A stretch of 64,000 nucleotides of DNA, taken from the NCBI RefSeq assembly GCF_963921235.1, contig NC_086108.1:16244001-16308000 (forward strand), written 5' to 3'. The translations under genes were made by a program, and so were the position numbers. Below, piece after piece: positions 1 through 64,000 of the stretch. Under the pieces are notes generated by a model. That model made no database searches. It saw nothing but the letters and a program-made list of their open reading frames with translations, and was not told the DNA's origin. The stretch's first letter is position 1; every line of letters begins with the position of its first letter. The stretch is from Mobula hypostoma (lineage: Eukaryota).

Positions 1-360
1 TGGAGCATACGGACCCCTTCTTTGTAGAAGTCGGCGTCTTGGACCTCCAGAAAGTGGTCCACAGCAGGGGTGATTGATAAGTTTGTGGCCTAAGGTGGAA
101 GAAGATGAGTTATACAGCTCTTGTTACATGCACATGCAGTTCAACTCTTTGAGTGAGTATGCAGAAAGTTTGAAGTTATCCTTCAATCCTTCTAGAAGTC
201 CAAGGTGCCAACTTCTACAAAGAAGGGATCCATATGCTCCATGACCGCTGGACTAAATGTGTAAATGTAGGAGGGGACTATGTTGAAAAATAAATATGCT
301 AGGTTTTCTAAAATTGACTCCTTCTACCTTAGGCCACAACCCTACCAATCACCCCTTGCA
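1..360. mobile_element. Mariner-derived palindromic MITE, truncated by window start
   Basis: Inverted repeats at 66-103 and 318-356; 213-293 encodes a mariner-type transposase C-terminus FYKEGIHMLHDRWTKCVNVGGDYVEK*; 1-53 is the reverse complement of about 190-241. Confidence 0.8.
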
Positions 361-1164
361 TAAACTACTAGGCAAGGTAGAAAGTACTCAAAAGCGGTAA
401 GTGTTGAGGGGATCCACAAAGGTTTGATTTAATTACCTTAATTTACATTTATAGAATTATCAATCTAATTCTTGCCCACACTCAGCTGTGGTTATACAGC
501 ACCTGTGTACTGTAATTTTGTATACTGTATTTTTATGGTTTATGGAAGCAGAGCAGCACTGCAAAAAAATAAATAAATTCCAGTCTAATAATCAGAATAT
601 TCAACGTACGGTTTAAGAAGATTAAATGGTAATTTTATTAATGTTTAAGATATTTAATGATCTGCTGATTAAACTGAGAAAAATCATTTTTGCTTTTCGG
701 GGAGAGTTTCTATGACTAGCAGGAAGCATTTTGCGTGCAGAGTTTGAGGTTTCCTTCTGAAATGCTAGTTAACCTCAGATCAATTATTAATTTCATATCT
801 GATATTAGATTTCAGCTAATCAAAATTATTTAGTGATACACAGTAAAGGGGAGTTTAAGGAATTAGGTCACTGATCAGTCATAACCTTGCTGAATATTAA
901 AAGCAGCTGAAGGGGTTAAACAGGTATTCCTCTCATCAGATCCTGAATCCTCTAACAATACTGTTGAGTTTTACAAATTAGATTTTAGACAAAGGTATGA
1001 CCTGAAAGAAAATTTGGTTTTAACTTTTATTCCATGCTAAACAATGAAAAGTAAAAGAAATGAGATTAAACAATAAGATTATAATTCTGTCATAGATACT
1101 TCACCTCTATTTTTTACAAAGTTATACCCCCCTCCAAAAATATTGGTTGAAAATTAATACATAC

Positions 1165-3467
1165 AGGTCTAGGACAAAGATCTGGAGATAATATTTCTTC
1201 TTTATCCTCATCACTGTCATCTCTTTCAGTTGAAGTCTGTAACTGGACACCAGCTCCACTTTGTACCTCCATATACTTGGGAGATGACCTGGGTGAGGAT
1301 ACTTCAGCTGATTTGAGACATAACATTTGGTTAGTTAGTTCAATCTTTTCATCTCTAGCCTTTTTGATTTGCTGGAATTCTTTGACTGCATCTTTCAGAT
1401 AGGAAGACAGGATATCAGCAGCCAAAGAGCTAGCTTTTGTCTCTTTGTCCTTCTGTTCTTTTCTGAAGTTTTCATTGTCTTCAAAAATGGCCTTTGACTC
1501 CACCACTTTAAAATCCTCACTGTCAAGCATTTTTTCAGATTCAGAACTGAGGCCTGGTACTCTCAGTTGTGCCTCAAGTTGCTTCTTCTCCTTGTTCAAT
1601 AGATCCAAGAGAGGGGTTGGTGTTTTTTTATGAACAGGAGATGATAATTCTTTTTCACTGGGAGAATGCACAGACAACTCAGTGAGGAAATCAGCATCCT
1701 TCTCCAGTGTAATTTTGGGTGGCTTCTTAATGGATACATCAGCCACACTGTGCGTTTCATCTTGATCTTTAAAATTAGGTGGTTGTTCCTCCTTATGAAA
1801 TTCGGGCACACTCTCTAAATTCTGATCATTTAAAGATTTACTGATATCATGAACCAAATCAATGGCAATAGACTCAGAAAACAGAACGTTTGCAATTGGG
1901 TCATTTAAATTGTTTTCAGACTGAGTCGACTTAAAATCAATTTGATCAGAGGTTTTCTTGAGGTAATATCCACACTCTTCTTGCAGCTTTGATTCATCTT
2001 CTGGAAGCTCTGGCCTTCCTTCTTCTCCGCTGTCTTGATCTTGATCTAATTTGACTTCTAACAATGGGTCTTCTTCATCTTTTGCAGTATTGATGGCCTT
2101 ATCGTAACACTTGGGTAAAAGAGAAATCTTGTGGGGAGGTGCAAAAATGCCATACCTGTCCTTGCATCTGAAGTACACAACCCCATTATACATCCCATTA
2201 CCATTACCTTCTGGACTATCCAGCTCTACGCCAGCCCAAAACCCATCTGCAAAGTTGGTTCTTCCCTTAAAGCGTAGAGTGCCTGGCTGGATGCTACTAA
2301 CTAAAACTCTATCACCAATTTGGAATTCATGCATTTCATCAGTTTCGTGTGATGTAGGAGTGTGACAAGGAGAAGGAGAGTGTGAAGGCACAGGTGTCTG
2401 TTCCTCAGTTTCTGTAACACCGTGCTCTACATTTCTGCTCTGAATTGATTTCAAATCTAGAAATTTTTCTGAATGCACACTATCACAACTTGAAAAGGAC
2501 TTTTCACTTAGGTGCTCACTGATTTCGTCATCTGTGCTGATAACTGATGAAGCACTTTGAGAACGCTCCGTTCTTCCATCCACTTCCTCTTGTTTAGAGT
2601 GGTCAAGATCAGACAGCACCTGGAGTCCAGTGACACTTTCATTTCTTGCAGAAAGGGCAGTTACAGATTCAACATCACCTCTAAAACTTTTAATGCACAA
2701 ATTTTCATCCAAGTCTTCAGATAACTTCTGTCTTGATGACTCAAAGTCTTCTGAGTAAGTTGTCTCTTTTCCTGGGGAATGGTGGTCTAAATCTTGAGGA
2801 CACGAATCATTCTTTGACAATATTTTATCTAAAGTCCGATGATCAGACTTTGTATATTCCAAAGTATCGTATTTAATGGATTCTATAAATTTTATGGAAC
2901 TGGCTGAATGATCCTCCTTTTCAGAGCCGCCTTCTTTATCCAAGTAGCATTTCTCGTCCTTCAAATCCTCAAAATGCTCGATTTGAAAAGGGTGCTTTTC
3001 AATTTTAGAAAGATCTGTTTCTTGAGGTAATTTTTGAATACACTCAGGGACGCAGAGAGGCTCTGGTTTCTTATCATCTAATTTTAGCAAGAGTTCAGAT
3101 TTATCATTTTGTTCAGGAAGTCCAAATAAGTCATCTATTTCAGATTCTTCTGATTTTATATTTTCAAGTTCTTCCTGAACATCATCTTGCACGGATTGAT
3201 AATTAGACACTATTTTATCACTAGACCCATTCTCTGACCTGCTGACAGATGGATCTGGCAAGTGGCTAAATTCAGGTATTGCCTTTTGAGGCAAGACTGC
3301 TGGTACATTATCCAGTTGAGATTTCTTTTCAGGTATGGAAATTGGTGAAGCACTTCTAGACAAATCATCAGCTCGACTGTCAATGAGTGTGGACTTGCTT
3401 TTCTCCGATACTTGAAATTCACTGGGGCAGCTGGACTTCTGTCCATCAGGACTTGAAGATCTTTGCT
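1165..3467 (-). CDS. CEP350: CEP350 large exon with CAP-Gly domain (about 2125-2327)
   Basis: ttttttgttacAG/GTATGT; 2303-nt open exon; FQIGDRVLV...GTLRFKGRTNFADGFWAGVELDSPEGNGNG...YFRC...GIFAPPHKI; ends SPDLCPRP. Confidence 0.96.
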
Positions 3468-3639
3468 CTGTAACAAAAAATTATCAATGCTGCTCAATTA
3501 ATTTCTTTAAAGAAAAATATTACATCTAAGCATTGGTATTCAGAATGTCAGAGCTTCCTGAAGTATTTGTAACAAAAAATGCTTAAATTCAGTCTTAAAA
3601 GACAGTGATAACCAAAAAGCAAAGAGATCACAAATCAAA

Positions 3640-4930
3640 AATGAGATTTGCAGATGCTGGAAATTTTGAGCAACACACATAGAACACTGGATTAACTCAG
3701 CAAGCCAGGCAGCCCCTATGGACAAGAATAAACAGTTGACACATCAGATGAGAATGGAAAGAAAGGGGCACAAGCCAGAAATAATATGGGAAGAAATAAG
3801 GAGAGAAGGGAAGAAATCCATGTTCATGCAATCAGGCTGGAGATCACCCAGTCAGAATATGAGGTGCTACTGTTCCAGCCTGAGTTTGGCCTCATCATGG
3901 CAGTAAAGGAGACCATGGACAGACCTGACAGAATGGGAATGGGAAGTAGAATTGAAATGGGTACCCACTGGAAATCCCTGGCTTTTGTGGGGGATAGAGC
4001 GAAGGTGCTTTACAAAGCGGTGCCCCAATCTGTCAGGTCTCACTGATGTAGAAGCTGCACCGGGAGCACTGGATATCATAGATGACCCCAACAGAATTGC
4101 TGGTGAAGTGTTGCCTTGCCTGTAAGGACTGTTTGGGGCCTGAACAGTGGTGAAGGGAGAAGGGTTATGGAGGGAAAGACATGATTAGTAGTAGGATCCC
4201 AGTGGAGATGGTGGAAACTATGGAGAAGGATATGGAGGCATGTAGGATGGTGGGAGAACGGTTGAGGGCAGACGTGCAGGAAATAGAAGAGATACAGGTG
4301 GGGCAGCACTGAATGTGAAAGGGAAATCCCATTCGTTGGAAGAAAAAATTCAGAGGACATTTCAATGTTCTGGAATCGTCTGTTTCATTCTGAGAAAAGA
4401 TACAGTGCAGACAGAGGAACTGAGAAAACGGGATAGCCTTTTTTCAAGTGACAGAGTAGGAAGAGGTATAGTCAAGACAACTGTGAGAGACAGCGAGATA
4501 AAAAGGAATAGAAATGTCAGAGATAGACCAGAAAATCGTGGGTGAAAGGTGGAGGCAAAGTTGATAAAATTAACAAGCTCAGCATGGTGCAGGAAGCCAG
4601 GGCGTTACTAGTGAAGGCTTGAAATATGGACTGTCCCATATAGCTGCTGAAAAGGCATGTTTATAACTGCCCGAGGCTATACCTTTAGTTTGGAGAAAGT
4701 GGGAGGAGCCTAAGTCAAACTTGAGAGTAAGAACTAGTTCTGCCAGATGAGGAAAGATGGTGATGAAAGGGAACTGATAAAGTCTGTTGTCTAGAAAGAA
4801 GCAGAACTTTAAGGACTTCCTGGAAGGGGACGGAAATGTATAAACACTAAATCCATAGTGAAAATAAAGTGATCTGGGCCAGGCAACTGAAAGTGATTGA
4901 AGTGATGGACAGATTACAGACCACATAATG
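3640..4930 (-). mobile_element. Degraded Penelope-like element
   Basis: GIY-YIG remnant (DRLGHRFVKHLRSI...HFNSTSHSHS) and terminal sequence shared with the PLE at 59277-60789. Confidence 0.8.
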
Positions 4931-5464
4931 TTCTAAATGTTGGCTGCCAGAAAAGCATTCCACTTCCTACTTCTTTTTAAGATTAGGACTACATTATTTG
5001 TTACATTCATAAAACCAGACAGGCTTCCGATTACCATTGCATCTCTATTGGTAGAGTAATCCTTCAGTAAGTACCTACCATATGAATAGCCTGGATTGTG
5101 GGACTCCAGGTAGGTCTTACAAGGGATATTGTCAAGCCTGGAAAATTGTAGCTATGGAGGAAAGATTGGATAAGTTTGGGTTGTCTTCTAGTCTTGAGAT
5201 GTATAAAATTGAGAGGATTAAATGGCAGAAATGAGAAGGACTTAATTCCTGAACGGGGGATTAAAAAAAAACTGAGGTGCATAGTAACTGCTAGCAGTAT
5301 TAAAAGTATTTTCACTCAGAGGATGGTAGAGGGATCTGAAATACTTCAAAAGCATAAACTCCCCTCATATTTAAAAAGTAAATGAATATCTGAAGAGCTG
5401 TGATCAACTGGGCTACAGAGCCTGAGATAGGATGTGGAATTAGAAAGGGTAGCTCTTTTCTAGA

Positions 5465-6172
5465 TCTAAGGGGGGTTTCCTCTCTTATGTTACTGTGTAG
5501 GCTAATTAAAATGGCTTCTTTGTTATGTTATACTTGGGAATGCTTCTTTGTTATGTTAAACGCTGAGAAAATCCTTCCCGCTAGCAGTTTGTTGAATCAC
5601 ATTACTGATAAGAAGATGTTATGAACCGATTGGGATTGTTGTTATGTTTTTGGTGTATTTGAAGATACTGTATGTGCAGGATTTTTGGGGCAGAAGGCGG
5701 GAGAGAGGGACAGAGGATGAACCAGGCACTGTGATGTCCGCTAACGGGGGTCGGACCCCAAGGAGGGCATTCGGCGAGGAGAGGAGACGGAGACGAACTT
5801 GTGTAGAGCATCTGGTCAACCACCGTTGTTGGTCCCAGGCGGCCGGTCGAGGTGGTCCGAGGGGTCGCAGGGTGAAGAAGGGTCTTGAGCTCCAACTTTT
5901 TTGTGCACGAAGAGATTGAACTTTGATAAGTGTGGCACCTTTTATTTTCCTTTTATATTTTATTCTCTATTAATTATATAGTTCCAGTAATATCTATAAA
6001 CTGTAAATCATTTAATCATATCTGGTGTATTGTCTGTTATTTGGGTGGGGTGGGGTACATTACACAGCATCTACACAAACTACTACCCAGTTTGGCGGGG
6101 CCGAGGGCTGTTTCCCCAGACGACAGCGAGCCGAACGACCCTGAGGGTGGCCGGGAGGGGGGGTGGGCTACA
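5465..6172 (+). repeat. 5' LTR
   Basis: Aligns along its length with 8980-9686. Confidence 0.93.
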
Positions 6173-6175
6173 TTG

Positions 6176-6193
6176 TGGGGGCTCATCCGGGAT
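6176..6193 (+). promoter_or_regulatory. tRNA-Pro primer binding site
   Basis: TGGGGGCTCATCCGGGAT, one mismatch to the tRNA-Pro PBS TGGGGGCTCGTCCGGGAT, 3 nt after the 5' LTR. Confidence 0.9.
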
Positions 6194-6899
6194 TGAGTCT
6201 ACTGGTATGCTGTGTGGATGCCCTGTTTAAATCTGTAATGTATGTCTCTGTGGGTTATTTGCTGGTTATTGCTGTATACGTGGTAGGTGCAGTCTTTGTT
6301 CAAGTTCAGGCTGGCATTGATGAGTTGGACGTGGCACTCAGGGCTGTCCATGCTGTTGGGAGAGAGAGGAAAAAGTGGTCTGATTTGGAGGTAGTGTCTG
6401 CGAATAAATGTTCTAGCTCTGGCAGGCTCCACCTGGCGCTTGGGATAGTGTCCACCCCAAGAGGGGCGGAGGTGCGCGAGACATGGGCGGAGCGGATCTC
6501 TCAATTGCTAGATTAGTGGCAGTGCTCGGTTGAGGGAGAGCGACAGGGATTGGTTGAAAGTTTAAGTAGGCGGGCTGGTGACGGTGTTAGAGCTGTCAGG
6601 TTCACTTACACAGTAGTGACAGCTGTCAGTTATTTGAAAGAGGGGGGAAAGTTTTCAGTGTGTCTTCTCTGGCTAGGAGGGTGGCTAAATTGCTTGCAGT
6701 GCCAGGGGGATCATTTCAGGGGATCAGCCCCTCCTTCAGTTGTTCAGCTGACCAGAGAGGTGTTGGGAAACTTAGTGGAGGCCCAGTGGGGAAACGGCTT
6801 GGGGTCTCTGGGGAAGCACGTTCCTAGCAATGTACCAATGAACTTCCACAAGGAAAAGACCCTATTCCTGAAGGCTTAGAGGGATCACGCCCCAGGCTG

Positions 6900-7600
6900 T
6901 TGTTACGGATAGAGGGAAGCGATGCTAAAGCCATCCTCGACCCCGGGGCGCAGGTCAAGTTGTTGTACAGTTCGTTTTACAACCGGTGTCTGAAGCATTT
7001 ACCCTTGACAACCGCAAGGGCACCGGAGGTTTTGGATACCAGTGCCAGTAGTTATCCAGAAGACGATGACCCCGGAGTTCATGGGGGCATTGTCTGGGCA
7101 CCCAGCGTGTCAAGTTGCTTCTGAGGACGTGTGTAGCAGCCTTGAGCTGGTACTGAATTTAAGCGAAACCCAGCGGTGGTACATCCTGGGGAAAGTAGAC
7201 CCTCTTAGTAAATGCTCCGAACTACCACGAGGGAGGGGAGTTGACCGCTGAAGACACCTCAGTGAGAGAGAGGTTGCGGCAACTGGACCCTGGCACCGTG
7301 GAAGAGGGAGGCAGCATGTGTGCGGATTATGCGACGTGGTTTAATGTGCTGGATCTGAGGAATGGACATTGCCAGATCCCGAGGAGTGCGGCTGTCGAGC
7401 CGAAGACTGCCGTTATTAGTTCCCTAGGATTATTCTGATCCGAAAAGATGCCCAAGGGCATATCCGGAGCCCCTGCATCCTTCCCGCGGGGCATGAGGAA
7501 GACCATGGGGGAAGTGAAGGAGTGTGGAGTTTTGGCGTATGTGGATGACCGCCTCGAGCTTGGATTCGCCTGGGGGGACTATGAAACGAGGCGAGTGGCT
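6900..7600 (+). pseudogene. Decayed pol remnants (aspartic protease and partial RT)
   Basis: [13 protein letters not shown] protease-like motif; [15 protein letters not shown]...[13 protein letters not shown] motif; YVDD at 7538-7549; stops, frameshifts and large deletions. Confidence 0.8.
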
Positions 7601-7657
7601 GAGCCCGGGTGACAGAAACCAAGTGTCAAATGTGGAAGAGTTTTTGGCCGGAGGAGT

Positions 7658-8368
7658 TTGGTGCAATGTGAGAAAAATGACCTGACATACCAGTTGAACT
7701 TCCTGGTGTTGGAACAGACGGTGGTGGACCTGGGGATGGAAACCCAGGTCGTCAATCTGAATGAGACACAGGGGAGAGAGGGGATTTGCACCGCTGAACT
7801 GAGTGCTCAGAAATGCCAGCCGGAGACTGAGTGCCGCACTTGTGGGACAACCATTGCAGACTTGGAATTCACGCTTGTCAACGTGGAGAAGGAGCAACAG
7901 AATTCCGAGCCGACACTGCGGTCATGTACTGATGAATTAATCCAGCGAGAAGAAACAATGACCCACCTTCCAAGGGATCAGCAGAAACTCAAGACATCGA
8001 TTCAGAAAAGATTGGAAGACTTACAAGTTGGGGAAGATCAAGGAAGTGTTCTGACTAAGGCCAACAGAAAACCGAGAGCCCAGGGAGGGGAGTTTGACTA
8101 CACTCCCGAGGAGGTGAAGAAATGGAGGGCAGATCTCAGAAAAGGGAGGCGGATGCTTGAAAGGAACTTGAAGATGTCTATCGCGAGTTTAAATGAAGTG
8201 GAAAAACTGAAAGTTGACCTGGAAGACGTCATCAGGAAGGAAAAACTGGAGGCTGAACATCCTCTAACTGCTGCTTCTCAGGTCAGGGAGGAAGAAGCTG
8301 GTGGGGTAACTGCGTCCCAGATGGAGATGGCCAAGAACCCTGAGTCAGAACTGCTGAGGCTGTGGTGA
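7658..8368 (+). CDS. Open 236-aa frame containing a captured myosin heavy-chain rod-like segment (7670-8251)
   Basis: EKNDLTYQL, DLEFTLVNVEKEQ, QKRLEDLQVGEDQGSVLTKAN and LKMSIASLNEVEKLKVDLEDVIRK are colinear with sarcomeric MYH rod motifs; expression unknown. Confidence 0.7.
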   Translation: MVQCEKNDLTYQLNFLVLEQTVVDLGMETQVVNLNETQGREGICTAELSAQKCQPETECRTCGTTIADLEFTLVNVEKEQQNSEPTLRSCTDELIQREETMTHLPRDQQKLKTSIQKRLEDLQVGEDQGSVLTKANRKPRAQGGEFDYTPEEVKKWRADLRKGRRMLERNLKMSIASLNEVEKLKVDLEDVIRKEKLEAEHPLTAASQVREEEAGGVTASQMEMAKNPESELLRLW

Positions 8369-8966
8369 GAGTTGAAGGAGTTCCCGAAGAAGCTGACGTC
8401 TCGACTGCAGGAGGCTGTAGGGGTAGCCCTGGCTAAATGTTTCAGTTTGGAGAAACTCGAACAGCAGCTACCGATCGAGGGAATGAGGAAGAATATGGAT
8501 TCGAAGGATGATGTGCTGCACATGTGGTACACACTGACTTTCGCTAACTTTCCTGTGATTGAGGAAGAGACCTTTGGCCCTTCTCCCACTGAGTCAGGTG
8601 TAGTGGGGAGGGCTAGCTGTAGGCAGTCTGAGTTGTGGCAGGACCAGGAAGGTAAAGAAGTGGGGCCCCGGACACAGGATAGGGGGCTCCGAGCTGTAGT
8701 GGTGGCCTGAGTGAGAGAGGAGTTGGCAAGCAGGCCCGAGGTATCCCTAGTAGTGTCTGAGCCTTTTGGGTTTAGGTGAGAGGGTACGGAGGTCTTAGAG
8801 GGTTAAGAAGATCCCAGACAGGTTGGCCTATGTAGCGCCCGTGGGCGGGCGTAAGGTCCACTGTTTGGGGAGCACTGTCACTGTGTGTATCTGTGTATGT
8901 GTGTGTTGTGTGTCTGTAGGACGGGTTGGCGAGTTATTTAGAAGTCATGAGGGCATGACTTTATTT

Positions 8967-8979
8967 GGTGGGGGGAGAG
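8967..8979 (+). promoter_or_regulatory. Polypurine tract
   Basis: GGTGGGGGGAGAG directly before the TG of the 3' LTR. Confidence 0.85.
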
Positions 8980-9686
8980 TGTAAGGGGGTTTCATCTCTT
9001 ATTTTACTGTGTAGGCTAATTAAAATGGCTTCTTTGTTATGTTATACTTGGGAATGCTTCTTTGTTATGTTAAACGCTGAGAAAATCCTTCCCGCTAGCA
9101 GTTTGTTGAATCACGTTACTGATAAGATGATGTTATGAACCAATTGGGATAGTTGCTATGTTTTTGGTGTATTTGAAGATACTGTATACGTGGGGTTTTT
9201 GGGGCAGAAGGCGGGAGAAAGGGACAGAGGATGAACCAGGTGCTGTGATGTCCGCTAACGGGGTCGGACCCCAAGGAAGTCGTTCGGCGAGGAGAGGAGA
9301 CGGAGACGGACTCGGACTCATGTAGAGTGTCTGGTCGACCACCGTTGTTGGTCCCAGGCGGCCGGTCGAGGTGGTCCGAGGGGTTGCAGGGTGAAGAAGA
9401 AGTGTCTTGAGCTCCAACTTTTTTGTGCACGAAGAGACTGAACTTTGATAGTGTGGCACCTTTTATTTTCCTTTTATATTTTATTCTCTATTAATTATAT
9501 AATTCCAGTAATTTCTATAAACTGTAAATCATTTAATCGTATCTGGTATATTGTCTGTTAATTGGGTGGGATGGGGTACATCACACAGCATCCACACAAA
9601 CTATTACCCAGTTTGGTGGGGCCGAGGGCTGTTTCCCTAGACGACAGCGAGCCGAGCGACCCTGAGGGTGGCCAGGGGGCGCTACA
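8980..9686 (+). repeat. 3' LTR
   Basis: TGTAAGGGGG...GCTACA followed by TSD TAGA. Confidence 0.93.
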
Positions 9687-9917
9687 TAGACCATCACAGA
9701 TACAATTCCCATCATATATATTTTTATAGTTCTATGAGTTTGGCTTAGGAAATAGGAAGGTAGGTATTATTTTTAGAAACACAATTTAGTTGTTCAACTA
9801 ATTTTTAAAGTGTTTATACTTGTAAACTTTCAACTTAAAGGCTTTCTTTCATCAAGTTTTTTTGGAATGTGTCATCTCAGGTGTTTACTGAGAGAACATT
9901 TTGATATGCGGACGTAC

Positions 9918-9997
9918 CCTGTTTAACAATGGAACTCAATGACACTTTAGATCTTTCACCCTCAGTAAGCGATTTCCAGCTCTTTGCAGATTCAGTC
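9918..9997 (-). CDS. CEP350: CEP350 internal exon
   Basis: ttttgttttcAG/GTACGT; TESAKSWKSLTEGERSKVSLSSIVKQ; phases 2 and 1. Confidence 0.92.
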
Positions 9998-10329
9998 CTG
10001 AAAACAAAAAGCAGAAATAAAATTTTGAGCTTAAGAGCTTGGCAGATAAATATCATATTGTCTTTGGAATTTTGCAGTGACAAAGGATCGCAGATCTACA
10101 TTGTAGACTGCTTTACTTTTCACAAATTCTGCCCGATTCTGTGCATGTTACAGCAAGATACTCACAACATTTCTGAGCCAAATCCCACAGTCTCAGAAGC
10201 ACAGCAAATTTTGCAGATTATCATTAAACTGCAGAATAGAATGAATTATGTCACTGGATGGAACAATCAACTATTGAAAGAAAATCTGCTAGAAATTTAG
10301 GAAAAGTTTTTGAAAACAGAAATCAAAAC

Positions 10330-10470
10330 ATCACAGATGCTGGAAATCTAAAGAGAATGACAGAAATATTCAGCAGGTCAAGCAGTATCTAAAAAGAGAG
10401 AAACAGAATTACTGTTTCAGTAAAATAATATTTCAAAAGTCACTGACATTGTTCAATGCTCCACTTTCTT
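10330..10470. mobile_element. Old PLE terminal-repeat fragment
   Basis: cagatgctggaaatct...cagcaggtcaagcagtatct matches the PLE terminus in reverse orientation. Confidence 0.55.
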
Positions 10471-10510
10471 AGTAGAAAATACTACTCTTTAAAGAAGTCT
10501 GCAAAAGAAT

Positions 10511-11568
10511 TGCTCTCAAACGCATCTCTCCCATTTCACGCACATCTGCTCTCACCCCATCCTTCTGCCACCCCACTAGGGATAGGGTTCCCCTTGTCCT
10601 CACCTACCACTCCACCAGCCTCCGGGTCCAACAAATAATTCTCCGTAACTTCTGCCACCTCCAACAGGATCCCACCACCAAGCACATCTTTCCCTCCCCC
10701 CCGCCACTTCTACTTTCCGCAGGGATCTCTCCCTATGCGACTCCCTTGTCCATTCGCACCCCCCCCGATCCCTTCCCACCAATCTCCCTCCCGGCACTTA
10801 TCCTTGTAAGCGGAACAAGTGCTACATGTGCCCTTACACTTCCTCCCTCACCACCATTCAGGGTTAGGGTTAGGGTTAGGGTTAGACAGTCCTTCCAGGT
10901 GAGGTGACACTTCACCTGTGAGTCGGCTGGTGTGATATACTGCATTCGGTGCTCCCGGTGCGGCCTTCTATATACTGGTTCAGATTCAGACTGGGAGACC
11001 ATTTCGCTGCACACCTACGCTCTGTCCGCCAGAGAAAGCAGGATCACCCAGTGGCCACACATTTTAATTCCACGTCCCATTCCCATTCTGATATGTCCAT
11101 CCATAGCCTCTTCTACTGTCAAGATGAAGCCACACTCAGGTTGGAGGAACAACACCTGATATTCTGTCTAGGTAGCCTCCAACCTGATGGCATGAACAGA
11201 CTTCTCTAACTTCTGTTAATGCCCCTCCACTTCTTACCCCATCCCCATTTATTTTTTTCCCCTTTCTTTCTCTTTTTTTCCTCCCTCTGTCCCTCTCACT
11301 ATATCTTCCTCTGATGCTCCCCCGCCCCTTTCTTTCTCCCTAGGCCTCCTGTCCCATGATCCTCTCCCTTCTCCAGCCCTGTATCCCTTTTGCCAATCAA
11401 CTTTCCAGCTCTTAGGTTTCATTTCAGATCTCCCCCTCCCCCTTTCAAATCTCTTACTATTCTTTCAGTTAGTCCTGACAAAGGGTCTCGGCCTGAAATG
11501 TCAACTGTACCTCTTCCTATAGATGCCGCCTGGCCTGCTGCGTTCCACCAGCATTTTTTGAGTGTGTT
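10511..11568 (+). mobile_element. 5'-truncated Penelope-like element
   Basis: Colinear with 59668-60752; GIY-YIG remnant (IYCIRCSRCGLLYTG; RLGDHFAAHLRSV...EEQHLIFCLGSLQPDGMN); degenerate hammerhead motif at 11471-11506. Confidence 0.9.
10864..10885 (+). repeat. Short interstitial telomeric repeat (TTAGGG)3TTAG
   Basis: Perfect vertebrate telomere repeats absent from the paralogous PLE site near 60011-60030. Confidence 0.9.
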
Positions 11569-11579
11569 AATTGAAGAAC

Positions 11580-11703
11580 AGTGTTTATACTTGTAAACTT
11601 TCAACTTAAAAGACTTTCTTTTATCAAGTTTTTTTGGAATATGTCATCTCAGGTGTTTACAGAGAGAACATTTTGATATGGATGTACCATGTTTAACAAT
11701 GGA
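11580..11703. repeat. Direct duplicate of 9809-9933
   Basis: About 125 bp near-identical (agtgtttatacttgtaaac...gtttaacaatgga). Confidence 0.92.
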
Positions 11704-13727
11704 TTTGGAGAAAGAAGGCTGCGGGTGAACGGCTAAGGATTTCCGGAGCAAAGGCAGTTTTACTACTCGGGGTAAAAGAGAGGCAACACGGCACAGGTGC
11801 GTAACATCAGCCAGTAGAGCGGGAAAAATTTAAAAAGAAGACCGCCATATCCAGCGGGCAGCAGAGTGAGAGGTGGCAGTGTGATAGGGTTTTGGCTCAA
11901 CAGGCTTAGGCGGTAACAGGACGAGGCGAGGTAGGTTTACCTGTGTTAATTGCAGAAAAGAAGTAGTATGTGTGAGAGGCCGGTTTTCTGTGCTCGGTGT
12001 CAGATGTGCAAGGGCCTGGAGTCTCCCAGCCTCCCGGACAGCCATATCTGCACCCGGTGTGTCAAGCTGCAGCTCCTAAGGGACCGAGTTCGGAACTGGA
12101 GATGCAGCTCAATGACCTTTGTCTGGTCAGGGAGAGCGAGGAGGTGATAGGAAGGAGTTATAGTCAGGTGGTCACACCGGGGGCCATGGAAGACAGACAA
12201 GTGGGTCACAGTCAGGAGGAGGAAGGGGAAGAGTCAGGTACTAGAAAGTACCCCTGTGGCTGTACCCCTTGACAATAAGTACTCCTGTTTGAGTACTGTT
12301 GGGGGGGCGGGGGGGGGAACAGCCTACCTGGGGAAAGTAACAGTCGTCGTGCTTCTGGCACAGAGTCCGGCCCTGTGGCTCAGACAGGTAGGGAAAGGAA
12401 GAGGAAGGCAGTAGTGATAGGAGATTCTATAGTTAGGGGGCCAGACAGGCGATTCTGTGGACGCAAGAAAGAAACTCGGATGGTAGTTTGCCTCCCAGGT
12501 GCCAAGGTCCAGGATGTTTCAGATCACATCCAAGATATCCTGTAGTGGAAGGGAGCTGTGGTACATATTGTTACCAATGACATAGGTAGGAAAAGGGAAG
12601 AGGTCCTGAAAAAAGACTACAGGGAGTTAGGAAGGAAGTTGAGAAGCAGGACCGCAAAGGTAGTAATCTCGGGATTACTGCCTGTGCCACGCGACAGTGA
12701 GAAAAGGAAGAGAATGAGGTGCAGGATAAATGCGTGGCTGAGGGATTGGAGCAGGGGGCAGGGATTCAGATTTCTGGATTATTGGGACCTCTTTTTGGGC
12801 AGGTGTGACCTGTACAAAAAGGACGGATTGCACTTGAATCCCAGGAGGACCAATATCCTGGCGGGGAGGTTTGCTAAGGCTACTGGGGAGAGTTTAAACT
12901 AGAATTGTTGGGGAGTGGGAACTGAACTGAAGAGACTGGGGAAGAAGCGGTTGGGCTCACAAATAGAGAAAGCTTGTAGACGGTGCGAGAAGGAGGATAT
13001 GTAGGTGATAGAGAAGGGACGCGCTTAGACGGACAGTTTGAGATGTGCCTATTTTAATGCAAGGAGTGTTGTGAACAAAGCGGATGAGCTTAGGGCGTGG
13101 ATCAGGACTTGGAGATATGATGTAGTGGCCATTACAGAGACTTGGATGGCTCAGGGACAGGCATGGTTACTTCAAGTGCCGGGTTTTAGATGTTTCAGAA
13201 AGGACAGGGAGGGGGCGTGGCACTGTTGATCAGAGATAGTGTCACGGCTGCAGAAAAGGTGGACGCCATGGAGGGATTGTCTGCGGAGTCTCTGTGGGTG
13301 AAGGTTAGGAACAGGAAGGGGTCAATAACTTTACTGGGTGTTTTTTTAGAGGCCACCCAATAGCAACAGGGATATCAAGGAGCAGATAGGGAAACAGATT
13401 CTGGAAAGGTGTAACAATAACAGAGTTGTCGTGATGGGAGATTTTAATTTCCCAAATATCGATTGGCATCTCCCTAGAGCAAGGGGTTTAGATGGGGTGG
13501 AGTTTGTCAGGTGTGTTCAGGAAGGTTTCTTGACACAATATGTAGATACGCCCACAAGAAGAGGAGAGGCTGTACTTGATTTGGTATTGGGAAATGAACC
13601 TGGTCAGGTGTCAGATCTCTCAGTGAGAGAGCATTTTGGAGATAGTGATCATAATTCTATCTCCTTTACAATAGCATTGGAGAGAGATAGGAACAGACAA
13701 GTTAGAAAAGCGTTTAATTGGAGTAAT

Positions 13728-13939
13728 GCAAACAACAGGAATTCTGCAGATGCTGGAAATTCAATCAACACACATCAAAGTTGCTGATGAATGCAGCAGG
13801 CCAGGCAGCATCTCTAGGAAGAGGTACAGTCGACGTTTCAGGCCGAGACCCTTCGTCAGGACTCTTCTGTAACGTCGACTTTACCTCTTCCTAGAGATGC
13901 TGCCTGGCCTACTGTGTTCACCAGCAACTTTGATGTGTG
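13728..13939. mobile_element. Fold-back PLE-terminus insertion inside CR1 ORF2
   Basis: Minus-strand arm 13730-13863, plus-strand arm 13871-13939; flanked by ttaatt(g/a)gagtaat duplication. Confidence 0.85.
13828..13863 (-). ncRNA. Minimal type I hammerhead ribozyme motif (PLE-associated)
   Basis: Minus strand reads AGTC-CTGACGA-AGGGTCTCGGCCT-GAAA-CGTC-GACT. Confidence 0.7.
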
Positions 13940-16223
13940 TTAATTAGAGTAATTGCTATCAGGCAGGAAATTGGAAGCTTAAATTGAGAACAGATGTTCT
14001 CAGGGAAAAGTACGGAAGAAATGTGGCAAATGTTCACGAGATATTTGTGTGGAGTTCTGCACAGGTACGTTCCAATGAGACAGGGAAGTTATGGTAGGGT
14101 ACAAGAACAGTGGTGTACAAAGGCTGTGATAAATCTAGTTAAGAAGAAAAGAACAGCTTACAAAAGGTTCAGAGAGCTAGGTAATGTTAGAGATCAGAAG
14201 ATTATAAGACTAACAGGAAGGAGCTTACGAAGGAAATTAAGAGAGACAGAAGGGGCCATGAAAAGGCCTTGGTGGGTAGGATTAAGGAAAACCCCAAGGC
14301 ATTCTACAAGTATGTGAAGAGCAAGAGGATAAGACGTGAGAGAATAGGACCTATCAAGTGTGACAGTGGGAAAGTGTGTATGGAACCAGAGGAAATAGCA
14401 GAGGTACTTAATGAATACTTTACTTCAGTATTCACTATGGAAAAAGATCTTGGTGATTGTTGTGATGACCTGCAGCAGACTGAAAAGCTTGAGCATGTAG
14501 ATATTAAGAAAGAGGATGTGCCGGAGCTTTTGGAAAGCATCAAGTTGGATAAGTCGCCGGGACCAGATGAGATGTACCCCAGGCTACTGTGGGAGGCAAG
14601 GAAGGAGATTGCTGAGCCTCTGGCGATGATCTTTGCATCATCAATGGGGACGGGAGAGATTCCAGAGGATTGGAGGGTTGCAGATGTTGTTCCTTTAACC
14701 AAGAAAGGGAGCAGAGATAGCCCAGGAAATTATAGACCAGTGAGTCTTACTTCAGTGGTTGGTAAGTTGATGGAGAAGATCCTGAGAGGCAGGATTTATG
14801 AACATTCGGAGAGGCATAATATGATTACGAATAACCAGCATGGCTTTGTCAAGGGCAGGTTGTGCCTTATGAGCCTGATTGAATTTTTTGAGGATGTGAC
14901 TAAACACATTGATGAAGGAAGAGCAGTAGATGTAGGGTATATGGATTTCAGTAAGGCATTTTCTCCAGCAAGCCCCATGCAAGGCTTATTGAGAATGTAA
15001 GGAGGCATAGGATCCAAGGGAACAATGCTTTGTGGATCCAGAACTGGCTTGCCCACAGAAGGCAAAGAGTGGTTGTAGACGGGTCATTTTCTGCACGTAA
15101 GTGTCTCAGGGATCTATTCTGGGACCCTTACTCTTTGTGACTTGTATAAATGACCTGGATGAGGAAGTGGAGGGATGGGTTAGTAAGTTTGCTGATGACA
15201 CAAAGGTTGGAGGTTTTGTGGATAGTGTGGAGGGCTGTCAGAGGTTACAGCGGGACATTGATAGGATGCAAAACTGGGCTGAAAAGTGACAGATGGAGTT
15301 CGACCCAGATAAGTGTGAAGTGGTTCATTTTGGTAGGTCAAATATGATGGCAGAATGTAGTATTAATGGTAAGACTCTCGGCAGTGTGGAGGATCAGAGG
15401 GATCTTGGGGTCTGAGTCCATAGGACGTTCAAAGCAGCTGAGCAGGTTGACTCTGTGGTTAAGAAGGCGTACTGTGTATTGGAATTTAGGAGCCGAGAGG
15501 TAATGTTGCAGCTATATAGGACCCTGGTCAGACCCCACTTGGAGTACTGTGCTCTGTTTTGGTCACCTCACTACAGGAAGGATGTGGAAGCCACAGAAAG
15601 AGTGCAGAGGAGATTTACAAGGATGTTGCCTGGATTGGGGAGCATGCCTTATGAAAACAGGTTGAGTGAACCCGGCCTTTTCTCCTTGGAGCAACGGAGG
15701 ATGAGAGGTGACCTGATAGAGGTATATAAGATGACGAAAGGCATTGATCGTGTGGATAGTCAGAGGCTTTTTCCCAGGGCTGAAATGGTTGCCAGAAGAG
15801 GACACAGGTTTAAGGTGCTGGGGAGTAGGTACAGAGGAGATGTCAGGGGTAAGTTTTTTTATGCAGAGAGTGGTGAGTGTATGGAATGGGCTGCCAGCAA
15901 CGGTGGTGGAGGCGGATACGATAGGGTCTTTTAAGAGACTTTTGGACAGGTACATGGAGCTCAGAAAAATAGAGGGCTATGGGTAAGCCTAGGAATTTCT
16001 GAGGTAGAGACATGTTCGGCACAACATTGTGGGCTGAAGGGCCTGTATTGTGCTGTAGGTTTTCTATGTTTCTATGTAACAGTCAAGTGCAACCTAATTT
16101 TTAAAAAAGTACTTTCAATAGAGTATGTAGGCATTCTATTATGTTTAACTGATAAAACAGTAATACTACTAATATTCTGAGAAGTATTTTTTCATCTAAG
16201 GCTGTATTGCCCAGTGAGATTAC

Positions 16224-16357
16224 CTTTGTAGAGAAAGTGGTTTAATCTTGGGCTTCTCAGCAGCGATAGAGGAAGGGGTTTTGATTTGTGGTTTGGTTGA
16301 ACTGGACACTTCTTTGCTTAGTTCTGCTTCAGTCTTCTTAATAAATTCATCATAGGA
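16224..16357 (-). CDS. CEP350: CEP350 internal exon
   Basis: attaccAG/GTAAT; SYDEFIKKTEAELSKEVSSSTKPQIKTPSSIAAEKPKIKPLSLQ(R). Confidence 0.94.
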
Positions 16358-16389
16358 CTGGTAATACAAGAGAAAGAAAAAGGTTAAAT

Positions 16390-16880
16390 GTTCAAAGGTT
16401 CATTTTATTGTCAAAGTATGCATGTACAACTCTGATATTTGTCTTCTCCAGATAACCCTGAAATACAGGAAGACAATGGGAGTTGATGAAAGAAATTCAC
16501 CAACTCTCCCACCCCCACCAGCACGAAATACAAAAGAAACAATAACAATCCCCAACTCCCTGACTCGCAGAAAAAAATAGCAACAATAACAATCCGCAAT
16601 CCCCTCGTTCGCAGAGAAAAACAGCGACAATAACATCCCCGACCTCCTCACTTGCAGAAAAAAGCAGGGACAATAGCATTAAATCCACATTGCTCCCTCA
16701 CAGGAAAAAAAATGACAATAATAATCCCCGACCCCCTCACCTGCAAAAAAAGCACAGTGACAGTAGCATCAAAACCCCCAACCCCCACCTTACACACAAA
16801 AAATTTACAGATCACCCACCCACCAACCAGCCACAATTAACACCAAAAAAAAACTGAAGGAAGCCAATATAAAGTACAGT
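16390..16880 (-). mobile_element. Retroposon 3'-end family member with internal ~44-bp minisatellite (16541-16780)
   Basis: Ends ...ctcagagttgta-like motif and aataaaatgaacctttgaac; similar ends near 18900, 38510 and 53935; five aataacaatcccc...cgcagaaaaa units. Confidence 0.6.
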
Positions 16881-17480
16881 CCAAAAAATCACATACGGCT
16901 GCAAACTCAACAAATCAGCAAAAGTATTTTCAAATTAATAAATCCAATTTTAGTTGGTAAATTAATCAAGTCTGACAACTGAAAATATTCTGAGGATGGC
17001 AGATAAATCTGGCTAACTGCTGTAAAAATAAATTTTTTGTTGAGGATCCCTCTACCCTTACACCATAAAAACTCTCAGACTAAATTGTAAAGACTACAAC
17101 AATCCAGATTCCTCCAAACTTTAATAAAGCATTGCCTCATGCTTTAATAGCAGCGATTGGGGAGAGACAACCTAATGCACTATTGAATGCTACATACTTT
17201 TCAAAAGTCAGAAGCAATATAGCAATGCAAAGGGCCTTAAGAATAAGTTGAGGGTGATATAAAGGATTTTCCAGCAATGGAACAGAAACAAAAAGAATAA
17301 AGCTAGATTAAGTCCTTTGAATAACCATATACTTAATTTCCTCAACGATTTTCCAAACTAAACAATGAATATTGTGGATAGCAAATTGATTTTGGAGCGG
17401 TATACACATACAACTTTCTTATTGCCCTAATCAAAGACTGGCAGGACAGTCAAGATAAGAAGGTACAACGATAATTTTAC

Positions 17481-17641
17481 CTCTAGTTGTTTAATGAGAC
17501 TAGCCTCCTGTGCTTTCAATCTCTCCTTCTGTCGCTTCTTCTGCTCTTTCTTCAGTCTGTCTACAATAGATTTACGTTTCCTCAGCTCATCTTTCAGTGC
17601 ATGAATCCTGCCCTCGATATCACTCTGGTCAGATGCTGTCT
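17481..17641 (-). CDS. CEP350: CEP350 internal exon
   Basis: ccctaacAG/GTAAA; (E)TASDQSDIEGRIHALKDELRKRKSIVDRLKKEQKKRQKERLKAQEASLIKQLE. Confidence 0.95.
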
Positions 17642-18449
17642 CTGTTAGGGATGCAATCAAATCAAAGTTATAATAGGTAGTAGCTTCCAATTCAACCAAT
17701 CATTTATTATTCAAAATATATACCTCAGCAGGGAGAAATCAACTAACAGTTTTACTTAGTTTCTATTCATTTATTGCTACTTGAAGCTTAAATTTCCAAT
17801 TAAAATCCATCTGATTCAATGAAGTAATAGCTGCCAGAATTAAATGGAAACTCTCACATACCATTTTGTTTTGTTTATCACACATGTACTGAGATCCCCA
17901 GTCTTAGAACACCTATGACTGATCAGCTTCACCATTCTGTACATGGCTAACACATCCCTGGAAAATGCATTAGCTTGATGCACAATCCTGGTCAACACAC
18001 AGAAAGATCATAGTCACAGGTGTCAATGCACCGGCTAATCAGACAATTCTGCTGCTTGCACTGGGATTTCAGCCTTACAATCCCACAAAATGCATAGGTT
18101 GATCAAGCCTACACTCTCATGAACAAATTCTGTTCAGACCCATTGGTGCCAGCGAACAAAGTCACCAATGGCGAAGTCCCACAAACAGTTCACGAAACTA
18201 CTTTTTCTTCTTTCAAAATGATTCTGCTACTGAGCTGCTTGTGACTGGAACTTGTAGGCTGCATTTTGACAGCGTGCTTTTGGGCCGATTAAGCAACCTG
18301 ATGTTTTGCCGTCTCCAAGGGAGCTTTGGTGAGACTTGGAGCAGAGTGTGCATCCCAGAGGCCAGGAAGCCTGGAGGCACAAGTCCACGATCGACTCCAA
18401 TGCTTCTCTCCATTTGAGGCGTTAAGCAAGGTTGAAGTCAGTGAGGACA

Positions 18450-18955
18450 AGAACAGAAGATGAGCAAGTGTTCAGCGCCATCTGCCTGTGTTTGACTGGT
18501 CTTCCTCTCCCTCTTGCTAGTCGGGAGGAAAGTGTAAGATCCATGTTGAAAGGATACATCAGTGAGGCTGTGGACTCTTTTTGGGGTCTTTGAAGTTCAT
18601 ATTGCATGGGTTCCTGGATTCTGGTTACTCTTACTTTTGCTACTTTTGAGCAGTTTGATCGGGACAATCAATACGGACAAGGGGAATTTTGGTGAAGAAT
18701 GGCCCTGCGGCCGGCAGTGGACTACCGGTGCAGTACTGAAATTAACTAAACTGAATACTACTGGACTCCTGGTTTGATGTTTCATATTTTAATGCCGTTT
18801 GCTTGCCTTTTGTGCAATTTGTTTTTGTGAATTGGATGTTGATGATTTCTTGAACAGTTCCATGGCATTTCTTTGCTTCATGGCTGCCTGCAGGAGGATG
18901 AATCTCAGAGTTGTATTCTGTACACATCATTTGTTAGGAAATGTATTTTGATTTT
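18450..18955 (+). mobile_element. Non-coding retroposon fragment
   Basis: Shared 3' motif gaatctcagagttgtattctgtaca. Confidence 0.45.
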
Positions 18956-20800
18956 GACACTGTCTTCCTGGTACACTCAGGCTTCTCAAGTGCACCATTC
19001 TCCCGTAAATATAATCAAACGCTGTCACTGTACAGTGCAATCAGATCCATAAACTCACTAAATGCACTCTTAAAGCTCAGAATAATACTGAACACACAAC
19101 TGAGCAAAGCCATATTTTTTGCATGTACAGACCCCCTTTATTTAGTAGTAGCATAATGGTTAAATTACTAGACTAATGATACAGTCAGCAAAGTTCAAAC
19201 TGACTACAAAGCTGTGTGAATATCTTCAAAAACAATGATAACCACAAAACAAGCTCACTAGATAGGGAAACAACCTATGTGGTTAACTAATGCCATTCAA
19301 GAGAGGAACTTTTGTCTCCTTATCTAGCTTAAAGACTCCTCGCAGACTCTTAAATGCCTTCTTAATTGGCCCTGTAAGCCAATAGATCAAGGGCAAACAG
19401 GGAAGGAAAGAAATACTGATATCCCCCAAAATATCAATTATGCACATAGAGCCCCAACCTCGTCGGACACCGGCCGGCCAGTCATGGCCTTGTTGGAGAC
19501 ATGGCTTACACTCTCAACAGCAAATGCGGTTGTGGACTCATTGAGATCATAAGCAGGGAAACATCAGGAAACAATTTAAATATAAAATTGGATTTTAAAA
19601 AAATCAAAGCTAATGGTGAGCATTGCATCAATAGGCAGAGAAACACTTGCTGTACAATAGAGTACATGCAGCATTTCACTAACCAAAGTTAGAAAGCACT
19701 GACCATTGCTTTTAAACATTTTCCTTTGTGTGGTACAAATCCTGCCAGTGTAGTTTTCATGTTGATTTCCAGAGTTCAATTTGATTAGGGCTATTTAATC
19801 CCACATCCTGTCAAATACAGCCTCATTAAAGGCAGTCACTCAAATCACCTGTAAATACTGCACTAACTCTGACAATGAAAAGTCAAAATGGGCATGGGGG
19901 AGCAAATTACTGGAGTAAATGTCCCTTAAGAGCACTGTTGGTGACACCTCCCATTACTTTTGATAGAACAGTAGTTAGCCAGATCGGATATACTCTGTTT
20001 TTGGTGGATAGAACGTAACTAGGGACATGTAGTTGCCACTGACAGACCTGTACTGGATATGCTTGGCATGCTAGGCATTTAGGTCTGAAGTGCTACTTTA
20101 AGCATGACACATCGGAGGTTGCCCATTTTCATTATTATTGCTTTTCCTGCTACTCGCTCATTCTTTGATTTGGCTGAAAAAATTACCATTATAACAGTGA
20201 GGACTTCGGGAGGAAGCACAGATGCATCATTCACTCAGTTCTTCTAGCTGAATATAGTTTCACAAGGTTTATTCCAGGCTCTGGTTTAATTGAAGGTGGG
20301 GATCTTTACTGGAGAAGTGTCCTCATGTTAGCTAACCTATCACTATTCTTGACTGTGTGTACCAGGGTGGCAGAATTTTGATCAGATCCATTGGTTGGGG
20401 AGCTGCTAAACTCTTAATTGAAAAGATGAGAAAATCTGCAGATGTAGGAAATCCAAAGTAATACCCATAAAATGCTGAAGGAACTCAGCAGGCCAGGCAA
20501 CATCTATGGAAAAGAGTTAACAGTCGTGGAATAGTCCATGTTTCGAACCTAAATGGGCATCAATCCACAACTCTTCCTACGCTACAAAGATGACTGCATT
20601 GGTCCTGCTTCCAGCACCCATGCTGAGTTCATCAATTTCACCAACTTTCTCCAAACTTCCACACTGCCCTCAACTGGCCCATTTCTGACATCTCTCTCCC
20701 CTTTCACGATCTCTCTCCATCCTTGAAGATAGTTTACCTACTGATACTCTTTACAAACCCACTGACTCTCACAGCTCTCTGGACAAGATGTCTTCCCACC

Positions 20801-20905
20801 TGACAAAGTCCTGACGAAGGGTTTCGGCCTGAAACGTCGACTGTACCTCTTCCTAGAGATGCTGCCTGGCCTGCTGCATTCACCAGCAAGTTTGATGTGT
20901 GTTGC
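20801..20905 (+). mobile_element. Younger solo PLE terminus nested in the older PLE
   Basis: Flanked by tgtctt(c/t)ccacc at 20789-20800 and 20906-20917. Confidence 0.85.
20807..20842 (+). ncRNA. Minimal type I hammerhead ribozyme motif
   Basis: AGTC-CTGACGA-AGGGTTTCGGCCT-GAAA-CGTC-GACT. Confidence 0.7.
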
Positions 20906-22444
20906 TGTCTTTCCACCCTATCACTTGCAAAAATGCCATTCCCTTTCCTCAGTTCCTCCATCTCCACTGCATCTGCTCCCAGAATGAAGCTCTTCATTCC
21001 AGAACAACTGAGATGTCCTCCTTCTTCAAAGAAAAGGGCTTCCTTTCCTCCACCATCAATGCAGCCCTCAACCACATTGCACAAATCTGCCCTCAACTCT
21101 TCCACCTGTTGCCACGAGGGATAGGGTTCCTCTTGTCCTCACCTATCACAACACAAGCCTCTGCATCCAGCACATAACTCTCTGAAACTTCTGCTATCTC
21201 CAAAGGGATCCCACCACCAAGCAGATCTTTCATTCCCTCCCACTTTCCACAGGCATCACTCCCTACTTGACTCCCTTGTCCACTCGTCCCTCCCCACTGA
21301 TCTCCCTCCTAGCACTTATCCTTGCAAGCGGAACAAGGGCCACACCTGCCCTACACCTCCTTCCTCACTACCACTTAGGGCCTCAAAAAGCCCTTCCACG
21401 CGAGGCGACACTTCACCCGTGAGTCTGTTGGGATCACCTATTGTATCTGGTGCTGCCTCCTATATATTGGTCAGACCAGATTGGGAGACTTTCCTCAAAC
21501 ACCTTAGCTCCATCTGCCACAAAAAGCAGGATTTTCTGGTGGCCAGCTATTTCAATTCTAATTCCCATTGGTCTACTGTCACTATGAGGCCACACTCAGG
21601 TTGGAGGAGCTACACCTTGTTTTTTTGTCTGGGTAGTCTCCAACCTGATGGAAACATCAATTTCTCAAACTTCCAGTAATTGCCCCCTCCTCCTCTCCTT
21701 CACCATTCTCCATTCTTGTTTCCCTCTCTCACCTCATCTCCTTACCTGCCCATCACCTCCCACGGGGGCTCCTCCTCCTTCCCTTCTTCAATGGTCTTCT
21801 ATCCTCTCCTATCAAATACCCCCTACTCCAACCCTTTACCCCTTTCACCAATCAACTTCTCAGCTCTTTACTTCAACGCCTCCACCTCTCCCAGTATCAC
21901 CTATCACCTACCACCTTGTACTTCTTCCTTCCCTTCCCCCTACTTTCTAATTCTGACTCCTTCCTTCCTTTCCGGTCTTGAAAGTTTTCGGCCTGAAACA
22001 TCGATTGTTTACTCTTTCCCATTAATGCTGTCTGGCCTGCTGAGTTCCTCCAGCATTGTGTGTGATGCATCTGTTTACTGCATGCTGCTTTTGCCATTTA
22101 ACAAGCTGATGGTTTTGTGTAGCAGCTCTATTCAGTTCAGATCCACTCATTGCAACTTGTAAAACTTCTTTCTATACTCGCCACTGAACTGGCATTAGTC
22201 CCTAGCTTGATAGTAATGGTCAAAAGGAGTGATATACCAGGCCTTGAGATTATAGTTTGCAGTTGAATACAATTCTGCTGATGTGGACAATTGCAACCCT
22301 TCATGAGCAACTGGATTTATTGAGACTGTCCCATCAGTACTGTGCTATAATTTTAGCTGTGGTTACATGGAATTCTGTGAGTACCTACAAAGTATTTTCA
22401 ATAAATACTGAAAAGCTCACACATAGCTGTTAGAAACTTCTTAC

Positions 22445-22592
22445 CTGATTGTGTCACAGAAACAGATTCATCAGACCAGCTGCAGGATCCTTGGCGTGAC
22501 TTTACTTCTGACCTCATCTGTAAACTAGCACTTGAGTTATTCTTCTTACCATCTTGGTTTGTTGCACTGACACTCACATTTGAAGAAGCAGA
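22445..22592 (-). CDS. CEP350: CEP350 internal exon
   Basis: ttcccttgccctgtgcAG acceptor, GTAAG donor; SASSNVSV...SWSDESVSVTQS; phases 0 and 1. Confidence 0.87.
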
Positions 22593-24258
22593 CTGCACAG
22601 GGCAAGGGAATGGCAATAGATTAGTTCCCTAGCTGTTAGTATTTACTGATTTGATAAAATAAAGATTAGATGTGCAGGAAAGCTATTTTAAGCCTCTGCA
22701 CACGCCTAATCTTTTGGATGAAATATTTAACTAAAACCCTTGTAAAACCTATTTTCTAGAATTCTTTCAGTCTGGTCAGGTGGATATTAATGATTCCACA
22801 GTAGTACCTACAGGGTGCTAGAAAGTTTGTGAACCCTTTAGAATTTTCTCTATCTCTGCATTAATGACTAAAAATCTGATCAGATCTTCACCCAAGTCCT
22901 AAAACTAGATAAAGAGAACCCAATTACATATATAACATAAAAAACATTATATTTGTTCATTTATTTATTTATTGAGAAAAATGATCCAATATTACATCTA
23001 TTTGTTGCAAAATGTTTGTGAACCTCTAGGATTATCATTTCATTTAAAGGAGAAATTAGAGTTAGAAGTTTCAATCAATGGGATGACAATCAGGTGTGAG
23101 TGTGGGAGGTCCTGCCCTATTAAAGAACATAAACTTGGGACTTCACTATAAAACTCTGATCTTCACCACACAGGTTTTTGGAAGTGTGCCATGCCTTAAT
23201 CAAAGAAGATTTCTGAGGACTTCAGGAAAAAAGTTGTTGAAGCTCACCAGGCTGGAAAAGGATACAAAACCATTTCTAAAGAGTTTGGACTCCACCAATC
23301 CACAGTCAGGCAGATGGTGTACCAAAGGAGATAATTCAACACTGTTGTTACTCTCCCCTGGAGTCACAAAGAACTCCAGGGTAACATCTAATAAGGTACA
23401 GGCTTCTCCTGTATTGGCTAATGTCAGTGTTCATGAGTCTATCATCAGGCAAACACTGAACAACAATGGCATGGCAGGATTGCAAGGAGAAAGCCACTTT
23501 CCAAGAAGAACATTGCCGTCTGTCTGAAGTTTGCTAAAGACCATCTGGATAAGCTGAAGGCTATGGGAATAATGTTCTATGGACAGTTAAGTCCAAATAG
23601 AACTTTTTGGTTTAAATGAGAAGCGTTATTTTTGTTGAAAAGTAAACACTGCATTCCAACATAAGAACCTCATCCCTTCTGTGAAACAGGTGGTGGCAGT
23701 GTCATGGTTTGGGCCTGCTTTGCTGCCTCAAGACCAGGATGGCTTGCCAACATTGATGGAACTATGAATTCTGAATTGTCCCAGCAAATTCTACAGGAAA
23801 ATGTCAGGGTATCCACCCGTGAACTAAAGCTCAAGAGCAAGTGGGTCATGCAACAAGACAACGATCCTAAACACACAAGTCAGCCTACCAAAGAATATTT
23901 ACGACAGAAGAAATTGCACGTTTGGAACTGCCAAGTCAAAGTCCTGCCCTTAATCCTGTAGAAATGTTGTGGAAGGACCTGAAGCAAGCAGTTCATGCAA
24001 GGAAGCCCATCAACATCCAAGAGTTGAAGCAGTTTCGTAAGGAGGAATGGCCTAAAATTCCTCTAAGCTGATGTGCAGGACTGATCAAGTTACCGGAAAT
24101 GTTTGGTTAAAGTTATTGCTCTACAAGAAGGTTACACCAGTTACCGAAAGCAAAGTTTACATACTTTTTCCCACAAATACATGTGATATTGGATCATTTT
24201 TATCAATTAATAAATGAAACAGTATAATTCTGTGTTATTTGTTTAATTGGATTCTCTT

Positions 24259-24875
24259 TGTAAGGGTTTCTTCTTTTATGTTACTGCTAAGGTGAATAAA
24301 GTGGCTTCTCTGTACTGTTAACTGTTGAGACAGTGGTTCTCTATAGCAGTATGTTTGGACTATAATTAGTGATAATGGGACTTGTATTCATTTGTTAACC
24401 AATTGGGATAGATGTTATTCTTTCTGTCTGCGTGAAAGCTGTTAGTTGCGCGGGCTTTGGGGAGAAGGCGCGAAGAGGATGAAGAGAGAAGAGGTGGCTT
24501 GAGGAGACAGTTGCTGGACCCGCTGGGCCTGGGCTCAGGGCAGGAGTCCAGGAGTCAATGACAAGCGAAGGAGGATCAGCAACCGGGAATCCGTGAGCTC
24601 CAACGTTTGTGCACTGGACATGTTTATGAGATTATTGCCGCCTTTTATTTGTTTTCCTTTTCTTTTGTTCTCTACTAACCCCATACTTAAATATAAAATC
24701 TTACTCGTTTAAACGCACATTGTGGACTGAATGCTATTTCGGGGTACTGATGTTACACAGGGGACACAACACGCAGCATCCACCCAAACTTGATTACCCA
24801 GTTTGGCGGGGCCGAAGGCTGTTCTTCTCAGACGGAAGCGAGCTGAGCGAGCCTGAGGCTTACCAGGGGGCTACA
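24259..24875 (+). mobile_element. Solo LTR related to the 5465-9686 LTRs
   Basis: TGTAAGGG...GCTACA, TSD TCTT; shares tacccagtttggcggggccga and gagctccaac motifs. Confidence 0.92.
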
Positions 24876-24898
24876 TCTTTATCTAGCTTTAGGACTTA

Positions 24899-26507
24899 GA
24901 GTTCTATGCAAAAGTTTGGGTACCCCGGTCAAAATTTCTGTTACTGTGAATAGTTAAGTGAGCAGAAGATGAACTGATCTCCAAAAGAAAAAGTTAAAGA
25001 TGAAACATTCTTTTCAACATTTCAAGCAAGATAAGTGTATTATTTTTGTTTTGTACAATTTTAGAGTGAAAAAAAGGAAAGGAACACCATGCAGAAGTTT
25101 GGGCACCCCAAGGGATTTGAGCTCTCAGATAACTTTCACCAAGGTCTCAGACCTTAATTAGCTTGATAGGGCTATGGCTTGTTCACAGTCATCGTTAGGA
25201 AAGGCCAGGTGATGCAAATTTCAAAGCTTTATAAATACCCTGACTCCTCAAACCTTGTCCCAACAATCAGCAGCCATGGGCTCCTCTAAGCAGCTGCCAA
25301 GCACTCTGAAAATTAAAATAAATGATGCCCACAAAGCAGGAGAAGGCTATAAGAAGACAGCAAAGCGTTTTCAGGTAGCTGTTGCCTCAGTTCGTAATGT
25401 AATTAAGAAATGGCAGTTAACAGGAGCGGTGGAGGTCAAGTTGAGGTCTGGAAGACCAAGAAAACTTTCTGAGAGAACTGCTGTTAGAATTGCTAGAAAG
25501 GCAAATCAAAACCGCTGTTTGACTGCAAAAGACCTTCAGGAAGATTTAGCAGACTCTGGAGTGGTGGTGCACTGTTCTACTGTGCAGCAACACCTGCACA
25601 AACATGACCTTCATGAAGAGTCATCAGAAGAAAACCTTTCCTGCGTCCTCACCACAAAATTCAGCGTCAGAAGTTTGCAAAGGAACATCTAAACAAATCT
25701 GATGCATTTTGGAAACAAGTCCTGTGGACTGATGAAGTTAAAATAGAACTTTTTGGCCACAATGAGCAAAGGTATGTTTGGAGAAAAAAGTGCAGAATTT
25801 CATGAAAAGAACACCTCTCCAACTGTTAAGCACGGGGGTGGATCGATCACGATTTGGGCTTGTGTTGCAGCCAGTGGCACGGGGAACATTTCACTGTTAG
25901 AGGGAAGAATGAATTCAATTAAATACCACCAAATTCTGGAAGCAAACATCACACCGTCTGTAAAAAAAAAGCTGAAGATGAAAGAGGATGGCTTCTACAA
26001 CAGGATAATGATCCTAAACACACCTCAAAATCCACAATGGACTACCTCAAGAGGCGCAAGCTGTAAGTTTTGCCATGGCCCTCATGGTCCCCTGACCTAA
26101 ACATCTGTGGATAGACCTCAAAAGAGCAGTGCATGCAAGACGGCCCAAGAATCTCACAGAACTAGAAGCCTTTTGCAAGGAAGAATGGGCGAAAATCCCC
26201 CAAACAAGAATTGAAAGACTCTTAGCTGGCTACAGAAAGCATTCACAAGCTGTGATACTTGCCAAAGGGGGTGTTACTAAGTACTGACTGTGCAGGGTGC
26301 CCAAACTTTTGCTTCCGGCCCTTTTCCTTTTTTGTTATTTTGAAACTGTAAAAGATGGAAATAAAAAAGCAATCTTGCTTAAAATATTAAAGAAATGTGT
26401 CATCTTTAACTTTATGCCTTTTGGAAATTAGGTCATCTCTTACTCGCTTAGCTATTCACAGTAACAGAAATTTTGACCAGCAGTGCCCAAGCCTTTGCAT
26501 GCCACTG
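24899..26507 (+). mobile_element. Tc1-like transposon B (about 1.6 kb, frameshifted transposase)
   Basis: TA flanks; long TIRs (ggtcaaaatttctgttactgtgaatag / ctattcacagtaacagaaattttgacc); GEGYKK, SGRPRK, LWTDE, TVKHGGGS, QDNDPKH motifs. Confidence 0.93.
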
Positions 26508-26649
26508 TACTTGAAGATCTGATCACAATTTAGCTCATATTTATGTAGAAATACAGAAAATTCCACAGGTTTCACAAATTCTCCAGTACCACTGTAAATA
26601 GAAAGGAGTTCTTCATATTTCAACTGATGATTACTCCTTTGCCAACATG

Positions 26650-27060
26650 ATTACTTTATACTTGCCAAACAATTGGTACTAGAACGTACAATCATCACAG
26701 CGATATTGGATTCTGCGCTTCCCGCTCGCTGGAGTACAAATCAATAGTAAATATTAAACATTTAAATTATAAATCATAAATAGAAAATAGAAAATGGGAA
26801 GTAAAGTAGTGCAAAAAAAATGGAGAGGCAGGTCTGGATATTTGGAGGGTACGGCCCAGATCCGGGTCAGGATCCGTTCAGCAGTCTTATCACAGTTGGA
26901 AAGAAGCTGTTCCCAAATCTGGCCATACGAGTCTTCAAGCTCCTGAGCCTTCTCCCGGAGGAAAGAGGGACGAAAAGTGTGTTGGCTGGGTGGGTCGTGT
27001 CCTTGATTATTCTGGCAGCACTGCTCCGACAGCGTGCGGTATAAAGTGAGTCCAAGGATT
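26650..27060 (-). mobile_element. Rex/Babar LINE 3' fragment
   Basis: IIKDTTHPANTLFVPLSSGRRLRSLKTRMARFGNSFFPTVIRLLN. Confidence 0.8.
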
Positions 27061-27809
27061 AAAAACAGATTAACTGGACACTGCTGAGAAATTAACGAAG
27101 TATTTTTGTAAAACTAAATGCCCCAGTTTACAGGAACAATTTATAAAAAAAGACTGAACTACATTACATACTTTGGGCAATCAAATACTATGTTAAAGTA
27201 GTAGCTTTACTGATAGCCTTAAAGAAGCAATTTGTTAGAAGGTATTCTAGGTCTTAGGGACTAGGTAACTGAAAGCATGATGACAGTCATTAAATCTAGT
27301 GTACAATTATCTAAAATTAAGAGTGGTTATTAGGTTTAGAGGTGCTCATTATAGAGACAGCAAGAGGAAGGGTATAGTGCTGCTTAGGAAAAATTAAAAC
27401 CAAGGGATCAGGACCAAAAATGAGTAGTCAGTAAATACAGGGGTAATAGGCAAACAAAACCTTGGGCAAGTTTGAACATGTGACAAAATTTTGAAGTTTG
27501 TTCAAAGGTAGAAGATGCAAGGCCAAACAGGAATGCTGTTGAACAGATTGGTCTACAAGATTTCAGCAACTAATGAATTGAGACAGGTGGATCCAACAGT
27601 GTATTAGTGATGGAGGAAATATGGGTTTGGATGCTTAATTCAGTCAAATTGAGAGAATTTGAAGGCATTTTATAAGTATATTGAAAGCAAGCCAACAACC
27701 TGAGAAAGAGTGGGGCCCAGAGACCAAAGAGACAATCTGTGCAAGATGTTAAAAAGGAGGATGAATTGGATATAAATAGTGACTTCAGGAGGAAACCAGA
27801 GGTACATTA

Positions 27810-28760
27810 GCCAGTCCTCACTGGAGGATCAGAGGTGGGAAGAGTCAGCAACTTTAAATTCCTCTGTGTTATCATTTCTGAGGACCTGCCCTGGGTCCAG
27901 TGCATGTGTAATTATAAAGAAAGTACAGCAGCACCTCTACTTCCTTAAAAGTTTGCCAAGATTTAGCATGACACCAAAAACTTTGACAAACTCTGATTAA
28001 CTGGCTGCATTACAGTCCTTGAAACATCAATGCCCTTGAAGGGAAAATTCTATAAGTACCACTAAGCACATCTGCATGGAGCACTGTCACAGGAAAGCAG
28101 CATCCATCATAAGGGGCTTACAGGTCATGCTCTCTTCTCACTGCTGCCATCAGGAAGGTGGTACATTGGCCTCAGGAGTCAAACCACCACATTCAGGAAC
28201 AATTATTACCCCTCAACCATCAGTCTCTTGAACCAGAGGGGATAACTTCACCATAACCGAACTGTTCCCAAAACCTATTATTGGTCACTACATTATAGGA
28301 AATATGAGAGTGTAGAGGTGAGGGTGCAGAAGAGATTTTCTAGAATGCTACCTAAGATGGACTATTTGAGTTTTGAGGAGAAAGTAGATAGGCTGGGTGT
28401 GTCCTCCTTGAAGAAGACCTAACAGAGGTGTACTAAATTAGGAGGAGCAAAGATGGGTAAATATTAAGAAGCTTTTCCCCACGGCCAAGGTATGTATTCC
28501 AGGCAATGTAGATTTAAGTTGACGAGAAGATTTGAAAAATGTTTTTTTACCAGAGTCTAATTGGAATTTGTGCTGCTCTGCCTGCGGTGAAGTTGGAGGT
28601 GGAGGTGGGTATACTCATTATATCTATACAGCATTTAGATGAGCACTTGAATCGCCAAAGCATCCAACCACATGTGCTGGTAAATAGGATTACTATAGAA
28701 AGACGCTTGGTCGATATTGACATGGAGGGTAGGACATATTTCTGTGTTGTGCACTCTAAC
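27810..28760 (+). mobile_element. Degraded Rex fragment (to about 28270) followed by CR1 3' fragment
   Basis: KKVQQHLYFL and LLPSGR remnants; gggtgcagaagagatt CR1 motif. Confidence 0.6.
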
Positions 28761-28959
28761 TGCAAGAGAATTCAATAAGATGCACAGAAAACAATTCCTT
28801 AGGCAGTGCAATCCAGAATAAGGAGAACACTATCTCAAAGTTATAGTTTTCAAGAAAAAAAGTGAAATTTCAGGACTGAAGTTGCTAGATATTCGATAAG
28901 CACAAAGGCAAGTACAATGGAGTCAATTAAACGATCAAAAAGAACGTGAAGGAAACAAA

Positions 28960-29130
28960 GCACAGAAAATACAGTAAATACTCAGCAGGTCAGGCTTGAT
29001 GTGTGGGATGAGGGAAAAAAACAAAATTAGCATTTCACATCAGAGACCCTTCATCAGAACTCAAGGGTCTCTGACCTAAAGAAGCAACTTTCTTTCCACA
29101 GATGCTGCCTGATCTGCTGTGTATTCATTA
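28960..29130. mobile_element. Old fold-back PLE terminus
   Basis: ctcagcaggtcaggc...agagacccttcatcagaac / aagggtctctgacc...gatgctgcctgatctgctg. Confidence 0.6.
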
Positions 29131-29224
29131 TGTTATGGTCTTATGTTCTACTCTTATTTCAGACAAAGTGAAGACACTGAATGTTTTTCTTGTTTCCAAG
29201 TGCCTTAAATGTTGAATGCAAATA

Positions 29225-29640
29225 CAGGTCGAGTACCCCTTATCCAAAATGCTTGGGGTCGGAAGTGTTTTGGATTTTTTCGGATTTTGGAATAATTAAT
29301 AACGACAGCCTGGGATTGCCATCATATCCGACTCTGAATTTATGTTCTACCGGTAAGCAGTCTTTGTCTTCCACTTGTTCGTCACACATGTACTTAACAG
29401 TAAAATTATTACATAACATTAATATCATTAAAATATAATGTGTGCAGGGTAACAAAAGCAGCTCAGCAACATTGGGAGAATGCTTGAATCAGGTACTGAA
29501 CAAAATCAAACAACAGCAGACTTTCAGTCTCCACCTACGATGCTATCTTTCATTAAAAGGTTATACAGCACGCTTCTTTTTAAGTTTTATGTAAAGTATA
29601 AAAACAAATCAGCATCTTCGACTTGTTCTGGTGTTGAGAT
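29225..29640 (+). mobile_element. Tigger/pogo-like left end (right boundary uncertain)
   Basis: TA-CAGGTCGAGTACCCCTTATCCAAAATGCTTGGG...GAAGTGTTTTGGATTT resembles the Tigger4/MER46-type TIR; no right TIR seen. Confidence 0.55.
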
Positions 29641-30057
29641 TTTTGAAGGCAAAAGTTGGCTGGCAAAACAGAACTGTTAGAGAAACAGCAATGAAGAATT
29701 CATTGCTACATCTGAATATGATGGTATCCTTGAGTCTCCACCTGGGACTTGCATGATTGACAGTAGTAAAAACCAAGAGGAAGCTACTGACATGATGAAA
29801 TAGCCCTGAACATTACCAGAGATGGAGGACTTTCACTGCTATCCTAAATGCCAGTGGCATAATGGGCAGCAGACAAAGGCTAACTATCCCATTCTGTAAT
29901 CAACTAAATCAGGACAGATCTAGACTGAAGACAGTGACCTTCATCTCTGTATCGCTCTCATACTAAACTCAGCAATCCATTTATCGTTGGATAGTTAGAA
30001 AACTATTATTTTAAGAGCTTTTTCTTAAATAAAACTTACTTATATCAACTTTCTTAC

Positions 30058-30266
30058 CTGCTTGCTAGGTGTTGCAATAGTTTCAAAGTCCTGAGAATAA
30101 CCATCGTCTGTGAAAACACTGTGCTCAGGGCTGGTGGATGTTCGGAGGACTGCTGATGCCGACTGCACAGTCTGTGCAAGTGGGCTTCCAACTTCAAATG
30201 GAATAGAGCTGTCACTGTGGAGGTGAGATTGGGATGGTGCTGAGCATTCTTCCTCACTGGCTGTGT
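30058..30266 (-). CDS. CEP350: CEP350 internal exon
   Basis: cttttctctAG/GTAAG; (D)TASEEECSAPSQS...YSQDFETIATPSKQ; phases 1 and 0 fit neighbours. Confidence 0.88.
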
Positions 30267-30339
30267 CTAGAGAAAAGATGAACACTCATGATAATACTAA
30301 ATCCTTGTTAGCAAAGCTGATTGTTGTTCCTTCCAAATT

Positions 30340-30822
30340 AGAAGGACAATCAGGAAGGATGTGAATACTACAGAGAAATTGCAGAGGAGATTTACAAGGA
30401 TGTTGCCTGAATTGGAGGGTGTACCTTATGAGAATAGGTTGAGTGAACTTGGCCTTTCTCCTTGGAGCGACAGAGGATGAGAGGTGTTCTGATAGAGGTG
30501 TATAAGATGATGAGAGGCATTGATTGTGTGGATAGCCAGAGGCTTTTTCCCAGGGCTGAAATGGCTAGCACAAGGGGGGATAGTTTTAAGGTGCTTGGAA
30601 ATAGGTACCAAGGGATTGTCAGGGGTAAGTTGTTTTATTTTAAAAACACAGACGGTGGTGAGTGTGCGGAATGCACTGCCGGCAGTGGTGGTAGAAGCGG
30701 ATAAAATAGAGTCTTTTAAGAGACTCTTAGATAGGTACATGGAGCTTAGAAAAATAGAGGGCTATGCGCTAGGGAAATTCTACAGGAGGACCTGTAATGT
30801 ACTGTAAATTTCTATGTTCTAT
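30340..30822 (+). mobile_element. CR1 3' fragment
   Basis: RMRGVLIEVYKMMRGID; ttctatgttctat tail. Confidence 0.9.
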
Positions 30823-31000
30823 AATAAATGGAATGAATGAATCTTTTAGTATCGACTCCCTTTAAATTCTGTAGTGCAAAAGTAAACTGATTCATCAGCG
30901 AGAGGTGCATATACAATGGCCAAATGCTCAAAGATCCATGTGAATTCAGCATCTATCAAATAACTCCCTTAACACAAAACAGCTCATGTATTCATAATTA

Positions 31001-31235
31001 GGGTGGCACGGTAGTATAGTGGTTAGCACAAAGCTTTACTTCAATTCCCATCACTGTCTGTAAGGAGTTAGTACTTTCTCCCCATGCATGATGGTTTCCT
31101 ACGGGTTCTCCGGTTGGTGTGTTAATTGGCCATTGTAAATTGTCACATGATTAGGTTAGGGTTAAATCAGGGCAGCGAGGCTCGAAGGGCTTACTCGGTG
31201 CTGTATTTCAATAATAAACAAACAAATAAATAAAT
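31001..31235 (+). mobile_element. tRNA-derived SINE (HE1/V-SINE-like, internally deleted)
   Basis: ggtggcacggtag...tggttagcac A-box head, core-like segment, (TAAA)n tail. Confidence 0.7.
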
Positions 31236-31664
31236 CTTAATAATTCCTTGTTATCTGAAAGGCATAAGAACAGACTTCCTGCAGATAAAGTATACAGATA
31301 CCTCTGCATGGGAGCAAACGCATGCCCGGAAGAAATATACTGAATTTGTTGACACCTGCATGCAGCCATCTACTTGAAATTATAAGGTGCAGGTATGTAA
31401 ACAAAGAATTTCTCCATGAGGATTATTGATAAGTTGTGCCACAGTAGAAATACATGCAGTTTGGAAAATGATCTTAAGATAGACATCAAATTTATTTGGT
31501 CACTTATTAGTGATTATAAAAAGAGGAGAAAATTATATACTTTTACACACTTCTGCTCATTGGTGCGCATTTCCTATCTTTTTGAGGCAGCTTAAAGCCT
31601 CTGAGATAAACGAAATTCAGAGTTTGGTAACTCTTGCTAAGGGAATAATGATTCATACACTTAC

Positions 31665-31861
31665 CTTTACCCCCTGGACTTCTTTCATTTGATTCTCTCC
31701 TTGACACCTTTGGTTTTAGCTCCTTGTTCCATGCAGCCAGGGCTAGTTTTTCCATCTGCCGGATCTCAGCTTCCTCAGCATCAAGCCGTCTTTTCCACTC
31801 AAGTAACTCCTCTGCATGCCGACGCCGATGCATCAGCTTTTGCTCTCGCTTGGTGAGAAAC
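31665..31861 (-). CDS. CEP350: CEP350 internal exon
   Basis: ttccattAG/GTAAG; FLTKREQKLMHRRRHAEELLEWKRRLDAEEAEIRQMEKLALAAWNKEL; continues MDEK across a 24-kb intron. Confidence 0.95.
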
Positions 31862-33289
31862 CTAATGGAAACAACAGTGATACAAGCAAAAGAAAAAGGG
31901 AGAGAGCAAGCACAGGAAAATGTCAGTAATCTACCGTAATTTATTTGTACAAATGTCTTACCTACAGCTCAGTTTTAATTCTTACATTTTCAACTTGCCA
32001 TTATGTTTGAATCATAGTTTAACTATCCATAAATTTCAGGGTACAATTCAGATATTCTACAACATGACAGCAGTGCTCTCAATACTGCATATAAAACATT
32101 AAGCATAATGTCTTTACTGACCCAGTGATGCTACTGAAAACTATCACTGCATGACACCATCTTCCAAGCTGAATCCCATTCTTTAACCTAGCTTCAGTTG
32201 TGATCTTGTGGGGATAACAGGAACCTTGATGGCATTAGTGCTAACGTCCCTACCACCTGGATTTCACCTTACATTGCCAGGTTAATCGATCAAGTAGTAG
32301 CTAAAATTACCCTGTTACTAACCCACTTTATCACAATTGCAGCTTCACCGTCAAAACAAATGATAATGACCTTTATTGAGCATTGAAAATAGTCTGGAAT
32401 ATATCAAATCCCAGAAAGTGGGTATATTTTGGGCACGAGCAGAATTATGGTACCTCATTTTGGTTACTCAAGGACATTATATTTAAAATGGTTATATTTC
32501 ACTAAGCAGAATGCCAGCCAACCCTTGCGCTTGTGCATGAGAAGTCTCTTACCCAGAATTAGATGCTTAAGTGCAAATCTTGGCCTTTTTTCATTATCAG
32601 CTTTGATCACTAATTATGCCTATTATTCTAGTATCTATAAAATATGTATTTAAAAGTTGGAAACCCCCTGACCTTACAAGAAGATAGCACTTTGAGACTT
32701 ACTAAATGCTCATGTAGGTCTAATATATAAAGCCACTAGTTAAATGCTACACTTATCATTTACATCCACGATGGGCTTACTTCACACAATTTCAGAATTT
32801 AAATTGCATGTGCTGTTACTTAAATTACAATCGGATTCCCTGGAAGGATTTGCAATGTTCATCATAATCATAAACTTAGCACATAATGTGAACACAACTT
32901 GAAGAGGTAGAGTTGTCGGAGAATAGTCTGCTAGCTGGTGGTAGTGATAGAGTAGCTCTGGGATGTGATGAGAAAAGTTGAGGTGAGAACACAAGGCTGT
33001 AATGGCTGTGACAAATTTACAGAGCAAGTGTATTGCCTGGAATTATTTCAGAACAGTGTGAACTGGCATGGTGTCGTTTTCAGCAATAAGCGTATCTTTA
33101 GGATAATAATGCTTCAGAGCAACCCAATTAACCTCAATTTTTTTTTAATGAATCGAGATATTAAAGTGGTAGCTCCTATTTAAATTCTTTCACAAGAGTG
33201 AATAAAAATTGAATCAATTTCCTGGGTTTTAGAAAAGCATTTTTGCCATTTATAGTGATAGCAACTGCATTTAATTTCCTAATGTATAT

Positions 33290-34816
33290 AGGTTCCCATG
33301 GAGCCTACGGGAGGCTTGTGTAGCAATTGCGGGGGTCCTAACAGAGATATTTAAATCACCCTTAACAACAGGTGAGGTACCGGAGCATTGGAGGATAGCT
33401 AATGTTGTTCCACTGTTTAAGGAAGGCTCTAAAAATGAACCAGGTTGGTGAGCCTGGCATTAGTAGTGGGAAAGTTATTAGAAGGTATTCTCGGGGACTG
33501 TATATACGAGTATTTGGATAGACATGGACTAATTAGGGATAGTCAGCATGGCTTGTGTGTGGTAGGCTGTGTCTAACCAATCTCAGTTTTTTTTTGAGGA
33601 AGTTACCAAGAAAGCTGATGAAAGTAAGACAGTGGATGTTGTTACATGGACTTTAGCAAGGCTTTTTACAAGGTTCTGCGTGGGAGGTTGGTCAAGAAAG
33701 TTCAGTCACTTGGCATTCAAGGTGAGATAGTAAATTGGATTAGACATTGGCTTTGTGTGAGAAACCAGGGAGTGGTAGTAGATGGCTGCCTCTCTTACTG
33801 GAGGCCTGTGACTAGTGGAGTGTGGCTGGGAATCAGTGTTGGGTCTGTTGTTTGTCATCTATATCAATGATTTGGATGATAATGTGGTTAACTGGATCTT
33901 CAGATTTGCAGATAATGCTAAGACTGGAGATGTACTGGAATGTAAGGAAGACTATCAGAGTTTGCTGTGGGATCTTGACCAGCTGGAAAAATGGGCTGAA
34001 AAATGGCAGATGGAATTTAATGCAAACAAGTGTGAGGTATTGCATTTCAGTAGGACCAACCAGGGTAGGTCTTACACAGTGAACAGTACGGCACTAAGGA
34101 GTGTAGTAGAACAAAGGCATCTGGAAATATAGGCCCATAATTCATTGAAAGTGGCAACAAAGGTAGATACAGTCGTAAGGACAGCTTTTGGGACGTTGGC
34201 CTTCATAAATCAAGCTACTGAATACAGGAGATAGGATGTTATGTTGAAGTTGTATAAGACATTGGTGAAGCCTAATTCGGAATATTGTGTGCAATTTTGG
34301 TCACCTACCAATAGGAAAGATATAAATTTTCTTGGTACTCTTTCAATCTTATTTACAAGGATGTTGCTGGTACTGGAGAACCTGAATTATAAGGAAAGAT
34401 TGAATTGGTTAGGATTTTATTCCTTGGAATGTAAAAAATTGAGGGGAGGTTTGAAAGAGGTATACAAAATTATGAGGTGCATAGACAGGGTAAATGCAAG
34501 CAGGTTTTTTCCATTGAGGTTGGGTGGGACTACGACTAAGGTCATGGGTTAAGGGTGAAAGGTGAAGATTTTAAGGTGAACCTGACAGGAAAGATCTTCA
34601 CTCAGAGGACTGTAAGAGCGTAGAACGATCTGCCAGCTCAAGTGTTGCATGCAAGCTCGATTTCATAATTTAAGTTTGGATAGGTGCATGGACAGTAGAG
34701 ATATTGAGGGCTATGGTCCTGGTGCAGATTAGTAGGAGTAGGCTGTTTAAATAGTTTGGCATGAACTAGATGGGTCAAAGGGCTTGTTCTGTGTTGTACT
34801 ACTCTATGATTCTATG
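33290..34816 (+). mobile_element. CR1 RT and 3' fragment
   Basis: MDFSKAF, INDLD, FADNAK motifs; ctctatgattctatg tail. Confidence 0.9.
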
Positions 34817-35619
34817 AAGCCAAAACTTCTGAAATGTCTACCGAGTATCTTTCAAACTGTACCCTTATGTTAATGATTCATCGTAACTTTTTCTTACGGA
34901 ACACTGGATTTTAAAAAAATCCCAGCTTTATCCATCCAATTCTGGAATGTTTGGACTATTTTGACACATTTCCTTATTAATGCAGTTAAGCCATGGTCAT
35001 CTCTAATTTTGAATTATACTTTTGGTATCACTCAAGAGTTTTGTTTTGAAAAAGATGTGTCCATCTTACCAATGCAGAAAGTTGCAGCTTTGAAATCATT
35101 ATCACTAGTCATAGCAAATGTTAACAATAGCATTATTTCCATTAAATATTCTTCAGAATTGGTTTGAGGATCCTTATAGCTCTTCCCCTTTGTACTCAGT
35201 GGAAGTATAGCACCAAATTCTTTTCACATGGTCACACGTTCCTTGATGGGAACATTTCAACTTGTTCATTCACTGGTTCTTTGAGGCAAATAACTACAAA
35301 ATATTCTTCATGCTTGGTGGAAAGAGATGGCATTTATGCAAAACCAGATGGACATTATTCACACTGAAGCAAAGAAACCAATTGAGAATGTTAATGGAAA
35401 AACAAGCCAGAGTGCACAGGAGATTTTGGTTATAATGCAGAACTGATTTGTAAAAGATAGATCAGTATTGAAAAGTTGCAAAGAATGTGTTTGGTTGCTT
35501 GCATGGCTTTTAACACAAATATCCAACTAAGGACATGCATAAATGATTAACAATCTGAATAATCACTGAATAAGAGGGCTAGTGTGAGCTTGGATAACAA
35601 TTGACTAAAGGGCAATAAA

Positions 35620-36330
35620 CAATAAAATTATGGTAAAGTGCTACTTTTGACAGGTGGTGCTGGTGATCCCAAGTGTCAGTGCAGGAACACTGTTTTATTT
35701 GATGTATCTAAATAACTTTATACTAGATAACTGATAATTTGGAAATTTGCCTACTCTATCTATTTGTCTACAGAGAAGCAGCAAAGAGCGAGGGAGTAAA
35801 TTAGTGACAGGTGGAATTTACTTGCAAAATGTGGGGATACGTACTTTGGCAGAGGGGATTTGGACAGGCAATATAGATGATTTCACAATTTTTCAGGACC
35901 AGAAGGCCTCTGAGATTTAGGTGAACTGATTTTTAAAGGTGATATGACAGAGGTAGTAGCTTGCAAAGCAGATGGAACATTTGGCTTCATAAATAAAAGG
36001 TACTAAATGAGATCTGAACCTTTATAAAACTTGAATTGGGCTACAACTCAAAGTATTGCATATAGTTGGGTCACTATAGTTTGGGAAAATCTGAATGTCC
36101 TTAAAATGGTGCAAAGGAGATTTACTAGAATATTTGCAGAGTTGAGGGATTGTAGCTGTAAGGTTAGACTGAAGAAGCTGAGGTTGTTTTTCCCTTGGAG
36201 CAAAGAAGGTTGAGAAGAGATTTCAAGAAAGTGTATATGCTTATGATAGCTTTAAATAAAAGGAAAGAAAAGCTGTTTCTACTTGTTGGATGCACAAGGC
36301 TTATGGGACACATGGTGCAAAGGTGACAGA
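35620..36330 (+). mobile_element. Highly degraded CR1 fragment
   Basis: VQRRFTRIFAELRDCSCKVRLKKL remnant. Confidence 0.6.
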
Positions 36331-36549
36331 GATCTTAAAAAGGAAAACAGATAGGCAGCCTCAGACATAGTTGGGTTAGTAAAGGGGAAATGGGATTAAC
36401 TGAAATGCCTAGGTGCAATTAAGTGTAACTTGAGCTTAATTGCTTAAGAACCTCAAGTAAAATTGTTCTGTTAGCATGAGCAATTTGTTGCCACAAGCAG
36501 TTGTGGCGGCCAAGTCATTGGGTTTCTTAAGGCAGAGATAGATAAATAG

Positions 36550-36975
36550 GCCAGTGATGTTGTGGGGATGCAACTGGACTCTCTCACGGTGGTCTCTGAA
36601 AAGAGGATGCTGTCTAAGTTGCATGCGATCTTGGTCAATGTCTCCCATCCACTACATAATGTACTGGGTGGGCACAGGAGTACATTCAGCCAGAGACTCA
36701 TTCCACCGAGATGCAGCACTGTGCGTCATAGGAAGTCATTCCTGCCTGTGGCCATCAAACTTTGCAACTCCTCCCTTGGAGGGTCAGACAACCAATTTCC
36801 CCCGGGATTGATAAAGTATGACTATGACTTAATTAGCCAGGTCATCAAAGGGGATGGGGAGAAGGCAGGGGAGTGGGGATGACTGAAAGAATTGGATCAG
36901 CCCATCATTGAATGGTGGAGCAGAATCGATGGGCCAAATGGCCTACTTCTGCTCCTATTTCTTATGGTCTTATAG
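36550..36975 (+). mobile_element. Rex 3' fragment embedded in a CR1 3' end
   Basis: 36550-36830 matches 45270-45500 and has an (ATGACT)n tail; tcttatggtcttat CR1-type tail near 36970. Confidence 0.8.
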
Positions 36976-37899
36976 TAGCTTAAAATGTTTGTGCAATTTT
37001 GATGCCTTTAATAAGCACAGTTTAATTATAATTAATCTTTGAAGTCTGCTTATTAATTTCAAACAGTAGCTTGGTGCATCTACTCAAAGCCACAAATGAG
37101 GTACAGATCAATTCTATGTCTCAGCACAAATCACTCCACTCCTCCTCCCACCACCCCAACCCCACTTGCATTAGATGGAAGGCAGCATGCTTGATCAGTG
37201 AGAAGCAGAGAGTGCACAGTACCTGACCAGCTGGTTGTAGATGTACAGCTGGAATTTGGGATGTAGATTAGGGAAACAGACACTGAGAGAGGCCCAGTGG
37301 TGAGACGTAAAGACAGAGAAGAAGTAGTGGACAGGAGAGCAGTGTCTAAAGCAAAAGAGGCAAAAGAGGAAAAAAAAGGACAACAGCTGAGTATTTCCCC
37401 AAATACTTTTTCCTGTTAAGATAACCTTGCAACTTAAGCAGAAATACCACTAACAGCATAAAGCCATTTGGCATTCAAATTCTTTTTACCCTTCTCAATC
37501 CAATCAGACTCCTGCATGGAGAAATTCTAGGACTTCAAATTACACTTTTACCTCACTCCAAGCCAACATCAGTTCCAATCTTTCTTTTTCTTGGTAGTGG
37601 GGGCGGGGGGAGGAGGAGAGTGAAGAAAGACAGAGACTGATATCACAACTATCAATCATTCACACACTGCAAGCCAACAATGAGGCTTAAAGTATGTTAT
37701 CTTTGGAATCTGAATCTATAGTTCCTCAGTGCTCAGGTGAACTAACTGGCTGCTCATTGATATATTCATTCTTGCAACTGGTGAAGGAAAGAGCTGACTG
37801 CCCCATCTCATTCCATTTGAGTACATCTCCAATGCAATTTTATCAAATGACCTACTGGAGTAAGTAAAACACTATCCCAGATTGAGTTACACACTGACT

Positions 37900-38545
37900 T
37901 CAGTTCTTTGTGGAAACGGGACCTGCTCTCAGGGCCTTACAAATGGCCGCTTTTCGACATGCCAAGGATGCAGCCTGGAAGACTAGCGCGCCTTCAGGGT
38001 GCTGGATTTTCGTGGCTCTGGAGGTGGGTGGACTCGAGGCTGGTGCCGCTGTCTGATGTGTCACATGAGACGGAAGATTGTAAGCTGGCTGCGTGCCCAG
38101 AGGCTTGAGTTTTTCAGGCACAGAGCTCAGAAAAAGCAACGCAACAGACTTTTAACATCATAAATTGGCAAATTGTTTTGTTATGTCTCCCCTTTCGCTG
38201 TGAAATGGGGATACCCCTTTTACCCTTATTAGGGAGAGAGAGCCTGTGGTATGTCGAATACTGGGTGAACGAGTAATCTTGGGGTACTGCAAGTCTGTGT
38301 CTTTATTGATGCTTTGTTGCACACTTGAGTTCTCGGTGGGGGTGCTGATGCTTTTTTTGCTGGTGGGGGCTGGGTTTTTTTTTGCTTGCTGCTGCTTACG
38401 CGTGGAAGAGGGGAGTTGGGGGGGCTTTGGGGTTCTAACATTTAACTGTCATTCATTCTTTGGGGCACTCCTCTGTTTTCATGGATATTTGAAAAGAAAA
38501 GGAATTTCAGGATGTACACATTTCTCTTACATTAAATGTACCTAC
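37900..38545 (+). mobile_element. Non-coding retroposon (same 3' family as 53730-53980)
   Basis: gggttctaac...actgtcattcattctttgggg...gaatttcagg shared with 53860-53940. Confidence 0.6.
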
Positions 38546-40174
38546 TCAAATCTATGCCCAGCTACCAGTTACTGATTTTTAGCAAAGGATAAACTGACTG
38601 TTTCTTTCAATACTCCTTATATCACTTTCCAGAAATTCTAATTTTTGCACATCTGACAATGGCAATTGAGCTGGATATACAGTATATTGGACATAGGATA
38701 TCTTTCTCCTTTTTTATTTTTGGAACTGTGGCATTCTGCAAAACTAAAAACATTACTGATGAAAAGTAACATAATGAAACAGATACCATATCATGTACTA
38801 CTGAGTTGCACTGTCATGTCTATATAGGTGACATACCATTATATATTACTTCTGACCAATGCATTGAAAAAATAGGAAATTGGCCAAATGTTTAAGGAAA
38901 CCACTACTTGAAAATTTATTCCTTAATGTGAGGAATCAACGGATATTTGCCTCATCATAATTTACCTTTCATCAAGCATGGAATAGTAGGTCTGAACACA
39001 TCACTCTACGGCACTGCAGAGCTCTGCATATCCGAGCTGCACAACGATGACTTCAAACATCTAACACCAGCAGCACATACCATCAAATTTTTACTAAAAG
39101 ACATTTTGGAGTGCTGGCTTTTATACAACCAGTACCAACAATGACTACACAGAATACAAGAGATTCGCTTTCCTGAACATTCACTTGTCTATCACCAGCA
39201 TCTACAAAATGCAATGCAGTTACTCTCCTTAGTTATTCTGACAGCACGTCACAAATCTGCAACCTCTACAGCTGTGAACAACAGCAGCAACCTCATGGGC
39301 ACCTTGCTTCCTAAAGGTTCCCCTGCGAGTTATATAATCACTTCAATTATCACTGTTCCTTCAACTAGGTCTAAATCCTGGAACACCCTAATAGCACTGT
39401 AGATCTCAGTTGTTAAATGGCATGGCATGACACCATCTTCCCTTGTTCCCTGGGGAACTAGGCTGAAAATACATGCTGATCTTTCAGTGGCACCCATATT
39501 GACAGCAAGTGAATGAATGAAATAGAACAGGTTGTGAAAGATACCGCAAATCTAACAGACCACTTCGAACAAGGGCTCAAAAACCACAGAACCATCTCTT
39601 ATTTGATGTCACAATTTGAGTCAGTGGAAGCATTTTGACATATTCAATATGTTGTTAACAAAAATATAGGACAATTATATTTTTTGTGTGGCGTGCAACA
39701 ACATTTAATTATGGATACATCAATCAGGTAAGCTTTACATCAGCAAATTGAAACAAACTGTTTCCAAATATTAAAATAAAATTGAATGACGGTACCAATC
39801 TGTTGAAACAGATTACAAAAATGCAAATAAGGCATCTGGGAGAGCTAATAAATTCCACAATGATCCAACTATATCTAATCCCACCACATCTAGTTGTGAT
39901 TCTAGGTTGATTATCAAGTAGTTAACAACAGGAAAGACTCAAAGAATATTAACATCTTCACTGGCTGCTGAACGTAGCATGTAAGCAAAGGCTGAAGTAT
40001 TTGCATCTATATTCAGAAGTGCTGAGTAGGTGAGCCAGCTCCAGATGTTTCACCTTAAGTCACCTTCCAAGAAGCCAGTCTTCAGACAACTGAAGATTAA
40101 GAAATAGCTAAGAGCACTGGATGATGCAAAAACCTGGTACCAGACATCACATCTCACATCACAACAATCAGAGA

Positions 40175-40385
40175 GGAGGTACTAGAGCCTGAAGACAGAC
40201 ACATATACACACAGTTTTAGGAACAGCTTCTTCCCCTCCCCGTCAGACTTCTGAATGGACAGTAAATCCCTGAACACTACCTCAAATTTTTGCTCTCTTT
40301 TTGCACAACACACACGATCTATAAATATATCTACTGCAAAAACAAATTTCATGACATATTTCAGTCATAATAAAGCTGATTCTGA
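40175..40385 (+). mobile_element. Rex-type 3' end remnant
   Basis: aggaacagcttcttcccctc...tgaatggac; aataaagctgattctga tail. Confidence 0.6.
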
Positions 40386-41280
40386 CAGCTATGATCTTGA
40401 AGGCTTGTGCACATTCTACTATGGTTACAAAACTGACATTCACCTCATGTAGAAAAATTCATCACACACAAAAAGCTGCAAGGATGAATTCTGGTGAATT
40501 AGCACCCTGTCTATAATTAGTAAAATGAGATGGATTATACCAATGTGGTGACTTTACATTTTTCAGCAGTGTCCCTCATTATCATGATGCAACACTCCAA
40601 ATGTGATCTACTGTAACCAAAGACTTATGAAGTCTCAGCATTATATTGTTGTTTTTACATTCTAGTTCTCTCAAAATGAATTTAGTATTTCTGGGAGTTT
40701 AGATTACTTCTATGAAACAAATTTGTCATTTTATTATTACTGGTAGGTTACCCCCTTCTCTCTATGCTGGCCATCTCAACTCTCCACTCTCAGTCCTGGT
40801 ACAGAATTTCAATCCAGACTGTCCCAATTTCCTTTCTCCCACATGCTGCTTGACCTTATGAGTTTCCAGTAGACTGCACGTTGCATAAATTCCCCACTCT
40901 CTATGAAGGATCCACATTTGCCCATAGCAGTCATACTTTTCTATAATAGCTATGAAAGATGATAGTATGGTTTTGCATCTGTTGGGATTTATTCTCAAGT
41001 TCTTTTTTTTCTCTTGAAATTTATTTGGTAAACTTCACAAACTTCCCAAACCACAGGTCACAGTGTATTCTAGTAACTAAGAATTTTACTTAGATTTTAA
41101 CACCATCATTAATTTCCCTAACTTTAAAAAAAATTAAGCTGTTCTGCATGCATTGCAAATATCTGCTTTGCATGAACTGGATCAGCATCACAATCTTGTT
41201 GTATTGAGCAATAATAATAAAATTCTATTCCATTCTGTTCTAGTCATCAATGGCTGGACTACTTTTCCCAATACATTCCT

Positions 41281-44227
41281 TTAATGGAGTGCATGGAGTA
41301 AAGCCAGATCTAACATACAGAGAGGCTTTGAGGAAAGAGAAGCAGAATAAACAGTGTGAAGATAGTAAGGGAGAAGAGCTGAAATGTGTGTACCTCAATG
41401 GAAGAAGCATCAGGAACAAAGGTGATGAACTGAGAGCTTGGATACATACATGGAATTATGATGTAGTGGCCATTACAGAGACTTGGCTGGCACCAGGGCA
41501 GGAATGGATTCTCAATATTCCTGGATTTCAGTGCTTTAAAAGGGATAGAGAGGGCAGAAAAAGGGGAGGAGGGGTGGCATTACTGGTCAGGGATACTATT
41601 ACAGCTACAGAAAGGGTGGGTAACGTAGCAGGATCCTCTTTTGAGTCAATATGGGTGGAAGTCAGGAACAGGAAGGGAGCAGTTACTCTACTGGGGGTAT
41701 TCTATAGGCCCCCTGGTAGCAGCAGAGATACAGAGGAGCAGATTGGGAGGCAGATTTTGGAAAGGTGCAAAAATAACAGGGTTGTTATCATGGGTGACTT
41801 TAACTTCCCCAATATTGATTGGCACCTGATTAGTTCCAAGGGTTCAGATGGGGCAGAGTTTGTTAAGTGTGTCCAGGATGGATTCCTGTCACAGTATGTG
41901 GACAGGCTGACCGGGGAGAATGCCATACTAGATCTAGTACTAGGTAATGAACCGGGTCAGGTTACAGATCTCTCAGTGGGTGAGCATCTGGGGGACAGTG
42001 ACCACCGCTCCCTGGCCTTTAGCATTATCATGGAAAAGGATAGAATCAGAGAGGACAGGAACATTTTTAATTGGGGAAATTGGGGAAAATTATGAGGCTA
42101 TAAGGCTAGAACTTGCGGGTGTGAATTGGGATGATGTTTTTGCAGGGAAATGTACTATGGACATGTGGTCGATGTTTAGAGATCTCTTGCGGGATGCAAG
42201 GGATAAATTTGTCCTGGTGAGGAAGATAAAGAATGGTAGGGTGAAGGAACCATGGGTGACAAGTGAGGTGGAAAATCTAGTCAGGTGGAAGAAGGCAGCA
42301 TGCATGAGGTTTAGGAAGCAAGGATCAGATGGGTCTATTGAGGAATATAGGGAAGCAAGAAAGGAGCTTAAGAAGGGGCTGAGAAGAGCAAGAAGGGGGC
42401 ATGAGAAGGCCTTGGCGAGTAGGGTAAAGGAAAACCCCAAGGCATTCTTCAATTATGTGAAGAAAAAAAGGATGACAGGAGTGAAGGTAGGACCGATTAG
42501 AGATAAAGGTGGGAAGATGTGCCTGGAGGCTGTGGAAGTGAGCGAGGTCCTCAATGAATACTTCTCTTCGGTATTCACCAGAGGGAACTTGATGATGGTG
42601 AGGACAATATGAGTGAGGTTGATGTTCTGGAGCATATTGATATTAAGGGAGAGGAGGTGTTGCAGTTGTTAAAATACATTAAGACAGATAAGACCCCGGG
42701 ACCTGACGGAATATTCCCCAGGCTGCTCCACGAGGCGAGAGAAGAGATTGCTGAGCCTCTGGCTAGGATCTTTATGTCCTCGTTGTCCACGGGAATGGTA
42801 CCGGAGGATTGGAGGGAGGCGAATGTTGTCCCCTTGTTCAAAAAAGGTAGTAGGGATAGTTCGGGTAATTATAGACCAGTGAGCCTTACGTCTGTGGTAG
42901 GAAAGCTGTTGGAAAAGATTCTTAGCGATAGGATCTATAGACATTTAGAGAATCATGGTCTGATCAGGGACAGTCAGCATGGCTTTGTGAAGGGCAGATC
43001 GTGTCTAACAAGCCTGATAGAGTTCTTTGAGGAGGTGACCAGGGATATAGATCAGGGTAGTGCAGTGGATGTGATCTATATGGATTTTAGTAAGGCATTT
43101 GACAAGGTTCCACACGGTAGGCTTATTCAAAAAGTTAGAAGGCATGGGATCCAGGGAAGTTTGGCCAGGTGGATTCAGAATTGGCTTGCCTGCAGAAGGC
43201 AGAGGGTGGTGGTGGAGGGAGTACATTCAGATTGGAGGATTGTGACTAGTGTTGTCCCACAAGGATCTGTTCTGGGACCTCTACTTTTCGTGATTTTTAT
43301 TAACGACCTGGATGTGGGGGTAGAAGGGTGGGTTGGCAAGTTTGCAGACGACACGAAGGTTGGTGGTGTTGTAGATAGTGTAGAGGATTGTCAAAGATTG
43401 CAGAGAGACATCGATAGGATGCAGAAGTGGGCTGAGAAGTGGCAGATGGAGTTCAACCCGGAGAAGTGTGAGGTGGTACACTTTGGAAGGACAAACTCCA
43501 AGGCAGAGTACAAAGTAAATGGCAGGATACTTGGTAGTGTGGAGGAGCAGAGGGATCTCGGGGTACATGTCCACAGATCCCTGAAAGTTGCCTCACAGGT
43601 GGATAGGGTAGTTAAGAAAGCTTATGGGGTGTTAGCTTTCATAAGTCGAGGGATGGAGTTTAAGAGTCGCGATGTAATAATGCAGCTCTATAAAACTCTG
43701 GTTAGGCCACACTTGGAGTACTGTGTCCAGTTCTAGTCATCTCACTAAAGGAAGGATGTGGAAGGATTGGAAAGGGTACAGAGGAGATTTACCAGGATGC
43801 TGCCTGGTTTAGAAAGTATGCATCATGATCAGAGATTAAGGGAGCTAGGGCTTTACTCTTTGGAGAGAAGGAGGATGAGAGGAGACATGATAGAGGTATA
43901 CAAGATAATAAGAAGAATAGATAGAGTGGATAGCCAGCGCCTCTTCCCCAGGGCACCACTGCTCAATACAAGAGGACATGGCTTTAAGGTAAGAGGTGGG
44001 AAGTTCAAGGGGGATATTAGAGGAAGGTTTTTTACTCAGAGAGTGGTTGGTGCGTGGAATGCACTGCCTGAGTCAGTGGTGGAGGCAGATACACTAGTGA
44101 AGTTTAAGAGACTACTAGACAGGAATATGGAGGAATTTATGGTGGGGGCTTATATGGGAGGCAGGGTTTGAGGGTCGGCACAACATTGTGGGCCGAAGGG
44201 CCTGTATTGTGCTATACTGTTCTATGT
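41281..44227 (+). mobile_element. CR1 LINE ORF2 (5'-truncated, few disruptions)
   Basis: APE 41380-42090, RT 42609-43736 (QGSVLGP, FADDTK), C-terminus 43758-44171; 3' end ttctatgt. Confidence 0.96.
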
Positions 44228-45660
44228 ACTTCGCCATGTCTTCAACCTGAGCCTGAGGCTCCGGAGGGTTCCTGTGCTGTGGAAGACATCCTGCCTCGTC
44301 CCTGTGCCGAAGACGCCGTGCCCCAGCGGCCTCAATGACTACAGACCGGTGGCATTGACCTCCCACATCATGAAGACCCTGGAGAGACTTGTTCTGGAGC
44401 TGCTCCAGCCTATGGTCAGGCCACACTTAGATCCCCTCCAGTTCACCTACCAGCCCCCACTAGGAGTTGAGGATGCCATCGTCTACCTGCTGAACTGTGT
44501 CTAGGCCCACCTGGACAAGCCAGCGAGCACTGTGAGGGTCATGTTTTTTGACTTCTCCAGTGCGTTCAACACCATCCGCCCTGCTCTGCTGGGGAAGAAG
44601 CTGACAGCGATGCAGGTGGATGCTTTCCTGGTGTCATGGATTCTTGATTACCTGACTGGCAGACCACAGTACGTGTGCTTGCAACACTGTGTGTCCGACA
44701 GAGTGATCAGCAGCACTGGGGCTCCACAGGGGACTGTCTTGTCTCCCTTTCTCTTCACCATTTACACATCGGACTTCAACTGCTGCACAGAGTCTTGTCA
44801 TCTTCAGAAGTTTTCTGATGACTCTGCCATAGATGGATGCATCAGCAAGGGAGATGAGGCTGAGTACAGGGCTACGGTAGGAAACTTTGTCACATGGTGT
44901 GAGCAGAATTATCTGCAGCTTAATGTGAAAAAGACTAAGGAGCTGGTGGTAGACCTGAGGAGAGCTAAGGCACCGGTGACCCCTGTTTCCATCCAGGAGT
45001 CAGTGTGGACATGGTGGAGGATTACAAATACCTGGGGATACGAATTGACAATAAACTGGACTGGTCAAAGAACACTGAGGCTGTCTACAAGAAGGGTCAG
45101 AGCCGTCTCTATTTCCTGAGGAAACTGAGGTCCTTTAACATCTGCCAGACGATGCTGAGGATGTTCTACGAGTCTGTGGTGGCCAGTGCTATCATGTTTG
45201 CTGTTGTGTGCTGGGGCAGCAGGCTGAGGGTAGCAGACACCAACAGAATCAACAAACTCATTCGTAAGGCCAGTGATGTGGGGATGGAACTGGACTCTGT
45301 GACGGTGGTGTCTGAAAAGAGGTTGCTGTCCAAGTTGCATGCCATCTTGGACAATGTCTCCCATCCACTACATAATGTACTGGTGGAGCACAGGAGTACA
45401 TTCAGCCAGAGACTCATTCCACCGAGATGCAACACAGAGCATCGTAGGAAGTCATTCGTGCCTGTGGCCATCAAACTTTACAACTCCTCCCTTGGAGGGT
45501 CAGACACCCTGAGCCAATAGGCTGGTCCTGGTCTTATTTCCTGGCATAATTTACATATTACTATTTAAATATTTATGGTTTTATTACTATTTAATTATTT
45601 ATGGTGCAACTGTAACGAAAATCAATTTCCCCTGGGATCAATAAAGTATGACTATGACTA
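44228..45660 (+). mobile_element. Rex1/Babar LINE (5'-truncated)
   Basis: LNDYRPVALTS, FFDFSSAFNTI, PQGTVLSP, KFSDDS; aataaagtatgactatgacta tail. Confidence 0.93.
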
Positions 45661-46589
45661 AGGAACAAAGATTTTTTTTTTGCAAATGTTATTAAAGCAC
45701 AGAGGAGTCTAGAGTTTAGAGGGAAGCTATGCTAAACCTTTGTAAGACATTGGCTGGGCCATAGCTGGATGATTGTGTTGAGTTTGCACAGAAGAGATTC
45801 ATTAGGATGGCAGGCTTTTCCATTACACTTTTAAAAATGGAATATTTGCAGTCAAGTTCATGAATCAAAAATGGTCTTAATGAAGTTAATACAAGGATCA
45901 GTAATTAGAAAAGATTTGTTTCAAGGTAGCTTCCAAAGGGGTAGAATATCTGGTAAAATAGCAAGCCAAGTGTTTGTTGAATAGCAAACAGTTTGTGAGA
46001 GGAGAGTGAAAGCTTTTAATGCCAAGGTCCAATGAGATCATCAATATAATGACAAGCGAGTAATGTCAACATGGTGTTAATATCCTAATGGTATTAATTA
46101 TAGCTACCTCACAGATTTAAACGACACTGCTAGTGGATTTATTTAGGACTTAGGAGATCCGAAGAAGAAATGTTCCTCATTATGCTGATTAATTCCTTTA
46201 AAGAACTTTAAGATATTTGGCTCAATGACCTTTCTTTGTTTTTGATAATGATGTTCTGGTTTCTGGTCCTGATCAGCCTCAACTGAGCAACATCAATGCA
46301 GAAAGGCAACACAACTCCCTCACCACCGCCAACTGCTACTTAGTTCACTACAGTTCAATTATCAGGAAAGGCAAAGTAATTAACTATGTATCTGAAGTAG
46401 TGTTAAAATGCATTTTGGGTTCTTCACTAAAAATCCAAACTAAAGTCAAATATTTTCCCATTGTATTTTCCCTGCAGATGCTGGATATACATACACCAGG
46501 AGACAAATTTCCTCATGTACTAAAAAAAAAGCTTTCCAATAACTAACAATCAGAAATTTCTCTTCATTCTCTAATCCTTAAAACATATT

Positions 46590-46720
46590 TCCTTGACTCA
46601 GCCCAAAACATTAACTGTTTATTGTGTTCCATAGATGCTCCCTGACGTGCTGAGCTCCTCCAGCATTGTGTGTGCACTTCTCAAAAGTTCCAGCATCTGC
46701 AGAATTTTTTCTGTTTATGA
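46590..46720 (+). mobile_element. PLE terminus remnant
   Basis: agatgctccctgacgtgctgagctcctccagcattgtgtgtg...ttccagcatctgcaga. Confidence 0.7.
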
Positions 46721-47159
46721 TACTGCCTCTAAAAAATAAAGCAGGCAAAATGGAAATATCACCCACCTCTAAACCTTGCCCCATGTTATAAGCAAATCTG
46801 ATTTGGAAATATAGTATTGCAGCTACATCATTTAAAAGTCAAATGTCTGGAACTTCACTAGCAGAATATTCATCCCTTCAATAGTAGAAATTTAAGATAT
46901 ACCATACACACAAATTTACGTAGTTACCAGCAGTCGATAAACACTGGCCTTACCAGAAAATTCACATGATGTAAATGAGTAAAAAAAAAAGTAGCAGTTA
47001 AAACAGACGTGTGTGCTTCAGTTGACTACTTACCCTTTTAAAGGGTCAATAATTATTTTTACTTGCATCCAACGGCTTTCAAGTATAGAGGGATAGGAGG
47101 GAGACAGTGTAGAAGTAGTTAAATAGCAAAGTGAAATTAACTCTTTTCTAAGTACTTTG

Positions 47160-48105
47160 ATTCACCTTTGGAGAATTCCATGATTTTGACCCAGTGACAA
47201 TGAAGGAACAGCAATATGTTTCCAAGTCAGGTTGGTGAGTGACTTGGAGCAGGATTTCCAAGTGGTGGTATTCCCAGGTATCTACTGTTCTCGTCCTTCT
47301 AGATAGTAGTGGTCATGGGTCTGGAAGGTGCTGCCTTAGGAACTTTGGTGTGTTGTTGCAGTGCATCTTGTAGATAGTACACACTGCTGCAACTGTTCAT
47401 CAATGGTGGAGGGACTGGATGTTTGTGGGCTGCCTTGTGCTGGATGGTGTCAAGCTTTTTGAGTGTTGATGGAGCACTCATCCAGGTGAGTGGTGAGTAT
47501 TCCATTACACTCCTGACCTGAGCCTTGTAGATGGTGGACAGGCTTTGGGGAGTCCTAGCCTTTGACCTGCTCTGGTAGCCACGGTGTTTATATGGCTAGG
47601 CCAGTTCTATTTTCTGTGAATGGTAACTCTCAGGATGTTGACAGTAGGGGATTCAGTGATGGTGATACCACCAAATGTCAAGGGACGATGGTTAGAGCCT
47701 CTCTTATTGGGGATGGTATTTACGTGGCTCAAATGTTATTTGCCACTTGTCAGCCCAAGCCTGGATATTGTCCAGGTCCTGCTGCATTTGGGTATGAACT
47801 GCTTCACTATCTGAGGAGTCACGAATGGTATAGAACATTGTGCAGGTATTTTCAAACACCCCCACTTCTGACCTGAAGGAAGGTCAGTGATGAAGCAGCT
47901 GAAGATGATTGGTCCTTGGACACTTCCCTCAGGAACTCCTGCAGTGATGTCCTGAGGATGAGATGATTGGCCTCCAACCACCACAACCATCATCTTCCTT
48001 TGTGTCAGGTACAATTCCAACAGGCATAGGGTTTTCCCCCTAATTCCCATTGACTCAATCTTAGCTAGGGCACCTTGATGCCATACTCGGTCAAATGCTT
48101 GGCAA
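47160..48105 (-). mobile_element. Old CR1/L2-group LINE RT fragment
   Basis: AFDRVWHQG...AGVPEGSVQGPIIFSCFITDLP; MEYSPLTW. Confidence 0.8.
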
Positions 48106-48569
48106 ATCATAAACAGTAGACAGAAGTGGTCACTAGGATATCTCTAAAACAGTGAAACATATTCTGAGATAGGCTGGGATAGGATAATTCGACCTCAGAA
48201 AATGTGCAGTAAATTGACTGAGGACCAGTGGAAGGAAGTAGAGACAGAAGAAGTGGACCCAAGGATCACCAGAGGGTTAGCACTGGACCGCTTCTCTTCA
48301 ACTGATTCTAAGATAAAACTGTTTTATTCTAGGGAGCCGTTAGGCACATGTACTAGTCTGTCCAGTGTATGAATGAAGGTATCATGAGGAAAAATTTGTT
48401 TTCAGTGTATGGTTAGAGTTGAGGAATGCACTGCTAATGGAACAGGATAAGTACTGTACTGGAAAGAAGAACACTTGTAGGGCTCTGGAGAGGGGGGACA
48501 GTGCTGGCATTATCTTAATTGTTCTTACTTGGAGTCACAAAAGCTCAACCAGAAAAGTGGGCATTATCT

Positions 48570-49135
48570 AGTCTCACTCAAAAACTTCTATAGTTGCACC
48601 GTGGAGAGCTTTCTGACAGGTTGCATCACTGTCTGGTATGGAGGGGCTGCTGCACAGGACCAAAAGCTGCATAAGGTTGTAGATCTAGCCAGCTCCATTT
48701 TGGGCACTAGCCTACAAAGTACCCAGGACATGTTCAAGGAGCGATGTCTCAGAAAGGCAGCGTCCATTATTAAGGACCTCCAGCACCCAGGGCATGCCCC
48801 TTTTCTCACTGTAACCATCAGGTAGGAGATACAGAAGCCTAAAGGCACACAGTCAGCGATTTAGGAACAGCTTCTCCCCTCTGCCATCTGATTCCTAAAT
48901 GGACATTGAAGCTTTGGTCACTAACTCACTTTTTAAAAAATATACAGTATTTCTGTTTTTTGCACATTTAAAAAAAAATCTATTCAATATATGTAATTGA
49001 TTTACTTGTTTATTATGTTTTATTTTATTTATTATTATTTTTTCTCTCTGCTAGATTATGTATTGCATTGAACTGCTGCTAAGTTAACAAATTTCATGTC
49101 ACATGTTGGTGATAATAAACCTGATTCTGATTCTA
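48570..49135 (+). mobile_element. Rex/Babar 3' fragment
   Basis: NFYSCTVESFLTGCITVWYG...SIIKDLQHPGH; aataaacctgattctgattct tail. Confidence 0.85.
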
Positions 49136-49364
49136 AATCTGCTAACTTGAAATACCATGAAGATTAATTATAAAATCTATATGTACTCCCACATTTCCCT
49201 ACTTAGATTTATATACAGTAAAATTAAAATTATCCACTTTCCAACAATTCTGAAATCCTGATGGATTAAAATTGCTAAGTTTTCTTCCTACACCTGGTCC
49301 CATATTCTCTTCCTACTCCCGGAGGCATGAATTTCTGTGCTCTCTTCAGACATATGGGAGCACT

Positions 49365-49620
49365 GGAACACACTCAAAATGCAGGAAGAACTCAGCAGGT
49401 CAGGTAGCAACTATGGAAAAATAACTAATATTTCATGCTGAGACCCTTCTTCAGAACTGAGGTGGAAGGGGGAAGATATCAGAATAAAAAGGTGGGGGGT
49501 GGAAGATAGGCTAGATGGAAGGTGATAGGTGAAGCTAGATGGTGGGAAAGGTCAAGGGCTGGAGAAGAAATAATCTGATAGCAGAGGAGAGTGGATCATA
49601 AAAGAAAGGGAAGGAACTGC
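49365..49620 (-). mobile_element. PLE 3' remnant
   Basis: Reverse terminus plus purine-rich tract, similar to 56085-56490. Confidence 0.7.
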
Positions 49621-50479
49621 CCTTTTAAACTTACTTGACTACACAGTAAATATTATAATGCTACATAATGTCCAACAAAAACTAATTTAAAATACATTGT
49701 AAAATAATAAAACTGATATCCAAAGGTCTAAAGATCTGTTGGTCCAGCAAAAAGTCCTGGATCAGACTTTTACTGTAGTACCTTTAATCAGCGTGCATTC
49801 CTGAAGTGTTGGGCAGGAGCAAACAAAAATTGATGCCTGGCATGCAAGGTGCTCCGAGGGTAGGTGAAAAATATCATTCAGCAGTAAACTGCAGAAAGCG
49901 TCATTGAGGTAAGAGAGGATTCAAAAGCTTAGTACCATGTCAGTTGAAGTCACAGCAGTTATTAAGTTCAAGGAAACTCAAGAGTCTGCATGCAGGGCTG
50001 AAGGAGATTATAAAGAAATAGAAACAAAAGAACTGATAAGAATTTCAAACTTGACATGTTGCTTAACTTAGCACAGTGCAAATAGATGAAGAGTTAAAGA
50101 GAGTATGATATGGACAGCAGAATTTAGAATGCTATCAAGTTCGTACAGAGTAGAATAAAGGAAGTCATACCTGGAGTATATTGTAATGCTCAGTCTACAG
50201 ATAAGAAATTGCAGTGAACTTCAACAGCAGACACCCTGAGTTAAGCATAGAGTTTGGTAATACTATGGAGGTGAAAATAAGTAGTTCTATGATCTCACTT
50301 GATAAAGCTCAAATTTGGTGAAGCATTACACTGAGACTGCCAAGGACAAGTGCTTGTAACTCAAGCACAGTGTTTGTAATAGAGACTAAATGTGACTTCT
50401 TAATCTCTTGACATTTATTTAGAGGGAATTGCTGTGATGACAGAGTTGTGTGCTGTATCATGTAAATGCCAAGTGCACA

Positions 50480-53200
50480 AAGTACAGGGCAGGTATGTTA
50501 CAGTCAGAAGGAAGGAAAAGGGTGGCAAAGTACAAGAACCTTGGCATCAAGAGAGGTAATAAATTTAGTCAAGAAGGAAAAGTATGTAACACTTCGGAAA
50601 CTAGAATCAAAAAGAAACCTTGAGGATTATAATGAAGACAGAAAAGAATTCAAGAAGAGAATTAGGAAAGCCAGGAGGAGCCATGAAAAGTTCTTGGCAA
50701 GTAGTATTAAAGAGAATCCCGAAGCATTCTATGCATACAATAAGAGCAAGAGGATAATGAGGGAGAGAATAGGACCACTTAAGGATGGGGTGGGGGGGGG
50801 GGAGAACATTTGCTTGGAGGCAGAGGGTGTGAGTGAGGTCCTTAATGAGTACTTTACATCAGTATCTACCAAGGAAAAGGATGTGGATGACAGGGACATC
50901 AGTGCTGAGTATATTAATATGCTAAGGCATTTCAAGGTAAAGAAGAAAGTAGTGTTGGGTTTCTTAAAGAGCATTAAGTTCGATAAATCCTCAGGGCCCG
51001 ATGAGTTAATAAGAGAGGCAAGAGAGGATATTGCTGGGGCTTTGATCAGTATCCCTGTGTCCTCTCTAGCCATAGGCGAAGTCCAGGGGGACTGGCAAGT
51101 AGCTAATGTTGCTGCTGCTGGCTAAGTCAAAGGTGGTGATGAATCAGCATACAGGAGAGAAATCGAAAATCTGGCTGAATGGTGCCACAATGATCAACAT
51201 TAGCAAAACTAAAGACCTGATTATTGACTACAGGAAGAGGAAAAGTGGAGACCCGTGAGCCAGTCCTCATCAGAGTATCAGAGGTGGACAAGGTCAGTAA
51301 CTTAAAATTCCTCAACATGGTCATTTCAAAGGATCTGTTCTGGGTCCAGCACATAACTGCTATTACAAAGAAGGCACAGCAGCACCTCTACTTTTTTATA
51401 TAAATTAGTTTGGGAAGATTTGGCATGTCATCTAAAACTTTGACAACCTTCCATAGGTGAATGGTTGAAAGTTTACTGACTGGTTGTATCACAGCCTAGA
51501 GTGGAAACATCAATGCCCTTGAACAGAACAGCCTACAGCACAGTCCATCACAGGCAAAACCTTCTCCACCATTGAGCACATCAATAAGGAGCACCGTTGC
51601 AGGCAGCAGCATCCATTATTAAGGACATCCACCATCTTGGACATGCTCTCTTCTCCCTGCTGCCATCAGGAAGGAAGTACCTTAGGTCCCACAGCACTAG
51701 GTTCAGGAACAATTAATTATCCCACAGTCATCAAGCTCTTGAAACAGAGTGGATAACTTCACCCAGGACCAAGCTGATTCCACAACCAATGGACTCACTT
51801 TCATAAAGTCTACAACTCATGCTCACAATATTACTACTTATTTATTATTATTTTGTTTTTCTGTGTGTATTTGCACATTGGCTGTTTGTCTATCTTTGTG
51901 TAGTTTTTCAATGATTTTATTGTATTTCTTTGTACTTACTGTGAATGCTTGTCAAAAAATTAATCGCAGGGATCATTTATGGTAACATATATATACTCTG
52001 AAGCTTTGATGTTGTTTCATTATTCAAGAAGGGAATCAGGGATAATCCTGGAAACCATAGACCACTGAATCTCCAGTCAGTGGTAGGAAGTTACTGGAGA
52101 CAATTCTTAGGGATAGGATTTATAGGCATTTGGAAAACCATGGCCTAATCAGGGAAAGCTAGCATGGCTTTGTGTGGAGCAAGTCATGTCTTACTAACAA
52201 GACAAGGATGATTGATGAAGTTAGAGCTGTGGATGTTGTCTACATAGGTTTAGTAAGGCATTTGAAAATATAGATGAGTGCGTTTATAAGTTTGCAGATG
52301 ATGCAAAGATTGGTGGTGTGGTAGCTTACAAAACTGGTAAGAAGTACAAGAAGATATAGATCAGCAGCAGATATAGGTGGAAAAATGACAGATGGGGTTT
52401 AATATGGCCAAATGTGAAGTGTTGCACCTTGGTATGGCAAATGAAAAGAGACAGTACATTGTTAAGGGCAAGACCCTTAAGTGTTGATGAGAGGAGGGAT
52501 CTTGGGGTCCAAGTTCATAGCTCTCTGAAAGTGGCTACACAGGTTCATAGGGTGGTTAAAGAAACATACGGCATATTTGCCTTTATTAGTCAAGGTATTG
52601 AGTTCAAAGGTCAGGAAGCTAATGTTGCAGCTTTATAAAACCCTAGTTAGACTGCATCTGGAATATTGAATACAATTCTGGTCACCCCATTATAGGAAGG
52701 GTGTGGAGGCTTTGGAGAGGGTGCAGAAGAGTTTACCACGATGTTGCCTGGATTAGGCAGCATGAGCTATAACGAGAGATTGGACAAACTTGAGTCATTT
52801 TCTCCAGATTGGCAGAGGCTGAGGGGAGATCCAATACAGGTTTATAATCTAAGAGGCATAGATAGAGTAGAGATAATATATTTTTCCAAGGTTGAAATGT
52901 TTAATACCAGATGGCATGCATTTAAGACGAGGGCGTAATTTTAAAGGAGATGTGAGGGGCAAGTTTTTTTAAACAGAATGGTGGGTGCCTGAAATGTGTT
53001 GCCTGGGGTGGTGGTAGAGGCAGAAATTTTAGACTTTTAACAGACGTTTAGATAGACACATGAATGTGAGGAATATAGAAGGATATGGACATGGTGTGAG
53101 CAGGAGAGGTTGGTTTAGTTGGCCATTTGATTAACAATTTATTTGGTTCAGCACATTATGGCCAAAAGGCCTGTTCCTGTACTGTATCGCTCTATGTTTA
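50480..53200 (+). mobile_element. Degraded CR1 interrupted by a Rex fragment (about 51110-52005)
   Basis: IKENPEAFY...DWQVANV, then Rex motifs, then CR1 resumes (gttgtttcattattcaagaaggg); ctctatgt end. Confidence 0.85.
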
Positions 53201-53259
53201 ATTAATCAACCAGAGCTTCTCCAGAGTAGAGAATTCCAAAGATATGTAATTTGCCAGGT

Positions 53260-54095
53260 ATTAGTCAAGTTATTGAGTTCAAAAGTCAGGAAGTTATGTT
53301 GTAGCTTTATAAAACTCTAGTTAGGTTGCATCTGGAATATTGCATACAATTCTTGTAGCCCCATTTTAGGAAGGATGTGGAGGCTTTAGAGAGGGTGCAG
53401 AAGAGGATGTTGCCTGGATTAGAGGCCATGTGCTATAACGAGAGGTTGGACAAATTTGGGCTATGTTCTCTGGAGCAGCAGAGGCTAAGGGGAGATCTGA
53501 TAGCAGTTTTTCAGATTATGATAGCAATAGATAGACAGGCAGCATCTTTTTCCCAAAGCTGAAAAGTCTAATACAAGGCAGCATGCATTTAAGGTGACAG
53601 GGCATAATTTCAAAGGAGATGTGAAGGGCAAGAGTTTTTTTTTAAAACACAAGAGTGGTGGGTTCATGGAATGTGCTGGCTGGGGTGGTGGTAGAGGCAA
53701 ATACATTCCAGACTTTCAAGCGACATTTGTGGGCTTTGCTATTGCTTGTTTGGTGGGTGGAGGGAGCTGATGCATTTTGCTGAAGTACGTGGGGGAGGGA
53801 GAGCATCAATACTTTGCTGTAGCCTGTATGTGGGAGCGGGGAGTAGGGAGGCTTCAGGGTTCTAACGTTTTTTACTGTCATTCATTCTTTGGGAGCACTC
53901 TTCTGTTTTGTGGATGTCTGCGAAGAATAAGAATTTCAGGTTGTATATTGTATACATTCTGATATTAAATGGAACTACTTAACATGAAATTGAAGGATAT
54001 TGTCATTGTGTAGGCAGATGGAATTAGTATAGTTGGCCATTTGATTACTGATTTAATTGGCTTATCACAACACTGTGGGGCAAAAGGTCTATTCC
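53260..54095 (+). mobile_element. CR1 3' fragment with a nested retroposon end (53730-53980)
   Basis: ALERVQKRMLPGL...RLRGDLIAVF. Confidence 0.8.
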
Positions 54096-55119
54096 TCAAG
54101 TCAAGTCACTTTTTATTGTCATTTCAACCATAACTTCTGATACTGTACACAGTACAAAACTGATATACTGTACTGTTCTATGTTCTAAATATGCACTGTA
54201 TAATGTAAATGTAGAAGCTAACATATGTTCAATGTGGTGTAAGATTACTTCTGCATGCATAAAAACCATAGGTGGCAAATATACCCACACTACCAAATCA
54301 AGAGAAATCAATTTTTGCTGATGATATTTGGTCTCAGGCTGGACAGTTAAGAATGGAACTAGGCAACTCTGGCCCCACTCAGCTGAACAACAGTACAGAG
54401 CAGTGCAAGGCTGCAGACAGATGGGGGAGGATGAAAGATATGTCAGTCTTTTCATTCATCCAAGTGCGAGGGAAGGTGGAACTATGTTGCTTCTGTAAAG
54501 AGGCAGTAACTCAATCAGGCAGATTCAAGCAAGATACCAAGAAAAATGCACTTGAACTTCAGAAAAAAAGGGTACTTGGAGATGGGATATGGTTTAGATA
54601 GCTGGGTTGAGAATTGTTTTTGATCAGAAGGACGATGACAGCTGGTCTGCAGCTGAGTGGGACAGAATGAGAAGTAAACAAACTGAAGAAGGGAAATAGC
54701 AAACCTCTTGCTCTTGGTCTTGACAAAAGTGAAGGAGCTCCTCTGATAGTGGAAGTGAAGATGGAAAACAGCACAGTTAGTGTGTAATAAAGAAATCATG
54801 GAGGATTCTGGAACTGCTAGCAACCTGGACTGATTTGCAGAGGGCCTCAAGTTTAGCCAGAATAGTAGACTCCACATGCTTGTTCAGACAGAGGTCACAT
54901 AAGATCAAATCTCCAGGATTAAATGTCTAACAAAGTGCCAATTAAACATAACAGCTGTAGAACTACATTATCTGACAGATGTCACTGGAGAAGAATTGTT
55001 AAGTTAAGTAGCAATATTTCAAACAGAACATCAAAACAATGGATGAACTCTCCATGGGTTAAACACTCTGAAGCGTGATAGAGTTTATATGGGAAAAAGA
55101 AGCTTCTAGTAGGAAATGA

Positions 55120-55750
55120 TATAGCTGGTTTTCAATTTTGCACTTTGGAAAAAAGATCTTGGGGTTTAATGACATAATCCCCTGAGAGTGGCAGCACAAG
55201 TAGATAGGACGTTAAAGGAATAGAACATACTTTTCTTCATCAGCTGGGACATTGCTTATATAAAAGCCAGGAAGTTATCACAGAGCTGTATAAAACTTGA
55301 GCTAAACCACATTACATGCTGTGTGCATTACAGGAGTCTTGCAGACTCTGGAGAGGTGTAAAACAGGTTCACAATGATGTTACTTGGATTAGAGTGAGCT
55401 CTTAAAAAAATCTTAAGATCATTTTCTCTGGAGTGACTTAGGCTGAGAAACCTAATAGAAGTTTTTAAAATGAGAGACAAAGATGAAGTAGATAGGAGTC
55501 TTTTTCTCCAGGGTGGAAATATCAAGTACTAGAAGGTGTACTGCAAGTGAGAATGGGAAAAAAAGGTTAAAGAAAACTTATTGATAGGTGCCTGGAACAC
55601 ACTGCCAAGAGAAGTGGTGGAAGCAGATATACAAGCAGGCATGGAATAAAGGGATACAGGCCATATAGAGGCAGACATGCAGTTTAAATTGGCATCATCT
55701 TTAACACAAGCATACTAGGCAAAGGGCCAGTTTCATGTTTTGCTATTCTC
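55120..55750 (+). mobile_element. Degraded CR1 3' fragment
   Basis: cactttgg...gtggcagcacaagtagatagg...gctgtataaaac. Confidence 0.6.
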
Positions 55751-55881
55751 CCACTCCCCTCTCATTTAACAAATCCTGCAAAAGTTTTACACAAGCAAGA
55801 ATGATAGCTAGCATTGATAGATTTCACAGTACAACTGCAGTCAGTATACAAGCTCTGGTAGATATGTTAATATTAGTTTAC

Positions 55882-56057
55882 TTTTCATCCATCTGACTGC
55901 GCATCTTCTTCAGTTTCTGCATGATGCTGCTGGTTTCACTGCCCGAGATAGAAATGGGGGAAGGACTCCGTGTCTCTATATCTGTCTGCAAGGGGCTGGA
56001 AGCATGGCTCACTTTCGGAACATTTAATTCCTCAATTTGTTCTGTGCTCCGCAGCTC
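55882..56057 (-). CDS. CEP350: CEP350 internal exon
   Basis: poly-T tract + TAG acceptor, GTAAA donor; ELRSTEQ...RSPSPISISGSETSSIMQKLKKMRSQMDE(K); ends in phase 2, matching the next exon. Confidence 0.93.
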
Positions 56058-56084
56058 CTAAAACAAAAAAAAAAGGTGTTGATG

Positions 56085-56490
56085 CAGCAACACACAAAAT
56101 GTGGAGGAACTCAGGAGATCATGCAGCATTTATGGAAATTAATAAATATTGATGTTTCAGGCAGAGACTCTTCATCAGGACTGGAAAGCAAGGGGAAGAA
56201 GCCAGAATAAGGTGGTGAGTGGAGGGGAAGGAGTACAAGCTAGAAAATGGCAGATGTAGCCCGGTGTGGTGGTGGTGAGGCAGGGGGTGGTGGTGGTGAG
56301 GCAGGGGGTGGTGGTTGGTATGAAGAAACTGGGAGATGATAGGTAGAAAAGGTAAGGGCTGGAGAAGAAGGAATCTGATAGGAGAAGAGAGTGGACCATG
56401 GGATAAAGGAAAGGAGGAGGGGCACCAGGGAGAGGTGAGAAGGGGTAAGAGAGAAGCCAGAGTGGAAAAAATTAAGAAAAGGGAAGGGGG
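56085..56490 (-). mobile_element. PLE 3' end adjacent to a CEP350 acceptor
   Basis: Reverse terminus with CTGATGA...GAAACATC at 56151-56178, plus purine-rich tract. Confidence 0.8.
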
Positions 56491-57895
56491 AGGTGAAAAA
56501 CAAGCACAATAACTATTTATTCAAATATATGCAAGAAAAGATAAAAGCTAAATAGGCTAAATAGTGGTTCCCCTGGATGACGCGATTGGAATACTAATAA
56601 TAAGGATGAGACAAACAATGACAGAACATTAATTATTTCAGAGGGAAAAGTGCTAGGCAAAGAAAAGGCCAACAAAACTTTTACATCTCATGGCTTACAT
56701 CTCAGTCTTAAGTGCAGAGATGGTACATCCATTGGTCATAATTTTCAAAAAAAAAAAAATCTTTGGATGCTGAAAAACTTCCAATGGATTAGATGGCCAC
56801 AATGATAGTACAATGAGAGGATGTTCCTTACTTGTGGTGGAAGTCATGATTTTGTGGGGGAACGTCTCATAAAATGCAGCAATTCATTTATGATGAATTC
56901 AAGCAAAAATTCCAAATGTGGGATGTGAATTTTTAGTATTCCCCATTCCTTAAGGATATGCAAGCCAAATAACTGAATATATTTAAAGCCAACAGAGAGT
57001 TGAGGAATCCAGGTTTATGGGGAACAAGCAAGGAAGTAGAACTGAAACCAAGATCAGCTTAGCTGATCTTTCTGAATGACATAGCAGACTCTTGAGGAGT
57101 GGGGTAGAAGAGCTGATGTACTCAGATGCTGCAAATTATATCAAAAAAAGATACTAGAAATACTTGAACGTCAGTAACTATAGCAAGAAAGCCAGCTGAA
57201 ATTGCAATGGCACTCGTTCCAGCTTTTCCGAAATTTTAAAATCTGCTTTTTTTTAAAAAAAAAGCATTTATTAAATAAGGCAACAACAGGTTAAGGTGGG
57301 TAAATGGAAATGAAATGCCTTTCAACAACATAGTTTGAAGACTAACTGGCATACTACATACTTCATTTTTTTTATATTGGAAACAAGATTACCCTTGGAG
57401 GATTACACTTGGTCAAGTGGGGAGGAAGCTCATGCAGAGAAAATTAAAAATTAGACACAAGACCTATTTCTGTACTATAAAATTAAAAGTATTTCAATGG
57501 AATAAAGAGTAACATCAAATTAAACCATGGGTATATACAGCTCACTAAAAGGCAAGGACAAAATTCAAAATACTTTCCCTGACACAATGGCTGCAGTTAT
57601 GTGAATTTAGGCAGCTGCAAGTACCACGATGTTTACTTCTGCACAGACTGCAAGTAAATGTTTTTTTTTCAGTAATATAACTGGTAGTGTGAAAATGGTA
57701 TTCTTCACCATAGGTTAGTATGTGCCTCCTATTTGCCCATGTACGAGGTTAAACTTGTCATCTATAATTCTAGTCGAGGATATACTTATTGGTAAATGTC
57801 AGGCTTGCATTGCTGAAAATTGAATTCTCAAGTTCCCTATTTACTAAATAGATTTATAATGAATACAATGCACACATACAGCTTAGAATACTCAC

Positions 57896-58042
57896 CAGCT
57901 TGCCCTCTCCAGCTGATTTGAGTTTCTCCTGTATTTTGATAGTGGTCTGGCGCAAACGTTGGATCTCCTCCTGCTGTTTCAGGATCAATTGTCTTTCCTT
58001 GCGAGCAGCCCTATTGGCTTCTTGAAGGCGTTTGATTTCAGC
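57896..58042 (-). CDS. CEP350: CEP350 internal exon
   Basis: AG...GTGAG; 147 nt; AEIKRLQEANRAARKERQLILKQQEEIQRLRQTTIKIQEKLKSAGEGKL. Confidence 0.95.
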
Positions 58043-58416
58043 CTGTTTCAGTTTTATTTCAGCAAAAGATACAAACTTTTAGCATATCAAAGAAATAACA
58101 AAAATAAGAGGCAAAAAAGAGATTTAGTGTAAACAATGGCATGTCCCATCACAAATCAAATCCCCTACACAATGGGTCAACATAACACTACCACTTGTGC
58201 AATTCAACACATCGCTTCATTAAAGATCAATGATCAAAACTCCTGCATAATGGGTCAATGTAACACAACAACCTGTGCAGTTACAACCTATGCAGTTCAA
58301 CACATTGTTTCATTAAAGATCAGCACAGAATTATGCATCGTTTCTAAAATAGTAAGCACGCCCAAAGTGCAAATTTTGCCATTTATTTGATGAAAACTGC
58401 CTGGTCTCAGAAGAAA

Positions 58417-58615
58417 CACACATCAAAGTTGCTGGTGAACGCAGCAGACCAGGCAGCATCTGTAGGAAGAGGTGCAGTCGACGTTTCAGGCCGAGACCTT
58501 TGGCCTGAAACATTGACTGCACCTCTTCCTACAGATGCTGCGTGGCCTACTGCGTTCACCAGCAACTTTGATGTGCGTTGCTTGAATTTCCAGCATCTGC
58601 AGAATTCCTGTTGTT
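58417..58615. mobile_element. Fold-back PLE-terminus insertion with 15-bp TSD
   Basis: TGGTCTCAGAAGAAA at 58402-58416 and 58616-58630; inverted arms about 58417-58494 and 58502-58580. Confidence 0.92.
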
Positions 58616-59276
58616 TGGTCTCAGAAGAAAGGATTTTTAAAAAATTTGATTTTGCCAAATTTTCTGAAATGTCCCCAGTTTTCCTTCCTGATCTCCAGTG
58701 AATTAACCAACCTCATCTGGATTGTTGAAATCTTAAATGCTTTCAGCAGCCATGTGCTTCAGGAAGAAATGGAGGAGGAAGAAGTGAAGAGGGTTTTCAC
58801 TCTCAAGAATTACTTTATAATGCCTACTGCAGAGCTGACTTGGAACACACAGCAGTAGAGCAAAGAAACATTCCCTACGGCCCACCACGTCTAAACTGAC
58901 TACAATGTCAAATTACGTTAATCTCACCTGCCCACACATGATCCATATTCCCCTTTTTTTTTGCATATTTATGGGCCTGTCCCACATCACTATCACATTT
59001 GCTTCCACAAACCCCTGGCAGCACATTCCAGGCACTTATCACTGGGTTAAAAAAAAAATTGCCTTGTAAACGTCTTAAAATTTCCTCAAGTTAAACCTAC
59101 GCCTCTAGAAGTTGATATTTCCACACTGGAAAAAATACCACCTAACCTAATTAGGCCTCTCATAATTTTATATACTTCTAACTAGTCTCCCAAAGCCATC
59201 CAATTTTTTCCCAATCTTTCCTTACAGCCATACTTGTGAGTATATTATTGAGCAAATCTAAGATCTACTCCAAATA

Positions 59277-60789
59277 CTTCCTGCACGCATCCTTCACAAC
59301 ATCGATGACTGCATTGGCGCTGCTTCCTGCATGCATGCTGAGCTCGATGACTTCATGAACTTTGCCTCCAACTTTCACCCTGCCCTCAAGTTTACCTGGT
59401 CCATTTCCGACACCTCCCTCCCCTTTCTAGATCTTTCTGTCTCTATCTCTGGAGACAGCTTATCTACCGATGTCTACTATAAGCCTACTGACTCTCACAG
59501 CTATCTGGACTATTCCTCTTCTCACCCTGTGTCTTGCAAAAATGCCATCCCCTTCTCGCAATTGCTCCGTCTCTGCCGCATCTGCTCTCAGGATGAGGCT
59601 TTTCATTCCAGGACGAAGGAGATGTCCTTTTTTAAAGAAAGGGGCTTTCTTTCCTCCACCATCAACTCTGCTCTCAAACGCATCTCCCCCATTTCACGCA
59701 CATCTGCTCTCACTCCATCCTCCCGCCACCCCACTAAGAATAGGGTTCCCCTTGTCCTCAGCTACCACCCCACCAGCCTCCGGGTCCAACATATAACTCT
59801 CCGTAACTTCCACCACCTCCAACGGGATCCCACCACTAAGCACATCTTTCCCTCACCCCCCCTCTCTGCTTTCCGCAGGGATCGCTCCCTACGTGACTCC
59901 CTTGACCATTCGTCCCCCCCATCCTTGCCCACCAATCTCCCTCCTGGCACTTATCTGTGTAAGTGGAACAAGTGCTACACATGCCCTTACACTTCCTCCC
60001 TCACTACCATTCAGGGCCCCAGACAGTCCTTCCAGGTGAGGCAACACTTCACCTGTCAGTCGACTGGGGTGATATACTGCGTCCGGTGCTCCCGATGTGG
60101 CCTATATATTGGTGAGACCTGATGAAGACTGGGAGACCGTTTCGTTGAACACCTACGCTCTGTCCGCCAGAGAAAGCAGGATCTCCCAGTGGCCACACAT
60201 TTTAATTCCACATCCCATTCCCATTCTGACATGTCTATCCACGGCCTCCTCTACTGTAAAGATGAAGCCACACTCAGGTTGGAGGAACAACACCTTATAT
60301 TCCGTCTGGGTAGCTTCCAACCTGATGGCATGAACATTGACTTCCCAAACTTCCGTTAATGCCCCACCTCCCCCTCATACCCCATCCGTTATTTATTTAT
60401 TTATATACCCACATGCTGTTTCTCTCTCTTTTTCTCCCTCTGTCCCTCTCACTATACCCCTTGCCCATCCTCTGGGTTTTCCCCCCCCTCCCTTTTCTTT
60501 CTCCCTAGGCCTCCTGTCCCATGATCCTCTCATATCCCTTTTGCCAATCACCTGTCCAGCTCTTGGCTCCATCCCTCCCCCTCCTGTCTCCTCCTATCAT
60601 TTCGGATCTCCCCCTCCCCCTCCCACTTTCAAATCCCTTACTAGCTCTTCTTTCAGTTCATCCTGACGAAGGGTCTTAGCCCGAAACGTCAACTGTACCT
60701 CTTCCTAGAGATGCTGCCTGGCCTGCTGCGTTCACCAGCAACTTTGATGTGTGTTGCTTGAAATTCCAGCATCTGCAGAATTCCTCGTG
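59277..60789 (+). mobile_element. Penelope-like element (RT C-terminal part, GIY-YIG, terminus) with 13-bp TSD
   Basis: TCTACTCCAAATA at 59264-59276 and 60790-60802; IDDCIG, LPFLD, YYKPTDSHSYL, VIYCVRCSRCGLYIGET. Confidence 0.95.
60654..60695 (+). ncRNA. Minimal hammerhead ribozyme motif at PLE 3' end
   Basis: cagttcatc-CTGACGA-agggtcttagccc-GAAA-CGTC-aactg. Confidence 0.6.
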
Positions 60790-61580
60790 TCTACTCCAAA
60801 TAAGGTAGCTTTTACAGCCAGTGTAAAGTCACTGCAGCTTTACACTGTTTTGTGTCAAAATCTATACCAAATACAAAGTAGCACCAATTTCTTGTTTGAA
60901 GGGGCCCACAGTGCAAGGGCAAGGGGTCATTTTCTGACTGTGATAGGATAACAAGAAGCACATAACAGTTTGGTCAATGGCATGAGGGGAATTGATAAAG
61001 TTAGAACAAAGCTGATGGGTTTGCAAATATTAGATATAAGTAAAGCAAACTGAGATGTAACCTTGATCATAATCATGTACTGGTTGGCTGTTAAAAAGTC
61101 CCAGGAAAGGGCATCTAGTGGTAAAATTATCAAGCCAAGGAGGAAAGTGATGTGTTGCATTATGAGATCCAACATGCACTACATGCAGAAAAAACAAGCA
61201 GGCAAGGGAAAAAATTTCTCTTTACACAACCAAGTCAAAACACCATATGTTTACATTAAAATTCAAATGTGGGGATCCGGAGCTGAATTGCTGTGGGCAA
61301 AGTACCAAGCTTGTCCTGATGATGGACACTTTCAGCTTAGTACTGCTGACTTATGGTGAAAATAGAAACCTCAACAGGTCACTTGTACCTTCGTCTGACA
61401 ACTACAGTTGGAAATCAATCCATGCAGTAAATTTAAAAATTCACAGAAAAATTGGTTAATTGACAAAATCAAAGTACTCAGACCAACAGCCAACCAAGCA
61501 ATGGAATGGACAGGTAATACAAACGTAGATGTCCTATTACTGGGAGCAGAAATTAGTTTTTGACTTCAAATGCATATTAC

Positions 61581-61668
61581 CTGCTCTTGCTGCAGCCTGA
61601 GAAGTAGCCCACGCTGTCGCTTACGGATTGGTGGCATTTTATCATCTTCCCCTTTGTCTCTCAGACGT
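61581..61668 (-). CDS. CEP350: CEP350 internal exon (most 5' in window)
   Basis: ttctacAG acceptor, GTAAT donor; encodes RLRDKGEDDKMPPIRKRQRGLLLRLQQEQ, recognisable CEP350 coiled-coil; ends in phase 0. Confidence 0.93.
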
Positions 61669-62299
61669 CTGTAGAAATATAACATGATAAAGGTCACACA
61701 GTAATGTCAGTTTCTCCTACAACATATGGATTAGACTATGCACAACACTTTTTTTTATAGTACCATCAATCAGAACAAATTAATGTGCAATTTTCAGTTG
61801 CTGAATTTACACTTAAGAACTAAATGACCAGATCTGAGCAGAAAATATTTGAACATTTTTAATTTCCATGCTCATTTCTGAGGTTTGGTTTTCTGAACTT
61901 GGAAAGGAAGTACTTTTGAGAAACTGAGCATAGTGAGATGATAGAAAATGTAATGAAAAACAAAGTTTAAGAGTACTAATTGATTGAGAGCAGAATTTAT
62001 GCACAAATTTGTATGAACAAATAGCCTGGATTACCAAATAAACAGGGAACTGCAAAATAAATAATGGTGATGCATACCATAAAATATTATTAGGTTCCCT
62101 TAAGCTAAGAATTCTTTTAGTGAGCCCAGAATATCATTGGACCAGAAAGGTAAAATCCTTGTCCATACTTGTATTAAATGCCTTACAATTTCAAAACAAT
62201 TTATTCAATCCAACCAATGTTAGACAGCAAAAAACTTGCTGTTCTAATAGGTTTCCTGTATTTCTGATGGATAACAAATGCTTTGGTATGGATAGTTTC

Positions 62300-62510
62300 A
62301 GCTTCTTTCTCTCTGCCATCAGATTTCTGAATGGACAATTAACCCACGTACACTACCTCACTGCTTTTTTTTTGCACTTTATGCACTTATTTTTCAATAT
62401 ATATTGCATTTCTTATTGTAGTTTATAGTTTATTATTATATATTGAAATGTAACGCTACCACAAAACAACTAATTTCGCAACATATGCCAATGATATTAA
62501 ATCTGATTCT
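62300..62510 (+). mobile_element. Rex-type 3' end remnant
   Basis: cagcttctttctctctgccatcagatttctgaatggac...attaaatctgattctg. Confidence 0.6.
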
Positions 62511-62779
62511 GGATAAGATTTTGTGAAATAAAAATAATTATGCTATGCTACTAAATGCTAAATCTATCAGCGTAAGTTGGTAATTGAGACCAAATGAAAA
62601 ATCTGGATGCTGTGGAATTGGGACCCAAGATATTTAAAAACTATGTTAAAGATACTGAAAATATGTGGCCTGCAGCTCTTTTGTTGTATATTCTGAGGCT
62701 ATTTAAATATGTAGTCAATAACACATTATTTACATCAACATATTTACATAATTTACATGAACAATTTGGAAAAGGGGAC

Positions 62780-63485
62780 TGAGTATAGTGTATCTAAGTT
62801 GCCAATAACACTAAATTGAGTTGAAAAGCAAATTGTACAGAGGATCTGGAAGGTCTACATAAAGATAAGTTAAGTGAGTGGACAAGGGTTTGGTAGATAG
62901 AATACAACATCGATAAATGTGAGGTTATCCACTTTGGAAAGAAAAACAGAGAATGGATTTTTATTTAAATGGTAGTGAAAGGTAGCCGCAGAGGCATTTG
63001 GGAGTGCTTGTGCTTGAATTGCAAAAAGCTGGTCTGCAGTGCAACAGGTTATCAAGAAGGTTAATGGAATGTTGGCTTTCACTGCAAGAAGGATTGAATT
63101 TAACAGCAGAGAGGTTTGGCTGCAACTGTACTGGGGAGACTGCATTTGGAGTACTGTGTGCAATTCCGGTGTCCTTACTTGAGGAAAGATATTGGCTTTG
63201 GAGGATACACCAGGTCGATTCCAGAGATGAGGGGGTGAGCCTTTGAAGAGAGATTGCATTACCTGGGACTATACTCACTATAATGCAGAGAAATGAGAGA
63301 GAATCTTATAGAAACATAAACTTAAGCAAGGGATAGACCAGAACTAGGGGACAAAGCCTCAAGATTAGAGGGAATAGATTTAGGACAGAGATGAGGAGAA
63401 ACTGCTTTTCCAAGGGAGTAGTGAATCTGCAGAATTTTCTGTCTAGAAAAGCAGTAATGGTTGCCACATTAAATGTATTGGCATA
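62780..63485 (+). mobile_element. Degraded CR1 fragment
   Basis: aaatgtgaggttatccactttgg; ttggagtactgtgtgcaattc. Confidence 0.7.
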
Positions 63486-64000
63486 TTGATATATTGGCTG
63501 AAGATGAGGTCACAGCTCAGTTTTAGTTGGGTGTTTAGTGTTTTTTGATGGTCTGGAGACAAAGAAGGCAGTTGGATTCAGATTATGATTTAAGGGACAG
63601 GGATATGGGCGAATTAGAGGACATGCGGAGTCTTAAGTCTCCGCTCTGTATTTGAAGGACAGCAATGTTGACGTGGGACACCTGAAGATTGGGCTGGGAT
63701 TGCCAGCCGACAGGTTAGTGTGGACGAAGGCTGGTGGCTCCCCTGGGTCAGTGAGTTACCAGCAGCTTCTACAGTCAGTGTTCCATGTGGGCAGGAGAAC
63801 AAAGTCTGATGAACCCCCTGGGTTTGCAATTCAGTGAGACCAGATTAATAAATATATTATTACATCAATCCACAACAAAATTCAAACTCCTAACCTAAAA
63901 GGCACTTTTGCAAGTACGTTAGCTAGACCAAATGTATGGATTCAGCAAGGCAGCCAAGAATTTAAAGCAGTGGCTAACTGGCAGGAGGCAAGGAGTGGGA

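Follow-up and report, generated by a model that had tools for sequence, protein, structure and literature searches.

The two-LTR element at positions 5465-9686 of the window (the whole 64,000-nucleotide stretch of Mobula hypostoma contig NC_086108.1 analyzed here) very probably represents an old, defunct member of a non-autonomous Ty3/gypsy family of myliobatiform rays, that is, an amplified LTR-mediated retrocopy with a MYH16-type myosin cargo. The element is about 4.2 kb long, and all of its features described below lie on the forward strand.

The boundaries of the element were read directly from the sequence. It is flanked by identical 4-nt target site duplications (TAGA, 5461-5464 and 9687-9690) and carries a 5' LTR of 708 nt (5465-6172), which ends in CA and starts with TC, probably a mutated TG, and a 3' LTR of 707 nt (8980-9686) with the TG..CA termini. 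Comparison of the LTR pair yields 658 matches, 40 mismatches (30 of them transitions) and 7 gap events, corresponding to 94.3% identity and a JC distance of 0.060. The primer binding site (PBS; TGGGGGCTCATCCGGGAT, 6176-6193), which we take to be complementary to the 3' end of tRNA-Pro, lies 3 nt past the 5' LTR; it reads TGGGGGCTCGTCCGGGAT in copy L009 and appears as CpG-decay variants in the other copies. The polypurine tract (PPT; GGTGGGGGGAGAG, 8967-8979) and the LTR start that follows it are retained, with single changes, in all 20 copies analyzed, which were chosen as those most similar to the window and are not a random sample. All the structural hallmarks listed in an earlier sequence-only reading of this DNA (paired LTRs, TSD, PBS and PPT) are therefore present.

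To judge by protein comparisons, the backbone is that of a Ty3/gypsy element with a PNMA-type gag. The remnants of gag, protease (PR), reverse transcriptase (RT) and RNase H are colinear with two gypsy polyproteins, P0049 and P0051. In Pfam searches, the Hypanus polyprotein P0049 presents PNMA, zf-CCHC, RVT_1, RNase H and integrase (IN) domains, and the domains of P0049 and P0051 include RVT_1, RNase H, the integrase zinc-binding domain and rve; the order PR-RT-RNase H-IN was derived from match positions along P0049 and from its C-terminal integrase sequence. The gag remnant (6424-6762), frameshifted with respect to pol in the window copy, encodes the N-terminal part of a PNMA-type capsid (Pfam PNMA E 3.8e-4 in the window and 2.2e-5 in copy L003; tblastn P0051 156-226, E 2.5e-6, and P0049 155-326, E 0.003). 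The zinc-knuckle and protease remnant (6717-7064) aligns with P0049 437-554 (45% identity, E 9e-20) and weakly with Pfam RVP, and its active-site motif reads LDPG instead of LDTG. The RT remnant (7304-7591, with YVDD at 7538-7549) aligns with P0049 893-988 (49% identity, E 1e-21) and with positions 66-156 of the 205 in the RVT_1 profile (E 4.3e-5), the N-terminal part of RT being deleted. A short RNase H remnant (FGRRSLVQCEKNDLTYQLNFLVLEQTVVD, 7643-7729) matches P0049 1167-1195 and P0051 1121-1150 without gaps at 47-52% identity, and the related proteins P0004, P0006 and P0014 run on into more RNase H sequence (..CLYGIKFEV).

The integrase domain (rve) gave no Pfam match in the three forward frames of the element, which thus lacks the complete RT, RNase H and integrase of an autonomous element. 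The peptide RVKKIPDRLAY (8798-8830), recognized by eye in another frame and previously described as an integrase-tail remnant, does resemble the C-terminal R..PPxRLTYD of P0050-P0052 and is gypsy integrase tail-like, but it is a short motif and the likeness is weak. The stretch from the pol remnants to the 3' LTR contains no env-like frame and gave no Pfam match. A retrovirus with a transduced oncogene was accordingly rejected as a candidate; the backbone of this element, which the sequence-only reading had compared with oncogene-transducing retroviruses, matches Ty3/gypsy polyproteins.

Downstream of RT, the pol remnant continues in frame into a myosin-rod-like segment. The stop-to-stop open frame spans 251 codons (7613-8365); it is indeed open after the TGA that separates it from the RT frame (7610-7612), and the 236 codons reported earlier had been counted from 7658. 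Since the open frame through the myosin part begins 5' of 7610 in 8 of the 20 copies, this TGA is not ancestral. The TGA that closes the frame (8366-8368) occurs in six of 20 copies, a minority, and base 8366 is a C in sequencing contigs of all four organisms compared. The earlier placement of the myosin similarity from 7658-7670 onwards holds for the colinear rod match, but not for its first 60-70 nt (EKNDL..QL), which belong to RNase H. Myosin-derived sequence begins at about 7730 and, instead of ending by 8368 as had been proposed, extends beyond the TGA at 8366 as far as about 8525; it has suffered internal deletions, and some 265 rod codons are left in the window copy.

Three blocks can be distinguished in this cargo. 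Block A (7730-8290; phmmer, junction comparison and tree) corresponds to residues ~923-1116 of sarcomeric myosin and contains one short internal deletion. Block B (8291-8365; EEAGG..ESELLRLW) corresponds to residues ~1150-1176 and is shared with the relatives P0007 and P0009; phmmer matches EEAGGVTASQMEMAKNPESELLR to MYH7 1151-1173. Block C (8369-8525, residues ~1385-1432) is weak in the window copy alone, where the match to MYH7 1385-1423 has an E of 0.18, and is clearer in its relatives (L063, P0007 and P0014), reading AQTKCSSLEKTKQQLQ in L063. It is followed by the tail of the founder frame (8526-8710; ..WYxLxFAxFP.IEEETF.., joined to the myosin at about residue 1432), which is common to L063, the Hypanus protein P0005, P0009 and P0014, is closed by the common stop of the family at 8708-8710, and showed no match to four gypsy polyproteins.

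A phmmer search against PDB identified the cargo as Myosin-7-like (E 1.9e-16 to 2.2e-16): ORF residues 40-227 align colinearly with Myosin-7 residues 913-1097, and the register is held across 188 residues; a library search returned 42 matches, full-length myosins among them. The reading of this likeness as chance coiled-coil composition, or as a piece of genomic DNA taken up by recombination, has a practically negligible probability. It could draw on the lack of a Pfam Myosin_tail_1 match to the ORF at E values up to 1, and on exon-by-exon tblastn searches in which ten stretches from four myosin loci (L051-L060) gave only noise with the ORF. These four loci, however, are non-sarcomeric paralogues, 34-50% identical to a sarcomeric myosin, and chance composition is at odds with an E of 2e-16 held in register over 188 residues, with 80% DNA identity to a host exon and with the placement of the cargo in the tree described below. 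Similarity beyond coiled-coil composition, as first suspected, is hence well founded. A word-based search of the ORF against longer proteins found no match, the ORF being too diverged. The segment was also considered as a MYH16 gene in its own right and rejected, as it has no motor domain, full rod or Pfam myosin-tail match (neither Myosin_head nor Myosin_tail_1 was matched in the ORF or its read-through frames).

The closest host sequence lies in a gene at C68:14.61 Mb, represented by two exons with canonical AG/GT sites and an intervening intron of 2,993 nt (GT..AG). At the protein level the window ORF shares 64.6% identity with the first of these exons, and at the DNA level 79.9%; older family proteins reach 72-79% protein identity with the same exon. 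No gypsy match was found within 18 kb of the two exons, and no upstream exon of the gene within 14 kb. The best named full-length relatives of the exon are annotated as 'myosin-16-like' and also include Narcine MYH16. In the inferred tree, the element proteins, the host exons and Narcine MYH16 form one clade (support 99/98) that adjoins teleost MYH16-like proteins and is separate from the MYH7-like ones. These comparisons support a MYH16-type host myosin gene as the putative source and agree with the initial preference for MYH16 over MYH7.

Sarcomeric MYH genes of the host present exon junctions at about residues 985, 1044, 1094 and 1122 (P0011 numbering). Positions 7730-8254 of the window correspond to P0011 923-1097 as one unbroken stretch that crosses three conserved junction positions, with one intron of the source-like gene seen directly and the other junctions inferred from paralogues. 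Furthermore, position 1094 is bridged in both L063 and P0007 and position 1122 in L063, and the 2,993-nt intron is absent from both. The cargo is therefore intron-less and spans host exon junctions, as the sequence-only reading had anticipated, and the absence of introns at three to four junction positions speaks against a captured piece of genomic DNA.

A cargo without introns might also stem from a LINE-made processed retrocopy of a myosin mRNA that landed inside a master LTR element, the whole being amplified afterwards. LINEs with endonuclease and esterase domains occur in the same window, and the amplification data are equally compatible with this route. We nevertheless consider it highly improbable: the cargo corresponds to the interior of the mRNA (residues ~900-1432 of some 1,940) and has none of the 3' end typical of LINE retrocopies; runs of six or more A are absent from 7600-9000; and integrase is replaced exactly and in frame, with RNase H on one side of the cargo and the integrase tail on the other. 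A retrocopy nested later in this one element is likewise contradicted by the lack of poly(A) around the insert and by the presence of the insert in all copies. The favored origin, capture by an LTR element, would have proceeded by template switching.

Under this proposal, the starting point would be an autonomous gypsy element whose single frame encoded a PNMA-type gag followed by protease, RT, RNase H and integrase. Reverse transcription would have proceeded partly from a co-packaged, spliced host mRNA of MYH16 type, the polymerase quitting its own RNA just past RNase H and rejoining it near the integrase tail, so that integrase would have been swapped in frame for residues ~900-1432 of the myosin rod. 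The chimera retained the LTRs, PBS, PPT and 5' gag region that are visible in the window, and would have been transcribed, packaged, copied and integrated by proteins of autonomous relatives acting as putative helpers. Later deletions, evident among the copies, trimmed the myosin cargo as well as gag, protease, RT and RNase H and gave rise to subfamilies, of which the 4.2-kb form in the window is among the most reduced.

The older copy L063, with 72-82% DNA identity to the window across 6569-8982, retains an intact protease motif (LDTGSQ), more of RT, RNase H up to about P0049 residue 1290 and myosin from about residue 901. Its 5' junction falls in a short acidic stretch (..DEEQES..) that is similar both to DEEWES in P0049 and to AEQDT in the MYH16-like P0046, the parental sequences at capture having been lost. 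The window and L063 lineages each hold myosin pieces missing from the other. On sequence comparison, L063 shows that the cargo took the place of integrase and was formerly longer.

The chimera is widely dispersed. A 26-mer across the RNase H-to-myosin junction occurs at at least 500 places, compared with none for the reversed control, and, among 1,485 first-look candidates, all 40 places scored cover the full 1,098-nt query at 93-100% identity. As copy numbers are lower bounds, the family is estimated at several hundred places, probably over a thousand. An element without integrase whose junction recurs on this scale fits the non-autonomous mobilization envisaged from the single copy. Annotated relatives in Mobula, Hypanus and Hemitrygon have one 3' junction in common, and sequencing contigs from four organisms cover it at a likeness of at least 90%, those of one (X17) bridging the junction. 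Diverged subfamilies exist, and the chimera is present in two families of rays and at least four species. The window and L063 share their 3' junction and tail with Hypanus P0005 and with P0009 and P0014 from Mobula, which implies one capture that preceded the split between Mobula and stingrays. With regard to possible helpers, all 30 scored P0049-like places were confirmed as matches, four of them spanning residues 1-1565. DNA upstream of one such full-length copy contains two short blocks colinear with the window LTR at 75-79% identity; a PBS-like word was absent from the 1.9 kb preceding one full-length relative.

The long open frame raised the question of a functional chimeric protein. The founder had one long gag-pol-myosin frame. 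A gag-pol-myosin protein might have been selected either for the element, as an oligomerizing module in assembly or packaging, or for the host, as a restriction factor joining gag to a coiled coil. In favor of this, the founder frame was long and open despite the large divergence of the cargo from its source gene, one copy is still open over 716 codons, a recurrent 120-nt deletion keeps the frame, and the window differs from L063 by 1 stop compared with a mean of 4.4 from random placement of the 109 differences, a marginal result (P for 1 or fewer = 0.05). Amino-acid constraint, however, is not apparent: among the 20 copies (190 pairs), pN/pS is 0.78 in frame versus 0.59 and 0.56 out of frame, and overall, including comparisons with L063, in-frame values (0.72-0.78) fall within or above the wrong-frame range (0.56-0.85). 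The dN/dS of 0.37 between host exon and window covers only 48 codons and mixes a conserved host branch with the element branch, and is uninformative. In addition, 175 residues of the cargo show a gain of 5 Pro, 9 Gly and 5 Cys, compared with 0, 2 and 1 in real myosin, changes expected to disrupt a coiled coil; stops are scattered and differ from copy to copy among the 20 copies, and hundreds of copies carry them; and the ORF is no longer scored by the Pfam myosin-tail model. A selected chimera is thus very unlikely. Copies decay neutrally after insertion, and the open 251-codon frame consequently reflects descent from the founder frame, not function. The contrast between an open myosin frame and a broken pol, initially taken as a signal, loses its meaning in the light of that single founder frame and of neutral decay.

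In the same genome, an Sds3 model has 119 dispersed matches, many of them unbroken over more than half of the model. Together, the dispersed SUDS3-like copies and the myosin family suggest that gypsy capture of host messages may be a recurrent source of repeats in these genomes. A broader version, that this gypsy lineage is a serial transducer which repeatedly trades integrase or pol for spliced host mRNAs, whose helper-dependent chimeras out-multiply the parent and whose founder frame was kept open because translation of the chimera aided the element, strikes us as rather unlikely. If it were true, the rod fragment could act, for instance, as an oligomerizing tail on a Gag fusion, and host coiled coils would be usable retroelement parts.

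No publication describing a myosin fragment in LTR elements of rays turned up in the literature searches. The family is a clear vertebrate case of an LTR-mediated retrocopy turned into a successful mobile family, with several subfamilies in two families of rays, an outcome that, in the accessible portion of Tan et al. (2016, Genome Res 26:1663, PMC5131818), is only proposed, from cases with few insertion sites. Annotations of Mobula and Hypanus label fragments of the element as 'myosin-16-like', 'putative uncharacterized protein MYH16' or 'myosin heavy chain ...-like', and such mislabeled fragments will contaminate myosin gene counts and phylogenies. The common 3' junction, in turn, provides a marker for dating and for batoid phylogeny.

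The ray family can be compared with several known systems. ETn and MusD constitute a pair of non-autonomous and autonomous LTR elements. As in this pair and in MaLR/MERVL, an internally replaced element keeps its LTRs, PBS and PPT and would be copied by a coding relative; in both pairs the defective form outnumbers the helper. To our knowledge, the replacing sequence in those pairs has no known source, whereas that of the ray element is identifiable as host myosin mRNA. The gag-onc genomes of acutely transforming retroviruses carry spliced host mRNA, fused in frame to a viral protein, in a defective and helper-dependent genome. The ray element resembles them in its spliced host message, in a cargo in frame with an element protein and in its defective, presumably helper-dependent genome; it differs in being a Ty3/gypsy element without env, in which the capture is ancient and germ-line and the cargo, a piece of structural rod, plays no part in growth control. 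The Bs1 element of maize is likewise an LTR retroelement devoid of some pol functions, with pieces of host genes in a hybrid open frame (PMC13317346). According to the available sections of that source, this plant element transduced three genes and is said to have given rise to a new chimeric gene, whereas the ray element carries a single cargo in a vertebrate host, is massively amplified and gives no sign of a kept function. The closest parallel is with the LTR-mediated retrocopies of animals, in which, in the part of Tan et al. (PMC5131818) consulted here, a piece of spliced host mRNA likewise lies between discontinuous parts of an LTR retrotransposon. That text proposes an origin by two template switches inside the particle, with in-frame chimeric proteins as a possible product, cites the retroviral capture of host mRNA, names MaLR/MERVL as a non-autonomous/autonomous pair and already suggests that such loci may be re-copied as non-autonomous elements. 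The fly cases it presents occupy one or few insertion sites, whereas the ray family occupies at least 500 places, in diverged subfamilies and in at least four species.

The myosin-bearing frame lies within a 4.2-kb element with two LTRs (window 5465-9686), in which the 5' LTR (5465-6172) reads TC..CA and the 3' LTR (8980-9686) reads TG..CA, with TAGA on both flanks. A putative primer-binding site (TGGGGGCTCATCCGGGAT), located 3 bases past the 5' LTR and presumably pairing with the 3' end of tRNA-Pro, reads TGGGGGCTCGTCCGGGAT in family copy L009 and appears as CpG-decay variants in other copies. A polypurine tract (8967-8979) abuts the 3' LTR, and both tract and LTR start are retained, with single changes only, in all 20 family copies compared, which are those most like the window copy and not a random sample. 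When aligned, the LTRs agree at 658 positions and differ at 40, of which 30 are transitions, with 7 gap events (94.3% identity; JC distance 0.060); at vertebrate-like rates this gives a very rough insertion age of ten to thirty million years. About 2 kb away lies a 788-codon open exon encoding a CAP-Gly domain (1117-3480, minus strand; Pfam E 5e-21), which we take to belong to a CEP350-type host gene. The window also holds a LINE remnant (12546-14317, plus strand), in which a GDSL/SGNH esterase domain (12546-12899) precedes one of AP-endonuclease type (13350-13784), and two frames (3870-4184, minus; 10922-11206, plus) without Pfam match that have in common the word ..HFNSTSHSHSD/V.S.H.L.YC.DEA.LRLEEQ.., presumably the GIY-YIG end of Penelope-like elements.

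Sequence comparison identifies the backbone as a gutted Ty3/gypsy element. The long frame of copy L003 matched four gypsy polyproteins, the best being the 1,566-aa P0049 of Hypanus sabinus, whose domains include a gag of PNMA type, a zinc knuckle, RVT_1, RNase H and integrase. Using the four as tblastn queries reveals colinear remnants of gag (6424-6762; P0049 residues 155-326, P0051 residues 156-226), zinc knuckle and protease (6717-7064; 45% identity, E 9e-20; active site LDPG, not LDTG), an RT with its N-terminal part deleted (7304-7591; 49% identity, E 1e-21) and an RNase H motif (7643-7729; P0049 residues 1167-1195, 48-52% identity, ungapped). None of the element's forward frames contains an integrase domain. 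The sequence-only reading is confirmed for the YVDD motif (7538-7549), the TGA (at 7610) and the 251-codon open frame (7613-8365; counted there as 236 codons from 7658). Its opening "myosin" motif EKNDL..QL (7670-7730) is a decayed RNase H word, ..SERNYPTHKLEFLALKWAVVD..; the related protein P0004 reads NYPTYQLNFLALEQ here and then continues into more RNase H sequence. The myosin therefore starts at about 7730, where the HMMER alignment to myosin also begins.

Downstream of this point the insert matches the myosin rod, as the earlier reading had claimed. A phmmer search of the open frame against PDB aligns its residues 40-227 colinearly with residues 913-1097 of Myosin-7 (E 1.9e-16 to 2.2e-16), and a second stretch, EEAGGVTASQMEMAKNPESELLR, with residues 1151-1173. 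The next frame (from 8369) matches residues 1385-1423, weakly in the window copy (E 0.18) and obviously in relatives such as P0007. The Pfam myosin-tail model gives no score for the open frame, which shows the extent of its drift. A HMMER search of 1.84 billion representatives returned 42 matches, headed by short proteins that are 53-89% identical. Several of these (P0002, P0004, P0009, P0010) have the same RT remnant as the window copy, and real myosins rank below these family proteins.

When a Narcine protein fragment (P0012) was used as query, the ray genome presented one exon-like match, at C68:14.61 Mb, where two exons lie 2,993 nt apart, bounded by canonical splice acceptors and donors, and no gypsy match occurs within 18 kb. 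The first exon is 64.6% identical to the window frame (79.9% in DNA) and 72-79% identical to older family proteins, compared to 59% for a lungfish MYH7-like protein; among named proteins it is closest to Narcine "MYH16 isoform X2" (88%) and to "myosin-16-like" proteins of teleosts (64-66%). A maximum-likelihood tree (21 rows, 216 columns) unites element proteins, host exons and Narcine proteins in a clade (support 99/98) adjoining teleost MYH16-like proteins and separate from MYH7-like ones, with the caveats that the host row covers only 37% of columns and the window row is oddly composed. Taken together, these comparisons identify the cargo as a myosin of MYH16 type, in agreement with the earlier preference for MYH16 over MYH7. 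At 0.65 Mb from this MYH16-type gene, at least eight sarcomeric myosin genes lie in tandem (C68:15.31-15.90 Mb; spacing roughly 65-95 kb), with a large exon recurring at 15310192, 15388009, 15463309, 15536477, 15617580, 15711039, 15827892 and 15892409. Elsewhere, later parts of the myosin-tail model (positions 514-920 and 552-778) have long matches that lack introns and contain several stops, at C18:48745523-48746731 and C50:30689110-30689772 (both minus) and on C184 and C157; they may represent additional processed myosin pseudogenes or additional repeats with cargo.

Host exon structure was read by searching the genome with part of the myosin reference P0011. Sarcomeric genes (the C68:15.3-15.9 Mb cluster, C2 and C40) have junctions near residues 985, 1044, 1094 and 1122, and the visible exon ends of the C68:14.61 Mb gene agree with the last three. 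In the same search the window copy is a single unbroken match (7730-8254, residues 923-1097) and hence spans three junction positions. The older copy L063 also crosses junction 1122, and L063 and P0007 read ..EEVI(K/R)KKELEISSVNTKLE.. with no break at the real 2,993-nt intron. On these alignments the cargo came from spliced RNA, and the proposed intron-less capture is borne out. That the cargo comes from the interior of the myosin message argues against a retrocopy made by LINE machinery, as does the lack of any A-run of six or more in window 7600-9000.

Capture of spliced RNA can be followed further in L063 (on C91), whose DNA shows 72-82% identity to the window element across 6569-8982 and which is far less reduced. 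Its protease retains LDTGSQ, its RT is 76% identical to P0049 and its RNase H extends to about P0049 residue 1290, followed by myosin from about residue 901 to 1131; the sequence then skips to about 1400-1432 and ends in the tail also found in the window copy. This layout indicates that cargo replaced the integrase between the RNase H end and the C-terminal part of integrase. At its 5' end the fusion falls within a short acidic word, ..DEEQES.., similar to both parents. Such likeness is predicted by microsimilarity-guided template switching (Tan et al. 2016, PMC5131818), of which the L063 fusion may be a trace. Myosin residues of about 1150-1176 and 1385-1400 are kept by the window lineage and lost in L063, whereas about 1095-1131 is kept by L063 and lost in the window lineage; the ancestral segment was therefore longer, and different parts were lost in each lineage. 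One deletion fuses two ..LEEA.. words (RRDLEEA in P0011 and ELEEAKKKL), a pattern that slippage between short repeats would commonly leave. An in-frame deletion of 120 nt (window 7793-7914) recurs in contigs of three organisms and in proteins P0001 and P0043 and marks a separate subfamily.

The chimera is a large family. A query spanning 7613-8710 (1,098 nt) matched essentially full length at 93-100% identity in 40/40 scored places (1,485 first-look candidates). The window's 26-mer across the RNase H/myosin junction occurs at no fewer than 500 places with up to three mismatches (248 forward and 252 reverse among those listed), at least 100 of them exact, versus 0 for the reversed 26-mer. A more diverged protein query added a layer of intron-free matches 40-74% identical (best 150 scored of 1,156 candidates). 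The closest copy, L002 (97%; C50:16205177-16206264, minus), lies on the same contig about 46 kb upstream and may have arisen by a duplication or a hop over this short range.

Judged by their public names, proteins of the family occur in Mobula birostris, M. hypostoma, Hypanus sabinus and Hemitrygon akajei; the myosin names that many of them bear in the public record are annotation artefacts. The window copy, L063, Hypanus P0005, Mobula P0009 and P0014 have the 3' junction and tail in common, which argues for a single capture before the manta/stingray split. In runs of four organisms, contigs with a likeness of at least 90% cover the internal region, and in one of the four (X17) they bridge the 7729/7730 junction. 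Each of the four has C at base 8366, where the window copy has TGA.

This TGA is also missing in 14/20 of the close copies. The frame from 7613 to the family's common stop at 8708 is fully open in 4/20, the open frame begins upstream of 7610 in 8/20, and in one copy 716 codons are open, starting in gag and reaching 8366. This pattern indicates that the founder carried one long gag-pol-myosin frame; the window's 251 codons are the remainder between two private stops, and frameshifts affect gag and pol of this copy. Pooled pN/pS (20 copies, 190 pairs) is 0.78 in frame versus 0.59 and 0.56 in the wrong frames; between the window and L063 it is 0.72 versus 0.58 and 0.85. The cargo has gained 5 Pro, 9 Gly and 5 Cys in 175 residues. 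Constraint is hinted at only by the scarcity of stops between the window and L063 lineages (1 observed, 4.4 expected; P 0.05). Our interpretation is that copies decay neutrally and that any selection for an open frame in the replicating lineage is weak. Antisense frames are open across the cargo (8278-8802, 174 codons; 7430-7921, 163 codons; both minus), the former also in L003; such frames are expected opposite a Glu/Lys-rich coding strand and are probably meaningless.

The element retains all cis parts for reverse transcription and integration, integrase is absent, protease and RT are crippled, and identical junctions are widely dispersed in the genome, consistent with the non-autonomous mobilisation that had been proposed. 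Transcription would start in the 5' LTR, packaging and copying would be performed by proteins of autonomous relatives, and integration would make the 4-bp duplication. Such relatives are abundant: P0049-like sequence was found in 30/30 scored places (50,449 first-look candidates), four spanning residues 1-1565, and DNA upstream of one relative matches the window LTR in two colinear blocks (75-79% identity). Any of them is a candidate helper only. One P0049-like copy lies at C50:16219898-16223209 (80% identical over residues 445-1547).

Literature searches returned no description of ray LTR elements that carry part of a myosin. The Sds3 (SUDS3/BRMS1) model has at least 119 dispersed matches in the genome (best 150 scored of 331 candidates; e.g., C76:11186977-11187441, minus), many of them single unbroken stretches over more than half of the model. 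The myosin chimera is real and well explained, and its kind is already known. The gag-onc fusions of retroviruses are of the same kind. So are Bs1 of maize (PMC13317346) and, in animals, LTR-mediated retrocopies (Tan et al. 2016, PMC5131818). What is unusual in the ray chimera is its success as a family, and its age.
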